A stretch of 64,000 nt of DNA, taken from contig CAVVFK010000001.1 in NCBI GenBank assembly GCA_963747435.1, positions 76,674 through 140,673 of the forward strand, given 5' to 3'. Positions 1-64,000 of the stretch are shown piece after piece. This stretch comes from an uncultured Actinomycetota bacterium. GTDB lineage: Bacteria; Actinomycetota; Actinomycetes; Propionibacteriales; Nocardioidaceae. The translations under genes were made by a program, and so were the position numbers. Under the pieces are notes generated by a model. That model was given only the letters and a program-made list of their open reading frames with translations, did no database searches and had not been told where the DNA came from. Each line of letters begins with the position of its first letter. Position 1 is the first letter of the stretch.

Positions 1-1987
1 CGATCGCCAGGACGTCGCCCGCGTTGACCTGGGTGCCGACCGCGACGGGGAGGTCGGTCACGACACCATCGTGCGGCGCCGCGATGGTGTGCTGCATCTT
101 CATCGCCTCGAGCACCAGCACCGGCTGGCCGAGGCTGACCTCCTGCCCGGCCTCGGCGCGCACCGCGATCACGCTGCCCGGCATCGGCGCGAGGAGCGAC
201 CCCTCGGCGACCTGGTCGGCCGGGTCGACGAAGCGGGGCCGGCGGCTCAGGGCGGTGTGGCCGTGCGGACCCTCGACGTCCGCGGCCTCTCCGGCCAGGT
301 GGACCCGGTGCGGCAGGGAGACGCCGGCGTGACCGACGACGACCAGCCAGTGGTCGTCCGCCTGCTCGACCCGCTCCACGACCGCACCCTGACCCGGGCC
401 TTCGACCAGCACCTCGCCGTCGCGGCCCCACTGCCACGCCACCGAGACCTCGCCGGTTGCCACGTCGACACAGTCGAAGCCGACCGCGTCGGGCGCGGAG
501 AAGACGTTGCGCCACCCTGCCGGCACGCCGGGCAGCACCTGGCTCGCGGTACGCCGCTGGTGGGCGTGGGCGACCGCCGCGGCGAAGCCGGCCAGCGTGG
601 TGGCCAGGTCGAGGTCGCCGTCGGCGGGCGCGATGCTCATCAGCGGCTCGCTCGCCAGGAACGACGTGGTCGCCTCACCTGCCAGGAACCTCGGATGCCG
701 CAGCACCTCCACGAGCAGGTCGCGGTTGGTGCGCAGGCCGTGGATCTCGGCCGCCTCGAGAGCCGCAGCAAGCCGACGGGCCGCCTCGGTGCGGGTCGGG
801 GCCCACGAGATGACCTTCGCGATCATCGCGTCGTACGACGTGCCGATCTCGTCGCCGGCGCGCACTGCCGAGTCGAGTCGGATCCCGGCCCGTCCCAGGG
901 AGTCGAACCGCGCGGCCACGCCGGGGATCTCGAAGCGGGTCAACGTGCCCGACTGCGGCTGGTAGTCGTGCGCCGGGTCCTCTGCGTAGAGCCGCACCTC
1001 GATCGCGTGCCCGTCGACCGCGACTTCGACCTCGCGCACCGAGGGGTCCTCAGCGGCGGCGAGCTGCAGCCGGACCAGGTCGACGCCGGCGGTCAGCTCG
1101 GTCACCGGGTGCTCGACCTGGAGCCGGGTGTTCATCTCCAGGAAGTAGAACCGCTCGGTGACGTCGTCGTAGAGGAACTCGACCGTGCCTGCGCCGACGT
1201 AGCCGATCGCCTCCCCGGCCTTGCGGGCCGCCTCTCCGAGCTCGGCTGCGATGTCGCGGCTCTGCGAGAGGTTGTACGCCGGCGCCTCCTCGACCACCTT
1301 CTGATGGCGACGCTGCACCGAGCACTCGCGCACCCCGAGGACGCTGACCGTGGTGCCGCCGTGGTCACCCCAGATCTGCACCTCGAGGTGACGACCGCGC
1401 TCGACGTAGGGCTCGACGAAGACGGTGCCGTCGCCGAAGGCGGAGGCTGCCTCGGCCGCAGCGGACTCCACGGTGGCGGCGAGCTCGGAGAGCTCGCGCA
1501 CCACGCGCATCCCGCGCCCACCGCCACCGGCCGACGCCTTGACCAGCACCGGCAGGTCGCCCTCGGTCACGGCGTCCGGGTCGAGGTTGTCCAGGGTCGG
1601 CACGCCGGCCTCGCTCATCAGCCGCTTGGACTCGACCTTCGAGCCCATCGCCTCGATCGACTCCGGCGTCGGACCCACCCAGGTCAGGCCGGCCTTCAGC
1701 ACCTGACGGGCGAAGTCGGCGTTCTCCGACAGGAAGCCGTATCCCGGGTGGACCGCGTCCGCCCCGGCGCGCTGCGCGGCCTCGATCACCAGGTCGGCGC
1801 GCAGGTAGGTCTCCGATGGGGCACTTCCCGGCAGCCGCACCGCCAGGTCGGCCTCGTGCACAAAGGCGGCCGTCGCGTCGGGGTCGGAGTGCACCGCCAC
1901 CGTGCCGATCCCCAGCTCCCGACACGTCCGGAAGACCCGCCTCGCGATCTCCCCCCGGTTCGCCACCAGAAGCCTCTTGATACTCAC
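1..1987 (-). CDS. Biotin-dependent acyl-CoA carboxylase alpha subunit (biotin carboxylase + BCCP); 3' end runs off the window
   Basis: GTG at 1987 with a GAGGAG RBS 6 nt upstream. My translation reads VSIKRLLVANRGEIARRVFRTCRELGI...HPGYGFLSENADFA (ATP-grasp biotin carboxylase), with the LVLEAMKMQH biotinylation motif at ~84-113. It is missing from the ORF track only because no stop lies inside the window. Confidence 0.9.
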   Translation of the reverse strand, partial: MSIKRLLVANRGEIARRVFRTCRELGIGTVAVHSDPDATAAFVHEADLAVRLPGSAPSETYLRADLVIEAAQRAGADAVHPGYGFLSENADFARQVLKAGLTWVGPTPESIEAMGSKVESKRLMSEAGVPTLDNLDPDAVTEGDLPVLVKASAGGGGRGMRVVRELSELAATVESAAAEAASAFGDGTVFVEPYVERGRHLEVQIWGDHGGTTVSVLGVRECSVQRRHQKVVEEAPAYNLSQSRDIAAELGEAARKAGEAIGYVGAGTVEFLYDDVTERFYFLEMNTRLQVEHPVTELTAGVDLVRLQLAAAEDPSVREVEVAVDGHAIEVRLYAEDPAHDYQPQSGTLTRFEIPGVAARFDSLGRAGIRLDSAVRAGDEIGTSYDAMIAKVISWAPTRTEAARRLAAALEAAEIHGLRTNRDLLVEVLRHPRFLAGEATTSFLASEPLMSIAPADGDLDLATTLAGFAAAVAHAHQRRTASQVLPGVPAGWRNVFSAPDAVGFDCVDVATGEVSVAWQWGRDGEVLVEGPGQGAVVERVEQADDHWLVVVGHAGVSLPHRVHLAGEAADVEGPHGHTALSRRPRFVDPADQVAEGSLLAPMPGSVIAVRAEAGQEVSLGQPVLVLEAMKMQHTIAAPHDGVVTDLPVAVGTQVNAGDVLAI

Positions 1988-2040
1988 TGACTACTCCTCT
2001 GCCGAGAACGAACCAGGCACGAACTGAGCGGACCCCGGTG

Positions 2041-2166
2041 TCGGGTCGCGCGGTGGGACGGCGGGCCCCCCGACAGGCGTGGATGGGCCTGGCCCCCCTG
2101 GAGCGACGAAGGAGCGCAAGGGGTGGTTGCCTGTCGGGGGGTCCGCCGGAGCGCCGTGTGACCCGA
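2041..2166 (-). repeat. Family-1 long hairpin element, copy A (intergenic, between the carboxyltransferase and biotin carboxylase genes)
   Basis: Perfect 13-bp stem CCCCCCGACAGGC (2066-2078) / GCCTGTCGGGGGG (2129-2141) encloses the conserved core GTGGATGGGCCTGGCCCCCCTGGAGCGACGAAGGAGCGCAAGGGGTGGTT (2079-2128). Outer pairing is TCGGGTC (2041-2047) / GACCCGA (2160-2166). Confidence 0.8.
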
Positions 2167-2207
2167 CGGCTCAGCCCCGCGCACAACTCGCGTACTCATC
2201 ACTGCCC

Positions 2208-3820
<1,613 letters not shown>

Positions 3821-3824
<4 letters not shown>

Positions 3825-4975
3825 CGCGGGGCTCCGTAGCCCAGCAGCTTGGCCGCGAGGTCGTCGAGCACCTCGTTGGCGCCGCCGCCGATGCCGAGGA
3901 TCCGCGCGTCGCGGTAGTGCATCTCCACCTCTGTGCCTCTCATGTAGCCGGTGCCGCCGTGCAGCTGGACCGCCTGGTCGGTGCAGTACGACGCCGCGTC
4001 GACGCCGAGCTTCTTCGCGTGCAGCGCCTCGACCAGCGGCTGCTCGCCGGCGTCGTAGCGCCGTGCCACCTCGCGGGTGTAGACCCGGGCGGCCTCGACC
4101 CGGCGGTGCATCTCGACGAGCCTGTGCCGCACCGCCTGCCGGTTGATCAGCGGCTCGCCGAAGGTCCGCCGCTCCGCGGTGTATGCCGCGGTGAGCGCCA
4201 GGCACCGGGCTGCGGTGCTGTAGCCCTGCACGGCGAGCGAGACCCGCTCGGTGACGAACGCGGTCGCGATCTGGGCGAAGCCGCTGCCCTCGACGCCCAC
4301 CAAGTTCGCAGCGGGCACGCGGGCGTCGACGAAGGCCAGCTCAGCGGTGTCCGAGCAGTGCCAGCCGAGCTTGTCGAGCTTGCGGGTGACCTCGAACCCG
4401 GGCGTCGAGGTCTCCACGACCAGCAGGCTCACGCCCTGGTGGCCGGGGCCGCCGGTGCGCACCGCGGTGGTGACGAAGTCAGCGCGGACGCCCGAGGTGA
4501 TGAAGGTCTTCGCACCGTTGACGAGGTAGTCGTTGCCGTCACGAGCCGCCCTCGTGCGGATGCCGGCGACGTCGGAGCCGCCGTCGGGCTCGGTGATCGC
4601 CAGCGAGCCGATCGTCTCACCGGCCAGCGTGGTCCGCACGAAGCGGTCGATCAGGTCGGTGTTGCCGGAGGCCACGATGTGGGGCAGCGCGATGCCGTGG
4701 GTCATCAGGCTCGCCATCAGACCGCCCGAGGCACCGGCTTCCATCATCGCCTCGGTCATGGCCACGGAGTCGGTGAGCCCTCCGCCCTGGCCGCCGACGT
4801 CCTCGGGGAAGGAGATCCCGAGCAGGCCCTGCTTGGCGGCCGCCAGGTGCAGCTCGCGCGGCAGCTCCTGGTCGGACTCCCACTGCGAGAGGTGCGGCAG
4901 CACCTCTCGCTCGACGAAGCCTCGCGCACTCTCGCGCAGCGCCTCCTGCTCGGGCGTCCACCAGCTCCTGGACAT
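3821..4975 (-). CDS. Acyl-CoA dehydrogenase
   Basis: ATG at 4975 (MSRSWWTPEQEALRES...). The 384-aa translation shows ACAD hallmarks (LAITEPDGGSDV, GAKTFITSG, QLHGGTGYMRGTEVEMHYRDARILGIGGGANEV). The 1066-aa track ORF is an over-extension. Confidence 0.9.
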
Positions 4976-6903
4976 CAGAGCAGCTCCTCCGGCACCTCGA
5001 CGACTCGCGAGCGCGCCCACTCCCCGAGCCCCTTGGCCTGCGGGTCGAACCGCGCGCCCTCGGCCACACCTCGGCCCAGCAGGCCTTCGATGACGACGTT
5101 GACCGCACGCAGGTTCGGCAGCGGGTGCACCTGCACCTCGTGGGTCTCGGCCTCCGGCAGCAGGGCTCGCACCCAGTCCGGCGAGACCACCGAGCTGAGC
5201 CAGGCGTAGCGCTGCTCGGCGCGCGGGTCGCGGGCCGAGACCCACAGCCCGAGGTTGGCGTCCCCGCCCTTGTCCCCCGACCGCGCGTGCACCAGCTCTC
5301 CCAACACCACCCTCACCACACCCCCAGAGCCGGAGCGGTCGAGCACCCGCTCCTCGCCATCCCGGGGTGAGGCTCCCTCCGGGCCCGGGGGCTCGGAAGC
5401 ACCCGCCGCGTCCGTCGTGGGGGTGGGCCCCGGAGGCGACGGTGCCGCCGCGGCCGTGGATGGGCCTGGCCCCCCCGGAGCGACGAAGGAGCGAAGGGGG
5501 TGGTTGGCCGCGGCGGCATCGGCGCCGAGGGGGTCCACCCCCACGGCGGGCGCGGTCCTCTTGCCCGAGTCGTCGAGCGTCACCACGGGCGGAGGAATCG
5601 TCACGACCGTCCCGTCGGGCAGATGCACCAGGTGCTCGACCTCGTCCTGGGCGACGTACGCCGCCCGATAGATCCCGTACGGCGTCGCCGGCATCGGTGG
5701 CGTGGTCGCGGTGAACCCCGGGTACGACGCGAGCGCGAGCTCGATCAGCGGGCCGGTGAACCGCTTGCCGGCGACCTCGCCCGAGGGGTCGCGCACCACC
5801 AGTCGGAGCCGGGCGCTCGCGGCCTCCTGCGAGGTGGCGTCGGGGTGGTCGGTGCGGGCCAGCGACCACTCCATCTCGGCGGGCCGACGCGACCCGAGGG
5901 CGGCCTCGACCTGGGCGCGCACCCACGCGGCTTTGGCGTCGAGGTCGAGCCCGGTCAGCACCAGCTCCATCTGGTTGCGGTGGCCGCCGAGCTCGTTGAC
6001 GCAGACCTTGAGGCTCGGCGGTGGCGCCTCCCCGCGCACGCCGCTGATGCGGACCCGGTCGGGCCCGTCGTCGCTGAGCTCGATCGTGTCGAGGAGCGCG
6101 GTGACGTCGGGGCCGAGGTAACGGCTGCTCTGCACCTCGTAGACGAGCTGAGCGGTGACGGTGTCGAGGTTGACCAGCCCGCCGGTGCCGGGGTGCTTGG
6201 TGATGACGCAGGAGCCGTCGGCGGCGATCTCGGCCAGCGGGAAGCCGAGAGGCCGGTCGGCGACGCCGGCCTCCAGCAGCTCGCGGAAGCCGCTGTAGTT
6301 GCCCCCCGTGGCCTGGGCGCCGCACTCGATGACGTGGCCGGCGACGACTGCCCCGGCGAGGGCGTCGTGGTCCTCGCGGCCCCAGCCGAAGTGCCAGATC
6401 GCCGGTCCGAGGACCACCGAGGCGTCGGTGACCCGGCCGGTGACCACGATGTCGGCGCCGGCTCGCAGCGCCTCGGCGATGCCGAAGGCGCCGAGGTAGG
6501 CGTTCGCCGTCAGCGCCGCTTCGCCGAGGCCGAGCTCGCCGGCTCGCGGCATCAGGTTGTCGCCGTCGACGTGCGCGACCGTGGCGTCGATGCCCTGGTC
6601 GGCGGCGATCTTGCGCAGCTCGTCGGCCAGTCCGGCGGGGTTGAGCCCGCCGGCGTTGCTGACGATGCGGACGCCACGCTCGACCGCGAGCGCCAGACAG
6701 TCGCCGACCTGGCGCAGGAAGGTGCGGGCGTAGCCCAGTGAGGGGTCCCTGAGCTGGTCCTTGCCCAGGATCAGCATGGTCAGCTCGGCGAGATAGTCCC
6801 CGGTGAGCACGTCGAGGTCGCCGCCCTCGAGCATCTCGCGCATCGCGGAGAGCCGGTCGCCGTAGAAGCCGGAGCAGTTGCCGACCCGCAGGGGCGGGGT
6901 CAT
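4975..6903 (-). CDS. AtuA-like (DUF1446, acyclic terpene utilisation family) protein with an embedded repeat-derived linker
   Basis: ATG at 6903 (MTPPLRVGNCSGFYGDRLSAMREML...), in an ATGA overlap with the upstream stop. A C-terminal module (HARSGDKGGDANLGLWV) follows a Pro/Gly/Ala-rich insert. The stop TGA overlaps the ACAD ATG (TGATG). Confidence 0.8.
   Translation of the reverse strand: MTPPLRVGNCSGFYGDRLSAMREMLEGGDLDVLTGDYLAELTMLILGKDQLRDPSLGYARTFLRQVGDCLALAVERGVRIVSNAGGLNPAGLADELRKIAADQGIDATVAHVDGDNLMPRAGELGLGEAALTANAYLGAFGIAEALRAGADIVVTGRVTDASVVLGPAIWHFGWGREDHDALAGAVVAGHVIECGAQATGGNYSGFRELLEAGVADRPLGFPLAEIAADGSCVITKHPGTGGLVNLDTVTAQLVYEVQSSRYLGPDVTALLDTIELSDDGPDRVRISGVRGEAPPPSLKVCVNELGGHRNQMELVLTGLDLDAKAAWVRAQVEAALGSRRPAEMEWSLARTDHPDATSQEAASARLRLVVRDPSGEVAGKRFTGPLIELALASYPGFTATTPPMPATPYGIYRAAYVAQDEVEHLVHLPDGTVVTIPPPVVTLDDSGKRTAPAVGVDPLGADAAAANHPLRSFVAPGGPGPSTAAAAPSPPGPTPTTDAAGASEPPGPEGASPRDGEERVLDRSGSGGVVRVVLGELVHARSGDKGGDANLGLWVSARDPRAEQRYAWLSSVVSPDWVRALLPEAETHEVQVHPLPNLRAVNVVIEGLLGRGVAEGARFDPQAKGLGEWARSRVVEVPEELL
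5412..5549 (-). repeat. Family-1 long hairpin element, copy B, inside the AtuA-like coding sequence
   Basis: Perfect 12-bp stem GCCGCCGCGGCC (5444-5455) / GGCCGCGGCGGC (5506-5517) encloses the core GTGGATGGGCCTGGCCCCCCCGGAGCGACGAAGGAGCGAAGGGGGTGGTT (5456-5505). The outer arm 5412-5429 pairs with 5532-5549, and the two differences are both wobble-compatible. Confidence 0.8.
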
Positions 6904-7706
6904 GAGGCGCTCCGCGGGTCTCGTCCGGAGCCCGACGGGCCCGCGAAGGCCTGCGCGATGTCGAGCCAGTGGTCGGCCTGCTCGCCCTCGGCGTGCACGT
7001 CGAGGTCCTCGCGGTGGCCACGCTGGGTGACCAGCAGGGCGAAGTCCCAGGCGGAGCCGGTGACGCGCTGCTCGGAGTCGTGCGGCCCGTAGGTCCAGGT
7101 CGCTCCCGACGGCGAGACCAGCTCGACCCGGAACTGCGCGTCGGGCTTCTCGTCCCCGGCGTTGACGTGGGCGAAGTCGCGGGTGCGGACCCCGAGGTGG
7201 ACCACGTGGCGGACCCGGTCGTGCGGCTCGACGGGGATCCCGAGCGCGGCGGCGATGTCGAGCCCGTGGGCCCAGGTCTCCATGTAGCGCGCGGTCGCCA
7301 TCGAGGTGGGGGTCATCGGTGGACCGAACCAGGGCATCCGGTTCTCGCCGGGGAGCTCGGTGAGCACCCGCGCCAGCTCCTGTCGCGAGGTGCGCCACCG
7401 GGCCAGCAGCTCGCGGCTCGGCGATCGGCCCAGCGCCAGCGCCTCTGCGTCGACGAAGCCCTCGGGGTCCTCCAGCGCGGTGAGGACCAGCTCGTCCCAC
7501 GCGGCCTTGCCGTCCTCGGTGTCTGCCCGGGCCGCGAGCACCGCGCACTCGTCGGTCCACACCAGGTGGGCCACCGTCGTGGCGATGTCCCAGCCCTCGG
7601 CGGGGGTGTCCTGGCGCCACCGCTCGTCGGAGAGGTCGGCGAGGAGCCCGTCGAGCCAGTCGCCCTCGTGGGCGAGGTCGGGGAGGACCTGGAGGATCTT
7701 GGTCAC
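6900..7706 (-). CDS. DinB/mycothiol-dependent maleylpyruvate isomerase-like metal-binding protein (TIGR03084-like)
   Basis: GTG at 7706 (VTKILQVLPDLAHEGDWLDGLL...WDIATTVAHLVWTDE), 268 aa. A GTGA overlap links it to the TetR stop. The family assignment is from memory of the motif pattern, not from a search. Confidence 0.65.
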   Translation of the reverse strand: MTKILQVLPDLAHEGDWLDGLLADLSDERWRQDTPAEGWDIATTVAHLVWTDECAVLAARADTEDGKAAWDELVLTALEDPEGFVDAEALALGRSPSRELLARWRTSRQELARVLTELPGENRMPWFGPPMTPTSMATARYMETWAHGLDIAAALGIPVEPHDRVRHVVHLGVRTRDFAHVNAGDEKPDAQFRVELVSPSGATWTYGPHDSEQRVTGSAWDFALLVTQRGHREDLDVHAEGEQADHWLDIAQAFAGPSGSGRDPRSAS

Positions 7707-8326
7707 GCGATGCGTCCCTTCGGCTGGGCGAGCTGGGCGTCGAGGGCGGCGGCCCAGCGGTCGAGGATCCGGGTACGCCGCGCGGCGTCGTCGGTCAGCG
7801 TGTTGGCCAGGCCCAGGCCGCGCACCAGGTCGAGGGTGGCCTGCACGAGCTCGCGGTTGCCCGGCACCGACTCGTCGATGCCCAGCGCCTCCACGGTGCG
7901 CCGGTGGGCGTCCCGGCCGAGCTTGGCCTCCAGCTCCACGACGGCCTCGCGCAGCGTCGGGTCGGTGCGGGCCGCCACCCACAGCTCGAGTGCCGCGCTG
8001 AAGGTGGGGCCGGTGAACAGCTCGGCGAGCTGCTCGAGCACCACGCGGGTGCGCCTCGGCGTGCCGAGCGCCGCGCCGTCGGCCTCGTTGCTGACCAGGT
8101 CGGCGCGCAGGCTGGTGAGGTGGTCGACCGCGGCGAGGACGAGGTCGCTCTTGGTGGGGAAGTGGTGCAGCTGCGCGCCGCGGCTGACACCGGCCCGCTG
8201 GGAGACCACGGTGGTGGAGGTGCCGGTCCAGCCGTGCTCGACCAGGCAGGCGACGGTGGCCTCCATCAGCCGCGCCCGGGTTGCGCGGCTGCGCTCGCCC
8301 TGGGGCACCCGTTCGACCGCGACCAC
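7703..8326 (-). CDS. TetR family transcriptional regulator (first gene of the Atu-like operon)
   Basis: 207-aa ORF with an N-terminal helix-turn-helix: RARLMEATVACLVEHGWTGTSTTVVSQRAGVSRGAQLHHFPTKSDL. Confidence 0.85.
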   Translation of the reverse strand: MVAVERVPQGERSRATRARLMEATVACLVEHGWTGTSTTVVSQRAGVSRGAQLHHFPTKSDLVLAAVDHLTSLRADLVSNEADGAALGTPRRTRVVLEQLAELFTGPTFSAALELWVAARTDPTLREAVVELEAKLGRDAHRRTVEALGIDESVPGNRELVQATLDLVRGLGLANTLTDDAARRTRILDRWAAALDAQLAQPKGRIA

Positions 8327-8646
8327 GGCGTCACACTCTCCCGGGAACTAACAAACAGTCAAGCCTGCTTTTCTTTTGCCCGAGTCAGGACCTTGGTCGT
8401 CAGTTCGCCGCGACGGCGTCATGGTCGGGGTGCTCGCTCGTTACAACCCCGTGGAAGCAGCGCAGGCGCTGCGCCGCTCGGGAACGGCAACGACTCGACT
8501 CGGGACAGGACTCGACACAAGGCGCGGGACAAGGCTTGGGCAAACCACGTATGCACCATGCGCCCCATCACTATGGTGGGGCGCGTCGACGCCACGCCGA
8601 ACCTGATCGAACTGGGCACGAGCACGGAAGGGAGACCGGGCGCGCG

Positions 8647-10221
8647 ATGGACGTTCTGCTGATGGACGAGCGAGTGCGCGTCGTGCTCCGCGCGCTGCCG
8701 CGCTTCCTGTCCACGGCGATCCCGCTGGAGGGCAAGCTCGACGAGCTGTGCGTGACCGCCCTGCAGGTGCTCGAGGTCGACTCCGCCGCCGTGGTGCTGC
8801 TCGACGACGAGCACGCCCAGCATGCGCGCGCCGACGCCGAGGGCGGCTTAGACGGCACCGATGCGGCCGCCGACGCGCTCGCCTGGCTGCTCGACCGCGA
8901 CCAGGTGCGCAGCACCCTCGGCGACCGGGACGTCGTCGCGCTGCCCGAGCTCGGCCCTGAGGCCGTGCTGGTCGCCCTGCGGCACGGGGTCCACACCTAC
9001 GGCGCGCTGCTGGTCAGCAAACCCGGCTACGGGGTGCTGCTCGACGACGACGAGCTGATGCTGCAGCTCTTCGCCGAGGCCGTCGGCCCGGCGATCCACC
9101 ACGGCATCCGGATGCTCAGCACCGAACGGGCCGAGCGCTGGGGAGCAGCAGCCGTCGCGCTCACCGAGCGGCTGCTCGCCGACGACGCCGCAGACCCCTA
9201 CGACGCGGTCGTCGACGTGGTCAGCGAGCTCGGCGAGGGCGACGCCGTCGGCATCGTGGTCCCCAAAGGTGAGCGGCTCGAGGTCCGCCAGGCGCGCGGG
9301 CTAGGGCTGGAGGGCCTGGTGGGCACCACGATCCCCGTGCCCTCGGCCATCGGTCGTGACCTCGTGGCCGACCAGGGCATGGAGCGCGGCCCGCACCTGC
9401 GCCGCATGAGCTGGCTCTCCGAGCACCTGACCGGGGTGGAGGTCGGTCCCGGCATCGCGGTCCCCCTCGCCGGGGCGAAAGGGCTGCTGGGACTGCTCTT
9501 CGTGCTCCGGCGCCCCGGCGCCCCGGACTACCTCGACGATGCGGTGCGCACCGCGGAGACCTTCGCGGTCAACGCCGCGATCTCGATGGAGTGGCACGTC
9601 GCGCGCCGCTCCCAGGAGGAGCTGCGCACCCTGCAGGAGCGCAACCGCATCGCCCGCGACCTGCACGACAACGTCGTGCAGCGCCTCTTCGCCACCGGCC
9701 TCTACCTGCAACAGGCCGGCCGGACCCTCGAGGGCGAGGCCAAGGAGCGGGTCGACAGCGCGATGCGGTCGGTCGACCAGACCATCCGCCAGATCCGCAA
9801 CACCATCCTGGTCCTGCGCAGCACCGAGGCCGACCGGCTGGGGCAGCTGATGAGGGAGATCGTCGCCGAGAGTGCGGTGCTGCTGGGCTTCGAGCCCCAG
9901 GTCAGCCTGAGCCCGGAGGCAGCGCGGATCAGCGGGCCGCTGGCCGCTGACCTCGCGCTGTGCGTGCGTGAGGCCTTCTCCAACGTCGTCCAGCACGCTC
10001 ACGCGACCTCGGTGCAGCTCAACGCCGTCATGGAGGGCGCCACGTTGGTGGTGACCGTCCGCGACGACGGCGTCGGCATCCCGGAGGGCACCCGGCCGGC
10101 CGGAGGCGGGCTGGAGAACCTCGACGAGCGCGCGCGTGCACACGGCGGCGGCTTCACCCACGAGACCAATCCCGACGGCGGCACCACCCTGCGGTGGCGG
10201 ATGCCGCTGCGGGCGCCCTGA
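8647..10221 (+). CDS. GAF-domain sensor histidine kinase (HisKA_3 / HATPase_c), orphan
   Basis: ATG at 8647 with a GGAAGGGAG RBS. The H-box is ERNRIARDLHDNVVQRLFA and the C-terminal ATPase blocks are VRDDGVGIP and GGGLENLDERA. No response regulator is adjacent. Confidence 0.85.
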   Translation: MDVLLMDERVRVVLRALPRFLSTAIPLEGKLDELCVTALQVLEVDSAAVVLLDDEHAQHARADAEGGLDGTDAAADALAWLLDRDQVRSTLGDRDVVALPELGPEAVLVALRHGVHTYGALLVSKPGYGVLLDDDELMLQLFAEAVGPAIHHGIRMLSTERAERWGAAAVALTERLLADDAADPYDAVVDVVSELGEGDAVGIVVPKGERLEVRQARGLGLEGLVGTTIPVPSAIGRDLVADQGMERGPHLRRMSWLSEHLTGVEVGPGIAVPLAGAKGLLGLLFVLRRPGAPDYLDDAVRTAETFAVNAAISMEWHVARRSQEELRTLQERNRIARDLHDNVVQRLFATGLYLQQAGRTLEGEAKERVDSAMRSVDQTIRQIRNTILVLRSTEADRLGQLMREIVAESAVLLGFEPQVSLSPEAARISGPLAADLALCVREAFSNVVQHAHATSVQLNAVMEGATLVVTVRDDGVGIPEGTRPAGGGLENLDERARAHGGGFTHETNPDGGTTLRWRMPLRAP

Positions 10222-10252
10222 GGCCCGCCGGGTCGCTGCAGGGTCCTGGGAG

Positions 10253-10474
10253 TCAGGGCAGCTCGGGGTCGGCCTCGCCGTCCTCCTGCTGGGCACGACG
10301 CGCTGCCTCACGGATCTCGAACACCTCGGTGGCGAAACCGCCCACCGCGTCGACCACGTCGCGCACCGCGCCGGCCACGATGGTCGTCACCGAGGCCACG
10401 GTCTCGGCCCCGGCGCTCAGGGTCTGCTGCACGGCGTCCTTGGTGATCTCGCCCTTGCTCAGTCGCTCCCGCAT
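10253..10474 (-). CDS. Small hypothetical protein (73 aa)
   Basis: The composition is not a GC artifact (MRERLSKGEITKDAVQQTLSAGAETVASV...) and a GAAGAGGAA RBS lies upstream. No family recognised. Confidence 0.5.
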   Translation of the reverse strand: MRERLSKGEITKDAVQQTLSAGAETVASVTTIVAGAVRDVVDAVGGFATEVFEIREAARRAQQEDGEADPELP

Positions 10475-10593
10475 GGTTCCTCTTCGTTGGTACGTGCGCC
10501 TGGCGTCGGCGCGCCCGTGCGGGCCCAGTCTCTCACTGGACCCGCACGGGCTCGCACTGAGGCGGTGTCGCTGGACGGGCGGGCCCGGGTGCC

Positions 10594-11832
10594 TCAGACG
10601 CCGGCGAGCTCGCCGTCCTTCGACCCCTCGACCTCGGCCTCGATCAGGTCCGTGGCGCGATCGGTCGTCGCCGCGGCGCGGTGCCGCACGAGCGCCTCGC
10701 GGGCCTCCTGCTCACGACGAGCAGCCATGGCCTCGACGTGCGCCTGCTTGAGCGACTCGCGCTTGACCTTGTCCTTCGAGACCTTGGTGAGGCGGTCGGG
10801 CAAGGCCAGCTTGGCGATCTTGAGCCACACGCTGCCCAGCTGCTTGGTCAGGCCGCCGGTGTTGTACTCCAGACCGTACTTCTCCGCGATCGCCTGCACC
10901 TCGGGCGCGATCTCCGGGTAGCGGCGCGCGGGCAGGTCGGGGAACAGGTGGTGCTCGATCTGGTGGGAGAGGTTGCCCGTCAGCACGTGGAACAGCTTGC
11001 TGCCGGTGATGTTGGCCGAGCCCAGCAGCTGGCGGTAGTACCAGGCCCCGCGGGTCTCGTTCTCGGTCTCCTCACGGGTGAAGGACTCAACTCCGGCGGG
11101 GAAGTGCCCGCAGAAGATGATGTTGTAGGCCCAGATGTTGCGCACCAGGTTCGCGGTCGCGTTGCCCACCAGGGTCAGCGGGAAGAACGGCCCGGTCAGC
11201 GCGGGGAAGAGCACGTAGTCCTTGACCGTCTGGCGCCTGATCTTGCGCAGCATCCCGCGGTGCAGGCTCTTGGTCTCCTTCCAGCTCCGCTCGCCGCTCC
11301 AGATCCGATCGACCTCGAGGTCGTGCATCATCACGCCCCACTCGAAGAACGTCATGAGCAGGAAGGCGTAGACCGGGTTGCCCAGGTAGTAGGGCGACCA
11401 CTTCTGATCCTTGTCCATCCGCAGGACCCCGTAGCCGATGTCACGGTCCTTGCCCAAGATGTTGGTGTAGGTGTGGTGGATGTAGTTGTGGGAGTACTTC
11501 CACTGGTCGCTGGGGCAGACGTTGTCCCACTCGTACATCCGCGAGTTGATGCCGGGGTCACCCATCCAGTCGTACTGGCCGTGCATGACGTTGTGGCCGA
11601 TCTCCATGTTGTCGAGGATCTTCGACGCGCTGAGGCTGGCCACGGCCAGCGGCCATGCCGGCGGGAAGTAGAACAGCGCGCGCCCGGCGCCCTCGAAGGC
11701 CCGCTGGGCCTTGATGACGGAGCGGATGTAGTCGGCGTCGTCCTGGCCGAGGTCGTCGACGACGCGCTGGCGGACCTCGTCGAGCTCGCGACCGAAGTCC
11801 TCGAGCTGGTCGGGGGTCAGGGTGTAAGTCAT
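10594..11832 (-). CDS. Membrane fatty acid desaturase (DesA3-like acyl-CoA desaturase)
   Basis: ATG at 11832 (MTYTLTPDQLEDF...). Histidine boxes are HNVMH, HNYIHH and HQIEHH. A partner reductase lies immediately upstream, as in the mycobacterial DesA3/Rv3230c pair. Confidence 0.85.
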   Translation of the reverse strand: MTYTLTPDQLEDFGRELDEVRQRVVDDLGQDDADYIRSVIKAQRAFEGAGRALFYFPPAWPLAVASLSASKILDNMEIGHNVMHGQYDWMGDPGINSRMYEWDNVCPSDQWKYSHNYIHHTYTNILGKDRDIGYGVLRMDKDQKWSPYYLGNPVYAFLLMTFFEWGVMMHDLEVDRIWSGERSWKETKSLHRGMLRKIRRQTVKDYVLFPALTGPFFPLTLVGNATANLVRNIWAYNIIFCGHFPAGVESFTREETENETRGAWYYRQLLGSANITGSKLFHVLTGNLSHQIEHHLFPDLPARRYPEIAPEVQAIAEKYGLEYNTGGLTKQLGSVWLKIAKLALPDRLTKVSKDKVKRESLKQAHVEAMAARREQEAREALVRHRAAATTDRATDLIEAEVEGSKDGELAGV

Positions 11833-11917
11833 GGTTTCCCTTTCAGAAGTGGGATGTTCCGGTGGAACGAACGGTGGTCGAGGAGCGAGCGCAGGGAGCG
11901 TCTCGCCCCCGCCGTGG

Positions 11918-12982
11918 TCAGACCTCGACCTGGCAGTCGCCGACTGCCGCGTTGACACAGATCTGGATGTCCTCGTCGGGCTCGGAGGACTCGACGCCGG
12001 TCATCACGTTGCGCACGGTGCCCTCGGTCTTGTGCGAGGTGCAGGAGAGGCAGATGCCCATCCGGCATCCGAACTCCGGGCGCAGCCCGAGCGCCTCGGC
12101 CTGCTCGAGCAGCGTCTGGCCGGTGTTGTCCGACTCCTCGCCGCTCGTGGCGAACCGGGTCGAGCCCTCGGCCTCGACGTCCCCGCGCGGCCTGGTGGAG
12201 GTCTTGAAGTACTCCACCCGCAGCCGCGGGTTGTCGGCGTAGGTGCCCTGGACCAGCTCGATCAGGCCCGCCGGGCCGCACGCCCAGGTGTCGAGCTCGG
12301 CGTGACCGGCGACCATGCCGGCCAGCTCCTCGGTGGTGTACGCCGGGTCGCCGCACTCCGGGTAGAGCAGCCGCACCCGCACGTTCGGCGGCAGGTCGGC
12401 CAGCTCCTGGGCGTAGATCTGGTGGTCCGGGGACTGGGCGTAGTGCACGAAGTGCACGGTGCCGCCGTACCCCCGGCGCAGCAGGGTGCGCAGGATCGAC
12501 ATCACCGGGGTGATGCCCGAGCCGCCGGAGATCAGCAGCACCTCCTGCGGCAACGGGTTGGGCAGCGTGAACTCTCCCTGCGCCTGGGAGAGGAAGACCA
12601 CGTCGCCACGGCGGGCGTCGTTGACCAGGTGCTTGGAGACCACGCCGTCGGGGTTCGCGCGCATGGTCAGGGTGATCAGGTCCCCGGACTTCGACTCCGG
12701 GGAGGAGACGGTGAAGCACCGCGTGCGACGCCGCCCGTCGACCTCGATCCCGACCTGGACGTACTGCCCGGCCTGGTGACCCTGCCAGGAGCGCGTCGGC
12801 TCCAGGGTCACCGTGGCCACGGGCTCGCCGGCCCTGGTCTCGCGGGTGATGTCGACGATGCGCGCGCGGACCTCGCTGACCACCGACATCGGGTGGATCA
12901 GCTCGAGGTAGCGGTCGACACCGTGCGGAGTCGCCAGGGCCCTCGCCAGTGGCGACCTCAGGACTGTCTGGGTGAGCGTCAC
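11918..12982 (-). CDS. Ferredoxin-NAD(P) reductase with C-terminal 2Fe-2S domain (desaturase partner oxidoreductase)
   Basis: GTG at 12982 sits 7 nt after AAAGGGGG. Motifs present are RCFTVSS (FAD-binding), LLISGGSGITPV (NAD-binding) and CRMGICLSC...C (2Fe-2S). Confidence 0.85.
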   Translation of the reverse strand: MTLTQTVLRSPLARALATPHGVDRYLELIHPMSVVSEVRARIVDITRETRAGEPVATVTLEPTRSWQGHQAGQYVQVGIEVDGRRRTRCFTVSSPESKSGDLITLTMRANPDGVVSKHLVNDARRGDVVFLSQAQGEFTLPNPLPQEVLLISGGSGITPVMSILRTLLRRGYGGTVHFVHYAQSPDHQIYAQELADLPPNVRVRLLYPECGDPAYTTEELAGMVAGHAELDTWACGPAGLIELVQGTYADNPRLRVEYFKTSTRPRGDVEAEGSTRFATSGEESDNTGQTLLEQAEALGLRPEFGCRMGICLSCTSHKTEGTVRNVMTGVESSEPDEDIQICVNAAVGDCQVEV

Positions 12983-13011
12983 GGGTGTGCCCCCTTTCAG
13001 CAGGAGATTCA

Positions 13012-13027
13012 GTGAACGACTGTTCAC
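13012..13027. promoter_or_regulatory. Palindrome GTGAAC-N4-GTTCAC in the desaturase/TetR divergent region (candidate TetR operator)
   Basis: Perfect 6+6 inverted repeat. Further palindromes nearby are GTTGCAAC (13053-13060), GTGAGC-CC-GCTCAC (13072-13085) and GTGTGCACAC (13101-13110). Confidence 0.4.
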
Positions 13028-13139
13028 CAAGTGTGGTACCCGGCCCCGCCGTGTTGCAACCTCCAAGCGCCGTGAGCCCGCTCACGACACTGGTTCGCCG
13101 GTGTGCACACGCGTACTCCGACTACACTGACGCGGTGAT

Positions 13140-13784
13140 GTGCACGTGACCAGCCCCACACGCAGCGAGCGCAAGGAGGCGACCAGGCAGGCGATCCTGG
13201 ACGCCGCCCTGCGGCTCTCGGAGGAGACCGGCCTGGCCGGGCTCTCGCTGCGCGCGGTGGCCAAGGAGGTCGGCATCGTGCCGACCGCGTTCTACCGGCA
13301 CTTCGCCTCGATCGAGGAGGTCGGGCTCGCCCTGGCCACCCAGGCGTTCGCCTCCCTGCGGCACCTGCTGCGCGACCTGCGCCGGGACATGAACCTCCAG
13401 CGGGTCATCGACGACTCCGTCGAGATCCTGATGCGCCACGTCGCGGAGCACCGCGCGCACTTCCTCTTCATCGGCCGTGAGCGGATCGGCGGCCTGGCCA
13501 GCGTCCGCTCCACGATCCGGCACGAGATCGGGCTGTTCGAGCGTGAGCTCGCCATGGACGTCGCGCGCCTGCCGGAGGTCGCTCACTGGAGCTCGGAGGA
13601 CCTCCAGGCGCTGGCCAACCTGATCGTGAAGCTCATGGTCGAGACCGCGACCGACGTCATCAACACCTCGAGCAACCAGCCCGAGCAGCTCAAGGCGATC
13701 CAGTGGACCGCCGAGCGGCAGCTGCGGATGACGGTGGTCGGCGCCGCCAACTGGGACCGGCCGGGCAGGCAGACCGGCCCCTAG
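13140..13784 (+). CDS. TetR family transcriptional regulator
   Basis: N-terminal HTH: RKEATRQAILDAALRLSEETGLAGLSLRAVAKEVGIVPTAFYRHFASIEEV. Divergent from the desaturase operon. Confidence 0.85.
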   Translation: MHVTSPTRSERKEATRQAILDAALRLSEETGLAGLSLRAVAKEVGIVPTAFYRHFASIEEVGLALATQAFASLRHLLRDLRRDMNLQRVIDDSVEILMRHVAEHRAHFLFIGRERIGGLASVRSTIRHEIGLFERELAMDVARLPEVAHWSSEDLQALANLIVKLMVETATDVINTSSNQPEQLKAIQWTAERQLRMTVVGAANWDRPGRQTGP

Positions 13785-13810
13785 GGCTTCCGAGCTCGGT
13801 CGACGATGAT

Positions 13811-13837
13811 GCAACCTCGAAGGCCACGGGCTGCGTA
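13811..13837 (+). promoter_or_regulatory. Candidate ECF-type autoregulated promoter (GCAACC-N17-CGTA)
   Basis: The motif lies 37 nt upstream of the sigma factor ATG and resembles the GGAAC...CGT architecture of ECF promoters. The match is weak. Confidence 0.3.
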
Positions 13838-13873
13838 GTAACCCCAAGGACACCACGGCCGGAAGGGGTGGAG

Positions 13874-14377
13874 ATGCAGATGCAAGCAGCCGAGTTCGAC
13901 GAGTTCTACGCAGCATCGTTCGCACCCATCACGCGTCAGCTGTACGCGGTCATCGGCGACTATGCCGAGGCGCAGGACTGCGTCCAAGAGGCATTCGTGC
14001 GCGCGTGGCACCAGCGACGCAAGCTGGCGCGCGACGGCTCTCCCACGAGATGGGTACGCACCACGGCCTACCGGCTGGCGGTGAGCAGGTGGCGGTCCGT
14101 CACCAAGGACCGCCGAGCTCACGTCCGTGCCGCTGCTCAGCCGCCGCCGACACCGCCTGACGAGGCCGTGGATCGTCTGGTCGAGGCGCTCGGCACGCTC
14201 CCGATCGAGATGCGGCGCGTGCTCGTGCTGCATCACCTGTGTGACTTGTCGGTGGCCGACGTTGCTCGAGAAGTGGACGCGCCGGAGGGCACGGTCAAGG
14301 CTCGGCTCTCACGTGGCCGCGAGGCGCTTCGTGCCGCCATGGAGCTCACGAACGGAAAGGAGGCGGACCATGTCTGA
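13874..14377 (+). CDS. ECF (sigma-70 family) RNA polymerase sigma factor
   Basis: ATG at 13874 after a GGAAGGGG RBS. Region 2 is DCVQEAFVRAWHQRRKL and region 4 is RRVLVLHHLCDLSVADVAREVDAPEGTVKARLSRGREAL. Confidence 0.85.
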   Translation: MQMQAAEFDEFYAASFAPITRQLYAVIGDYAEAQDCVQEAFVRAWHQRRKLARDGSPTRWVRTTAYRLAVSRWRSVTKDRRAHVRAAAQPPPTPPDEAVDRLVEALGTLPIEMRRVLVLHHLCDLSVADVAREVDAPEGTVKARLSRGREALRAAMELTNGKEADHV

Positions 14378-15173
14378 CCTGTTCACTCCCCTTCGTGAGT
14401 ACCAGCCCGCCGTCAACCCGCTCGATGCCGGTGAGGTCCGGCGTCTGGGGGAGCGACGGAGGCGTCGTCATGTCATCGCCGGCGCGTCCGCAGCGGCATG
14501 CATGGTGCTCGCCGCGATCGCCGTGGGGATCAGTGGCACCCACCTGACCGACAGCTCGCCGCCGCCTCCCGCCGAGGAGCCGACGGAGAGCCCCAGGTCC
14601 GCCGCCGTCATCCCCGAGGACTTCCCGCTCGGGCGCGGTCTACCGGTCGCGGAGCAGGTGTTCGATACACGTGGGGCCTCCGTTCCGCCGTTCACCGAGT
14701 TCGTCGACGCGATCTGCGGCAAGGACTACCGGCAGGCCGGCGAGCCCGTCGACCGGGCCGCCATCAACATGACCCGTTACGTCAAATCCGGACTCGGCAT
14801 ACGGGACCTCCTGGTCTACGCCAGTCCCGCTGACGGGCTCGCGGCCGCGAGGTCGTTCGTCCGCACCCTCGAGAAGTGTCCCCGAGACCGGAGCAGCGGT
14901 GGCCTGACCACGACCACGGTCGCACCGCTGGCTGACCTCGGCGACCACGCCTGGACGGCGTTGCGGCTCTACTCCTACAGCGGGGACGTCGTGGCGGTGG
15001 AGCACTACTTCATCGTGCAGCGCGGTGCCGCTGTGCTCGTCATGCACGAGCAGGGCAGCGAGGGTCCACTGATGGCCGAGGACACGCGCCAGGCCTACCT
15101 CGAGAAGTTCCGCACCCAGACGCTCGAGCCCGTGGTGGCCGCCCTGTGTGCCATCGAGGGCCCCGTCTGCTGA
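14370..15173 (+). CDS. Single-pass membrane protein, putative anti-sigma factor
   Basis: The ATG at 14370 overlaps the sigma gene stop by 8 nt. It has a short cytoplasmic N-terminus, one TM segment (VIAGASAAACMVLAAIAVGI) and an extracytoplasmic domain. The function is inferred from position only. Confidence 0.55.
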   Translation: MSDLFTPLREYQPAVNPLDAGEVRRLGERRRRRHVIAGASAAACMVLAAIAVGISGTHLTDSSPPPPAEEPTESPRSAAVIPEDFPLGRGLPVAEQVFDTRGASVPPFTEFVDAICGKDYRQAGEPVDRAAINMTRYVKSGLGIRDLLVYASPADGLAAARSFVRTLEKCPRDRSSGGLTTTTVAPLADLGDHAWTALRLYSYSGDVVAVEHYFIVQRGAAVLVMHEQGSEGPLMAEDTRQAYLEKFRTQTLEPVVAALCAIEGPVC

Positions 15174-15185
15174 GGGGGACGCTGC

Positions 15186-15219
15186 GGGCCGGGCGGTGAG
15201 GTGACCCACCGCCCGGCCC
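15186..15219. terminator. Bidirectional hairpin between convergent genes
   Basis: Perfect 13-bp stem GGGCCGGGCGGTG / CACCGCCCGGCCC with an 8-nt loop. Confidence 0.6.
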
Positions 15220-15223
15220 GGCC

Positions 15224-15973
15224 TCACATCAGCTTGCGCGCGAGCGGCAGCGGCAGGTGCTTCAGGGCCACCCCGATCGGGCCCCAGGGCCAGGCCGGGA
15301 CGCTGGCCGAGTCGACCTGCTTCTCGATCAGCTTGACCATCTCGGCCACGCCCTTCTCGGTGCTGACGATCAGCTTGTTGTTGGACTCGTTGCGGGCCGT
15401 CATCTCCGACTCGATGTAGCCGGGGTAGAGCACGGTCACCTTGATCGGGCTGCGGTGGAGATCGGCGCGCAGCCCCTCGGCGAGATGGGCGGCGCCCGCC
15501 TTGCTCGCGGCGTACGTCGTGAGCTGGCGGGGCATGCCCCTCACCGCCGAGATCGAGGAGACCATGACGAAGTGACCGTGACCCTGCTCGCGCAGGATCC
15601 CCGCGGCCGCCTCGGTCTGGGCGAGCGCGCCGATGAAGTTGGTCTGAGCGGTCTCCTTGTTGGCGTAGAACTTGCCGGTGCCCAGCTGCGCGCCCTTGCC
15701 GAGCCCGGCGTTGATGACGAAACGGTCGATGCCACCGAAGTCGTCGCGGAAGGCACCGAAGACCTCGAAGACCCGGTCGTGGTCGTTGACGTCGAGGGAG
15801 CGCACCTCGATCCGGGGCCCCGGGCTCTGCGCGCTGATCTGCGCCCGGAGCTCCTCGAGCCGATCCTCCCGCCGCGCGCACAGCGCCAGGTCGTAGCCCT
15901 TCGCGGCGAACTGCCGCGCCATCTCCGCGCCCAGTCCCGAGCTGGCTCCGGTGATCAGGATCGTCTCGCTCAT
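15224..15973 (-). CDS. Short-chain dehydrogenase/reductase (SDR)
   Basis: ATG at 15973 (MSETILITGASSGLGAEMARQFA...). The TGxxxGxG motif and the YAASKAG catalytic motif are present. Confidence 0.85.
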   Translation of the reverse strand: MSETILITGASSGLGAEMARQFAAKGYDLALCARREDRLEELRAQISAQSPGPRIEVRSLDVNDHDRVFEVFGAFRDDFGGIDRFVINAGLGKGAQLGTGKFYANKETAQTNFIGALAQTEAAAGILREQGHGHFVMVSSISAVRGMPRQLTTYAASKAGAAHLAEGLRADLHRSPIKVTVLYPGYIESEMTARNESNNKLIVSTEKGVAEMVKLIEKQVDSASVPAWPWGPIGVALKHLPLPLARKLM

Positions 15974-16000
15974 GCTCGCTCCTCGGTGGGGGGTCGGGTC

Positions 16001-16094
16001 GGCAGTTTCCCAAGGTATGTAGGCGAACTGCCACTTCCCACGGGTTGCAACCCGTGGGAAGTGGCAGGTGAGCAACAGACCTTGGGAAACTGCC
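16001..16094. repeat. Nested perfect palindrome (16-bp outer stem, 19-bp inner stem) between the phosphatase and SDR genes
   Basis: The outer stem is GGCAGTTTCCCAAGGT (16001-16016) / ACCTTGGGAAACTGCC (16079-16094). The inner stem is CTGCCACTTCCCACGGGTT (16028-16046), a GC loop, then AACCCGTGGGAAGTGGCAG (16049-16067). Confidence 0.85.
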
Positions 16095-16104
16095 CGCCGA
16101 ACGC

Positions 16105-16755
16105 CTACCGATAGGTGAGGGTACGGCGGTCCAGGTGCGGGTGCTCGTTGACCGAGACCAAGGTGAGGCCGCGGCGTCCGGTGACGACCTTGGTGACGCC
16201 GGTGTTGACCAGGACCGGGTTGACGCAGGCCCACTGGGCGACCCCGCCGGACCACAGGCTCGCCACCACCCAGGCGATTGCTCCCCCGCTGGTGAAGACC
16301 ACCCCGGTCTCGCCGCCGCCCAGCGAGTCGGCCGCCTCGAGCACGGCGCCGCTCACCCGCTCGGTGAACGCGGTGAAGGACTCGGTGTAGTCGCTGTCGT
16401 GGCCGCCGCCGTTCCACCGGGCCACGGCGGCGTCGAAGAAGGCGTTGTAGGCCTCGGGCTTGTCGGCCTGCGGGGTCACCTCGTCGTAGCGGCGCAGCAG
16501 CTCGACGTGGTCGAACTCGCTCCAGCGCCGGTCGGTGGTCACCGGCGCCGACCAGCCGGCCGCACCGCACGCCGCCGTCACGGTCTCGTCGTGGCGCCGC
16601 AGCCCCCCCGTCCACACCCGCGCCGGAGCGACCCCGCGCGCGGCGAGGTCCTTCCCGAGGTGACCGGACTGCTCGTGGCCCAGCTCGGAGAGCACGTCGT
16701 AGTCCTGCGCACCCCACGACGCCTGGCCGTGGCGCACCAGCAGCAGGACGCTCAC
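16105..16755 (-). CDS. Histidine phosphatase (phosphoglycerate mutase-like) family protein
   Basis: GTG at 16755 (VSVLLLVRHGQASWG, the RHG catalytic motif). A GTGA overlap links it to the upstream kinase stop. Confidence 0.8.
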   Translation of the reverse strand: MSVLLLVRHGQASWGAQDYDVLSELGHEQSGHLGKDLAARGVAPARVWTGGLRRHDETVTAACGAAGWSAPVTTDRRWSEFDHVELLRRYDEVTPQADKPEAYNAFFDAAVARWNGGGHDSDYTESFTAFTERVSGAVLEAADSLGGGETGVVFTSGGAIAWVVASLWSGGVAQWACVNPVLVNTGVTKVVTGRRGLTLVSVNEHPHLDRRTLTYR

Positions 16756-17855
16756 GAGCGAACCTGGTCGACCTCGGAGATCAGCGCGAGGATCCGCTCG
16801 CGCATCTGGCGCACGGCCGGCCCGAAGACGGCGAACAGCTCGTTGGAGGTCTGGCCGTGGAAGTAGCGGTAGTAGATCTGCTGGGCGATGACCGCGGAGC
16901 GGAAGTAGCCGAAGACCTCGTAGAACGACCACTGCCGCGCAGTGACCTCGCGCCCGGTCCGCTCGCAGTAGGCCTCGACGAACTCCCAGCGCGTGAGCAT
17001 CCCCGGCAGGTGCGTGGGCACCCGCCGGAACTGCTCGAACTCCTGATCACCGGCCTCCACCCAGTAGGCCAGGTCGCCGCCGAGGTCCATCAGCGGGTCG
17101 CCCAGCGTGGCCATCTCCCAGTCGAGGACCCCCACGATCCGGGTGGGGTCGTCGGCGTCGAAGACGACGTTGTCCATCTTGAAGTCGTTGTGGATCACGC
17201 AGGTCGCCACGTCCTCCGGCTGGTGCTCGTCGAGCCACGACATCACCGGCTCGAAGTCGGGGGCGTCATCGGTCATCGCGTTGCGCATCCGCGTGGACCA
17301 GCCGCCGACCTGGCGCCTGACGTAGCCCTCGCCCTTGCCCAGCGACTCCAGGCCCGCCTGGGTCGGGTCGACCGAGTGCAGCTCGGCCAGGACGTCGACC
17401 ATCGCCAGGCACATCCCGCGAGCCTGCGCCGGGCTCAGCTCCACGCCGGGCGGCAGATCCGCCCGCGGGATCATGCCCTCGATGCGGTCCATGACATAGA
17501 AGTCGGAGCCGATGACGCTCTCGTCCTCGCAGTAGCCGACCATGTGGGCGACGTAGGGGAAGACCGGCTCCAGCGCGGACTGGATCCGGAACTCGCGCCC
17601 CATGTCGTGGGCACCTTTGGCCTTCGTGCCGCGCGGCGCGCGGCGCAGGATCAGGTCGCGCTCGGGGAAGCGCAGCAGGTAGGTCAGGTTGGAGGCCCCA
17701 CCGCTGAACTGGCGCAGCTGCGGGGTGCCCTCCAGGACCTCCGCGTCCTGCGGCGCCGCGTTGGCCCGGAGCCAGCCCAGGACCGCCTCGAGGTCGAAGG
17801 CGTCCTCCGCTCGCACCTCGCGCGAGCCCTCCGGCTGGTTGCCCTCGTCAGTCAT
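16752..17855 (-). CDS. Phosphotransferase (APH / ACAD10-11 kinase-domain-like) family protein
   Basis: 367-aa ORF with a Brenner-type motif CVIHNDFKMDNVVF and VLDWEMATLGDP. Confidence 0.8.
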   Translation of the reverse strand: MTDEGNQPEGSREVRAEDAFDLEAVLGWLRANAAPQDAEVLEGTPQLRQFSGGASNLTYLLRFPERDLILRRAPRGTKAKGAHDMGREFRIQSALEPVFPYVAHMVGYCEDESVIGSDFYVMDRIEGMIPRADLPPGVELSPAQARGMCLAMVDVLAELHSVDPTQAGLESLGKGEGYVRRQVGGWSTRMRNAMTDDAPDFEPVMSWLDEHQPEDVATCVIHNDFKMDNVVFDADDPTRIVGVLDWEMATLGDPLMDLGGDLAYWVEAGDQEFEQFRRVPTHLPGMLTRWEFVEAYCERTGREVTARQWSFYEVFGYFRSAVIAQQIYYRYFHGQTSNELFAVFGPAVRQMRERILALISEVDQVRS

Positions 17856-18781
17856 CGCACTCCCCTGTCGTGGTCCCCGCCCGGTCGGTCATCCGCCGTC
17901 GCCGCCCGGGGCTCAGCGGCTGCCGCGGCCTCGTCGAGCTTGCGCGCCTGCGCCCGCATGAGCTCGTCGTACGCCGCCCGGTCGCTGCGCTTGAGCCCGT
18001 ACGCCTGGCGGGCGGCGGCATCGGGCAGGATCAGCTCGCGGCCCTGCTCGAGGCCCTCGAGCACGGCCGCCGCGATCTCGTCGGCGCCGAGCGGCGCACT
18101 GCTCACCAGCTGGGCCATCACCCGCCCCACCGCCTCGTCGCTGCCGCGCAGCGAGTCCATCAGGTTGGTGCGGAAGTACGACGGGCACACCGCGTGGGCG
18201 CACACCCCGTGAGCGGCCAGCTCGTGCCCGACGGTCTCGGTGAAGGCCAGCAGCGCTGACTTCACCGCGTTGTACGACGCCATCCCGGCCGGGTGCACCA
18301 GCGCCGCCAGCGAGGCGACGTTGACCACACAGCCACGGCCCTGGGACTTGAACCCCGGCGTGAAGGCACGCACGCCCCGCACCGCGCCGTACAGGTTGAC
18401 CTCGACGAGTCGCTGCCACTCCTCGACGGTGGCGCGGTCGACCCGGCCACCACCGGCGACGCCGGCGTTGTTGACCAGCAGGTCTAGCCCGTCCCACTCA
18501 CGCTCGACCCAGTCGCGGGCGGCGTCCCAGTCGTGCTCGGAGGTGACGTCGAGCCGACGCAGCGCCCCGGGGTCCACCTCGCCGTGCCAACCGCTCTCAG
18601 CGCTCGCGTCGGTCGCCAGGACGCGCACCCCGCGGGCTCGCAGGGCCTGGGTCAGCGCCGCCCCCAGCCCGGACCCGGCGCCGGTGACCAGAGCGCGGTC
18701 ACCGGCCTGCAGCCCAGGCGTCGGTGCGGCCGCCGGGCTCGGCGCGCTGGAGGGATCGTCGCTGGTCACGACAGCCGACAC
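17852..18781 (-). CDS. Short-chain dehydrogenase/reductase (SDR)
   Basis: Motifs ALVTGAGSGLGAAL, NNAG and YNAVKSA are present. An ATGA overlap links it to the downstream kinase gene. Confidence 0.85.
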   Translation of the reverse strand: MSAVVTSDDPSSAPSPAAAPTPGLQAGDRALVTGAGSGLGAALTQALRARGVRVLATDASAESGWHGEVDPGALRRLDVTSEHDWDAARDWVEREWDGLDLLVNNAGVAGGGRVDRATVEEWQRLVEVNLYGAVRGVRAFTPGFKSQGRGCVVNVASLAALVHPAGMASYNAVKSALLAFTETVGHELAAHGVCAHAVCPSYFRTNLMDSLRGSDEAVGRVMAQLVSSAPLGADEIAAAVLEGLEQGRELILPDAAARQAYGLKRSDRAAYDELMRAQARKLDEAAAAAEPRAATADDRPGGDHDRGVR

Positions 18782-18877
18782 TAGACGATCCGGACACCCG
18801 GGCTTCGTCCGATGCCCGGGCCGCAGGGGGCGGTCCTCGGTATGCTGCGAGCAACCGAGGGACGGGAAACATCGCAG

Positions 18878-19411
18878 ATGGCCAGACGCATCCGCGCGCT
18901 CTCGGCAGCGCTCTGCGTGGCGCTGCCGCTGGCGATGCTGAGCGCCTGCGGCAGTGCGGACGCCGACGAGGAGCGCGCGGTGGCGGCCCTGAAGGCGCAG
19001 ATGGTCGGCAACGCCGGCATGACCACGGGCAAGCGCCTGGACGACGCGGAGACCGACTGCGTCGCCACCGGCGCGGTCGACACCCTCGGGGTCCCCACCC
19101 TGCAGGCCTACGACCTGCTCACCGACGACCTGCGACCCGACCAGTCGCTCCAGGGCGTCAGGCTCGACCCGCAGGACGCCGACGCGCTCGCCGAGGTCTT
19201 CGCCGAGTGCCTGAACGTCGAGAAGCTCATGGAGCGTCAGATCATCTCCGGTCTCGACCTGCCCAAGAAGCGCAAGCGCAAGGCCAAGCGGTGCGTGAAG
19301 AAGCTGGTGACCACCGAGGAGGTCACCCGCACCCTGTCCCTGGAGTTCCAGAGCGCCGAGAACCCGGTCTTCGAGGAGCTGCTGAACGAGCTCACCTCAT
19401 GTTTGCGTTGA
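18878..19411 (+). CDS. Acidic Cys4 lipoprotein, paralog 1
   Basis: ATG at 18878 with signal and lipobox MARRIRALSAALCVALPLAMLSAC. It shares four conserved Cys blocks with the next two genes. Confidence 0.75.
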   Translation: MARRIRALSAALCVALPLAMLSACGSADADEERAVAALKAQMVGNAGMTTGKRLDDAETDCVATGAVDTLGVPTLQAYDLLTDDLRPDQSLQGVRLDPQDADALAEVFAECLNVEKLMERQIISGLDLPKKRKRKAKRCVKKLVTTEEVTRTLSLEFQSAENPVFEELLNELTSCLR

Positions 19412-19445
19412 TCACCTCAGGGCCGACCTGGCAGGGTCGGTCCCG

Positions 19446-19943
19446 ATGAGGACCGCATTCACCGCTCTAGTCCTGGCCGCCCTCGCCCTCAGCCTCAGCG
19501 CTTGCGGGCAGACCGAGGAGGCCAAGGCCTCGCTCTCGCGCAGCTTCCAGAAGGAGGACCTCGGCGACACCGACGTCAGCGCCGAGCAGGGCGACTGCAT
19601 GGCCGAGGCGATCGTCGACGGGGTCGGCGTCGACCAGCTCAAGGAGTACGACGTCCTCGACGACGACGGCCGGGTCAACGACAACCTCGGCGACACCGAG
19701 CTCTCCGAGGAGGACGCCGACATCGTGGCCTCCGCCCTCGTGGACTGCATCGGCGCGGAGGAGATCGTGCAGGCCCAGATCGTCCAGGACCAGATGACCA
19801 AGCAGCAGCGCGACTGCGTGCTGGAGGCGATCGACGCCGAGCAGCTGACCGCCCTGATCTCTTCGGGGTTCCAGGGCGGCGCGCCCGAGAGCGACACCCA
19901 GGGCGAGATGCAGGAGGATATGAACGCCTGCATGAAGAAGTGA
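19446..19943 (+). CDS. Acidic Cys4 lipoprotein, paralog 2
   Basis: Signal and lipobox MRTAFTALVLAALALSLSAC. Conserved blocks are DCMAEAIVDGVGVDQLKEYDVLDDD, VDCIGAEEIV, RDCVLEAID and NACM. Confidence 0.8.
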   Translation: MRTAFTALVLAALALSLSACGQTEEAKASLSRSFQKEDLGDTDVSAEQGDCMAEAIVDGVGVDQLKEYDVLDDDGRVNDNLGDTELSEEDADIVASALVDCIGAEEIVQAQIVQDQMTKQQRDCVLEAIDAEQLTALISSGFQGGAPESDTQGEMQEDMNACMKK

Positions 19944-19983
19944 CCGACGAGACCGAGAACCGCCCAGTGTGCGAGGAGCACCC

Positions 19984-20484
19984 ATGAAAACCATGATTGT
20001 GGCCCTGCTGGCCGTCACGAGCCTGCTGCTCACCGGCTGCGGCAACGACGACGAGAAGGCCAAGGAAAGCATCCAGGCCAAGATGCTGGAGGAGAACGAG
20101 ATCGCCGGCACCAAGGTCACCGAGGACGACGCGACCTGCCTCTCCGACGGCATCGTCGACGAGATCGGCACCGACCAGCTCAAGGAGTACGGCCTGCTCA
20201 ACGACGATCTCGAGGTCGAGGACTCGGTCGGCGACGTCAAGATGGAGAAGGAGGACGCGGACTCGATGGCCTCGGTCTTCGTCGACTGCATGGACGCCGA
20301 GAAGATCATCGAGGACCAGTTCTCCTCCATGTCCAGCTCGCTGTCCGACGAGCAGCAGAAGTGCGTCGAGGACGTCCTCGACGAGGAGAAGGTCAAGGAG
20401 ATCATGTCGCTGGCCTTCCAGGGTGACACCTCCGGGATGGGCAGCCTGATGCAGGAAGACATGATGAACTGCATCCAGGGCTGA
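19984..20484 (+). CDS. Acidic Cys4 lipoprotein, paralog 3
   Basis: ATG at 19984 with signal and lipobox MKTMIVALLAVTSLLLTGC. Blocks are TCLSDGIVDEIGTDQLKEYGLLNDD, VDCMDAEKII, QKCVEDVLD and NCIQG. Confidence 0.8.
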   Translation: MKTMIVALLAVTSLLLTGCGNDDEKAKESIQAKMLEENEIAGTKVTEDDATCLSDGIVDEIGTDQLKEYGLLNDDLEVEDSVGDVKMEKEDADSMASVFVDCMDAEKIIEDQFSSMSSSLSDEQQKCVEDVLDEEKVKEIMSLAFQGDTSGMGSLMQEDMMNCIQG

Positions 20485-20503
20485 GGCCCACCACTCGCCC
20501 ACC

Positions 20504-20542
20504 GGGGCGCCGCCGATCTGTTCGGCGGCGCCCCGTTTGCTT
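20504..20542 (+). terminator. Rho-independent terminator after the lipoprotein triplet
   Basis: GGGGCGCCGCCG, loop atctgtt, CGGCGGCGCCCC, followed by GTTTGCTT. Confidence 0.75.
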
Positions 20543-20574
20543 CCGCGGGGTGCCGTCGATCGGCCCTGGTCACC

Positions 20575-22167
20575 TCAGCTGGCGACGGTGGCGACGACCT
20601 GGGAGCGGGTGACCGGGTCGGACCAGGCGTGGCCGGTGGCGACCAGCCGCCGGGCAGAGAGCAGCAGGAAGGGCAGGGCGATGAGCACCGACCACTCCCA
20701 CGGGGCCCGGGCCAGCACCGAGAAGAGCATCCCGACCAGGGTGGTCGACAGGGCCAGGCGCGAGGAGTAGCCGACCATCACCAGCGGCGGGGCCGGGGTG
20801 GCGCGCGCGGAGCGCAGGTCGACCGAGAAGGGACGCCTGACCGACCAGCGCAGCGAGGCCGACACCACCTGGATGACCACGACCAGCGCGGCACACACCA
20901 CGGCGGCGAGCTGCGAGGTGGAGGGCACCCCGGCTCGCAGGCTCGCGAGCACCATCGTGCCGGCGCTGGCGAGGATGAGCACCTCGGTGAGGACGTAGGC
21001 GCGGGAGGCGAAGACGGTGCCCGCTGAGACCGGCAGGCTGTCGCGCCACAGGGCTCCGCGCCCGTCCAGCGACCAGCTGTTGACCCCGAAGAGCAGAGCG
21101 CCACCAGAGGCGACCAGGCCCGGCAGGATCGGCAGCATGTACCAGTCGAGCCCACCCGCGACCGCGACCAGGCCGGGCATCACCATGAGCACGCCGAGGC
21201 CGCGGCGCAGCGGCACCGAGCGCCAGATGCCGACCCGGTCGGTGCGGACCAGGGCGATGAAGTCCGAGGAGGGGTGCGGTCGCGAGGAGTACGACGCCGA
21301 CTCCAGCCGCACCTCGTCACGGGCCGGGCGGTGGGTGACCGCCGAGGCGACCAGCGCGCCGGCCGCGACGGCCAGGAGCGTGATCGCGAGCAGCGTGGCG
21401 ATGACCATCAGGTACCGCCCGTCGATGACGCTGTTGGCTCCCAGCGAGGCGATGGTGACCTGCAGCGTCGGGCTCTGCTGCAGCAGCGGCACCAGCTGGT
21501 CCGCGGCGATGAGGTAGGTGCCCACCAGCCCGAGGACCAGCGAGAGGCCGCGGATCGTCCAGGCACCCCCGCGTCCGCGCCGCACCCACTCCATCGACCA
21601 GCCGATGACCTGGGCGACCGAGGTCGCGCAGACCAGCCAGAGCACGATCGGGAGCTGCACGACCGGCAGGCGCCAGGAGGGCCCGATGACGTAGGCGGTG
21701 GCGCCGAGCAGGGTCCAGGTCTGCATCAGCCAGGCGATGTTGAGCGGCGCCATGATCAGGGCGCCGAGGTGGTCGGTCAGCGGGCTGACCGGGTAGGACA
21801 CGGCTTGGTCGCGCGGCAGCAGCTCACGTCCGCCGGCGGAGGCCGCGGCGGAGATCGAGGCGATCACCAGGATGCCGACCATGGCGCTGGGCAGCAGCGA
21901 CAGCACGTCGGTGCGGCGTCCGTCGCCGCTCGGCAGGTAGGCGGGGATCCAGGCGGAGGCGACGGTGAGCGCGAGGATCACCACCACGCCGTACGTGGCG
22001 AGCTTGCGGGCCCGACCGCGCAGGCTGGAGGCGCGGAAGGCGAGCAGCGACCTGGTGTCGGCGATCCCGATGCGGACCGCGCCGAGGTGCCCGCGGGGGT
22101 CGCCGGGGGCGCGCGTGGCCGCGGTCGAGGTGCCGCGCCGCTCAGTCGAGGAGGGCCCGGTAGGCAT
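20575..22167 (-). CDS. Polytopic membrane protein, putative ABC transporter permease (no family recognised)
   Basis: 530-aa ORF with many hydrophobic segments, directly downstream of an ABC ATPase and overlapping it by 26 nt. The start is uncertain because a downstream GTG is possible. Confidence 0.65.
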   Translation of the reverse strand: MPTGPSSTERRGTSTAATRAPGDPRGHLGAVRIGIADTRSLLAFRASSLRGRARKLATYGVVVILALTVASAWIPAYLPSGDGRRTDVLSLLPSAMVGILVIASISAAASAGGRELLPRDQAVSYPVSPLTDHLGALIMAPLNIAWLMQTWTLLGATAYVIGPSWRLPVVQLPIVLWLVCATSVAQVIGWSMEWVRRGRGGAWTIRGLSLVLGLVGTYLIAADQLVPLLQQSPTLQVTIASLGANSVIDGRYLMVIATLLAITLLAVAAGALVASAVTHRPARDEVRLESASYSSRPHPSSDFIALVRTDRVGIWRSVPLRRGLGVLMVMPGLVAVAGGLDWYMLPILPGLVASGGALLFGVNSWSLDGRGALWRDSLPVSAGTVFASRAYVLTEVLILASAGTMVLASLRAGVPSTSQLAAVVCAALVVVIQVVSASLRWSVRRPFSVDLRSARATPAPPLVMVGYSSRLALSTTLVGMLFSVLARAPWEWSVLIALPFLLLSARRLVATGHAWSDPVTRSQVVATVAS

Positions 22168-22876
22168 CGGCGCCCGCCTCTCCGCTCATCTCGACCGCTG
22201 GCATCTCGGCGACCGCCGATCCGCCGCGCAGCACGATCGCCTCACCGCAGGCCTCCACGGCCAGCTCGCGCAGGTGGGTGGAGACCAGGACGGCGGCGCC
22301 GCGGGCCCGTGCGTCGGCGACGACGTCGAGGGTCGCCTCGACCCCGAGCGGGTCGACTCCGTCGAAGGGCTCGTCGAGCAGCAGCACCTCGGGCTCGTGG
22401 AAGGCGGCCATGATCACCGACATCCGTCGGCCCATGCCGTGGCTGAACCCGGCGGTGACCCGGTGCGCGGCAGCGCCGAGGTCGAAGCGCTCGAGCAGCT
22501 CGCGGCCGCGCTCCTCCCACCGCTCGAGGCGACGCAGCCGCGCGGCGAGCTGGAGGTGCTCCCACGGCGTCGCACGCGGGACCAGGCCACCGACGTCGGG
22601 GCAGTAGCCGGTCAGCCGCTTGACCGACATGGTGTCGGCGCGCAGGTCGTGACCCAGCACCCGCACCCCGCCGGCGGTCGCGGGGATCACCCCGGCGAGC
22701 ACGCGCATCGTGGTCGACTTCCCGGCGCCATTGCGGCCCAGCAGCGCGGTCGCGCTGCCCGCCGGCACGGTGAAGGAGATCCCCCGCACCGCGTCGACCT
22801 GCCCGAACCGCACCCACAGCTCGTCCACGTCGACCACGGGGTCGACGGCATGCGGACGCGCCGGCTCGGAGGGCAT
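22142..22876 (-). CDS. ABC transporter ATP-binding protein
   Basis: ATG at 22876. Walker A is GRNGAGKSTT, the signature-like motif is FSHGMGRR and Walker B is LLLDEPFDGVD. Confidence 0.85.
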   Translation of the reverse strand: MPSEPARPHAVDPVVDVDELWVRFGQVDAVRGISFTVPAGSATALLGRNGAGKSTTMRVLAGVIPATAGGVRVLGHDLRADTMSVKRLTGYCPDVGGLVPRATPWEHLQLAARLRRLERWEERGRELLERFDLGAAAHRVTAGFSHGMGRRMSVIMAAFHEPEVLLLDEPFDGVDPLGVEATLDVVADARARGAAVLVSTHLRELAVEACGEAIVLRGGSAVAEMPAVEMSGEAGADAYRALLD

Positions 22877-23068
22877 GGTCAAAGTCTGGCAACTTTCCGC
22901 CCGTCGCGCGCCGGTAAGACCCAAATCGGGCCATCGCCCCACTCCTTGCGCTGCCTCCTCGGCCGCGGCAGCCTCGACCGGCACGGCGTAGGTCAGGTGC
23001 GTCACCATCGACGAGCGTTCGGCGCTACGCGGCCCTCCTCGCCGGGCTGGCCGCTCGGGTTGCCAGTT

Positions 23069-23203
23069 CTAGTGCTTCTTGCCTGGCGGCACGATTTCAG
23101 TCTTGTTCTTGGCCGCGGCCTTCAGGTGCTTCGCGGCGCGCTTCTCTTTGAGAGACTTGCCCGCCTTCTTGGACAGGTGTTGGCGAGGGGACTTGTCGGC
23201 CAT
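23069..23203 (-). CDS. Small lysine-rich basic protein (44 aa)
   Basis: ATG at 23203 lies 5 nt after a canonical AAGGAG. The translation is MADKSPRQHLSKKAGKSLKEKRAAKHLKAAAKNKTEIVPPGKKH. Confidence 0.65.
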   Translation of the reverse strand: MADKSPRQHLSKKAGKSLKEKRAAKHLKAAAKNKTEIVPPGKKH

Positions 23204-23288
23204 GACTGCTCCTTTGAGAGGAAGCGTGAACCGGCTTCCTCGATCCACCGTACGCCCAGCTCGGGGCGTACGCGGACCAGCGCCGTTG

Positions 23289-23319
23289 GGCCCGGCAGTC
23301 GGGTCGACTGCCGGGCCCC
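23289..23319 (-). terminator. Hairpin downstream of fadB
   Basis: Perfect 14-bp stem GGGCCCGGCAGTCG / CGACTGCCGGGCCC with a 3-nt loop. Confidence 0.6.
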
Positions 23320-23333
23320 ACGTGCGGTGGACC

Positions 23334-25520
23334 TCAGACCGAGAAGGGCTCACCCTTCTCGGCGCGCTCGACCAAGGTGGCCGGCGGCTCGAAGCGCTCG
23401 CCGTAGGTCGCGGCGAGCTCCTGGGCACGGGCCACGAACGCCTTGATGCCGTGGCCGTGCGGGCCCTGGTAGCCGTTGATGAACTGCGCGGCGCCACCGG
23501 TGTTGGCGGGGAACCCGATGCCGAAGATGGAGCCGATGTTGGCCTCGGCGGTGGAGTTGATGACTCCTTCGTCGAAGCAGCGAACCGTCTCCACGGCCTC
23601 GATGAAGAGCATCCGGTCCTTGACGTCCTGGAACGGGATCTGCTCCTGGGCCACGGGGAACTCCTCGAAGACGCCCTGCCACAGCCCCTTGCGCTTGCCG
23701 GCCTCGTCGTACTCGTAGAAGCCGGCGCCCTTGAGCTTGCTGGAGCGGCCGAGCTCGATCATCTTGTCGATCACCTTCTCCGCGGGGTGCGGGGTGTAGG
23801 TGCCGCCCTCGCGCTCGACGGCGTTCTTGGTCGCGTTGCGGATCTTGACCATCAGCTCCATGTTGAGCTCGTCGCTGAGCTGCAGCGTGCCGACGGGGTA
23901 GCCGTCCTGCTGCGCGGCGCGCTCGACGCTGATCGGGTGCACGCCCTCGCCGACCATGGCGAGGCCCTCGTTGACGAAGGTGCCGATGACACGGGAGGTG
24001 TAGAAGCCGCGGCTGTCGTTGACCACGATCGGGGTCTTCTTGATCTGCTGCACGACGTCGATCGCCTTGGCCACGGCGGCCTCGGAGGTCTTGCCCCCCT
24101 TGATGATCTCGACCAGCGGCATCTTGTCGACCGGCGAGAAGAAGTGCAGACCGATGAAGTCCTCGGGACGCTCGATCCCCTCGGCCAGCTCGGTGATCGG
24201 CAGGGTCGAGGTGTTCGAGCACAGCAGCGCGTCGGAGGCGAGCTCGGGGACGATCTCGGCGAAGACCTTCGCCTTGAGGTCGGGGTCCTCGAAGACCGCC
24301 TCGATCACCAGGTCGGCGCCGGCCGCGGCCTTGGGGTCGTCGGTCGCGGTGATCCGGTCGAGCAGCTCTCGGGACTTCTCCTCGGTGAGCTTGCCCTTGG
24401 CGACGCCCTTCTCGTTGAGCTTCTGGGAGTAGGACTTGCCCTTCTCCGCGGCCTCCTGGGAGACGTCCTTGAGGACGACCTCCATCCCGGCGCGGGCACA
24501 GACGTAGGCGATGCCGGCTCCCATCATGCCGGCGCCGAGGACCACCACCTTCGCAGCGGTGTACTGGTCGTGGCCCTTGGGCCGCAGCTTGCCGGAGTTG
24601 ATGGCCTGGAGGTCGAAGAAGAACGCCTGGATCATGTTCTTGGCGTTCTGACCGGTGGCGAGCTCGACGAAGTAGCGTGCCTCGACCCGCTCGGCGCCGG
24701 CGACGTCGAGCTGGGCGCCCTCGACCGCAGCCGACATGATCGCGCGCGGCGCGGGGTAGTCGGCGCCCTTGAGCTGCTTGCGCAGCGTCGCGGGGAACGC
24801 CGGCAGCATCTGGGCCAGCGCCGGGTGGGAGGGGGTGCCGCCGGGCATCTTGTAGCCCTTGCGGTCCCACGGCTGGGTGGCCGCCTCCTCGTCGCCCTGG
24901 TGCTCCAGCACCCAGGCGCGGGCCTTCTCGACCAGCTGGTCGCCCGGGACCAGCTCGTCGACCAGGCCCTTCTCCTGGGCGGCTTCGGGCTTGTAGCGCT
25001 GGCCCTGGAGCAGGACGTCCATGAGAGCGGACTGGATGCCGAGCATCCGCACGGTTCGGACCACGCCGCCGCCACCGGGCAGCAGGCCGAGGGTCACCTC
25101 GGGCAGCCCGATCTCGTAGCGGCCCTCCGCGGCGATCCGGCGGTGGCAGGACAGCGCGATCTCGAGGCCGCCACCGAGGGCGGCGCCGTTGATCGCCGCC
25201 ACGACCGGCTTGCCGAGGGTCTCCAGGCGACGCAGGTCGGCCTTGAGCCCGATCGACTCCTCGAAGAGCTGCTGGGCGTCGTCCTTGGTCGCCTGGATCA
25301 ACAGGTTCAGGTTGCCGCCTGCGAAGAAGGTCTTCTTCGCCGAGGTCAGGACGACACCGACGACGTCGTCCTTCTCGTCGTAGAGCCGGTCGACGGCCGC
25401 GGCCATCCCGTCCCTGTAGGCCTGGTTCATCGTGTTGGCGCTGGCGTCCGGGTCGTCCAGCGTCAGGGTGACGACTCCGTCGGAGTCGCGCTCGTAGCGC
25501 ACTGCGCTCTGGTCAGACAT
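23334..25520 (-). CDS. fadB: Multifunctional enoyl-CoA hydratase / 3-hydroxyacyl-CoA dehydrogenase
   Basis: 728 aa. The N-terminal part is crotonase-like (FFAGGNLN, AAINGAALGGGLEIAL). The C-terminal part is a 3-hydroxyacyl-CoA dehydrogenase domain (VVVLGAGMMGAGIA). Confidence 0.9.
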   Translation of the reverse strand: MSDQSAVRYERDSDGVVTLTLDDPDASANTMNQAYRDGMAAAVDRLYDEKDDVVGVVLTSAKKTFFAGGNLNLLIQATKDDAQQLFEESIGLKADLRRLETLGKPVVAAINGAALGGGLEIALSCHRRIAAEGRYEIGLPEVTLGLLPGGGGVVRTVRMLGIQSALMDVLLQGQRYKPEAAQEKGLVDELVPGDQLVEKARAWVLEHQGDEEAATQPWDRKGYKMPGGTPSHPALAQMLPAFPATLRKQLKGADYPAPRAIMSAAVEGAQLDVAGAERVEARYFVELATGQNAKNMIQAFFFDLQAINSGKLRPKGHDQYTAAKVVVLGAGMMGAGIAYVCARAGMEVVLKDVSQEAAEKGKSYSQKLNEKGVAKGKLTEEKSRELLDRITATDDPKAAAGADLVIEAVFEDPDLKAKVFAEIVPELASDALLCSNTSTLPITELAEGIERPEDFIGLHFFSPVDKMPLVEIIKGGKTSEAAVAKAIDVVQQIKKTPIVVNDSRGFYTSRVIGTFVNEGLAMVGEGVHPISVERAAQQDGYPVGTLQLSDELNMELMVKIRNATKNAVEREGGTYTPHPAEKVIDKMIELGRSSKLKGAGFYEYDEAGKRKGLWQGVFEEFPVAQEQIPFQDVKDRMLFIEAVETVRCFDEGVINSTAEANIGSIFGIGFPANTGGAAQFINGYQGPHGHGIKAFVARAQELAATYGERFEPPATLVERAEKGEPFSV

Positions 25521-25594
25521 GAGTGATGGTTCCTTTGTGACGAGTCTGCGGAATTCGTGGCTCCGCTGAGTTCGGATGTGTGGGGGTTTGACGC

Positions 25595-26818
25595 TCAGAC
25601 GCGCTCGACGATGGTGGCGATGCCCATGCCGCCGCCGACGCAGAGCGTGGCGAGGCCGCGCTGCAGGTCGCGACGCTCGAGCTCGTCGATGAGCGTGCCG
25701 AGGATCATCGCGCCGGTCGCACCGAGCGGGTGGCCCATGGCGATCGCGCCACCGTTGACGTTGACCTTGTCGTGGTCGAGGTCGAGGTCGCGCATGAAGC
25801 GCATCGCGACCGCGGCGAAGGCCTCGTTGATCTCGAAGAGGTCGATGTCGTCGGGGGTCATGCCGGCCTTGTCCAGCGCCTTGCGGCTGGCCGGGGCGGG
25901 GCCGGTGAGCATGATCGTCGGGTCGGCACCGGAGACGGCGGCCGAGACGATGCGGGCGCGCGGGGTGAGACCGAGGTCCTTGCCGGCCTGCTCGTTGCCG
26001 ATGGCGACCAACGCGGCACCGTCGACGATGCCCGAGCTGTTGCCGGCGTGGTGGACGTGGTTGATGCGCTCGACCCAGTGGTACTTCTCCAGCGCCACCG
26101 AGTCGAAGCCCAGGTCACCGTGGAAGGCGAACGACGGCTTGAGGCCGGACAGGCTCTCCACGGTGGTGCCGGGGCGGATGAACTCGTCCTTGCCGAGGAC
26201 CATGAGGCCGTTGCGGTCCTTGACCGGCACGACGGAGTTGTCGAAGTAGCCGTTGGCCTGCGCCTTGGCGGCGCGGGCCTGCGACTCGGCGGCGAACTCG
26301 TCGACCGCCTCGCGGTCCCAGCCGCCCAGGGTGGCGATCAGGTCGGCGCCGATGCCCTGCGGGACGAAGGCGGTGCCGAACGCGGTGGCGGGGTCGGAGG
26401 CCCAGGAACCGCCGTCGGAGCCCATCGGCACCCGGCTCATCGACTCCACGCCGCCGGCGAGGATCAGGTCCTCCCAGCCGGAGCGGATCCGGCCGGCGGC
26501 CTGGTTGACGGCCTCGAGGCCGGAGGCGCAGAAGCGGTTGAGCTGCACCCCGGCGACGGTCTCGGGATAGCCGGCCGCGATGGCGGCGGTCTTGGCGATG
26601 TCGCCACCCTGGTCGCCCAGGGGCGAGACCACACCGAGCACCACGTCGTCGACGCGCTCGGGGTCGAACCCGTCGTTGCGCTCACGGACCTCGTCGAGGA
26701 GGGTCGTGACCAGGTCGATCGGCTTCACCTCGTGGAGGGAGCCGTCCTTCTTGCCCTTGCCCCGCGGGGTGCGGAGCGCGTCGTACACGTATGCCTCTTG
26801 CGCTGATGACACAGCCAT
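25595..26818 (-). CDS. fadA: Acetyl-CoA C-acyltransferase (thiolase)
   Basis: ATG at 26818 ([23 protein letters not shown]...). Motifs [15 protein letters not shown] and CVGGGMG are present. Confidence 0.9.
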
Positions 26819-26896
26819 CGTCCCTGCTTTCGAAACAGACAACCGCGACGGAGCCGCCGCGGACGAGAAGGCGGGCTGCGCGCAGCCCGCTGACCA

Positions 26897-26920
26897 GATT
26901 GTGACACTTTTACTGTCACG
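26897..26920. promoter_or_regulatory. Candidate operator GATTgTGACActtttACTGTCACG upstream of fadA-fadB
   Basis: An AT-rich patch 79-102 nt upstream of the fadA ATG. 18 of 24 positions are identical to the site at 28223-28246. Confidence 0.5.
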
Positions 26921-27046
26921 GTCAATGGTCGCCCCGGTCAGGTGTGATGCACCTCGCAGCGCCGGAGGCCATGGCCGAGCGAGCAGGCTCGGCCGTGCGT
27001 GGCGGTGCGCCCGAAGCCCCGGCCCGTGCGGAAGCCGTCGGTTCGC

Positions 27047-28216
27047 TCAGCCCTGGACCGCGGCTCCGGACTCCAGCAGCTCCCCGACCCCAGAGACGCC
27101 CCAGGCCTCGAGCACGGCGCGCGTCCCCCCGCCGGCGACGGACGGCCCGGAGGTGAGGGTGGCCTCGGTGCGGGAGAAGCGCGGCGCCGGCGCGGGCTGG
27201 AGCAGACCATCCTGCTCCAGGTACACCCCGCGGGCGGCCATGTGCGGATGCCGGGCGGCCTCGGTCATCGGCAGGATCGGCGCCACGCAGGCGTCGGTGC
27301 CGTCGAACACCTCGGCCCACTCGGCCTGAGTCCGGGTCGCGAAGGTCTCGGTCAGCACCGCGCGCAGCTCACCGAGCTGGGCGAAGTCGTGGCGGTCAGG
27401 CACCTGCTCCTCCAGGCCCATCAACCGGATCATCTCGGCGTAGAACTGCGGCTCCAGCGCCCCGACGCTCATGTGCTTGCCGTCGGAGGTCTCATAGATG
27501 TCGTAGTAGGGGATGCCGCCGTCGAGCAGGTTGGCGGCGCGCTGCTCCTGGGCGAAGCCGCTGGCCAGGATCGCCGCCCACATCATGTTCAGGTGCGCCG
27601 CGCCGTCGACGATCGCGGCGTCGACCACCTGGCCGGTGCCGGAGACCCGCGCCTCGAGCAGGGCGGCGAGCACGCCGATCACCAGGTACGTCGAGCCGCC
27701 GCCGAAGTCTCCGACGAGGTTGCTGGGGAAGTGCGGGCGTCCGGGGTCCTGGCCCAGCCCGTGCAGCACGCCCGCGATGCCGATGTAGTTCATGTCGTGA
27801 CCGGCGGTGTGGGCCAGCGGCCCGTCCTGGCCCCACCCCGTCATCCGGCCGTAGACCAGGGCCGGGTTCAGCGCCAGGCAGTCCTCGGGTCCGATCCCGA
27901 GCCGCTCGGTCACCCCGGGCCGCATCCCCTCGACGAGGACGTCGGCGGTGGCGATCAGCTCCTTGAGCGCCCGCAGCGCGTCGGGGTTCTTCAGGTCCAT
28001 CGCGACGCTGGGACGCCCGCGGGTCAGCAGGTCGGTCTCCCGGGGGCCCGCGCTCGCCGCACCGCCCGGCTTCTCGACCCGGATCACGTCGGCCCCGAGG
28101 TCAGCCAGCAGCGTGGCAGCGTGCGGACCGGGCCCGATCCCAGCGATCTCCACCACCTTGACGCCCCGAAGCGGCCCAGTCCCCTGTGCCAGCGCGTAGC
28201 CGGTGTCATCAGCCAT
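27047..28216 (-). CDS. mcr: Alpha-methylacyl-CoA racemase (family III CoA-transferase fold)
   Basis: ATG at 28216. GPLRGVKVVEIAGIGPGPHAATLLADLGADVIRVEKP closely recalls the N-terminus of mycobacterial MCR. Confidence 0.75.
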   Translation of the reverse strand: MADDTGYALAQGTGPLRGVKVVEIAGIGPGPHAATLLADLGADVIRVEKPGGAASAGPRETDLLTRGRPSVAMDLKNPDALRALKELIATADVLVEGMRPGVTERLGIGPEDCLALNPALVYGRMTGWGQDGPLAHTAGHDMNYIGIAGVLHGLGQDPGRPHFPSNLVGDFGGGSTYLVIGVLAALLEARVSGTGQVVDAAIVDGAAHLNMMWAAILASGFAQEQRAANLLDGGIPYYDIYETSDGKHMSVGALEPQFYAEMIRLMGLEEQVPDRHDFAQLGELRAVLTETFATRTQAEWAEVFDGTDACVAPILPMTEAARHPHMAARGVYLEQDGLLQPAPAPRFSRTEATLTSGPSVAGGGTRAVLEAWGVSGVGELLESGAAVQG

Positions 28217-28222
28217 GCGGCG

Positions 28223-28246
28223 GATTCTGACAGCAGAACTGTCACG
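28223..28246. promoter_or_regulatory. Candidate operator GATTcTGACAgcagaACTGTCACG upstream of mcr
   Basis: Lies 7-30 nt upstream of the mcr ATG. It has the same half-sites (TGACA-N7-TGTCA) and the same flanks as the site at 26897-26920. Confidence 0.5.
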
Positions 28247-28438
28247 TTCGCCAGGCTGGGTGTTCGTGGAGGGGCCTGAGCTGGGGTGCACGGCTACCGG
28301 GCCATCCGGCGAACGGCGAGGCGCGCTGTCGCCGTGTCGCCCGGGACTCGCGCTGTGGGCGGCCCGGGCAACGAGGCGCCCACGCCTCCTTGACGCTGCG
28401 CCCCACCGCCCTCCGGCTGACCCGCCACCCGCGCGTTG

Positions 28439-28588
28439 GCGGTGGGCCGCGGTCCGGCCAGGGTGGGGTGTCGGCGGGCGTGGATGGGACTGGCCTCCGT
28501 GGAGCAGGGCGCAGCGACGAAGGAGCAGCGCCCTGCGTAACGGGTGGTTGCCCGCCGACGCCGTGGCCTGGGCGGGGCGTGGTCCGCC
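28439..28588 (-). repeat. Family-1 long hairpin element, copy C (intergenic)
   Basis: Perfect 10-bp stem GTCGGCGGGC (28470-28479) / GCCCGCCGAC (28550-28559). The core is GTGGATGGGACTGGCCTCC..GGAGC[AGGGCGC]AGCGACGAAGGAGCA[GCGCCCT]G..GGGTGGTT, with an extra 8-bp apical stem. Confidence 0.75.
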
Positions 28589-28623
28589 GTCAACCCCTTA
28601 CCGAGGCCAACCACGACCCTCCC

Positions 28624-29354
28624 TCAGAGTACGCGCCGCAGGAACTGGCGGGTGCGCTCCTCGTGCGGGTCACCGAGCACCTGCGAGGCAGGCCCCTCCT
28701 CCAGCACCCGACCGTCGTGGAGGAAGCAGACCTTGCGTCGCGACGTCGCGCGCGAACCCGATCTCGTGGGTCGCCAGCACCATCGTGGTGCTCCCCTGTG
28801 CCAGTGAGCGCAGGATGTCGAGCACCTCCCCCACCAGCTCGGGGTCGAGCGCCGCAGTGACCTCGTCGAGCAGCAACAGCTCGGGCCCGGTCGCCATGGC
28901 TCGGGCGATCGCGACCCGCTGCTGCTGCCCGCCGGAGAGCCGGTCGGGGTGCAGCGAGCCCATGCCGCTCAGGCCGAACCGCTCCAGCAAGCTCCTCGGC
29001 CTGCCGGACGGCCTCGCGCCTGCCCAGGCCGTGCGCCTTGAGCGGGGCCAGCACGAGATTGTCGAGCACGCTCATGTGGGGGAAGAGGTTGTAGGCCTGG
29101 AAGACCACCCCCATCCGACGCCGTACGGCGCGGGCGTCGAGCCGCGGGTCGGTCAGCTCCAGCCCGTCGAGGACGATGGTGCCGTCGTCGGTCGGCTCCA
29201 GCAGGTCCAGGCAGCGCAGCAGGGTGGACTTGCCGCTGCCGGAGGCCCCGATCAGGCACACCACGTCGCCGCGCTCGACCCGCAGGTCGAGGTCGTCGAG
29301 CACGACCTTCTCGCCGTAGGTCTTCCGCAGGCCGGTGACCTCGAGGAAGCTCAT
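28624..29354 (-). pseudogene. Polar amino acid ABC transporter ATPase (GlnQ-like) broken by two frameshifts
   Basis: Frame 1 reads MSFLEVTGLRKTYG...GASGSGKSTLLRC...AEEL, with a shift near 28988-28993. Frame 2 reads LLERFGLSGMGSLHPDRLSGGQQQRVAIARA...LLLDEVTAALDPE...ATHEIGFARDVA, with a shift near 28737-28742. Frame 3 reads RKVCFLHDGRVLEEGPASQVLGDPHEERTRQFLRRVL, with the stop at 28624. Confidence 0.75.
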
Positions 29355-30211
29355 CGTGCCCCCGCCCGTTCCCGCTGCATCGCGCGCCGCCCGACCCAGT
29401 CGGTGAAGCGAGCCAGCGGCACCGTCAGTGCCACGAACAGCGCGCCGGCGACGACGTAGGGGGTGAAGTTGAAGGTGTAGTTCGCGGTGTCTGCCGCCGT
29501 GCCGAGCGCGTCGAGCAGGCCGACGGCCGCGACCAGCGCGGTGTCCTTCTGCAGCGAGACGAAGTCGTTGAGCAGCGGCGGCATGACCCGGCGCACGGCT
29601 TGGGGCAGGACGACGAACCGCAGGGTCTGGGTGCCGCTGAGCCCGAGCGCGGTGGCGCTGGCGACTTGCGAGGGGTGGACCGACTCGATGCCGGCGCGGA
29701 TGACCTCGGCGACGTAGGCGCCGTAGGAGAGCACGAGCGCGACCAGCGCCAGCCAGAAGAACGAGGTGGTCACGCCCTGGAGCCGCAGCGTGGGTACGCC
29801 GAAGCAGATCAGGAAGACCACAAGGATCGTGGGCAGGCCACGGAAGAGGTCGGTGTAGCCGATCGCGACCACCCGGACCGGAAGCAGCAGTGGTGAGCGG
29901 CTCACACGGGCGGTGGCCACCGCGAGACCGACGAGAAGGATCAGCGGCTCGGCCAGCAGGAAGAGCCGCACGTTGAGCCAGAAGCCCTCCAGCACGTCGG
30001 GCAGCGCCTCTCGGCCCTGCTCGAGGTTGAAGAAGGTCTGCTGCACCACTGGCCAGCCGGGCGAGCCGAGCAGCAGGACGACGACCGCCCCGAAGAACAC
30101 GAGGGTGGAGACCGTCGCGATCGCGATCGAGCGACGTCGCATCCCCCGGGCCACGGCCTCGCGGCGCTGCTGGGCCTCGCTCGGGACCCAGGCCGGGTCA
30201 GGGGCGGCCAC
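29351..30211 (-). CDS. Amino acid ABC transporter permease (His/Glu/Gln/Arg family)
   Basis: 286 aa with the EAA-like loop SQVASATALGLSGTQTLRFVVLPQA. An ATGA overlap links it to the ATPase start. Confidence 0.85.
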   Translation of the reverse strand: MAAPDPAWVPSEAQQRREAVARGMRRRSIAIATVSTLVFFGAVVVLLLGSPGWPVVQQTFFNLEQGREALPDVLEGFWLNVRLFLLAEPLILLVGLAVATARVSRSPLLLPVRVVAIGYTDLFRGLPTILVVFLICFGVPTLRLQGVTTSFFWLALVALVLSYGAYVAEVIRAGIESVHPSQVASATALGLSGTQTLRFVVLPQAVRRVMPPLLNDFVSLQKDTALVAAVGLLDALGTAADTANYTFNFTPYVVAGALFVALTVPLARFTDWVGRRAMQRERAGAR

Positions 30212-30214
30212 GCG

Positions 30215-31096
30215 CTACTGCAGCTCCGGGACGTCGACGACGTCGGAGAGCCAGCGCTGCTCGAGCTGGTCCAGCGTGCCGTCCTTCCGCAGGGTCGCCA
30301 GCGCCTGGTTGACGCACGGCACCAGCTCGCTGCCCTTCTCGAAGAGCATCCCGAACTCCTCCTGCTCGCCGGTCTCGGGCTGGAACTGGCCGACCATCGT
30401 GCCCTGCGGGATCTCCACCGCGGTGATGTAGAAGGCGGTCGGGAGGTCGGCGAGGATCGCGTCGACCTGGCCGTTCTGCAACGCCTGCTTGGCCGCACTG
30501 GTGTCCTGGAAGACCAGGGGGTCCTCCTCGGGCTGGATCACGTCGCGGATCGCGGTCAGGCTGGTGGTGCCGGTCTGGGCGCCGAGCTTGAGCGAGGCCA
30601 GGTCCGCCACGCTCTGCGCGTCAGCCGCGTCGGAGTCCTTGAGCGCGATGACCGCCTGTGCTGCGGAGTAGTAGCCGTCGGAGAAGTCGACGACCGCGGC
30701 GCGGTCCGCGGTGATCGAGATCTGGTTGATGTCGAAGTCGAACTCCTTGGGACCGGGCTTGTAGGAGTTGTTGAACTTCACCCGGGTCCAGGTGACCTCG
30801 TCCTGGCTGAAGCCCAGCTCCTCGGCAACGGCGTAGGCCACGGCCGACTCATAGCCCTTGCCGTTGGTGGGGTCGTTGTCGACGAACCACGGCTCGTAGG
30901 CCGGCTTGTCGGTGCCGATGGTCAGCGTCCCGTCCTGCTGCAGCGGCAGCTGGTCCGTGGCGCACTCGTCGGCGGAAGCGGTCCCGGAGGACTCCGACGG
31001 CTCCTCCTCCTGTGGGGCGCAGCCGGCGAAGAGAACCAGCGGTGCAACGGCTGCGGCGAGCACCAGTCGCCGGGTGCGGAATCGTGCGATCGGCAT
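30215..31096 (-). CDS. Amino acid ABC transporter substrate-binding lipoprotein
   Basis: ATG at 31096 with signal and lipobox MPIARFRTRRLVLAAAVAPLVLFAGC. The rest looks like a type 3 periplasmic-binding fold (DFDINQISITADRAAVVDFS). Confidence 0.85.
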   Translation of the reverse strand: MPIARFRTRRLVLAAAVAPLVLFAGCAPQEEEPSESSGTASADECATDQLPLQQDGTLTIGTDKPAYEPWFVDNDPTNGKGYESAVAYAVAEELGFSQDEVTWTRVKFNNSYKPGPKEFDFDINQISITADRAAVVDFSDGYYSAAQAVIALKDSDAADAQSVADLASLKLGAQTGTTSLTAIRDVIQPEEDPLVFQDTSAAKQALQNGQVDAILADLPTAFYITAVEIPQGTMVGQFQPETGEQEEFGMLFEKGSELVPCVNQALATLRKDGTLDQLEQRWLSDVVDVPELQ

Positions 31097-31152
31097 GGCG
31101 GGATCGTAGTCCGGCCGCGAGGGGATGCAGGAGAGGTCCAAAGTCATTCTCT

Positions 31153-31187
31153 TGCAACGAGTTGCATAGCCCGTGCAACTCGTTGCA
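31153..31187. promoter_or_regulatory. Two tandem 14-bp palindromes TGCAAC-NN-GTTGCA (candidate PadR operators)
   Basis: TGCAACGAGTTGCA (31153-31166) and TGCAACTCGTTGCA (31174-31187) are each followed by TA. The second ends 11 nt before the padR ATG. Both lie in the divergent region shared with the ABC operon. Confidence 0.6.
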
Positions 31188-31198
31188 TACTTCTGCCC

Positions 31199-31765
31199 AT
31201 GGCTCTGGAGCACGCGATCCTGGTGTCCCTCAGCGAGCGCGCTGCCTCGGGCTCCGAGCTGACCCGGCGCTTCGACCGGTCGATCGGGTACTTCTGGACC
31301 GCCACCCACCAGCAGATCTACCGCGTGCTGGGCCGCATGGAGACCCGAGCGTGGGTCGTCTCCGCCACGGTCCCGCAGTCCGGAGGACCCGACCGCAAGG
31401 TCTACGAGGTCACCGAGGCCGGGCGCGCGGAGGTGCGGCGCTGGCTGGCCGAGCCGCTGGAGCGCGAGACCCACCGAAGCGACCTCGCCGTCAAGCTGCG
31501 CGCCGCGTCGTACGGCGACCGGGCGGCCCTGCTGCGCGAGGTGGCCTCGCTGCGGGCCGAGCACGAGCTGCGACAGCTGGCCTACGAGCAGATGCTGGCC
31601 GACACCTACCCGGACCCGGGCGCCCTGGCCGGACGCGAGCTCGACCAGTACCTCGTCCTGCGTGGCGGGGTGCGCATGGAGCGGTTCTGGGTCGAGTGGC
31701 TGCAGGAGTACCTCACCGCCCACGGGGTCTCGACGAGCTCGACCGCCGATGAGATGACCAGCTGA
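31199..31765 (+). CDS. PadR family transcriptional regulator
   Basis: MALEHAILVSLSERAASGSELTRRFDRSIGYFWTATHQQIYRVLGRME...KVYEVTEAGR is a winged-helix PadR pattern. Confidence 0.85.
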   Translation: MALEHAILVSLSERAASGSELTRRFDRSIGYFWTATHQQIYRVLGRMETRAWVVSATVPQSGGPDRKVYEVTEAGRAEVRRWLAEPLERETHRSDLAVKLRAASYGDRAALLREVASLRAEHELRQLAYEQMLADTYPDPGALAGRELDQYLVLRGGVRMERFWVEWLQEYLTAHGVSTSSTADEMTS

Positions 31766-31777
31766 TCAGGAGACCAG

Positions 31778-33796
31778 ATGACCACCGCTTCGCCGTACCC
31801 GACCCTGCTCTCACCCCTGCAGGTGCAGGGGGGCACGCTACGCAACCGAGTCGTGATGGGCTCCATGCACACGGGCCTGGAGGACCGCCCGTGGCACGTC
31901 GATGAGCTGGCGGCGTACTTCGCCGAGCGGGCGAAGGGCGGCGTCGGGCTGATCGTGACCGGCGGGTACTCCCCCAACGTGCGCGGCTGGCTGCTTCCGT
32001 TCGGGTCGCAGATGTCGACCCGGCTCAACGCCGCACGGCACACCCGCGTCACCGACGCGGTGCACGAGCACGGCGCCAAGATCGCGCTCCAGCTGCTGCA
32101 CGCGGGGCGCTACGGCTATACGCCCTTCAGCCAGAGCGCGAGCTCCAGCAAGTCGCCGATCACGCCGTTCAAGGCCAGCGGCATGAGCGCCAAGCAGGTC
32201 GAGCAGACCATCGCGGACTTCGTCGCCTCGGCCCGGCTCGCTCGCAGCGCCGGCTACGACGCGGTCGAGATCATGGGCTCGGAGGGTTACCTGATCAACC
32301 AGTTCCTCGCCGCCCGCGTCAACCGTCGCGACGACAAGTGGGGTGGGTCCGCGCAGAACCGGATGCGGTTCCCGGTGGAGATCGTGCGGCGGATCCGTGA
32401 GGAGGTCGGCGACGACCTGATCGTGATGTACCGGATGTCGCTGCTCGACCTCGTCGACGACGCTCAGGACTGGGACGAGACGCTCGAGCTCGCGCACCGC
32501 GTCGAGGACGCCGGCGCCTCGATCATCAACACCGGCATCGGGTGGCACGAGGCGCGGGTGCCGACGATCCTCACCCAGGTCCCCCGAGCGGCGTGGTCGT
32601 GGACCACCAAGCGGCTGCGCGGGGAGGTCGGCATCCCGGTCTGCGCCTCCAACCGGATCAACACCCCCGAGACCTGCGAGCAGCTGCTGGCCGACGGCAG
32701 CGCCGACCTGGTCTCGATGGCGCGCCCGCTGCTGGCCGACGCCGACTTCGTGGCGAAGGCGCAGGCCGGCCGCGGCGACGAGATCAACACCTGCATCGCC
32801 TGCAACCAGGCCTGCCTGGACCACACCTTCGCCGCCAAGCGCGCCTCGTGCCTGGTCAACCCGCGCGCCTGCCGCGAGACCGAGCTGGTGCTGCTGCCGG
32901 TGCCGCGCACCCGGGCCAAGCGGGTCGCGGTCGTCGGTGGCGGCCCGGCCGGCCTCGCCGCGGCCCTGACCGCAGCCGAGCGCGGTCACCGGGTCACGCT
33001 GTTCGAGGCGCAGGACGAGCTCGGCGGGCAGTTCCGCTACGCGATGCGCATCCCGGGCAAGGAGGAGTTCGCCGAGACACTGCGCTACTACCGGCGCCGC
33101 TTCGAGGTGCTCGGCGTCGAGGTCCGGCTCGGCTCGCGGGCCGCGGCCGAGGAGCTCGCCTCCTACGACGAGGTGGTGGTGGCGACCGGTGTGGTTCCGC
33201 GCCGGGTGGACTTCCCGGGCTGCGACCACCCCAGCGTCGTGGCCTACGACGACGTGCTCAGTGGGCGGGTCGAGGTCGGACGTCGGGTGGCGGTGGTCGG
33301 TGCCGGCGGCATCGGGGTCGACATGAGCGTCTTCCTCACCCACACCGAGGAGGACCTGGAGGAGTGGCTTGCGCACTGGGGGGTCGGCGACCCCTCGTTG
33401 CACCGGGGCGGGCTGACCGAGAAGAAGCCACGCACGGCGGCCCGGGAGGTCCACCTGCTCCAGCGCAAGACCTCCCGGATCGGCAAGCACCTCGGCAAGA
33501 CGTCGGGCTGGGCGCACCGCATCGTGCTCAAGGACTCCGGCGTCGAGCAGGTGCCCGGCGTCACCTACGAGCGCGTGGACGACGCCGGGCTGCACATCAG
33601 CGTCGAGGGGGAGCCGCGGCTGCTCGAGGTGGACCACGTCGTGGTCTGCGCGGGCCAGGAGTCGGTGCGCTCGCTCTACGACGAGCTGGTCGCGGCGGGG
33701 GTGAGCGCTCACCTGATCGGGGGCGCAGACGTGGCAGCCGAGCTGGACGCGAAGCGGGCGATCAAGCAGGGCACCGAGGTCGCGGCGCGGTTGTAG
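31778..33796 (+). CDS. fadH: NADPH-dependent 2,4-dienoyl-CoA reductase
   Basis: 672 aa with an AGGAGA RBS. It has an Old-Yellow-Enzyme-like N-terminus, a 4Fe-4S motif CIACNQACLD and a C-terminal VAVVGGGPAGLAAA NAD/FAD-binding domain. Confidence 0.9.
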   Translation: MTTASPYPTLLSPLQVQGGTLRNRVVMGSMHTGLEDRPWHVDELAAYFAERAKGGVGLIVTGGYSPNVRGWLLPFGSQMSTRLNAARHTRVTDAVHEHGAKIALQLLHAGRYGYTPFSQSASSSKSPITPFKASGMSAKQVEQTIADFVASARLARSAGYDAVEIMGSEGYLINQFLAARVNRRDDKWGGSAQNRMRFPVEIVRRIREEVGDDLIVMYRMSLLDLVDDAQDWDETLELAHRVEDAGASIINTGIGWHEARVPTILTQVPRAAWSWTTKRLRGEVGIPVCASNRINTPETCEQLLADGSADLVSMARPLLADADFVAKAQAGRGDEINTCIACNQACLDHTFAAKRASCLVNPRACRETELVLLPVPRTRAKRVAVVGGGPAGLAAALTAAERGHRVTLFEAQDELGGQFRYAMRIPGKEEFAETLRYYRRRFEVLGVEVRLGSRAAAEELASYDEVVVATGVVPRRVDFPGCDHPSVVAYDDVLSGRVEVGRRVAVVGAGGIGVDMSVFLTHTEEDLEEWLAHWGVGDPSLHRGGLTEKKPRTAAREVHLLQRKTSRIGKHLGKTSGWAHRIVLKDSGVEQVPGVTYERVDDAGLHISVEGEPRLLEVDHVVVCAGQESVRSLYDELVAAGVSAHLIGGADVAAELDAKRAIKQGTEVAARL

Positions 33797-33840
33797 AGGA
33801 CCAGCGGACTCGCGCACCTGTGCCGGACGGGATGCCCAGC

Positions 33841-33896
33841 GGGCGGATGGCGGCCGGATCTCGGGGGAATTGACCCGGGGGTTCCGCCACCCGCCC
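33841..33896 (+). terminator. Long hairpin downstream of fadH
   Basis: GGGCGGATGGCGG (33841-33853) pairs with CCGCCACCCGCCC (33884-33896) with one mismatch. Confidence 0.5.
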
Positions 33897-34131
33897 TGTT
33901 GACGTGAGCGACCCTCCACGTCGCGTCACGTCAGCGGTCACCGCCTCCAGGGGCGGCAGTCACCGCTCGTGCCCCGGGTTTCCAGTGCCGGACTGGAGTG
34001 GTGGGAGTTTCCGGCACCGTGCGGTCGTCTCACGGCACATGAGGGCAGCTGGGTATGCACCGTTCGATGTCGACCGCTGCGGAGGGCACTGCCCGGAAGC
34101 ACGATTGCGGCACCCTCCGCGGTCTGTGGCT

Positions 34132-34758
34132 CTACCTCTCGACCGAGGCGCGAGCTGGGGCTCCTTCCCACGAGTTGGCGGCACCGGCCTTCGACCGGTC
34201 CAGGTACGAGAGGGCTCCCATGACCCAGAAGAGCGTGAGCGGCATGCCCAGCAGTGCGGCCTCGGGCTGCAGGGCCACCCAGATGACCGCGGCCATGGTC
34301 AGCACCATCGAGATGACGGTGGCGACCTCGCGGTCCTCCTGGGTCTCTGATGCGCCCCGGCGTACGCCGATGAAGCTGAGGGTGAAGACCACCACGAGCA
34401 TGGCGAGCACGAACGGGGTCTGGACCACGGCGAAGGCGGCGGCCTGCACCATCGCCACGATCGCGCCGATGGCCATGAACGTGTCGCCCAGGCCGATGCG
34501 TCCGGCTGAGCCTCCGTCGTGTGGCCCGAAGGCGTGGACCGCACGGGCGGCCAGGAGTGTGGTGAAGGCCAGGGTGGTCAGGGTGAAGACGACCAGGCCG
34601 GCCGACACCTGCTCACCGACGGTGCAGGCGGTGGTGCTGCCGCCGGTGCGCAGCAGCGCGGCACAGCTGTCCTGCGTGACGAGGTAGGCGGTGTAGAGCG
34701 CGCCGAGAGCGAGCCCGAGCCCACTGAGGGCGAAAGCTCGTCGAAAGACCTGGTCCAT
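34132..34758 (-). CDS. Hypothetical polytopic membrane protein
   Basis: ATG at 34758 lies 7 nt after GGGAGG. The 208-aa protein has several hydrophobic segments. No family recognised. Confidence 0.6.
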   Translation of the reverse strand: MDQVFRRAFALSGLGLALGALYTAYLVTQDSCAALLRTGGSTTACTVGEQVSAGLVVFTLTTLAFTTLLAARAVHAFGPHDGGSAGRIGLGDTFMAIGAIVAMVQAAAFAVVQTPFVLAMLVVVFTLSFIGVRRGASETQEDREVATVISMVLTMAAVIWVALQPEAALLGMPLTLFWVMGALSYLDRSKAGAANSWEGAPARASVER

Positions 34759-34967
34759 AGGAGTGCCTCCCTGCACGTCCGTGGCAGAAGTCCGAGGCGC
34801 GGGTCTCTCCACCCGCACACTGCCGGAATCCATTATGTCCGTTTCTGTGGTTCGGGACTAGTAAAGGACGTAAGTCCTCTCGGCGGCTGGCCCGAACGAG
34901 TCGGTCTTTACCTACCCATCCGCATCAGCCGCTAAGCCGAACGTCGCGCGAGGTCACCCCCGCCGGT

Positions 34968-35852
34968 CTAGGCCAGCAGAACCGGCAGTCGACCGGGGAG
35001 CACACCGGCGGTCAGCGGCAGCGCTCCGATCCGCTCGCCGTCGCCGTAGCCGACGACGTCGTGCGCCGAGACCACCACCTCCGACCCCCGCAGCACGCTC
35101 ACCTCGGGGAGGTCGATGTGGCTGCCGTCGTAGACCTTGGGGAGCCGTCGGATCATCGAGAACCGCGAGTCGGCCGGGAGCACCACGACGTCGAGCAGTC
35201 CGTCGTGCACGTCGGCCATCGGCGCGATGTGCATGCCTGAGCCGTAGTAGCCGGAGTTGGCCACGACCACGTTGAACGCCGCCTGCTCGTGGGTGCGACC
35301 GTCCACCGTCACCCGGAAGGTCCGCGGTCGGTAGGTCGCCAGGGCACGCACGGCCGCGGCGGGGTACTGCAGCGCGGAGGGCATCCGACGCGAGCGGTCC
35401 ACGATCTCCGAGGCCAGCGAGTCGACCCCGGCGTAGAGGCTGCCGAGCACGACGGTGCGCGGTACGTCGTGCCCGGTCACCTCGATCACGTCGACCGGCG
35501 TCGGGTCACCCTCCAGCAGGGTGTGGGTCACTGCCTCGGGGTCGCCGGGCAACCGAAGCATCCGGGCGAAGTCGTTGCCCCGCCCGCTCGGGACGATGCC
35601 GAGGGTGCCCCCGGCGTCGACGAGGGTCCCCGCGAGGGAGGCGAGCATGCCGTCGCCGCCCGCGGCCACGACGACCTGGTCCATGGCCACGGCCTCCAGC
35701 GCCGCCTGGCGGCCGTGCTCGGCCGACCGGCTCGGCTCGACCACGACCCGGGCGCCGGCCTCCTCCAGGAGCCGGGCGACCTCGGCCACCTTGCCCGGCG
35801 CCGACCCGCCCCCGGACGTCGGGTTGACCAGGATCCGGAAGCTGCGGTTCAC
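34968..35852 (-). CDS. Diacylglycerol kinase family lipid kinase
   Basis: GTG at 35852 (VNRSFRILVNPTSGGG...) with motifs AAGGDGM and VPSGRGNDFAR. A GTGA overlap links it to the upstream gene. Confidence 0.85.
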   Translation of the reverse strand: MNRSFRILVNPTSGGGSAPGKVAEVARLLEEAGARVVVEPSRSAEHGRQAALEAVAMDQVVVAAGGDGMLASLAGTLVDAGGTLGIVPSGRGNDFARMLRLPGDPEAVTHTLLEGDPTPVDVIEVTGHDVPRTVVLGSLYAGVDSLASEIVDRSRRMPSALQYPAAAVRALATYRPRTFRVTVDGRTHEQAAFNVVVANSGYYGSGMHIAPMADVHDGLLDVVVLPADSRFSMIRRLPKVYDGSHIDLPEVSVLRGSEVVVSAHDVVGYGDGERIGALPLTAGVLPGRLPVLLA

Positions 35853-37444
35853 GGGACCATCACGCCAGGGTTGAGCACCCCGGCCGGGTCGATGCTCGCC
35901 TTCACCGCGCGCAGGACCTGCACACCGACCGGTCCGATCTCGCGCTCGAACCAGGGCTTGTGGTCGCGCCCGACGGCGTGGTGATGGGTGATCGAGGCGC
36001 CGGCCTCGATCATGGCGTCGCTGGCTGCGGCCTTGGCGCGGCGCCACTGCCCCAGGCCGTCCTCGAGCTCCTTGGCCGCGACGGTGAAGTAGAGGGAGGC
36101 GCCGGTCTCGTAGACGTGGGAGATGTGGCACAGCACCAGGGGCGGTGTGCCCTGCTCGGTCAGCTCGGTCTCCACGGCCTGCTTCACCTCGGCGTAGAGC
36201 CGCTCGAGGTTGGACCAGAAGGTCACCGTCTCGAAGGTCTCCACCAGCACCCCGATGTCGAGCAGCGAGTCCCGCAGGTAGGGCCCGTCGAACCGGCCCG
36301 CGGCCCACGACTGCCCGACCTCCTCGCCCAGGCACTCTCCCCCGGCGCCGGTGAGTGCGGCGCTCACGACCTCGCGGGAGCGGCGTACGGCCTCGGGAGT
36401 GCCCTCGTGGCCGGTGATCATCAAGGCGCCACCGGAGCTCTCGGAGCCGACCGCGTCGGGGCGGGCCAGGTTGACCGAGGTCTCGGCCTCGTCGGAGAGC
36501 CGCAGCACCGTCGGCATCGTCCGAGCCTGGGCCAGCGCGCGCATCGCGGCAGCGCCGGCGGCGAAGGACTCGAAGCGCCAGCCCTCGTAGAGCTTCTGCT
36601 CCGGCAGCGGCCGGGTGGTCAGGGTCACCTCCGTGATCACACCGAACGCACCCTCGGACCCCATCACCAGCTCACGCAGGTCGGGCCCGGCGGCGTTGGC
36701 CGGCGAGCTTCCGACCTCCCAGTCGCCGAGGGGGGTGGCCACCTTGAGCCGCACGACCATGGCGTCGAACCGGCCGTAGCCCGCCGACGACTGGCCGCTG
36801 GAGCGGGTGGCGGCGAAGCCGCCGATGGAGGCGTAGCGGAAGGACTGGGGGTAGTGGCCGATCATCAGGCCGTGCTCGGCCAGGAGCTCCTCGGCCTCGG
36901 GGCCCAGGAGTCCCGCCTCGAGCGTCGCGGTGCCGGAGACCTCGTCGACCTCGAGGAGCCTGGTCATGCGTCGCAGGTCGAGCGCGACCACCCCGGCCAG
37001 ACCGTCACGGCGGGCGGCCAGACCGCCGACCACGCTGGTCCCGCCCCCGAAGGGCACCACCGCGACTCCCGCCTCGGCGGCCCACGCGACCACCGCGGCG
37101 ACCTCGCCGTGCGACGCGGGACGCACCACGGCGTCGGGGGCGTCAGCGGCGTCGCCCTCCCGGATCCGCAGCAGGTCCGGCGTCGACTTGCCGCGGGTGC
37201 GAGCGATGCGCCACTCCACGTCGGTGTGCACGTGGGCCTCCCCCACCAGGCCCCCCAGGGAGGCCAGCGCGGCCGGGCTCAGGCCGACGTCGGGCAGCCG
37301 GACCTCACCGACCTCGACGGCGGGCCGCTCGGTGATGTCACCGACGAACAGCTCGATCAGCTCGCGCATCGACTCCGAGACCGGGTGGGCCTGGTCCGGG
37401 TCGCCCCAGCGCGACCAGTGCATGGGTGAGGTCAGCTCGATCAT
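35849..37444 (-). CDS. FAD-linked oxidase, alkyl-dihydroxyacetonephosphate synthase-like flavoprotein
   Basis: ATG at 37444 (MIELTSPMHWSRWGD...). It has a PCMH-type FAD-binding domain (VVPFGGGTSVVGG) and a C-terminal HHHAVGRDHKPW motif. Confidence 0.8.
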   Translation of the reverse strand: MIELTSPMHWSRWGDPDQAHPVSESMRELIELFVGDITERPAVEVGEVRLPDVGLSPAALASLGGLVGEAHVHTDVEWRIARTRGKSTPDLLRIREGDAADAPDAVVRPASHGEVAAVVAWAAEAGVAVVPFGGGTSVVGGLAARRDGLAGVVALDLRRMTRLLEVDEVSGTATLEAGLLGPEAEELLAEHGLMIGHYPQSFRYASIGGFAATRSSGQSSAGYGRFDAMVVRLKVATPLGDWEVGSSPANAAGPDLRELVMGSEGAFGVITEVTLTTRPLPEQKLYEGWRFESFAAGAAAMRALAQARTMPTVLRLSDEAETSVNLARPDAVGSESSGGALMITGHEGTPEAVRRSREVVSAALTGAGGECLGEEVGQSWAAGRFDGPYLRDSLLDIGVLVETFETVTFWSNLERLYAEVKQAVETELTEQGTPPLVLCHISHVYETGASLYFTVAAKELEDGLGQWRRAKAAASDAMIEAGASITHHHAVGRDHKPWFEREIGPVGVQVLRAVKASIDPAGVLNPGVMVP

Positions 37445-37452
37445 GCGATACA

Positions 37453-37481
37453 GTGTGACACATGATGTCCATTCGTCACAC
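37453..37481. promoter_or_regulatory. Inverted repeat GTGTGAC-N15-GTCACAC spanning the TetR start
   Basis: The divergent intergenic gap is only 17 nt. The half-sites resemble the TGACA/TGTCA sites at 26897 and 28223. Confidence 0.35.
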
Positions 37482-38109
37482 CCCGTCGTCGGGCGGCGGC
37501 TCCGTCTCGGGGGTGCTCGACGCCTCCCCGGACGAGAGCCCCGCGCTGGAGACCGACCCCGTCCTCGACGCCGCACGGGAGAGCATCCTCGCCGTCGGCT
37601 TGCGTCGTACGACGCTGACCGACGTGGCTCGGCGGGCCGGGGTGTCACGGATGACGATCTACCGGCGGTGGAGCGACGTGCAGGCCCTGCTCGCCGACCT
37701 GCTGGTGCGCGAGTGGGGTGACCTGGTCCGGGCCACCCCGGTGGTCGGCGACGGCGAGGTGACCGCGACCTCGCTGGCCCACAGCGTCACCGCGATGGTG
37801 CGCGCGCTGCGTGAGGATCCCCTGTTCGCACGCATCGTCGAGGTGGACCCCGAGCTGCTGCTGCCCTACGTGCTGGAGCGTCGCGGTCGCAACCAGGAGC
37901 TGCTCCGCGAGGTGTTGGCCCACGCCGTGCGCGCGGGGCAGGCCACCGGTGCCGTACGTGAGGTCGACGCCGACCTGCTCGCGCGCAGCATCCTGCTCAG
38001 CGCCCAGGGGTTCCTGCTGTCGTCGGCGATCATGACCGACTCCCACATCGACCAGTCCGCGCTGGACGCCGAGCTGCGTCACCTGCTGGAGAGGCACCTC
38101 GCCCCGTGA
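37462..38109 (+). CDS. TetR family transcriptional regulator
   Basis: HTH: ILAVGLRRTTLTDVARRAGVSRMTIYRRWSDVQAL. Confidence 0.85.
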   Translation: MMSIRHTPSSGGGSVSGVLDASPDESPALETDPVLDAARESILAVGLRRTTLTDVARRAGVSRMTIYRRWSDVQALLADLLVREWGDLVRATPVVGDGEVTATSLAHSVTAMVRALREDPLFARIVEVDPELLLPYVLERRGRNQELLREVLAHAVRAGQATGAVREVDADLLARSILLSAQGFLLSSAIMTDSHIDQSALDAELRHLLERHLAP

Positions 38110-39668
38110 GCACCCCGAGCCCGCACGCTCCTGTCCTGAGCGCCGAGCGTCGCACCGCCGACCTCGGCGCGCTCGCGACCGACCCCGTCGACGTCCTGGT
38201 CATCGGTCTGGGCGTCACCGGCGCCGGCGTCGCACTGGACGCCGCCTCCCGGGGTCTGCGGGTCGCCGCCGTCGACGCCCACGACCTCGCCTTCGGCACC
38301 TCCCGCTGGAGCTCCAAGCTGGTCCACGGCGGCCTGCGCTACCTCGCCCAGGGTCAGCTCGGCGTGGCCCGCGAGTCGGCTGTGGAGCGCGGCATCCTGA
38401 TGACCCGCACCGCACCCCACCTGAGCCGGGCACTGCCGATGGTGATGCCACTCGGCGGGGCGATCACTCGCCCCCAGGCCACCCTGGCGATGCAAGGACT
38501 CCGCGCGGGCGACGTCCTGCGCCGCACCGCGCGGACCCGGTCCGACCTGCTCCCCCGGCCCCGCCGGCTCAGCGCCGCGCAGACCCTGCGCCAGGCACCC
38601 GCCGTCACCACCCGCGGACTGCGCGGCGGCCTGCTCTCCTACGACGGCCAGCTCGAGGACGACGCCCGCCTGGTCGTGGCACTCGCCCGCACCGCCGCGG
38701 CGTACGGCGCGACGGTGCTGACCCGCACCCGCGCCTGCGAGCTGCGACGGGACGGCGCGACGCTGCGCGACGAGCTGGGCGGCGAGGAGCTCGAGGTGCG
38801 CGCCAAGGTCGTGATCAACGCCACCGGCGTCTGGGCCGCCGGCCTGGTGCCGGGCCTGAGCCTCACGCCCAGCCGCGGCACCCACCTGGTGGTGCGCTCG
38901 GAGTCGCTCTCCGACACCACGGTGGCGATCTCCGCCCCCGTCCCGGGGTCGGTCAACCGGTTCGTCTTCACCCTGCCGCAGTCCGACGGGCTGACCTACC
39001 TGGGCCTGACCGACGAGCCCACCGAGGGTGTGCCCGACGTCCCGGAGCCCGAGGAGCACGAGGTCGACTTCCTGCTCGAGACGATCAGCGCCGTCCTGGT
39101 CCGGCCACTGACCCGCGCCGACGTCGTCGGACGCTACGCGGGCCTGCGCCCGCTGCTGACCGCCGAGGGCCAGACCTCCGACCTGTCCCGCCGACATGCC
39201 GTGCTGCGCTCCGAGACCGGCGTGCTGACGGTGGTCGGCGGCAAGCTCACGACGTACCGGCGCATGGCGCAGGACGCCGTCGACGAGGCGGTGAGGACGT
39301 TCGGGCTCGAGGCCGGCCCCTGCCGAACCGCGGACCTCCCGCTGGTCGGGGCTGCTCCGCGCGAGGACCTGGCCGGCCTCGACCCGCTGGAGGCGCCCGG
39401 CCGTCTGGTGCGCCGCTACGGCGCCGAGGCAGCGCAGGTGATCGAGGACGCAGAGCAGCGCACCGGCGAGCGGCGCGCCGACCTGCTCGCCGCGATCAGC
39501 GACACCGTGCCCCTGACCCGCGCCGAGCTGCTCTGGGGCGTGACCCACGAGGGTGCGGTGGACCTCTCCGACCTGCTCGACCGGCGCAGCCGCGTCGGTC
39601 TGGTCGACTCCGACCGGGCCGCCGCCGAGGCCGCCGCCACGTGGGCGCTGAGCGCTGGGGGACGGTGA
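38106..39668 (+). CDS. glpD: FAD-dependent glycerol-3-phosphate dehydrogenase
   Basis: The GTG at 38106 overlaps the TetR stop (GTGA). Motifs VLVIGLGVTGAGVALDAASRG and SSKLVHGGLRYL are present. Confidence 0.85.
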   Translation: MSTPSPHAPVLSAERRTADLGALATDPVDVLVIGLGVTGAGVALDAASRGLRVAAVDAHDLAFGTSRWSSKLVHGGLRYLAQGQLGVARESAVERGILMTRTAPHLSRALPMVMPLGGAITRPQATLAMQGLRAGDVLRRTARTRSDLLPRPRRLSAAQTLRQAPAVTTRGLRGGLLSYDGQLEDDARLVVALARTAAAYGATVLTRTRACELRRDGATLRDELGGEELEVRAKVVINATGVWAAGLVPGLSLTPSRGTHLVVRSESLSDTTVAISAPVPGSVNRFVFTLPQSDGLTYLGLTDEPTEGVPDVPEPEEHEVDFLLETISAVLVRPLTRADVVGRYAGLRPLLTAEGQTSDLSRRHAVLRSETGVLTVVGGKLTTYRRMAQDAVDEAVRTFGLEAGPCRTADLPLVGAAPREDLAGLDPLEAPGRLVRRYGAEAAQVIEDAEQRTGERRADLLAAISDTVPLTRAELLWGVTHEGAVDLSDLLDRRSRVGLVDSDRAAAEAAATWALSAGGR

Positions 39669-39696
39669 CCGGACCCCGGTGCCGCGCGGGGGGTGG

Positions 39697-39756
39697 ACCA
39701 ATCGGCGACAGACGGCACGGATCCGGCGCGATCCGCGTCGTATCCCGCCGATTGGT
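39697..39756. repeat. Family-2 hairpin repeat, copy X
   Basis: ACCAATCGGCG...CGCCGATTGGT forms an imperfect 60-nt hairpin about 70% identical to copy Y. Confidence 0.7.
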
Positions 39757-39783
39757 GAGCGAGGACCCCAGTACGCTCCCCAG

Positions 39784-40137
39784 ATGGACAACGCGACCTC
39801 GCTCTCCCTGGCCCGCATCGTCGTCGGAGCCGCCGCCTGGGCGGCACCCGAGCTCTCGTTGAAGGGAGCGATGCTCGATGCCGGCGCAACGCAGTCGCCC
39901 TACCTGCTGCGGCTGTTCGGCGCCCGCGACGTCGCCCTGGGCGCGGCCACCCTGCTCGCCGCTCCCGAGCACAGGTCGACGCTGCTCAAGATCGGTCTCG
40001 GCGTGGACGCCGGGGACACCGCGGCCGCGGTGCTCGCCCTGTCGCAGGGCCAGGTGAGCAAGCCCACCGGCGTCATCCTCGCCGCCGCGGCCGGCGCCGC
40101 CGTCGCGGCGGGCTTCGCAGCCCTCGCCCAGCGCTGA
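39784..40137 (+). CDS. Small hydrophobic membrane protein (117 aa; DUF4267-like by recollection)
   Basis: ATG at 39784. The translation is MDNATSLSLARIVVGAAAWAAPELSL...GVILAAAAGAAVAAGFAALAQR. Confidence 0.6.
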   Translation: MDNATSLSLARIVVGAAAWAAPELSLKGAMLDAGATQSPYLLRLFGARDVALGAATLLAAPEHRSTLLKIGLGVDAGDTAAAVLALSQGQVSKPTGVILAAAAGAAVAAGFAALAQR

Positions 40138-40160
40138 CCCCACGCTGCCAGCGCGTCAGA

Positions 40161-40221
40161 ACGAATCGGCGGCAAACGACGCTGGTTTCGCCGGATCTTC
40201 GGTCGTCTCTCGCCGATTGGT
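40161..40221. repeat. Family-2 hairpin repeat, copy Y
   Basis: ACGAATCGGCG...CGCCGATTGGT, in the same orientation as copy X, lies immediately downstream of the small membrane-protein gene. Confidence 0.7.
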
Positions 40222-40240
40222 CAGGAGCCCCGCCGCAGAC

Positions 40241-40789
40241 TCAGCGGCCGAGGTGCTCGACGACCTCGGCGTGTGGGAGTGCGGCGAGCAGGGCGCCGGG
40301 GACCAGCAGCTTGGAGCGTCGCAGGCCGCTGCCCAGGACCACCGTGGGCATCACGGTCAGCGACTCGTCGACGAAGATCCGCCACTGCTCGGGCAGGCCG
40401 ACCGGGGTGATCCCGCCGTACTCCATGGCACTGCGCTCCACGGCGTCGTCGGCGCCGAGGAAGGACGCCTTGCGCACGTCGAGCCGGCGCTTGACCAGGT
40501 TGTTGACGTCGGCGCGGGTGTCGGCGCGCACGACGCAGGCCGCGACCCGCTCCCGACCCTCGCGGCGACCGCCGACGACGACGCAGTTGCCGTTGGCCTC
40601 GTCGGGCAGGTCGTAGGCCTCGGTCAGCGCCGCGGTGTCGGCGAGGCCGGGGTCGATCTCGACCACACCGACCTCGTCGGCTCGGTCCCAGGCGCGCAGC
40701 GCCTCGAGCACCGGGGCGGCGAGCAGATCAGGGTGGTCGAGCGCGGCCTGCGCGACCAGCCCACCGACCTGCCAGGCGTCGCCGGTCAC
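40241..40789 (-). CDS. YbaK/EbsC-like aminoacyl-tRNA editing domain protein
   Basis: GTG at 40789, in a GTGA overlap. The 182-aa protein contains ...CVVVGGRREGRERVAACVVRADTRADVN...ERSAMEYGGITPVGLP. Confidence 0.7.
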   Translation of the reverse strand: MTGDAWQVGGLVAQAALDHPDLLAAPVLEALRAWDRADEVGVVEIDPGLADTAALTEAYDLPDEANGNCVVVGGRREGRERVAACVVRADTRADVNNLVKRRLDVRKASFLGADDAVERSAMEYGGITPVGLPEQWRIFVDESLTVMPTVVLGSGLRRSKLLVPGALLAALPHAEVVEHLGR

Positions 40790-41259
40790 TCGTCGTCGCG
40801 GCGCAGCAGCGAGTCCCAGCGACTGAGGTCGTCGGGGACGTCGACGGCGTGCTCGCGCAGCGCCGCGATCGGGACGATGTCCAGGGCGCTCTGGTGCGTC
40901 GCGGAGAGGACGACGGGCGCGGCCACCCCCGCCTCGTAGGACTGCAGCCAGCGCGCGGCGAGCACGCACCAGCGGTCGCCGGGAGTCAGGCCGGGGAAGC
41001 CGAGCTCCAGCTTGGGGGTGACCAGGTCGTTGCCCAGGCTCTGCTGGTGCTCGAGGAACTCGCGGGTCATGACCGAGGCGACGGTGTGGCCGCCGTACGG
41101 GGAGCCGGCGCGCACCGGCGGGCGGCAGAATCCGTCGCGGAAGTAACCGGTGCGCGGGCGCGAGCTGCACAGGTCGAGCGGCTCGCCGAGCACGTTGATG
41201 TCGTCGGTCTCCGTAGCCCGCTGGGGCGGCAGCGAGTCGGCTCCCTCGATACCCGTCAT
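40786..41259 (-). CDS. DUF2237 family protein
   Basis: 157 aa. GEPLDLCSSRPRTGYFRDGFC...GDRWCVLAARW matches my recollection of the DUF2237 pattern. Confidence 0.65.
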   Translation of the reverse strand: MTGIEGADSLPPQRATETDDINVLGEPLDLCSSRPRTGYFRDGFCRPPVRAGSPYGGHTVASVMTREFLEHQQSLGNDLVTPKLELGFPGLTPGDRWCVLAARWLQSYEAGVAAPVVLSATHQSALDIVPIAALREHAVDVPDDLSRWDSLLRRDDE

Positions 41260-41342
41260 GGCCTCAGGCTAGTCCTTATGGGTGGTGTGACGGGGGGACC
41301 CACGGCCCTGACGTGTCGCGCGCGAGGAAGGAGGATCGAGAC

Positions 41343-42530
41343 ATGAAGCGACTGGTGATCTGTTGCGACGGCACCTGGAACCGCTCGGACAACCCGACGG
41401 TGACCAACGTGGAGAAGATCGCTCGCACCATCCAGCTCGAGCCCGAGCAGGCATTGGGGGTCCAGCAGATGGTGCTCTACATCCCCGGCGTCGGCACCGC
41501 CGGGTATCAGGCGGACAAGATCCTGGGTGGCGCCTTCGGGTTCGGGCTGTTCAACAACGTGCTCAACGCCTACCGGTTCCTCTCGATCAACTACGCACCC
41601 GGCGACGAGATCTTCGTGATCGGTTTCAGCCGCGGCGCCTACACCGCCCGGTCGCTGGCCGGCATGGTCGGCAAGGTCGGCCTGCTGACGCGCGAGGCGA
41701 TGATCGACGGGCACCTGCACGAGGCCGGTCTGCGCTACCGGCACCCCGGCGACGAGGAGTGGCCGCAGGAGTGGGCCGACCCCGAGCAGTTCCGTGCCGA
41801 GCACTGCCACCCCGACGTCCCGATCAAGTTCCTCGGCGTCTTCGACACGGTCGGCGCGCTGGGTGTCCCCGGGGCGCTGGGTCGACGTCAGCAGTTCCAC
41901 GACGTGGCGCTGGGTGACGCGGTGCGGACCGCCCGGCAGGCGCTCGCGATCGACGAGACGCGGATGAAGTTCGAGCCGTGCCTGTGGCAGGCGTCCACCG
42001 ACCCCGACCGGCCCGAGGTGTCGGGGCGCATCAAGCAGGTCTGGTTCGAAGGAGCCCACTCCGACGTAGGCGGCGGCTACGAGGAGGCGGGGCTGGCCGA
42101 CACCGCCCTGCTCTGGATGGCGGCCGAGGCGCAGGCCCAGGGCCTGGTCTTCGACTGCGACCTCTTCGGCGAGCAGCTGGGAGAGGGCACCGCGGTGCAG
42201 CGACACGACGCGTCGAGCGCGCTCTACCGCGTCGTCGACACCGCGATCCGGCTCCGGATCGTGCTCGGCCGCGCCAAGGGCGAGTCCTTCACCGGTCGCC
42301 GGCGGCGGCTGGACCGCCGCGACAGCGCGGGGGTGGCGATCGCCAGCACCACCGCCGCTCGCTACCGCAACCCCGCGGAGGACTACCGACCCAGCAACCT
42401 GGTGGCCTACGACGAGGCGACCGGCGGGTTCGCCGAGGCCAGCGAGCCGACGTTGATCAACCCCAGCGACGCCTACGACGAGCTGCTGGCGCGCTTCATC
42501 CGGGAATGCGCGGTGCCGCAGCGCGGCTAG
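41343..42530 (+). CDS. DUF2235 (Tle1-like alpha/beta hydrolase) domain protein
   Basis: ATG at 41343 after a GAAGGAGGA RBS. Motifs are MKRLVICCDGTWN, the nucleophile elbow GFSRGA, FDTVGALG and AHSDVGGGY. Confidence 0.8.
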   Translation: MKRLVICCDGTWNRSDNPTVTNVEKIARTIQLEPEQALGVQQMVLYIPGVGTAGYQADKILGGAFGFGLFNNVLNAYRFLSINYAPGDEIFVIGFSRGAYTARSLAGMVGKVGLLTREAMIDGHLHEAGLRYRHPGDEEWPQEWADPEQFRAEHCHPDVPIKFLGVFDTVGALGVPGALGRRQQFHDVALGDAVRTARQALAIDETRMKFEPCLWQASTDPDRPEVSGRIKQVWFEGAHSDVGGGYEEAGLADTALLWMAAEAQAQGLVFDCDLFGEQLGEGTAVQRHDASSALYRVVDTAIRLRIVLGRAKGESFTGRRRRLDRRDSAGVAIASTTAARYRNPAEDYRPSNLVAYDEATGGFAEASEPTLINPSDAYDELLARFIRECAVPQRG

Positions 42531-43518
42531 CCTCGCCACGCTGCAGCCGCCCGAGCGCGCGCAGCCCTTCCACGGCGTCACGCAGCGTCTCCCGAGGGGG
42601 CCGGAAGCGCACGCCCAGCTCGGTCTCCAGCGGCTCGTTGTCGGCCTCCGGCATCCGGGTGTAGTACTGCATCCGCGGATAGGTGATCGGGGTGCCCAGG
42701 TGCAGCCGGTCCTCGACCCGACCGAAGCCTCGCAGCAGAGCATCCGGGACCGGCAGGTGGACCAGCCGACGACCGGAGACCTCCGAGAGCAGCCGCGCGA
42801 TCTCGCGTGCCTCGATCCGGATGCCTCCGGCCGCGAAGCGCCGGGGCCCCCTGCCGGGCTCGAGCAGCGCCGCGTGGATCCGGCCGAGGTCGCGCACGTC
42901 GCACACGGTCCACGCCGAGCGACGCCCGGGCACGATCCGCATCGCCATCGCCTTCTCGATGCCCTCGGTGGCTTCGCCGCTCATCTGCCCCGCGGGCGGA
43001 CCGAGCACCGCGCCGGGGTAGGTGATCACCACCGGGGCGCCCTGGTCCTGCAGGTCGCGCACGTAGTGCTCCACCTCGGCCTTGGAGGCGCCGTACGCAT
43101 CGAGCCCGGGCGCCACGGGCAGGTCGGCGCTCAGCAGCGGCAGGCGGGGCTCGAAGACCGCGGCGAGGCTGGAGACGTAGACCACCGGGTCGAGCCCGCG
43201 GTCCACGGCCTTGCCGACGACGTTGTGTGCGCCGGCGAGGTTGGTGCGCGACATCTCCTCGGCCGCGTCGGGACCGAGGGCCACGACGGCGGCACAGTGC
43301 ACGACGGCGTCACACCCGACCATGGCGGCGTCGACGGCATCGGCATCGGCGATGTCGCCGACCACGTGGTCGCTGGTCTCGAGCCCGAGGGCCTGCGCGC
43401 TGTCGGCGAGCTTCGCCGGTGTCCGGACGAGGTAGCGCACCTCGTGCCCGGCGTCGACGATGGCGCGGGCGGTCCAGGCGCCGACGAATCCCGTCCCACC
43501 GGTCAGCATCACCTTCAC
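42496..43518 (-). CDS. NAD-dependent epimerase/dehydratase family protein
   Basis: VKVMLTGGTGFVGAW...YGASKAE. Its 3' end overlaps the convergent DUF2235 gene by 35 nt. Confidence 0.8.
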   Translation of the reverse strand: MKVMLTGGTGFVGAWTARAIVDAGHEVRYLVRTPAKLADSAQALGLETSDHVVGDIADADAVDAAMVGCDAVVHCAAVVALGPDAAEEMSRTNLAGAHNVVGKAVDRGLDPVVYVSSLAAVFEPRLPLLSADLPVAPGLDAYGASKAEVEHYVRDLQDQGAPVVITYPGAVLGPPAGQMSGEATEGIEKAMAMRIVPGRRSAWTVCDVRDLGRIHAALLEPGRGPRRFAAGGIRIEAREIARLLSEVSGRRLVHLPVPDALLRGFGRVEDRLHLGTPITYPRMQYYTRMPEADNEPLETELGVRFRPPRETLRDAVEGLRALGRLQRGEASRAAAPRIPG

Positions 43519-44516
43519 GGCGGGCCGTCTCCCGGGGGGCCCTGGGCCCGCAGCTGCGCGATCCCCTCCTCGCGGGTGATCACCGGCCGGTAGCCGATCT
43601 CGCGTCGCGCCCGGTCGTCGTTGACGGTCATCTCCTGGGCTCCGAGGGCCACCGCGGTCGGTGAGATCGCGGGCTCACCCTGGCGTCGCAGCACCCGGTG
43701 CGAGCCGGCAAGCGCCCGGGCGGCCGTGCGCGCGACGCTGCGCGGGACCGACCGTGAGGGCATCTCGACCCCGTGCGCCTGCGCCATGGCGGTGACGAAC
43801 TCACGGAACTGCACCGGGGCACCGTCGGTCACGAAGTAGGCCTGCCCGGTGCGCTCGGACTCAGCCGCACGCACGATCGCCTCGCACACGTTGCTGACGT
43901 GACAGGTCGAGGTGAGGTAGTCGCCACCCGCCACCCACGCCCACTTCCCCTCCCTGACCGCGTCGAGGATGCCGGGCAGCACCGTGGTGTCCCCCGGGCC
44001 CCAGATCAGGCGTGGTCGCACCACGATCGTGCCGAGCTCGTGGCTGTCGGCGGCGAGCACGATCTGCTCCGCGAGCGCCTTGGTGCGGGGGTACTCCCCG
44101 GCGTGACGTGCGGGGTACGGCGCGTCCTCGTCGACGTAGCGCAGCGGGTGCCCGTCGGCGAGCACGGCCTCGGTGCTGACGTGGACCAGGCGCCGGGCTC
44201 CGACCCGCTGGGCGAGGCTCACCGCAGCCCGGGTGCCCTCGACATTGGCCTCGTCCAGGTCGCCTCGCCGCGCCCACTGGGCGGTCACAGCCGCTGCGTG
44301 CACGACCACGTCCACCTCGCCGATGCCCCCGGCCAGCTCCTCGAGCAGACCCAGGTGGCCCCGCACCGGGGTCGCACCGCCGGCCCTCACGGCGCGCTCG
44401 GCCTCCTGCGACCGTGCGAGCGCGTGCACCTGGTGGCCGTCGGCGACCAGCCGGCGCAGCAGGTGGCCCCCCAGGAAGCCAGAGCCGCCGGTCACGAAGT
44501 AACGCACCCGGTTCAC
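43515..44516 (-). CDS. NAD-dependent epimerase/dehydratase (3-beta-HSD-like) family protein
   Basis: VNRVRYFVTGGSGFLGGHL...YPRTKALAE. A GTGA overlap links it to the downstream paralog. Confidence 0.8.
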   Translation of the reverse strand: MNRVRYFVTGGSGFLGGHLLRRLVADGHQVHALARSQEAERAVRAGGATPVRGHLGLLEELAGGIGEVDVVVHAAAVTAQWARRGDLDEANVEGTRAAVSLAQRVGARRLVHVSTEAVLADGHPLRYVDEDAPYPARHAGEYPRTKALAEQIVLAADSHELGTIVVRPRLIWGPGDTTVLPGILDAVREGKWAWVAGGDYLTSTCHVSNVCEAIVRAAESERTGQAYFVTDGAPVQFREFVTAMAQAHGVEMPSRSVPRSVARTAARALAGSHRVLRRQGEPAISPTAVALGAQEMTVNDDRARREIGYRPVITREEGIAQLRAQGPPGDGPP

Positions 44517-44557
44517 CGTAGTGCCCCTCGCAGCCGCTGTGGCCGCGCTTGGCCAGC

Positions 44558-44595
44558 TCAGACCAGGTCAGACACGGCTCAGACTCAGATCAGAC
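44558..44595. repeat. Five direct TCAGA(C/T) hexamers upstream of the epimerase operon
   Basis: The hexamers start at 44558, 44568, 44579, 44585 and 44590, which is 42-79 nt upstream of the GTG at 44516. Confidence 0.6.
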
Positions 44596-44622
44596 CGAGG
44601 TCCGGCGCTGGTCCGGTCCGGG

Positions 44623-45291
44623 TCAGGAGCCCAGCCGGGCCAGGATGCTGTGCTCCCAGGTGTTGGTGATCGCGCGCGGGTCGTCGTGGACCTCGCCCGC
44701 ACCGGCCTCGAGCAGGGTCCGCCGGTCGATGCCGCCGCAGGTCACCCCGATGCAGGCGATCCCGGCGCGCAGCGCGGCCTCGACGTCCCAGATGGTGTCG
44801 CCGATGGCGACCGAGTGCTCGGGGTCGAGCTGCTGGCTCGCCAGGGCCTTGGCGAAGGGGTCTGCTGAGGGCTTGGACTCCTCGACGTCGCTGGAGGTGA
44901 TGATGCCGTCGAGCTCGTCCTCCTCCACCCCGATCGCGGGCAGCATCCAGCCGAGGTCGTCGCGCGAGCCGCTCGTGGCCAGCACGACCGTGAGGTTGTT
45001 GCTGCGGCACTGCCGGATGAGCTCAGGCGCACCGGGAAGTGCGCGGACCTCGTCGTGAAAGGCCTCGTAGTGCTTGCTGTGGGACGCGGCGACCTCGTCG
45101 TGGGTCTCCCCGAGCAGGTGCTCGACGAGCTCGGAGCTGGCGATGCCGATGGCGCGGTGGATGGCGGCCATGGGGACGTCGTACCCGTGCTCGCGCAGGG
45201 CGCGGGCCCACGCCACGGCGTGCAGGTAGGGGGTGTCGAGCAACGTGCCGTCGACGTCGAAGACCACCCCGGGTCGTGCTGACTGCGCCAT
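44623..45291 (-). CDS. HAD-superfamily hydrolase
   Basis: ATG at 45291. HAD motif I is VVFDVDGTLLDT. TSG and GDTIWD motifs are also present. Confidence 0.8.
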   Translation of the reverse strand: MAQSARPGVVFDVDGTLLDTPYLHAVAWARALREHGYDVPMAAIHRAIGIASSELVEHLLGETHDEVAASHSKHYEAFHDEVRALPGAPELIRQCRSNNLTVVLATSGSRDDLGWMLPAIGVEEDELDGIITSSDVEESKPSADPFAKALASQQLDPEHSVAIGDTIWDVEAALRAGIACIGVTCGGIDRRTLLEAGAGEVHDDPRAITNTWEHSILARLGS

Positions 45292-45425
45292 CTGGTTTCG
45301 TCCTGCCTCTCCTCCGGGCCGTCCGGTTCGTGACCCAACGTGCCACGTCTGCTGCCCGGGCACGAATTGCACCGGGTTGGCTGCGTGGCAGCCCCGCCCC
45401 GAGCCGGAGCGACTAGCCTGACCAG

Positions 45426-46661
45426 GTGGCCCCGGACACCGAACCCCAGGACGCTGCCCCGACGACGCAACCCCAGGTCGGGGTGGCCAGCGAGGTGGGT
45501 CGGCTCCGCACCGTGCTGCTCCACCGGCCGGGCGCCGAGCTGGAGCGGCTCACCCCGCGCAACAACGACCGGTTGCTCTTCGACGGCATCCCCTGGGTGC
45601 GCCGCGCGCAGGAGGAGCACGACAGGTTCGCTGCCGCGCTGACCGAGCGCGAGGTCGAGGTGCTCTACCTCACCGACCTGCTCACCGAGGCGCTGGAGGA
45701 GGCCGAGGCGCGGGCCGAGGCGATCGATCTCACCGTCGAGAACCTCCACCTCGGCGACAGCCTGCGCGGCTACCTCGTCGAGCGGCTGCTCGACCAGTCG
45801 CCCGAGGACCTCACCAAGCTGCTGTGTGCCGGCCTGCGCAACGACGAGGTGAGCAACGCTCCGAGCGGGTTGGTGACCAGTCTGCTCCCCGACGACGCGT
45901 TCCTCATCGACCCGCTGCCCAACCTGCTCTTCACCCGTGACTCGAGCGTGTGGGTGCGCGACCACGCGGTGCTGACCTCGCTGGCGATGCCGGCGAGGAG
46001 CCGTGAGACCCAGCTGACCGGCCTGATCTACGCCCGCCACCCACGGTTCCGCGAGGTGTCGCGGATCCCGAGCGCGCCGCACGAGTTCGTCGAGGGCGGC
46101 GACGTGCTGCTCATGGCACCCGGCGTGGTCGCCATCGGGGTGGGTGAGCGCACCACCCCGGCGGGAGCCGAGCAGCTGGCGCGCCGGCTGTTCGCCCTGG
46201 GGCTGGCCGAGACCGTGCTCGCCGTGCCGATCGTGCAGGAGCGCGCGACCATGCATCTCGACACCATCTGCACGATGGTCGACGTCGACAAGATCGTGAT
46301 GTATCCCAACGTGGCCGACCAGCTCCAGGCCTACACGGTCAGGGGATCCGGCGACGGCCTCTCGATCAGCGGCCCGGAGCCGTTCCTGGCCGCGGTCGCG
46401 TCGGCGATGGGCATCGAGGAGCTGCACCAGATCGACACCGGCCTCGACCCGGTGACCGCGGAGCGCGAGCAGTGGGACGACGGCAACAACACCCTGGCGA
46501 TCGGGCCCCGGATGGCGGTCGCCTACGAGCGCAACACCCGCACCAACCGCCGGCTGGAGGACGCCGGCATCGAGGTGGTGGAGATCAGCGGCTCCGAGCT
46601 CGGCTCGGGTCGGGGCGGTCCCCGGTGCATGTCGTGCCCGGTGCTGCGCGACCCGCTGTGA
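45426..46661 (+). CDS. arcA: Arginine deiminase
   Basis: 411 aa with motifs FTRDSS, EGGDVL, HLDT and the C-terminal catalytic GGPRCMSCP. Confidence 0.9.
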
Positions 46662-46691
46662 GCCGACGCCCGGCCGCGGTCGCGGCGGGGC

Positions 46692-47402
46692 TCAGCCGAG
46701 GGAGTTGAAGACCTCGGGGTCGACCTCGATCCACACGTGGTCGGCGTGGGCGACCAGGTCGCCCTCGGCGTCGTACAGCTCGCTGCGGGTGAGCGCCTTG
46801 CGGCCCTGGCGCTCCACCTCGGTGCCCACCACCACGTAGGTCTCCCCGGAGGTCGGGAGCCGCAGCAGCTCCGCGGTCATCTGGCCCAGCACCATCGGCC
46901 GGTTCTCGATGTCGGAGGACCACCCGCCGACGCAGTCCAGGGCCGCCCAGGTCGTCGGGACGTCGACGGTGTGGGCGTGCCAGGGTGCCGCCACGCGGCC
47001 GTCCGGGAGCCGACCCGGGAAGATCCGCAGACCATCGCCCTCCTCCCGCTCGGGTCCACAGGACAGGCAGGTGGGGAAGGGGTGACTGGTGAACCCGGGA
47101 TAGGAGGCCGAGGCCTCGCGGGCGGTGGTCAGGTCGACCGGGTGCCGCTCAGCGTCGGGATGCTCCCGCAGCTGTCCGGGACCCGCGGTGGCGACGGTTG
47201 CGCCGTCGCGATCCAGCTCGAGCCCGTCGCCGGTCGGCGTGACCGACAGCTCGGTCTCCAGAGGCGGCGGGAGCATCAGCCGGACCGCCACCGGCCCGTC
47301 CACCTGGTCCGCGAGCAGCTGGGCGAGCGCCCCGGCCGTCCAGCCGCCGTTGCCGGAGCTTCGGGGGCCGTTGCACCGCGACGGCACGCTCAGCGTCCTC
47401 AT
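46692..47402 (-). CDS. Hotdog-fold (thioesterase-like) protein
   Basis: ATG at 47402, in an ATGA overlap with the upstream gene. The 236-aa protein has a CxxC (PTCLSCGPE) followed by a hotdog-like C-terminus. The assignment is tentative. Confidence 0.55.
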   Translation of the reverse strand: MRTLSVPSRCNGPRSSGNGGWTAGALAQLLADQVDGPVAVRLMLPPPLETELSVTPTGDGLELDRDGATVATAGPGQLREHPDAERHPVDLTTAREASASYPGFTSHPFPTCLSCGPEREEGDGLRIFPGRLPDGRVAAPWHAHTVDVPTTWAALDCVGGWSSDIENRPMVLGQMTAELLRLPTSGETYVVVGTEVERQGRKALTRSELYDAEGDLVAHADHVWIEVDPEVFNSLG

Positions 47403-47878
47403 GACTGCTCCGGTGACCGGGACTGCCACACCTCGTAGGCGCTCCCGACCTTGAAGCTCCAGCCCGGCGCGCTCGACATCGTCCAGCTCGACTCGTAGGT
47501 GCGCTCGTAGCCGACGTGGCTGAACCGCCAGCCGTCCGCAGTGCGGACGCACCGGTCGCGGTAGAGCGCCGCCCCCTCGATGGCCACGTCGTAGGCCGGG
47601 ACGAAGACCTTGTCGTGGAGGTACCAGATCGCGGTCGCGGTGTCGCCGGAGACCTCGATCTCTGGATGGTGCGCCTGGTGCAGCGTGATCATGTCGGGTC
47701 CGAGGTTCTCGCGCATGTAACCGACCAGCTCCTCGCGGGAGCCGAAGTCGAGCCCGGCGTAGGCGCCGGTCGCCTCCGACACGAAGAGCGAGGTGAACTC
47801 CTCCCACAGCTTCAGGTCGAGGCTGCGCAGGTAGGCGTACTTGAGGGTCTTGACGGCCTCGACATCGGCGCTGCTCAT
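47399..47878 (-). CDS. SnoaL/NTF2-like fold protein
   Basis: ATG at 47878. MSSADVEAVKTLKYAYLRSLDLKLWEEF...WRFSHVGYERTY is typical of SnoaL_4-type proteins. Confidence 0.65.
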   Translation of the reverse strand: MSSADVEAVKTLKYAYLRSLDLKLWEEFTSLFVSEATGAYAGLDFGSREELVGYMRENLGPDMITLHQAHHPEIEVSGDTATAIWYLHDKVFVPAYDVAIEGAALYRDRCVRTADGWRFSHVGYERTYESSWTMSSAPGWSFKVGSAYEVWQSRSPEQS

Positions 47879-47956
47879 CAGCCCACGGTAGCCGCGACCG
47901 CCCGGGGGCTCGGGCACGCTGCCGGTCCGGTCCTGGAGGCCCTCTATCCTGGCCCC

Positions 47957-48256
47957 GTGATCTTCAAGCGAGTGGGGGCCGAGCGTCCCTACCCCGACCA
48001 CCAGACCTCGGGTGAGGCGTGGACGGAGATCACCCCGGAGCAGGTCAAGCTCTCCGACCTGGTGACGACCAAGGACACGCTCCACCTCGAGGCCCTCCTC
48101 GACGAGGACTCCACCTTCTTCGGCGACCTGTTCGCCCACGTCGTGCGGTGGCGCGGGGAGCTCTACCTCGAGGACGGTCTGCACCGCGCCGTCCGCGCCG
48201 CCCTGCAGCAGCGCGCCGTCCTGCACGCCCGCATCCTCGAGCTGGGGGACCAGTGA
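47957..48256 (+). CDS. Small conserved hypothetical protein with ParB/Srx-like EDGLHR motif
   Basis: The C-terminal part of track ORF 47516..48256 has real protein composition (TEITPEQVKLSDLVTTKDTLHLEALLDEDSTFFGDLFAHVVRWRGELYLEDGLHRA). The start is uncertain (GTG at 47957 or 47972). A GTGA overlap links it to the next gene. Confidence 0.5.
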   Translation: MIFKRVGAERPYPDHQTSGEAWTEITPEQVKLSDLVTTKDTLHLEALLDEDSTFFGDLFAHVVRWRGELYLEDGLHRAVRAALQQRAVLHARILELGDQ

Positions 48257-48768
48257 GCACCGCGCGGGAGGACCGGCGTCACCTGAGCGCGATCACGCTG
48301 CTGACGCTGCTGGCGGTCCTGGTGGTCTTCGGGCTCATCGGGTGGAACCAGCTCAGCGCCCCCGGCCCCTGGGACAGCGACGCGGCGGCCAGCGAGGACT
48401 GCATCCCCGGCCTGGCGAAGGGCGACCTCGTGCGCACCACCGACGTCACCATCAGCGTCTACAACGCGGGGAGCCGCTCGGGCCTGGCGAGCCAGACCCA
48501 GGAGCAGCTGACCTCCCGGGGCTTCATCGCCGGCGACATCGGCAACGCCCCCGAGGACCTGGAGAAGGTCAAGAAGGCCACGGTGCTGGCGCCCAGCAAG
48601 GACGACCCGGCCGCCTCGCTCGTCGCGCGTCAGTTCGGCGCCAAGCTGAAGCCCACCAAGCACGAGGACATCGGGGCCGGGGTCGAGGTCGTCGTCGGCG
48701 ACAAGTTCACCGGCCTGGTCAAGGCTCCCCGCCGGATCCGCGCGAAGGTGTCGGGCTCGGGCTGCTGA
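48253..48768 (+). CDS. LytR C-terminal domain-containing membrane protein
   Basis: GTG at 48253. One TM segment (ITLLTLLAVLVVFGLIGW) is followed by VSVYNAGSRSGLASQTQEQLTSRGF, a LytR_C pattern. Confidence 0.7.
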   Translation: MSTAREDRRHLSAITLLTLLAVLVVFGLIGWNQLSAPGPWDSDAAASEDCIPGLAKGDLVRTTDVTISVYNAGSRSGLASQTQEQLTSRGFIAGDIGNAPEDLEKVKKATVLAPSKDDPAASLVARQFGAKLKPTKHEDIGAGVEVVVGDKFTGLVKAPRRIRAKVSGSGC

Positions 48769-48794
48769 GGCCCTGCACCCCCGGCTCCTGGTGA

Positions 48795-50288
48795 CTAGGA
48801 GAGCCAGTGGGCCAGCCGGCCCTTGAGCGAGACCGCTCGGAGCCGGTCCTCGGTGGCGATGCGGTCCTCTCGAGGCGTCACCACGAGCAGCTCGTCACCG
48901 CGGCGCAGCACCGTGCGGGCACCCGGCACGACGGTCGCTCCGTCACGCACGATCAAGGTCACCGAGGCTCCCACCGGCAGCCGCAGCTCGCCCACCTCCA
49001 CACCGTGGATCCGTGATCGGCGGGTCACCCGGATCTGGAGCAGGTCGACGGCGATCCGCTCCAGCGGCGCAGCCTCGATCTCCAGATCGCGCAGGTGTCC
49101 TGGTTGGAGCAGTCCCAGCCGTTGCGCGAGCAGCGGCAGCGTGGGGGCGGTCACGAGGGTGTCGATGACCACGAGCACGAAGACGACGTCGAAGAGGGTC
49201 TGGGCACCGTCCACCTCCGCGGCCAGCGGGATCGTGGCCAGCACGATCGGCACGGCGCCGCGCAGGCCGGCCCAGGACAAGAAGGTCAGGTCCTGCCACG
49301 GCAGCCGCTGCCAGCCGATGCTGACCGCCACGGAGATCGGGCGCGCCACCAGCGAGAGCACCACCCCGGCGACGACGGCGATCCGCACCGTCTCGGTCGT
49401 GACGTCCTCGGGTGAGATCAGCAGGCCCAGCATCACGAACAGACCGATCTGGGAGAGCCACCCGAGGCCCTCGACGAAGGACCGCGTCGCGGTGCGGTGC
49501 GGGAGCTCGGCGTTGCCCAGGACCAGCGCCGCGACGTAGACCGCGGCGAACCCGGATGCGTGCGCGGCGGCCGCGGCGCTGGAGTAGGCCAGCACGCACA
49601 GGGAGACGACGGTCAGCGGGTAGAGCCCCGAGCTGGGCAGCGCTGCGCGGGCCATCGCCCAGGCACCGGCGAACCCCACCGCCAGCCCGATCAGGGCTCC
49701 GGCGAGCAGCTCGTAGCCCACGAGGCCGGCCACCTGCCACCACGGGTGGTCGAACAGCGTGCCCTCACTGGCTGCGACGACGAGCAGGACGGTGGGGGCG
49801 TCGTTGAGGCCCGACTCGGCCTCGAGCTGGCCGGCAAGGCGGCGTGGGAGCGGCACCTTGCGCAGCACGCTGAAGACGGCGGCGGCATCGGTGGGCGCGG
49901 TGATGGCGGCCAGCAGGAAGGCCAGCTGCCAGCGGATGTCGAGCACGTGGTGGGCGAAGAGCGCCATCACCGTGATCGAGGCGAGCACCCCGACGGTGGC
50001 CAGCAACACTCCGCTGCTCATCGCCGGGCGCAGCTCGGTCCAGGAGGTGGTGATCCCGCCCTCGGTCAGGATCACCATGAGCGCCGCGAAGGCGAGCGCA
50101 TGAGCCGCGCTGGCGTCGTCGAAGCCCAGGCCGAGTGCGGACAGGGCGACACCGATCAGCAGGTAGAACAGGAGGCTGGGGAGACCCACGCGGACCGAGA
50201 CCCGCACCGCCAGCACCGCGACCAGCACGAGCGCAGAGGCAGCCAGCAGGCTCAGGTCGAGCTGGTGGACGTCGAAGGTCACCGGCAA
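48795..50288 (-). CDS. K+/H+ (cation:proton) antiporter with C-terminal TrkA-C domain
   Basis: 497 aa. It is polytopic, with ESGLNDAP and a C-terminal RCK_C-like region (GELRLPVGASVTLIVRDG). Confidence 0.85.
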   Translation of the reverse strand: MPVTFDVHQLDLSLLAASALVLVAVLAVRVSVRVGLPSLLFYLLIGVALSALGLGFDDASAAHALAFAALMVILTEGGITTSWTELRPAMSSGVLLATVGVLASITVMALFAHHVLDIRWQLAFLLAAITAPTDAAAVFSVLRKVPLPRRLAGQLEAESGLNDAPTVLLVVAASEGTLFDHPWWQVAGLVGYELLAGALIGLAVGFAGAWAMARAALPSSGLYPLTVVSLCVLAYSSAAAAAHASGFAAVYVAALVLGNAELPHRTATRSFVEGLGWLSQIGLFVMLGLLISPEDVTTETVRIAVVAGVVLSLVARPISVAVSIGWQRLPWQDLTFLSWAGLRGAVPIVLATIPLAAEVDGAQTLFDVVFVLVVIDTLVTAPTLPLLAQRLGLLQPGHLRDLEIEAAPLERIAVDLLQIRVTRRSRIHGVEVGELRLPVGASVTLIVRDGATVVPGARTVLRRGDELLVVTPREDRIATEDRLRAVSLKGRLAHWLS

Positions 50289-50389
50289 CCTCTGGGGATC
50301 CGGGGCGTGCCGGGCGCTGCACGCCTGGGGTCTCGGGCTCCCATCGTAGTGGCCCCGGCTCGCGTCGTGAGCAGGCCTAGGGTGTGCCC

Positions 50390-51595
50390 ATGACGCAGTC
50401 CCCCGGTCTCGGTGAGCTGGGCGAGCTCACCGCGGCGGCGCGGATGCAGGTGGCCTCGCGGGCCGCTGTGCCGCCGTTCCACGTGATGGACCTCCTGGCG
50501 CGGGCCGCAGAGCGACAGCGCACCCACGGGGACCTCGTGAACTTCGTCGCCGGTCAGCCCTCGACACCCGCACCGACCCCGGTGCGAACCGCCGCGGCCG
50601 CTGCCCTGGAGCACGACGTGCTCGGGTACTCCGTCGCCCCGGGCATCCTCGAGCTGCGCGAGGCCATCGCGCAGCACCACCGATCACGCTACGGCGTCGA
50701 GGTCGGCCCTGACGACGTGGTGGTGACCACCGGGTCCTCGGGAGGGTTCCTGCTGGCCTTCCTCGCCGCCTTCGAGGCGGGGGACCGGGTGGCGATGGCT
50801 CGCCCGGGCTATGCCTGCTACCGCAACGTCCTGACCGCGCTGGGGTGTGAGGTGGTCGAGCTCCCGACCGGCCCCGAGACCCGGTTCCAGCCGACCGTGG
50901 AGATGCTCGAGGCGCTGGAGCAACCGGTCCGCGGCCTGGTGGTGGCGAGCCCGGCCAACCCGACCGGCACCATGCTCGTCCCGGCCGAGCTCGCCGCGCT
51001 CGCACGGTGGTGCGAGGAGCACGGCGTGAGGCTGATCAGCGACGAGATCTACCACGGCATCAGCTACGACTCGGCGCCCGCCGCCGCGACGGCCTGGCAG
51101 TGGTCACGCAGCGCGGTGGTGTTCGGGTCCTTCTCGAAGTACTTCTCGATGACCGGGTGGCGGATCGGCTGGATGCTGGCGCCGCCCGACCTGCGCCGAC
51201 CGGTCGAGGTGCTGGCGGGCAACTTCACGATCTGCCCGCCGGTGCTCTCCCAGCACGCCGCCGTCGCGGCCTTCGATGCAGCCTCCTACGCCGAGTGTGA
51301 CGCTCACGTCGAGCGCTACGCCGGCAACCGGACTGCGCTGCTGCACGGGTTGCGCGACCTCGGGTGGACCAGGCTGGCCCCTGCCGACGGCGCGTTCTAC
51401 GTCTATGCGGACCTGCGTGAGGTGACGACGGACGCGATGGCCTTCGCGCTGCGGCTGCTGGCCGACACCGGGGTGGCGCTGACACCGGGGGTGGACTTCG
51501 ACACCGAGGCGGGGCACCACTTCGTCCGGTTGTCCTTCGCCGGCTCGCTCGCCGAGATCGAGGAGGGGCTTCACCGGCTGGCGTCCTGGGTCTAA
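50390..51595 (+). CDS. Pyridoxal phosphate-dependent aminotransferase (class I/II)
   Basis: The SFSKYFSMTGWRIGW motif contains the PLP-binding lysine, and NPTG is present. An alternative GTG start lies at 50384. Confidence 0.85.
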   Translation: MTQSPGLGELGELTAAARMQVASRAAVPPFHVMDLLARAAERQRTHGDLVNFVAGQPSTPAPTPVRTAAAAALEHDVLGYSVAPGILELREAIAQHHRSRYGVEVGPDDVVVTTGSSGGFLLAFLAAFEAGDRVAMARPGYACYRNVLTALGCEVVELPTGPETRFQPTVEMLEALEQPVRGLVVASPANPTGTMLVPAELAALARWCEEHGVRLISDEIYHGISYDSAPAAATAWQWSRSAVVFGSFSKYFSMTGWRIGWMLAPPDLRRPVEVLAGNFTICPPVLSQHAAVAAFDAASYAECDAHVERYAGNRTALLHGLRDLGWTRLAPADGAFYVYADLREVTTDAMAFALRLLADTGVALTPGVDFDTEAGHHFVRLSFAGSLAEIEEGLHRLASWV

Positions 51596-52067
51596 GGTCC
51601 TGAATCAGACTTTTTACGCATTTAAGACTAGTTCTCCGGCGAATCGGGCGCCGGAAACGGCAGACTAGACCTCAGGCAAGGACGCCAGATCCCTGCCAAG
51701 GGGTCCTCGTCCTGTCTCCCAACCCTGCCGTGAGGCGGCGTTCGGGATGAGGCACACCGGCGCGGTATGACGGCTCGTTCGCGTGGGGCTTACGGGTCGC
51801 GATGTCAGGTGGAGACCGCGTTGACGAGGCGCCCCGGGCGATATCCCCGCCCGGGGCGTCTTCGTGCGTCAGCCGACAGGTCAGCACCCGAGCCACCCGC
51901 TCGGACCTGTGGCCCGGAGTTTTCTGGGACCTCGGTCCCGCAGCACCTGAGACTTCACTCCCGAACCGACTCTCCGTTTGTCCGTTTCATACCGTTTCTT
52001 CTGGTTTTGCCGTGCTGTCGCCGCCAGGGTGGTGGTCATCGGGAGCTGGGAAGCCAAGGGAGAGCAC

Positions 52068-53051
52068 ATGAACATCAGCCGGGCGCTGCAGATGGCCGCG
52101 GTGGGCGCGATGGTCGCCATCGTCACCGGTGTTGGCGCCACCCCGGCGATGGCAGCCCCCCAGGACCACGGCTCCTCGGCATCCCAGGTGCGCGGCAAGT
52201 CCGGCTCGGACCCCGACGGCGACCACAACGGCGGCGCCGACAAGCCCGGCAGCTCCGAGAAGCCCGGCGCCACCACCCGCGACGGCAACAACGGCAGCGG
52301 CAACGACGCCGACTGCGAGGACGACAACAACGGTCGCGGCACCCCCGGCCACTGCGGCTCGAGCAAGCCCGCCAAGCCCGCCGCGCAGCCGAGGCCGGAG
52401 AGGCCCGCGGTCCCGACCAAGCCGAGCAAGCCGGCCCAGCCGAACGAGCCCGCCGCTGGGACCGGCGGCCAGGGCGACGACAGGGGCCGCTCCGGCTCGG
52501 ACCCCGACGGCGGCCAGAACGGCGGCGCCGACAAGCCCGGCACCTCCGAGAAGCCGGGGAGCTCCGAGAAGCCGGGGAGCTCCGAGAAGCCCGGCGCCAC
52601 CACCCACGACGGCAACAACGGCAGCGGCAACGACGCCGACTGCGAGGACGACAACAACGGTCGCGGCACCCCCGGCCACTGCGGCTCGAGCAAGCCCGCC
52701 AAGCCCGGCACGCCGCAGACGCCCGGCGAGGAGGAGCGCCCGGTCTCGGTGAGCGACCCGCGCTGGCCCTCGGAGCCCGGTCGACCCTCCGCTCCGGAGG
52801 TGCTCGGCACCGAGCAGACCGCCCCGACGAGCACGACCGGGCGCTCGCCGCACCACGCGGGGCACCACAAGGACGCGAAGCAGGCCGAGGTGCTGGGGGT
52901 GAGCGCGAACCGCAGCGGGGTGATGGCCGCAGCGACCGGCGTCCTCCCCGAGACCGGGGCAGGACAGGCACTGCTCGCCACGGCGGTCCTCGGCGGACTC
53001 TGCTCCGCCGCAGGGCTGCTGCTGATCAGGATCCGAAGGGCAACGGCCTGA
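52068..53051 (+). CDS. LPXTG cell-wall-anchored repeat protein
   Basis: ATG at 52068 after AAGGGAGAG. The signal peptide is MNISRALQMAAVGAMVAIVTGVGATPAMA. Two ~60-70-aa repeats are followed by LPETG, a hydrophobic segment and an RIRRATA tail. Confidence 0.85.
   Translation: MNISRALQMAAVGAMVAIVTGVGATPAMAAPQDHGSSASQVRGKSGSDPDGDHNGGADKPGSSEKPGATTRDGNNGSGNDADCEDDNNGRGTPGHCGSSKPAKPAAQPRPERPAVPTKPSKPAQPNEPAAGTGGQGDDRGRSGSDPDGGQNGGADKPGTSEKPGSSEKPGSSEKPGATTHDGNNGSGNDADCEDDNNGRGTPGHCGSSKPAKPGTPQTPGEEERPVSVSDPRWPSEPGRPSAPEVLGTEQTAPTSTTGRSPHHAGHHKDAKQAEVLGVSANRSGVMAAATGVLPETGAGQALLATAVLGGLCSAAGLLLIRIRRATA
52200..52706 (+). repeat. Internal coding duplication (52200-52379 and 52491-52706) with an 18-nt tandem unit
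   Basis: A 99-nt stretch is identical at 52281-52379 and 52608-52706. The unit GAGAAGCC(G/C)GG(G/C)(A/G)(G/C)C(T/A)CC (EKPGSS) occurs three times in tandem at ~52548-52601. Confidence 0.85.
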
Positions 53052-53072
53052 TCAGCTCCTCCCAGGGGGTGT

Positions 53073-53110
53073 CACGTCCGCGGCTGCTGGGGCCGCGGAC
53101 GTGGCATTTT
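53073..53110 (+). terminator. Rho-independent terminator after the LPXTG gene
   Basis: 12-bp stem CACGTCCGCGGC / GCCGCGGACGTG followed by GCATTTT. Confidence 0.7.
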
Positions 53111-53143
53111 CCTCCGGCGCGGACCAGGTCCGCGAGCAACGAA

Positions 53144-53233
53144 TGGCGGTGGCGGAGGGATTTGAACCCTCGGTGGGCTTTCACCCACAAACGCTTTCGA
53201 GGCGTTCTCCTTAGGCCGCTCGGACACGCCACC
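53144..53233 (-). tRNA. tRNA-Ser (anticodon CGA)
   Basis: I folded this by hand. The acceptor stem is GGTGGCG/CGCCACC. The anticodon arm is AACGC-CTCGAAA-GCGTT. There is a long variable arm TGTGGGTGAAAGCCCACC, a T-arm GAGGG-TTCAAAT-CCCTC, discriminator G and an encoded CCA. Total length is 90 nt. Confidence 0.9.
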
Positions 53234-53264
53234 GCCGACGAGGGTACTAGAGGCAGACCTGGGC

Positions 53265-53765
53265 TCAGTAATCGAGGGCGTCGGCTCCGCCTGCGGTGCG
53301 GTGGTCGGCGAAGAAGGTCAGCAGCCGCTCGGAGCACTCCTCCTGCAGCACCCCGCCGACCACCTCGGGCCGATGGTTGACCCGCCGGTCGCGCAGCAGG
53401 TCCCACACCGAGCCGACGGCGCCGGCCTTGGGGTCGAAGGCGCCGAAGACCAGGCGCTCGACGCGCGAGAGCGCGATCGCGCCGGCGCACATCGCGCACG
53501 GCTCGAGGGTCACCACCAGCGTGCAGCCCGTGAGCCGCCACTCGCCGCGCCCCGCGCCTGCCTCGCGCAGCGCCACCACCTCGGCGTGTGCGGTCGGGTC
53601 GTGGTCGAGCTCGCGGCGGTTGCAGCCCCGTCCGACCACGATCCCGTCAGGGTCCACCACGACCGCGCCCACCGGGACGTCGGCGCCTGCCTGCTCGGCG
53701 TGGTGCAGGGCCTCACGCATGGCGGGCTCCCAGCGGCGCGCCTGGATCGGCGGGGTGGGGCTCAC
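53265..53765 (-). CDS. tadA: tRNA adenosine(34) deaminase
   Basis: Zinc-binding motifs HAEVVAL and PCAMCAG are present in a 166-aa protein. Confidence 0.9.
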   Translation of the reverse strand: MSPTPPIQARRWEPAMREALHHAEQAGADVPVGAVVVDPDGIVVGRGCNRRELDHDPTAHAEVVALREAGAGRGEWRLTGCTLVVTLEPCAMCAGAIALSRVERLVFGAFDPKAGAVGSVWDLLRDRRVNHRPEVVGGVLQEECSERLLTFFADHRTAGGADALDY

Positions 53766-53780
53766 GACCGGGACAGTGAT

Positions 53781-54278
53781 TCAGGCGCTCACGCCGACGG
53801 CGTCGTCGTACAGCGATCCGAAGCCGAGCTTCTGGGCGATGATGCCCAGCAGCTCGTCGGGGTAGAGGTCCTCGTCGTCGAGCAGGGCACCCATGTCCAT
53901 CGCGGGCACCCCCAGGTCGGCCACGATCGCCAGGTCGCCGGCGGGCTCGGGGTCGTCCTCCTCGTCGGGCATCGGCAGCCCGAGGGTCTCCACCACCGAG
54001 CGCGCGAGCGGCCACTCGGTCGCCGCGGTGACGTCGGAGAGCAGCAGCCGCACCCGCGGCCCGGCAACCCGCGCCATGACGAAGAAGTCCTCGTCGATCG
54101 AGATCAAGCCCAGGGAGCCGAAGTCCCCCGGCCACCGGCGCAGGTCGGCCGCCAGGCTCTCGACGTCGTGGAGCCGGTCCTCGTCGATCTCCTCGACCCG
54201 CCAGACGTTCTCCTCGCGGTAGACGGCCAGGGCGAAGTCGACGCCGTCGACGTCATCCTCATCAGGCCCGTTCGGCAT
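53781..54278 (-). CDS. tRNA adenosine deaminase-associated acidic protein
   Basis: Acidic 165-aa protein immediately upstream of tadA. This is a conserved actinobacterial pairing (from memory). Confidence 0.65.
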   Translation of the reverse strand: MPNGPDEDDVDGVDFALAVYREENVWRVEEIDEDRLHDVESLAADLRRWPGDFGSLGLISIDEDFFVMARVAGPRVRLLLSDVTAATEWPLARSVVETLGLPMPDEEDDPEPAGDLAIVADLGVPAMDMGALLDDEDLYPDELLGIIAQKLGFGSLYDDAVGVSA

Positions 54279-54402
54279 GGTCGCCTCACTTCTTCCGTGC
54301 GCTCAGTGGCTGGCTCGACGATCATGACACCGAGGGCCACACGGCCACCAGGGAGAAGCCGCCGCAATCGCTGTCGACATCGCCGTTGGCTACGGTGACG
54401 CC

Positions 54403-55044
54403 ATGCGCGTGCACGTGGTCGACCACCCCCTCGTCTCACACAAGCTCACCGCACTGCGCGACGAGCGCACCGACTCGGCCACGTTCCGACGCCTGGCCGA
54501 CGAGCTGGTGACGCTGCTGGCCTACGAGGCCACCCGCGAGGTCCGGGTGCAGGACACCACCGTCGCCACGCCCGTGGCTCCCGCCCATGGCGTCCGACTG
54601 GCCGAGCCGATGCCGCTGGTCGTGCCGATCCTGCGTGCCGGCCTGGGCATGCTGGAGGGGATGGTGCGGCTGCTCCCCACCGCCGAGGTCGGCTTCCTCG
54701 GCATGGTGCGCAACGAGGACACCCTCGAGGCGGCGACGTACGCCGAGCGGCTCCCCTCCGACCTCTCAGGGCGCCAGTGCTACGTCTTGGACCCGATGCT
54801 GGCGACCGGCGGCACGCTCGCCGCGGCGATCCGCTTCCTGGCCGACCGCGGCGCCGACCACGTGACCGCGATCTGTCTGCTCAGCGCACCCGAGGGCTGC
54901 GAGCGGGTCGAGCGCGAGCTCGACGACCTCGGCGTTCCGGTCACGATCGTGACCGCGGCGATGGACCAGGAGCTCAACGAGAAGGGCTACATCGTCCCGG
55001 GGCTGGGCGACGCGGGCGACCGCCTGTACGGCGTCGCCCACTGA
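54403..55044 (+). CDS. upp: Uracil phosphoribosyltransferase
   Basis: [20 protein letters not shown]...[11 protein letters not shown]...[15 protein letters not shown]. Confidence 0.9.
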
Positions 55045-55065
55045 CCCGCACAAGACCGGGGTCGG

Positions 55066-55755
55066 GTGCACCTTCGCGCAGAAGTTCGGTCTTCAGTGGA
55101 AATGCGCGCGATGCGCGTTCACATCCGCGCACAAGTTGGAGCTTCGACGTCGCCGGGGGCGCCCCCGCCACGGATCGACGACGTCCTCGTCACCGGCCCG
55201 GAGCGCACGTTCGTCGACCTCACCGCTCACCTGGCCCTCGTCGACCACGTGGTGCTCGGCGACTGGCTGGTCCAGCGCGGCATGGTGAGCCCCGCTCGCT
55301 TGGTCAGCTACTGCCGGCGCTGCCGCGTCCGACGGGCGGCAGACGCAGCCACCGCGGCACAGTTCGTGCGCGCCCGGGTGGAGTCGCCACAGGAGACCCG
55401 GCTCCGCATGCTCCTGGTGCTGGCAGGTCTGCCCGAGCCCGAGGTCAACGGCGAGGTGCGCGACACCGGCGGAGGATTCGTGGCTCGGCTCGACCACCTC
55501 TACCGCGAGGTGCGGCTGGGGGTGGAGTACGACGGGCGACACCATGCGACCGACTCCAGCCAGTGGGAGCGGGACGTCGTGCGGCGCGGTCGGCTCGAGG
55601 ACCTGGGGTGGCGGCTCATCGTCGTGACGGCGAACCAGCTCCACCGACACCCGCAGCAAGTCCTCGACCAGGTCGTCCACTCGCTGCGGGAGCGCGGCTT
55701 CGGGCCTCTGCCACCTCCGACCGACGACTGGCGGGCGCACTTCTCAGGTCGATGA
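55066..55755 (+). CDS. DUF559 (Vsr-like endonuclease fold) domain protein, apparently lacking the usual N-terminal domain
   Basis: The C-terminus RLGVEYDGRHHATDSSQWERDVVRRGRLEDLGWRLIVVT is a DUF559 pattern. The first ~35 residues are low-confidence, so this may be a 5'-truncated remnant. Confidence 0.6.
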   Translation: MHLRAEVRSSVEMRAMRVHIRAQVGASTSPGAPPPRIDDVLVTGPERTFVDLTAHLALVDHVVLGDWLVQRGMVSPARLVSYCRRCRVRRAADAATAAQFVRARVESPQETRLRMLLVLAGLPEPEVNGEVRDTGGGFVARLDHLYREVRLGVEYDGRHHATDSSQWERDVVRRGRLEDLGWRLIVVTANQLHRHPQQVLDQVVHSLRERGFGPLPPPTDDWRAHFSGR

Positions 55756-55756
55756 G

Positions 55757-55833
55757 CGGTCTTGTGCGCGAGAACCCACGCCGAGACGGTCCGTACGACG
55801 TCGATGTTCGGTCTTGTGCGTGGAAACCCACGC
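55757..55833 (+). repeat. Two direct 25-nt repeats CGGTCTTGTGCG(C/T)G(A/G)(G/A)AACCCACGC
   Basis: The copies at 55757-55781 and 55809-55833 are identical at 22 of 25 positions. The 12-mer CGGTCTTGTGCG also occurs inverted at 55047-55058, just after the upp stop. Confidence 0.75.
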
Positions 55834-55839
55834 GCAGCC

Positions 55840-57243
55840 TCAGAGGGCTTCGACGGACTTGAGCACCTTGCCGAGCATCTCCTTGGCGTCGCCGAAGAGC
55901 AGCGTGGTCTTCTCCTCGAAGAGCAGCTCGTTCTCGATGCCGGCGAAGCCGGGGCGCATCGAGCGCTTCATGAAGACGACCTGACGCGCCTCGTCGGCGT
56001 TGAGGATCGGCATGCCGTAGATCGGTGCCCCGGGGGTGGTCTTGGCTGCCGGGTTCACCACGTCGTTGGCGCCGACGACGAGGACGACGTCGGTCTCCTT
56101 GAAGTCGCTGTTGATGTCGTCCATCTCGACCAGCTGCTCGTAGGGCACCTGGGCCTCGGCGAGCAGCACGTTCATGTGACCCGGCATCCGGCCCGCCACG
56201 GGATGGATGGCGTAGTCGACGCGGGTGCCGCGGGCGACCAGCAGGTCGACCAGCTCACGCAGCGTGTGCTGGGCCTGGGCGACGGCGAGACCGTAGCCCG
56301 GCACGATGATCACGCGGTCGGCGTAGTTGAGCATGATGCCGACGTCCTCGGCGCTCGCGGACCTCACCGGGCGGTCCGAGGCCTCGCCGGCGCCCAGCGT
56401 CGAGCCGCCCTTCAGGGCGCCGAAGAGGATGTTGAGCACCGAGCGACCCATGGCGCGAGCCATGAGCAGGGTGAGGAACGTGCCGGAGGCGCCGACCAGG
56501 GTGCCGCCGACGAGCAGCACCAGGTTGGAGAGCACGTAGCCGCCTGCCGCGACGGTCAGACCGGTGAACGCGTTGAGCAGCGAGATGACGATCGGGACGT
56601 CGGCGCCGCCGACCGGCAGCACCAGCAGCGCGCCGAAGAGCAGGCCCACCACCAGCAGCAGGACCCCGACGAGGATCGAGGGGCCGGTGACGGTCAGGAC
56701 CGAGAGCACCACACCGGTCAGCAGCAGCGCGCCGAAGGCCACCGGGAGCCCCGGGAACACCACCGGGCGTGAGGTCATCAGCTCCTGGAGCTTGGCGAAG
56801 GTCACCGCCGACCCGGCGAAGGAGACCGCCCCGACGAAGATCGTGAACGCCGTCGCGGCGTAGACGAACCAGCCGAACGGGTCGGCCGCAGGACGCAGGC
56901 TCTCCTCGATCTCGAGGATGTGGTGCAGCTCGAGCAGGGCCACGAGAGCCGCAGCACCGCCGCCGACGCCGTTGAACAGCGCCACCATCTGCGGCATCTG
57001 CGTCATCTTGACCCGTCGGGCGCCGACGACACCGGCGACGGTGCCGACCGCGATCGCGAGCAGGATCAGCGCGACGTGCTTGAGCCCGTCGAGGTAGAGG
57101 AAGGGCAGGATGCAGGCGACCGTGGCGGCGCCGGCGCCGATCAGGTTGCCGCCGCGCGCGGTCTTGGGCCCCGAGAGGCCCTTCAGCGCGAGGATGAACC
57201 CGACGGCGCACAGCAGGTAGGTGACTTGGACCCACGTGGGCAT
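55840..57243 (-). CDS. pntB: NAD(P) transhydrogenase subunit beta
   Basis: ATG at 57243 (MPTWVQVTYLLCAVGFILALKGL...). The C-terminal NADP-binding domain contains GYGLAVAQAQH and HPVAGRMPGHMNVLLAEA. Confidence 0.9.
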   Translation of the reverse strand: MPTWVQVTYLLCAVGFILALKGLSGPKTARGGNLIGAGAATVACILPFLYLDGLKHVALILLAIAVGTVAGVVGARRVKMTQMPQMVALFNGVGGGAAALVALLELHHILEIEESLRPAADPFGWFVYAATAFTIFVGAVSFAGSAVTFAKLQELMTSRPVVFPGLPVAFGALLLTGVVLSVLTVTGPSILVGVLLLVVGLLFGALLVLPVGGADVPIVISLLNAFTGLTVAAGGYVLSNLVLLVGGTLVGASGTFLTLLMARAMGRSVLNILFGALKGGSTLGAGEASDRPVRSASAEDVGIMLNYADRVIIVPGYGLAVAQAQHTLRELVDLLVARGTRVDYAIHPVAGRMPGHMNVLLAEAQVPYEQLVEMDDINSDFKETDVVLVVGANDVVNPAAKTTPGAPIYGMPILNADEARQVVFMKRSMRPGFAGIENELLFEEKTTLLFGDAKEMLGKVLKSVEAL

Positions 57244-57557
57244 CAGGCGGCCTTCCGCTCGTTCGCGACCGCGGGCTTCTTCTTGCGGGTGAACATCTGC
57301 AGCATCCGGTCGGTGACCACGAAGCCGCCGACCATGTTGACCGTGGCCAGGACGATCGCCAGCAGGCCCACCGTGGTGGCGAACCAGTTGTCGGTCGTGC
57401 CGGTCGCGATGATCGCGCCCAGCAGGATCACGCCGTGGATGGCGTTGGCTCCCGACATCAGCGGGGTGTGCAGGGTCGAGGACACCTTGGAGATGACCTC
57501 GACGCCGACGAACACGCTGAGCACGAAGATCGTGAGCCAGATGACTCCCTCGCTCAC
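57243..57557 (-). CDS. pntAB: NAD(P) transhydrogenase subunit alpha part 2 (membrane)
   Basis: 104 aa with three TM segments and the motif HTPLMSGANAIHG. GTG start at 57557. Its stop overlaps the pntB ATG by 1 nt. Confidence 0.85.
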   Translation of the reverse strand: MSEGVIWLTIFVLSVFVGVEVISKVSSTLHTPLMSGANAIHGVILLGAIIATGTTDNWFATTVGLLAIVLATVNMVGGFVVTDRMLQMFTRKKKPAVANERKAA

Positions 57558-58894
57558 CGGTCTTCTCCTTCGTCGTGGACGGGCATGGCGACCGTGGGGT
57601 CGGGCTCGGCGGCCTGGTCGTACACCGCGTCGCCCTCGGCCTCCGCGGGAGGCTGCGCGGCCCCCGGAGCCTCAGCAGCCTCAGGAGCCGGGGCGGTCGG
57701 GGTGGTCTGCGCCTCGGCGGGCTCGGGGTCGGGACCCTCGATGGCCTCGCGGCTGGCGGCGTGGTGGATGCGCCCGGCGTGGGTGACGCAGCTGCCGGTG
57801 ACGATCTCGTCGTCGAAGTCGGGCGCGAAGGCCGCCTCGCTGCCCGGGGACCCCGGGTCGTCGGGATCACCGGGGGTCGCGGGCACCGTCATCAGCTGGA
57901 TCAGGTTGACCAGGTTCTGGGCGTAGAGCTTCGAGGCGGGGCCGGGCAGCTGCGAGGCGACGTTGGAGCCACCCCACACCTGCGCCTGACCGATGCGGAC
58001 CACCTCGCCCGGCGCCGAGCCCTCGACGTTGCCGCCGGTCTCGGCGGCGAGGTCGACCACGACCGAGCCGGGCGCCATCGCCTCGACCATGTCGCGGGTG
58101 ACCAGCACGGGCGCCGTGCGGCCGGGCACTGCGGCGGTCGTGATCAGCGCGTCGGCCTGCGCGACGTACGGCGCCAACAGCTCCAGCTGACGCGCCGCGC
58201 GTTCCTGGGTCATCTCGCGGGCGTAGCCGCCACTGCCCTCGAGGGTCTCGAGGTCGAGCTCGATCGCCTCCGCGCCCACCGAGCGGATCTCCTCGGCCGC
58301 GGCGGACCGGACGTCGTAGGCCTTGACGACCGCACCGAGCCGCTTGGCCGTGGCGATCGCCTGCAGACCGGCCACTCCGGCACCCAGGACGACGACCTGC
58401 GCGGGCTGCACGGTGCCGGCCGCGGTCATGTTGAGCGGGAAGAAGCGGCGCAGCATCCCGGCCGCGACGATCGCGCAGCGGTAGCCCGCGACCAGGGCCT
58501 GCGAGGAGAGCGCGTCCATCGACTGCGCCCGGCTGATGCGCGGCACCAGCTCGACCGCGAAGGAGGTGACCTCGCAGTCGCGCAGGTCGGCGATCAGGTC
58601 GTGGGAGTCGTTGACGGGCAGGAAGGAGATCGTGCTCGCCCCGGCCGGCAGCCGTCGCACCGCGGCCCGGTCGAGCGGGTTGACCGAGATCACCACGTCG
58701 GCCTCGGCGTAGGGGTCGGACTCCACCTGGGCGCCGGCCGCGGTGTAGTCGGCGTCGGCGTACTGGGCGGGCTCACCGGCACCGGACTCGACGGCGACGT
58801 CGTAGCCGAGCTTGGTCAGCTTCTCCACGAGCTCGGGGACCATGGCGACGCGCGCCTCGCCCGCTCGGGTCTCCCTGGCGACAGCGATCTTCAC
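57554..58894 (-). CDS. pntAA: NAD(P) transhydrogenase subunit alpha part 1, with Pro/Ala/Glu-rich C-terminal extension
   Basis: The preferred start is the GTG at 58894 (VKIAVARETRAGEARVA...). The Rossmann motif VVVLGAGVAGLQA is present. The last ~75 aa are low complexity. Confidence 0.85.
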   Translation of the reverse strand: MKIAVARETRAGEARVAMVPELVEKLTKLGYDVAVESGAGEPAQYADADYTAAGAQVESDPYAEADVVISVNPLDRAAVRRLPAGASTISFLPVNDSHDLIADLRDCEVTSFAVELVPRISRAQSMDALSSQALVAGYRCAIVAAGMLRRFFPLNMTAAGTVQPAQVVVLGAGVAGLQAIATAKRLGAVVKAYDVRSAAAEEIRSVGAEAIELDLETLEGSGGYAREMTQERAARQLELLAPYVAQADALITTAAVPGRTAPVLVTRDMVEAMAPGSVVVDLAAETGGNVEGSAPGEVVRIGQAQVWGGSNVASQLPGPASKLYAQNLVNLIQLMTVPATPGDPDDPGSPGSEAAFAPDFDDEIVTGSCVTHAGRIHHAASREAIEGPDPEPAEAQTTPTAPAPEAAEAPGAAQPPAEAEGDAVYDQAAEPDPTVAMPVHDEGEDR

Positions 58895-58930
58895 GGCCGT
58901 GACCCTAGTTGATCGCGCCGACTGCACCCA

Positions 58931-58956
58931 ATCGGTGAGACGCGCGTCTCACCGAT
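58931..58956. promoter_or_regulatory. Perfect 26-nt palindrome ATCGGTGAGACGC|GCGTCTCACCGAT
   Basis: It lies between the kinase stop (59005) and the pntAA start (58894). It could be a terminator for the former or an operator for the latter. Confidence 0.5.
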
Positions 58957-59004
58957 GGCCCCAGCCGGACCCCGGCCGGACCCAGTCGGGCCCAGCCGGA
59001 CCGG

Positions 59005-61707
59005 TCAGCTCCAGACCCGTCGCAGCCGCACCCAGAACTCCGCGCCGCCGCCCTGGGGGCTTCGCAGGCCGACGTCGCCACCTTGGGCGGCCATGAACTG
59101 CTTGACGATCGCCAGGCCGATGCCCGTGCCCGGGATCGCGTGGGCAGTGGCCGAGGCGCGGTAGAACCGGTCGAACACCTTCTCCTGCTCCTCCGGCGCG
59201 ATGCCGATGCCGTGGTCGCGCACCGTGAGCTCGACGTTGTCCCCCTGGTTGACCGAGGCGACCTCGATCACGGTGCCCTCGGGTGAGAACTTGGCCGCGT
59301 TGGTGAGCAGGTTCTCCACCACGCGCAGCAGCGTCGCACGGTCGGCGAGCACCAGTGGGCTCCCCACGTCGACCATGACGCTGTGGCGCTCGAGCGCCGC
59401 CATCGTGTTCTGCCGGGCCTCCTCGACGACCACCTTCAGGCTCAACGGCGCGACGTCCACCCGCAGCTGGCCGCGGTCGAGCCGGGAGAAGTCCAGGAGG
59501 TCCTGGATCAGGGTGTCCAGGCGGTCGCCGGCGTGGTGGATCCTGCGCAGCATGTCGCGCTTGCGCTCCTCGGGCGTGCTCTCCCACGAGGTCGAGAGGT
59601 ACTCCGAGAAGCCCTTGATGGCGGTCAGTGGTGTGCGCAGCTCGTGGCTGACCGTCGACATGAAGTCGGTGCGGATCCGGTCGACCTCACGCAGTCGCGC
59701 CCCCGCCTCGCGCTCCCGCTCGGCGGCGAGCGCCTTGGCCTCCTCGACCAGCCGACGTTCGGTGACGTCGCGGATGGCCGCACAGGTCAGGTGCGAGCCG
59801 GAGTCCTCGGGCAGCGGACTCAAGGAGATCTCGATCGCGAACTCCGAACCGTCCTTGCGCAGCCCGGTGAGGTCCTTCTCGGCGCCCATCGGTCGGATGC
59901 TCGCCTGGCTGTTGAAGGTCCGCCGGTGACCGACGTGACGCTCGCGGAACCGCTCGGGCACGAGCATCTCCACCCGCCTCCCCACCAGCTCCTCGCGCCG
60001 GTAGCCGAAGAGGCGCACCATCTGGGCGTTCGCGAACTGGATGGTGCCGTCCTCGGCCACGATGGTCATGGCGTCCGGCGCCGCCTCGGCCACCGCGGCC
60101 ACCCGCTCCTCGGCCCGCTTGCGCTCGGTGATGTCGCGGATGACGGCGACCGCCATCGGCCCGTCGTCGGTCTCGTACGGCGAGGTGCTCACCTCGGCGG
60201 GGAACAGCGACTGGTCGCTACGCCGTGCCCGGGTCTCGACCGGGGCCACGATCCCGCCGTCCGCCACCTGGGTGAGGCCCTGGACCCGCGGCATCCCCAG
60301 CGGCTCGGTGAGCAGCAGGTCGACACCGCGGCCGAGGAGGTCCCCGCGCCGGTAGCCGAAGAGGTCCTCGGTGCGACGGTTGACGAAGGCGATCCTTCCC
60401 TCGCCGTCGATGCCCACGATGGCGTCGGGAGCGGCCTCGAGCAGGCTGCGCATCTGGGCCTCGGCGTGGGTGCGCTCCGAGACGTCGCGGACGGTGGCCA
60501 CGAACCCGATCGAGCCCCGGTCGTCCAGCGGGCTGAACGAGATCTCCACCGGGAACTCGGTGCCGTCGCGCCGCTGGGCGCGCAGCGCGATCCCGCGGCC
60601 ACGCTCCCCGAATCGCTGCGCCGTGGCGTAGGCACGGGCGGACTCGGGGTGGTCGGGCCGGAAGCGCTCGGGAACCAGCATCTCCACCGTCTGTCCCACG
60701 AGCTCCTGGCGGTGGTAGCCGAAGAGCAGCTCGGTCTGGTGGTTGACCAGCTCGATGATCCCGTCGGAGTCGATGACGACCAGGGCGTCGGGGGTCTGCT
60801 CGAGCAGCTTCTCGTGGCGCTCCTCGGCCATCACCTGAGCCGAGATGTCGCGAGCCACCGCCGAGGCCCCGACGACCACCCCGTCGTCGTTGCGGATCGG
60901 ACTGACGCTGAGCGAGACGCGCAGGCGCCTGCCGTCGCGGTGCAGCCGCACGGTGTCGAGCAGCGTGACGCTCTGCCCGCCGGCGACCGTCGCGAGGATC
61001 TCGGTGACCTCGTGCGCGGTCTCCCTCGAGGTCAGCATCGAGATGTGGCGCCCGACCGCCTCCGACTCGTGCCAGCCGTAGAGCGCCTCCGCGCCCTTGT
61101 TCCAGTAGGTGATCTCGCCGTCGAGGGTCTTGCAGATGATCGCGTCGGCAGCACCGTGGACGACGCCGACCAGCAGGGCCTGGTCCACGCCCGCGGCGGG
61201 AAGGGTGGGGGCGGTCTCCATCGGCGCCGAGGGTTGGGCCGGCACCGCCCCCAGGCCGCTGCGCGCCGCCTGACGGACCGCAGTGAGCAGGCGCTCGCCC
61301 TCGAAGGGCTTGGTGATGTAGTCGGTGACCCCCGCCCGCCAGGCGGCGCGCTGGTCCCGCTCGTGGGTGCGCGCGGTGAGCATCACGACCGGGATGTCGC
61401 GGGTCTCGCTCACCGCCCGCAGCCGGCGCAGGACCTCCACGCCATCGAGGTCGGGCAGCATGTAGTCGAGCAGGATCACCGAGGGCTGCTCCTGTCGCGC
61501 CACCTCGACCGCGCGCTCCCCGGTCGTCGCCTCCAGCACCGCGAACCCGGCGGACTGCAGCTGCAGGGAGCACACCAGGGCGATGTCGGGGTCGTCGTCG
61601 ACCACCAGCACGACGTACCGATCCACAGCGACAGCCCCTCGCGCAGCCACGTCCCGTCCCCTTGCCCCTTGCCCCCGGTGGTGACTTCGTCGCGTGGACG
61701 CGGTCAC
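59005..61707 (-). CDS. Hybrid sensor: N-terminal receiver + four PAS domains + HisKA/HATPase_c histidine kinase
   Basis: The receiver domain is YVVLVVDDDPD...LLDYMLPDLDG...TKPF. Repeated PAS blocks follow, ending in DISAQ, DVSERT, DITERKR and DVTERR. The H-box is STVSHELRTPL, with N and G boxes at the C-terminus. The exact start is uncertain. Confidence 0.85.
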   Translation of the reverse strand: MTASTRRSHHRGQGARGRDVAARGAVAVDRYVVLVVDDDPDIALVCSLQLQSAGFAVLEATTGERAVEVARQEQPSVILLDYMLPDLDGVEVLRRLRAVSETRDIPVVMLTARTHERDQRAAWRAGVTDYITKPFEGERLLTAVRQAARSGLGAVPAQPSAPMETAPTLPAAGVDQALLVGVVHGAADAIICKTLDGEITYWNKGAEALYGWHESEAVGRHISMLTSRETAHEVTEILATVAGGQSVTLLDTVRLHRDGRRLRVSLSVSPIRNDDGVVVGASAVARDISAQVMAEERHEKLLEQTPDALVVIDSDGIIELVNHQTELLFGYHRQELVGQTVEMLVPERFRPDHPESARAYATAQRFGERGRGIALRAQRRDGTEFPVEISFSPLDDRGSIGFVATVRDVSERTHAEAQMRSLLEAAPDAIVGIDGEGRIAFVNRRTEDLFGYRRGDLLGRGVDLLLTEPLGMPRVQGLTQVADGGIVAPVETRARRSDQSLFPAEVSTSPYETDDGPMAVAVIRDITERKRAEERVAAVAEAAPDAMTIVAEDGTIQFANAQMVRLFGYRREELVGRRVEMLVPERFRERHVGHRRTFNSQASIRPMGAEKDLTGLRKDGSEFAIEISLSPLPEDSGSHLTCAAIRDVTERRLVEEAKALAAEREREAGARLREVDRIRTDFMSTVSHELRTPLTAIKGFSEYLSTSWESTPEERKRDMLRRIHHAGDRLDTLIQDLLDFSRLDRGQLRVDVAPLSLKVVVEEARQNTMAALERHSVMVDVGSPLVLADRATLLRVVENLLTNAAKFSPEGTVIEVASVNQGDNVELTVRDHGIGIAPEEQEKVFDRFYRASATAHAIPGTGIGLAIVKQFMAAQGGDVGLRSPQGGGAEFWVRLRRVWS

Positions 61708-61843
61708 GTGGACTCAGGGTAAGGCGGACCGAACGTCCTGCACCGCCTGGTTCCGCGGTAGGTGACCTTGTACCCCAATCGGACATCGACCCCGGCGGCG
61801 CCGTCCCGTGGCGGTCGGCTGGCCGGGTCCGACGACTCCGGCG

Positions 61844-62551
61844 TCAGTCGGAGCTGGTCGAGATGGTCAGCGCGAGCCCGGTGAGGTGGGCCAGTCGAGC
61901 GATCTCGGAGGCGAGGATGTCGGGGCCTCCGCGACGGCCGATGACGACGAGCTCGTTCTCGCCCATCGGTGCACCGGCCACGACGTTGTGCGCCAGCTGT
62001 GCCCAGTCCGCGCTCACCTGCAGCAGACCGGCGCGACCCAGCGGGGCCCAGCTCGCCTGCTCATCACCCAGGTCGGGCGCCGCCGTCGTGGCATGGACCT
62101 GCTTGAGCCCGCTCTCGGTGACCCGGAGCCGGGCCGACCAGTCGGCTCGGAACGCCGTGGGGAGGAGGTCGACCAGGTCGTCGCAGGCCGTCGCCGGGCT
62201 CTGGCTGATCTGCTCCACGACCTCCAGGTCGAGGAAGAGGTTCCCACCCGCTGCGTAGCGCGAGATCCACAGCACGTGCACGCCGTCGAGCGAGGTGCAC
62301 GCCGAGACCACGGAGTCGGCCATCGCCCCGGGGGCGAGCTCGAGCAGGACGTCGTCGACCGCGGTGCCGTCGGTGCGGTGCTCCACGATCTCGATCGCCT
62401 CGATGTCGCCTCCGGCCTCGCCGATGGCGTTCGCGACCCGGCCCAGGGATCCGGGGACGTCAGGAAGGGAGACCCGCAGCAGGTACGGCACGCTCCACCT
62501 CTTTCCCGGGATCACCGCACGTCCCCGAGCCACGTCGGGTGTGTGGGACAC
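61844..62551 (-). CDS. ACT domain-containing protein
   Basis: LLRVSLPDVPGSLGRVANAIGEAGGDIEAIEIVE is a classic ACT N-terminus. The start may instead be the internal GTG (VPYLLRV). Confidence 0.7.
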   Translation of the reverse strand: MSHTPDVARGRAVIPGKRWSVPYLLRVSLPDVPGSLGRVANAIGEAGGDIEAIEIVEHRTDGTAVDDVLLELAPGAMADSVVSACTSLDGVHVLWISRYAAGGNLFLDLEVVEQISQSPATACDDLVDLLPTAFRADWSARLRVTESGLKQVHATTAAPDLGDEQASWAPLGRAGLLQVSADWAQLAHNVVAGAPMGENELVVIGRRGGPDILASEIARLAHLTGLALTISTSSD

Positions 62552-62610
62552 CCAGGCCGGATGGGGTCGTGCCGGGGAGCGACATTACCTCGACCGGGCG
62601 CCCCGGGTCA

Positions 62611-63222
62611 TCAAGGCCGGAGGGTGAACCTCTCCTCGACCCGGTAGCGCGGCGTGCCGCGGGGTCCCTGACCGAGCTCGGAGCTGATCAGGGCGAATTC
62701 CGTCACGTGCCACGACGGGGAGGCGAAGGTGTCGAGCACCTCCAGCCAGCGCGCGACGTCGTCGGGGCGGCGCAGCCGGGCCAGGGTCACGTGCGGCGTG
62801 AACCGTCCGCCCTGGACCCTCACCCCGGCCCTGCCGGCCGCTGCGCGGGCGCCCGTCGCGAGCCGGCGCAGCTCCTCGGTGTCCGCCGGCTGCGCCTGGA
62901 CGCGCCCGTAGAGCACCCTCGCGTCGGCGGCACCAGGGAACGCGCCTCCTCCCGCGAGCCGCAGCTCGACGGGCCGGCGGCGCCGCCCGGCTCGGACCAG
63001 TCGCTCGACGAGGTCGTCGAGGACACGGTCGGAGACCTCGGGCATGAAGCCGAGAGTGAGGTGCCAGGCCTCCGGGCGGACCCACCGCAGCGGCGTGCGC
63101 GCCCGTGCGGCGTGCCGCGCACCGGGCAGGGGTGGTCCCCCGGCGTCACGGCGAGGCTCGAGGAACTCCTCCATCGCCTCCACGACCGGGGGCGGCGGGA
63201 TCACCGCGGTGAACATCCGCAT
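62611..63222 (-). CDS. thpR: RNA 2',3'-cyclic phosphodiesterase (2H phosphoesterase)
   Basis: Two HxT motifs are present: WHLTLGF and PHVTLAR. Confidence 0.8.
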   Translation of the reverse strand: MRMFTAVIPPPPVVEAMEEFLEPRRDAGGPPLPGARHAARARTPLRWVRPEAWHLTLGFMPEVSDRVLDDLVERLVRAGRRRRPVELRLAGGGAFPGAADARVLYGRVQAQPADTEELRRLATGARAAAGRAGVRVQGGRFTPHVTLARLRRPDDVARWLEVLDTFASPSWHVTEFALISSELGQGPRGTPRYRVEERFTLRP

Positions 63223-63231
63223 GGGACGCCC

Positions 63232-64000
63232 TCAGAGGATCTCGCCAGGCGCGTAGGTCGCGGCCTCCGGGTGGCGCGCCGCCACCTGCTCCACCCGACG
63301 CGCCACCTCGCGGACCTGGGCGCGCGCGGCACCGGTGAACTCGATCGGCTCGGCGACCAGCTCCTCGAGCTGGTCGCGAGTCAGGCCGAGCCGCTCGTCG
63401 GCGGCCAGCCGGTCGAAGAGGTCGTTGACACCCTGGCCCCGGCGCATGTCGAGCGCGACGGCGACGGCCGCCTGCTTGATCGCCTCGTGCGCGGTCTCCC
63501 GCCCCACGCCGCGGCGCACCGCTGCCATGAGCACCTTGGTCGTCGCGAGGAACGGCAGATAGCGCTCCAGCTCGCGTTCGATCACCGCTGGGAAGGCGCC
63601 GAACTCGTCGAGCACCGTGAGGAAGGTCTGGAACAGGCCGTCGGCGGCGAAGCAGGCGTCGGGCAACGCCACCCGACGGACCACGGAGCAGGAGACGTCG
63701 CCCTCGTTCCACTGGTCGCCGGCGAGCTCGCTGACCATCGACAGGTGCCCCCGCAGGATGACGGCCAGCCCGTTGACGCGTTCACAGGACCGGGTGTTCA
63801 TCTTGTGAGGCATCGCGCTGGAGCCGACCTGCCCCTCCTTGAAGCCCTCCGTCACCAGCTCGTTCCCGGCCATCAGCCGCACGGTCGTGGCCAGGCTGGA
63901 GGGGCCGGAGACCAGCTGCACCATGGTCGAGAGCACCTCGAAGTCGAGGGAGCGCGGGTAGACCTGGCCCACGCTGGAGAGCACCCGCGTGAACCCGAGG
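63232..64000 (-). CDS. purB: Adenylosuccinate lyase, C-terminal part (5' end outside the window)
   Basis: GSSAMPHKMNTRSCER is the signature loop. The ORF continues to the window edge. Confidence 0.85.
   Translation of the reverse strand, partial: LGFTRVLSSVGQVYPRSLDFEVLSTMVQLVSGPSSLATTVRLMAGNELVTEGFKEGQVGSSAMPHKMNTRSCERVNGLAVILRGHLSMVSELAGDQWNEGDVSCSVVRRVALPDACFAADGLFQTFLTVLDEFGAFPAVIERELERYLPFLATTKVLMAAVRRGVGRETAHEAIKQAAVAVALDMRRGQGVNDLFDRLAADERLGLTRDQLEELVAEPIEFTGAARAQVREVARRVEQVAARHPEAATYAPGEIL

Follow-up and report, generated by a model that had tools for sequence, protein, structure and literature searches.

Palindromic repeats that sit in frame within housekeeping genes are familiar from textbooks as a peculiarity of Rickettsia. 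Rickettsia palindromic elements (RPEs) are dispersed palindromic repeats of ~100-150 bp that form long hairpins, lie both in intergenic regions and in frame within unrelated housekeeping genes and, when located in genes, extend the protein by a peptide segment that its fold can accommodate (PMC10969869). REPINs and REP sequences are non-autonomous hairpin repeats of ~100 nt that are mobilised by RAYT transposases, reach multiple copies, are mostly inherited vertically and persist for long periods (PMC3116915; bioRxiv 10.1101/2021.07.10.451892); among the REPIN/RAYT papers listed for this analysis, none uses the word Actinobacteria. Bacterial MITEs, such as Correia/NEMIS, ERIC and the cyanobacterial Nezha, are short, non-autonomous elements with inverted repeats, some of which have produced in-frame gene fusions (PMC10969869).

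Here, we investigate a 64,000-nt stretch of DNA from an uncultured Nocardioidaceae bacterium (the window, to which all coordinates refer), for which an original prediction made from the sequence had proposed that the same hairpin element occurs at two sites, one of them within an AtuA-like gene. We consider it probable (roughly 70%) that the genic copy, termed copy B, is a member of an undescribed, Nocardioidaceae-specific family of REPIN/RPE-like palindromic repeats that survives in genes only within disordered linkers.

The hairpin in the AtuA gene and its relatives in the window

Copy B forms a hairpin at 5406-5555, slightly wider than the limits of 5412-5549 originally claimed; its two 50-nt arms, which are 84% complementary and 50 nt apart, enclose a 50-nt core. 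The features of the window are as follows:

5406-5455, + strand: 5' arm of copy B, as on the core strand, with the GGA side of an internal loop ~20 bp outward from the core
5456-5505, + strand: conserved core of copy B, with the shoulder GTGGATGGGCCTGG; read as NHPLRSFVAPGGPGPST in AtuA
5470-5476 and 5496-5500, + strand: inner stem of copy B, a C-run pairing with a G-run
5477-5495, + strand: apical loop of copy B, GGAGCGACGAAGGAGCGAA
5506-5555, + strand: 3' arm of copy B, which contributes GAG to the internal loop
4975-6903, minus strand: AtuA-family gene hosting copy B, 642 aa (from the ORF, Pfam and homologs)
5329-5556, minus strand: stretch encoding residues 450-525, the disordered tether between the two domains (from AlphaFold2 pLDDT and unalignable homologs)
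2040-2167, + strand: copy A, intergenic; arms 2040-2078 and 2129-2167, core 2079-2128, weaker pairing out to ~2020-2190
28435-28595, + strand: copy C, in the intergenic region flanked by genes for an ABC ATPase (28590-29354, minus) and a CoA-transferase III (27047-28291, minus)

Folded as RNA on the mRNA strand, copy B reaches -120.1 kcal/mol (z -5.2 relative to shuffled sequence), and its DNA fold on the + strand has a z-score of -6.4 relative to shuffled sequence. Its pairing can be extended to ~195 nt, which leaves the outer limits fuzzy, so that the earlier argument from a paired segment of 138 nt, a multiple of three, carries no weight. An intrinsic (rho-independent) terminator was considered and rejected, since no terminator-like site was called at either hairpin and the arms lack a following T run. 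The window has no match in Rfam at the gathering threshold, and over copy B a permissive threshold yielded hits at chance level only (E 1.9-9). None of the public sequencing runs contains the window sequence, the best one sharing 6% of words.

The host gene is assigned to the AtuA family on the basis of an N-terminal AtuA body (PF07287; residues 5-428, E 4e-153), a C-terminal AtuA_ferredoxin domain (PF23544; residues 534-629) and an atu/liu-type carboxylase cluster, and its homologs are 57-81% identical. As anticipated, the reading frame survives the element: the minus-strand frame of ORF 4975-6903 is open across copy B, with the translation GVDPLGADAAAANHPLRSFVAPGGPGPSTAAAAPSPPGPTP, and both Pfam domains are detected in one single translation. 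Copy B occupies residues 450-500, in frame and outside both domains, in agreement with the proposed position between them. A structure prediction, suggested at the time as a check of linker disorder, bears out this expectation, with AlphaFold2 pLDDT values below 50 over residues 450-525 and confident models for both flanking domains. Homologs cannot be aligned across this tether, whose length varies, and those without the element have shorter and unrelated linkers.

The second site holds as well: the core recurs in copy A with 84% identity over 69 nt, at zero chance matches in shuffles. Copy A has its own 39-nt arms and is non-coding, as originally stated, filling the atuC-atuF spacer, which runs from the stop codon of the carboxyltransferase gene (2208) to the start of the biotin-carboxylase gene (~1990); the element itself is a repeated nucleic-acid element rather than a gene. 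Copies A and B lie in one operon and in the same orientation. Copy C, the third copy in the window, had been overlooked. Its core is a variant (28480-28560) that retains the shoulders and apical loop of copy B (AGCGACGAAGGAGC at 28513-28526), with the inner stem swapped for the longer CAGGGCGC/GCGCCCTG. GC skew is flat over the window.

Distribution, structure and genic copies of the family

Members of the family were sought with sequence patterns and with nhmmer. The core patterns identified 18 genome loci and 44 metagenome loci, 8 of the latter forming an unrelated group. The family core is present in 50 or more loci from Nocardioidaceae genomes and metagenomes, all family matches come from Nocardioidaceae or Actinomycetota, and the plasmid and phage collections contain no match. 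Copies are often found at contig ends, with six of the 21 family matches on whole contigs lying no more than 50 nt from the end, compared with ~0.3 expected. Copy numbers are low (one or two strict-pattern copies per genome), and in a Red Sea Nocardioides population at least 12 distinct flanks surround near-identical cores and proximal arms. The genes adjoining family copies are unrelated housekeeping genes, judging from the families displayed; neither a transposase nor a RAYT-like gene was present among the 25 of 129 Pfam families displayed for 63 ORFs neighbouring copies. The searches also yielded no target-site duplication and no autonomous parent element or parent insertion sequence for the family.

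Each copy is a long hairpin of ~110-195 nt, whose apical ~50 nt are nearly invariant and comprise a shoulder, a C-run/G-run inner stem and a GGAGCGACGAAGGAGCG loop. The stems vary between subfamilies, which differ by 2 nt in arm register in the MAFFT alignment, yet stay complementary. Thus, 95.9% of cells are paired, and 93 cells show double changes, as opposed to 36.5 in shuffles, a value reached in none of 500 shuffles; when partners are slid by 1-3 columns, pairing falls to 50-62%. One inner-stem pair, for instance, is T:A in 21 copies and C:G in 12. About half of the copies folded contain a purine 3x3 internal loop ~20 bp outside the core, mostly GGA opposite GGA, GAG or GCA. The hairpins are also asymmetric between strands, with 69 G:T versus 26 A:C oppositions in the arms, and the core strand is favoured by 23 elements, the other strand by 6.

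The cores of AtuA copies are 86-98% identical across genomes and 90-94% identical to the window copy, compared with 58-65% identity at four-fold degenerate sites of the same genes; same-locus arms are 74-89% identical in the group comprising the window, L005, L018 and L001. The high core identity could mean selection in place, as opposed to neutral selfish DNA; the same would be seen, however, if copies underwent gene conversion with one another. Likeness also extends across host genes: the core of the L015 copy in FbiC is identical to that of the L018 copy in AtuA, and the arms of the two are 84% identical, which appears to reflect recent copying from one gene to another. Among copies with identical cores and proximal arms, the distal stems differ, which a simple copy-and-paste of a fixed unit fails to explain.

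In-frame copies are found in the AtuA genes of the window, L001, L002, L005, L018 and the isolate L066, in the CofG-CofH linker of FbiC (L013, L015) and in the tau linker of DnaX (L007, L036, L052), which strengthens the resemblance to RPEs noted in the original prediction. In AtuA and DnaX, the element is read as NHPLRS.VAPG.P.PST and the genes carry the complement of the favoured strand, whereas FbiC carries the favoured strand itself and reads it as VDG.GPPGAT.ER.GWL; the AtuA linker of L064 contains a degenerate copy in the opposite orientation. The occurrence of in-frame copies in both orientations indicates that the nucleotide sequence is conserved, and not the peptide. A concatenated six-frame peptide query for further host proteins returned nothing at E <= 10, and a two-sequence peptide profile searched against 1.8 billion representatives, a size at which 17-residue matches are underpowered, retrieved only an unrelated tandem-repeat protein.

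Empty sites are observed among close relatives. L063 lacks both copy A and copy B, and its carboxyltransferase and biotin-carboxylase genes are 3 nt apart; in L066, copy B is present and copy A absent, and the same two genes overlap by 4 nt. These sites, together with the linkers of element-free homologs, uphold the part of the original prediction that viewed the segment as an insertion. A single clean insertion is doubtful, since presence and absence on the AtuA tree fit several gains as well as one gain followed by losses. Owing to the fast evolution of the linker, clean boundaries do not emerge from the alignment of filled and empty sites, nor does that comparison show a direct duplication. 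Family copies are kept at the same loci across genera.

Origin of the family and competing interpretations

By analogy, the family appears to be the actinobacterial counterpart of the Rickettsia palindromic elements. It shares with them a dispersed palindrome of ~100-150 bp, the long hairpin and in-frame copies in the unrelated proteins AtuA, FbiC and DnaX at fold-compatible positions. It differs in residing in another phylum (Actinomycetota, ~72% G+C), so that the likeness is one of behaviour and no sequence relationship is expected; moreover, its few host genes so far all carry it in long disordered interdomain linkers, its conservation lies in invariant loops and covarying stems, and different hosts read it on either strand. 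In comparison with REPINs, the arms and spacer are both conserved within the Red Sea population, and a fold specific to one strand would suit an enzyme that acts on single strands (HUH-type). REPINs, by contrast, lie outside genes, and what stays conserved in them is the REP arm that bears the recognition motif, whereas here the arms change between lineages and the central 50 nt stay constant. In contrast to MITEs, the element varies at its outer ends from copy to copy, and no conserved terminal inverted repeats, target-site duplication or parent insertion sequence were found for it. The single-strand origins (sso) of rolling-circle plasmids and primosome hairpins are imperfect hairpins of ~150-200 nt that act in one orientation as single-stranded DNA and combine conserved loops with little conservation of stem sequence. 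The conservation pattern of the element would resemble that of sso elements as generally described; these are single-copy plasmid signals, though, whereas the element is chromosomal, multiple, partly genic and without a plasmid or phage match.

We infer mobility from distribution only. The family has probably multiplied within genomes through a trans-acting mechanism. Since one strand, the + strand of the window, forms the better hairpin, this mechanism probably reads a folded single strand. Vertical inheritance would then have passed the copies on, with an occasional copying or conversion event from one locus to another, and those in genes would persist only if the frame was kept and the segment had no structural role. 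In the present case, the permissive segment would be the disordered tether joining the AtuA body to the ferredoxin-like C-terminal domain. The ribosome would read through the element, adding ~50 Pro/Gly/Ala-rich residues (450-500) to a tether of variable length, and the AtuA enzyme would be expected to be unaffected.

It is tempting to ask whether the hairpin instead benefits its host as a structured RNA or ssDNA signal that is under purifying selection even in coding sequence, its multiplicity reflecting recruitment rather than selfish spread. It might, for example, bind a cellular factor through its loops, affect mRNA processing or stability, pause ribosomes between domains or serve in ssDNA priming or restart. 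The nearly invariant loops on covarying stems, the high same-locus core identity relative to four-fold sites, the G:T versus A:C asymmetry, the shared operon and orientation of copies A and B and the retention of loci across genera are all consistent with such a role. We nevertheless regard it as unlikely, given that both orientations relative to transcription occur (AtuA and DnaX versus FbiC), that host genes and neighbours are unrelated, that close relatives manage without either copy (L063) or without copy A (L066), and that there is no Rfam family match; in addition, the breaks in assemblies and the near-identical paralogs suggest a repeat that multiplies, and the core likeness is also maintainable by gene conversion. 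Similarly tentative is the notion of a strand-specific structured signal, selected even as coding sequence, that is recognised by an actinobacterial factor; candidates would be an HUH enzyme, RAYT-like or otherwise, or a protein of the host that binds RNA or ssDNA.

Two further interpretations place the conserved unit elsewhere, and both are far less credible. That AtuA and DnaX share one reading frame, and that the peptide is better conserved than the remaining linker in the P0003 clade, would fit a short functional linker motif, NHPLRSFVAPGGPGPST, of which the DNA repeat is a by-product; this idea, the least probable of all, is contradicted by the non-coding copies A and C and by FbiC and the L064 AtuA gene, where translation of the opposite strand yields another peptide with the nucleotides still conserved, and it sits poorly with stem covariation at the nucleotide level and the very low model confidence of the disordered segment. 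It is also highly improbable that the element marks a gene boundary, be it the scar of a two-gene fusion, as originally offered as an alternative, or a spacer between two genes disguised by an undetected stop or frameshift. In L065, whose AtuA N-terminal domain is 86% identical, the frame is indeed broken just before the element and resumes beyond it, so that gene callers predict an N-terminal product of 456 aa and, as a separate fragment, 56 aa of the C-terminus, and the C7 run in the core is likely a site prone to length errors or slippage, with an extra C in L010 shifting the FbiC frame. A neighbouring gene of L065 is truncated as well (133 versus ~265 aa), suggesting assembly errors, and the frames of L009, L010 and L065 were left out of the evidence, since other genes in these assemblies are broken too. 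The frame is intact over both domains in the window and also in the isolate L066 and many independent assemblies, and both domains occur in one protein in all but one of the 120 homologs listed, with or without the element; the exception, P0053, is a broken gene in an assembly with further broken genes. The fusion scar is therefore rejected: the fusion is independent of the element and probably predates it.

Implications for Nocardioidaceae genomes

The presence of in-frame repeats in free-living, high-G+C Actinomycetota indicates that this behaviour is not peculiar to reduced intracellular genomes. In practical terms, the family breaks metagenome assemblies, and its C6-C8 run can cause real or artefactual frameshifts in essential genes, both of which annotators of Nocardioidaceae genomes should know. 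The copies in the long disordered tethers of AtuA, FbiC and DnaX provide a natural experiment on where proteins tolerate insertions. A structure that is read by a protein would be expected to have loops that stay invariant, stems that covary and one preferred strand; these traits of the family point to a mobilising or binding factor. If the element acts as a signal, the linkers of AtuA, FbiC and DnaX would be dual-use sequences, and no REPIN-like replicator system would have been described in Actinomycetota before this family.

A hairpin repeat in the AtuA tether

Open reading frames and Pfam matches delineate a minus-strand cluster of atu/liu type in the window:

7703-8326, minus strand, TetR regulator
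6900-7700, minus strand, MDMPI-family protein
4975-6903, minus strand, AtuA
3821-4975, minus strand, acyl-CoA dehydrogenase
2208 to about 3800, minus strand, carboxyltransferase
starting near 1990, minus strand, biotin carboxylase

Within atuA, repeat finding identified an inverted repeat (copy B) whose 50-nt arms (5406-5455 and 5506-5555) are 84% complementary and enclose a 50-nt centre. The hairpin originally predicted at 5412-5549 is thereby confirmed, with slightly wider limits, and because these outer limits are soft, the argument that its length is a multiple of three has no force. The fold far outperforms shuffled sequence, with z -5.2 for RNA of the mRNA strand (-120.1 kcal/mol) and z -6.4 for + strand DNA. 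As predicted, the AtuA frame is continuous across the element, reading ...GADAAAANHPLRSFVAPGGPGPSTAAAAPSPPGP..., and the hairpin encodes residues 450-500, between the Pfam domains AtuA (residues 5-428) and AtuA_ferredoxin (534-629). An AlphaFold2 model with 24 homologs as input shows both domains with confidence and assigns residues 450-525 a pLDDT below 50, consistent with a disordered form of the interdomain linker that the original prediction had envisaged; copy B thus falls wholly within this tether. It is probably translated as part of it, with a neutral effect on AtuA.

The tether is unalignable among the 24 homologs, whose total lengths vary between 573 and 649 aa. Some carry the linker peptide NHPLRS(F/S)VAPGGP(G/V)PST or a degenerate form of it, and several have short linkers with nothing comparable. 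In two homologs (P0096 and P0066), the linker corresponds to the opposite-strand reading, VDG.GP..AT.ER.GW., and P0092 has a further degraded form of it; the AtuA linker of locus L064 likewise holds a degenerate copy in this second orientation. Two opposite-orientation copies share one AtuA linker in P0066 and in locus L009 (5560-5609 and 5721-5770, 112 nt apart). The arms of the reversed L009 copy resemble those of the L002 forward copy (74%), so the core may be inverted through recombination of the arms that flank it. The tether of P0025 contains a different tandem repeat (four LETTR and two SLAPQPPA units), indicating that this linker is generally permissive to repeat expansion.

Anatomy and covariation of the element

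The centre of copy B recurs at 2079-2128 (copy A), flanked by its own 39-nt arms, which are unrelated to those of copy B. A profile search revealed a third copy (copy C, about 28435-28595), absent from the original prediction, between genes for an ABC ATPase and a CoA-transferase III; its whole inner stem is swapped for a different, longer one (CAGGGCGC/GCGCCCTG), with the shoulders and the apical loop kept. The window also contains a 116-nt palindrome of unrelated sequence (15990-16105; two 58-nt arms without spacer, 81% complementarity), relatively A+T-rich for the genome, and tandem direct repeats at 52200-52723 (units of 68-163 nt, 94% identical, with an 18-nt sub-repeat) with the appearance of repetitive coding sequence.

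In a set of 35 distinct copies, the core is near-invariant (GTGGATGGG.CTGG, C-run, GGAGCGACG(A/G)AGGAGCG.A, G-run, TGG(T/A)T), and the arms vary in sequence with their pairing retained. The C-run comprises 5 to 8 C, depending on the copy. Standard pairs occupy 95.9% of cells in the consensus structure, and both sides have changed at 11 of its 19 pairs; one inner-stem pair alternates between T:A (21 copies) and C:G (12 copies). Double-change cells number 93, versus 36.5 in shuffles, none of 500 shuffles reaching the observed value, and pairing falls to 50-62% when the partners are offset by 1-3 columns. About half of the folded copies have a purine 3x3 internal loop, mostly GGA opposite GGA, GAG or GCA, some 16-27 bp away from the core, followed by a further stem of 11-27 bp that brings total pairing to 50-63 bp. 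Distal stems vary between otherwise identical copies. In an intergenic copy of locus L012 (6620-6800), the distal stem takes in the last codons and TGA stop of the upstream gene, with an inverted counterpart beyond the element; this outer palindrome may have been copied from the end of the gene or may supply it.

Arm oppositions on the core strand comprise 69 G:T and 26 A:C, with 23 elements favouring this strand and 6 the other. As the copies are not independent, this pattern is only suggestive of a fold with importance for just one strand. The favoured strand in the window is the + strand, antisense to all neighbouring genes.

Distribution, host genes and turnover

A strict 27-nt core pattern matched 18 loci in species-representative genomes, all from Nocardioides, Marmoricola, Nocardioidaceae or unclassified Actinomycetota MAGs. 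A 22-nt pattern yielded 44 metagenome loci, eight of which (L028, L031, L037, L041, L050, L051, L055 and L058) form an unrelated group with only a loop-like 25-mer in common. These come from soil or rhizosphere samples and define a second conserved region, non-coding and about 150 nt long (e.g. L037 5530-5760), that shares only CCCCCGGAGCGACG(A/G)AGGAGCGACC with the element; it is rich in GAGCGA-type motifs (gcgagcgccagcgagc, cgagcgacgagggaagg) and has neither a flanking hairpin nor an Rfam match. One Red Sea Nocardioides population contains near-identical cores and proximal arms in at least 12 different flanks, and also tandem and partial duplicates. Tandem copies 138 nt apart or partial duplications of the core 5' half beside a full copy occur in L027 (11495-11545 and 11633-11683), L021 (4057-4139) and L005 (about 4680-4760). 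Among family hits on whole contigs, 6 of 21 are no more than 50 nt from a contig end, a signature of repeats that break assemblies. The neighbours are ordinary housekeeping genes, with no transposase among the gene families listed, and the element has no match in Rfam or in plasmid and phage collections.

Spanning-frame translation and Pfam identified further host genes. In L013 and L015, the element occupies the linker that connects the two radical-SAM halves, CofG and CofH, of FbiC, and in L007, L036 and L052 the Pro/Ala-rich tau linker after domain III of DnaX. AtuA and DnaX are coded opposite to the core strand, where the element reads NHPLRS..., and FbiC is coded on it, reading VDG.GPPGAT.ER.GWL; use of both orientations, with different peptides, indicates that the nucleotide sequence rather than the peptide is conserved. 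Each orientation has so far been observed in one frame only; a filter favouring peptides that are flexible and uncharged may be the reason, although the independent events are few. In L010 (779-829), an additional C in the linker copy puts FbiC out of frame, and in L065 (3800-4260) and L009 the AtuA frame is interrupted close to the element; these breaks may be assembly errors in long-read MAGs or real slippage.

Both atu sites are empty in L063, as judged from its short AtuA linker and an atuC-atuF gap of only 3 nt. In the isolate N. marmoribigeumensis (L066), the AtuA copy is intact and in frame, with a 4-nt atuC/atuF overlap, so copies A and B represent separate events; the copy A position is common to L005 and L008. 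A tree built from the domains alone places the forward AtuA copy in three clades, each with sisters that lack it, a pattern compatible with a single old gain followed by losses or with multiple gains. At the AtuA locus of the group formed by the window, L005, L018 and L001, arms are 74-89% and cores 90-98% identical, and four-fold degenerate sites of the same genes only 58-65%. Different loci of one genome have cores that are 82-100% alike and arms that mostly are not. Either selection in place or conversion between copies can produce this excess conservation. Recent copying or conversion between genes is implied by the L015 copy in FbiC and the L018 copy in AtuA, whose cores are identical and whose arms agree at 84%.

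Nature of the element

We consider it likely (probability about 0.7) that the element represents a palindromic repeat family of Nocardioidaceae, REPIN/RPE-like and hitherto undescribed. The family would be mobile, with a putative single-strand basis; neither a mobilising enzyme nor a target duplication or parent element came to light. A structured signal that benefits the host draws support from the conservation pattern but is unlikely, given the mixed orientation of the copies, their unrelated contexts and relatives without them. A gene boundary or historical fusion, the alternative raised originally, is very improbable: homologs without the element are two-domain proteins too, and frames are intact in independent assemblies, leaving as its sole support the broken AtuA frame of L065, whose assembly has other broken genes. 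Slightly less probable still is a conserved peptide motif, because non-coding and opposite-strand copies exist.

Rickettsia palindromic elements with in-frame insertions have been described in a review that mentions no actinobacterial case (PMC10969869). The element works like them, as initially suggested, and resembles REPINs (PMC3116915); since the likeness to RPEs is one of behaviour and no RAYT-like gene was found near the copies, we assign it to neither family. A MITE was rejected, as conserved termini and target duplication are lacking, and so was a terminator, no such site being predicted at either hairpin. What sets this repeat family apart is that loops stay constant as stems covary, that one strand is apparently preferred and that copies inside genes are confined to long tethers between domains.
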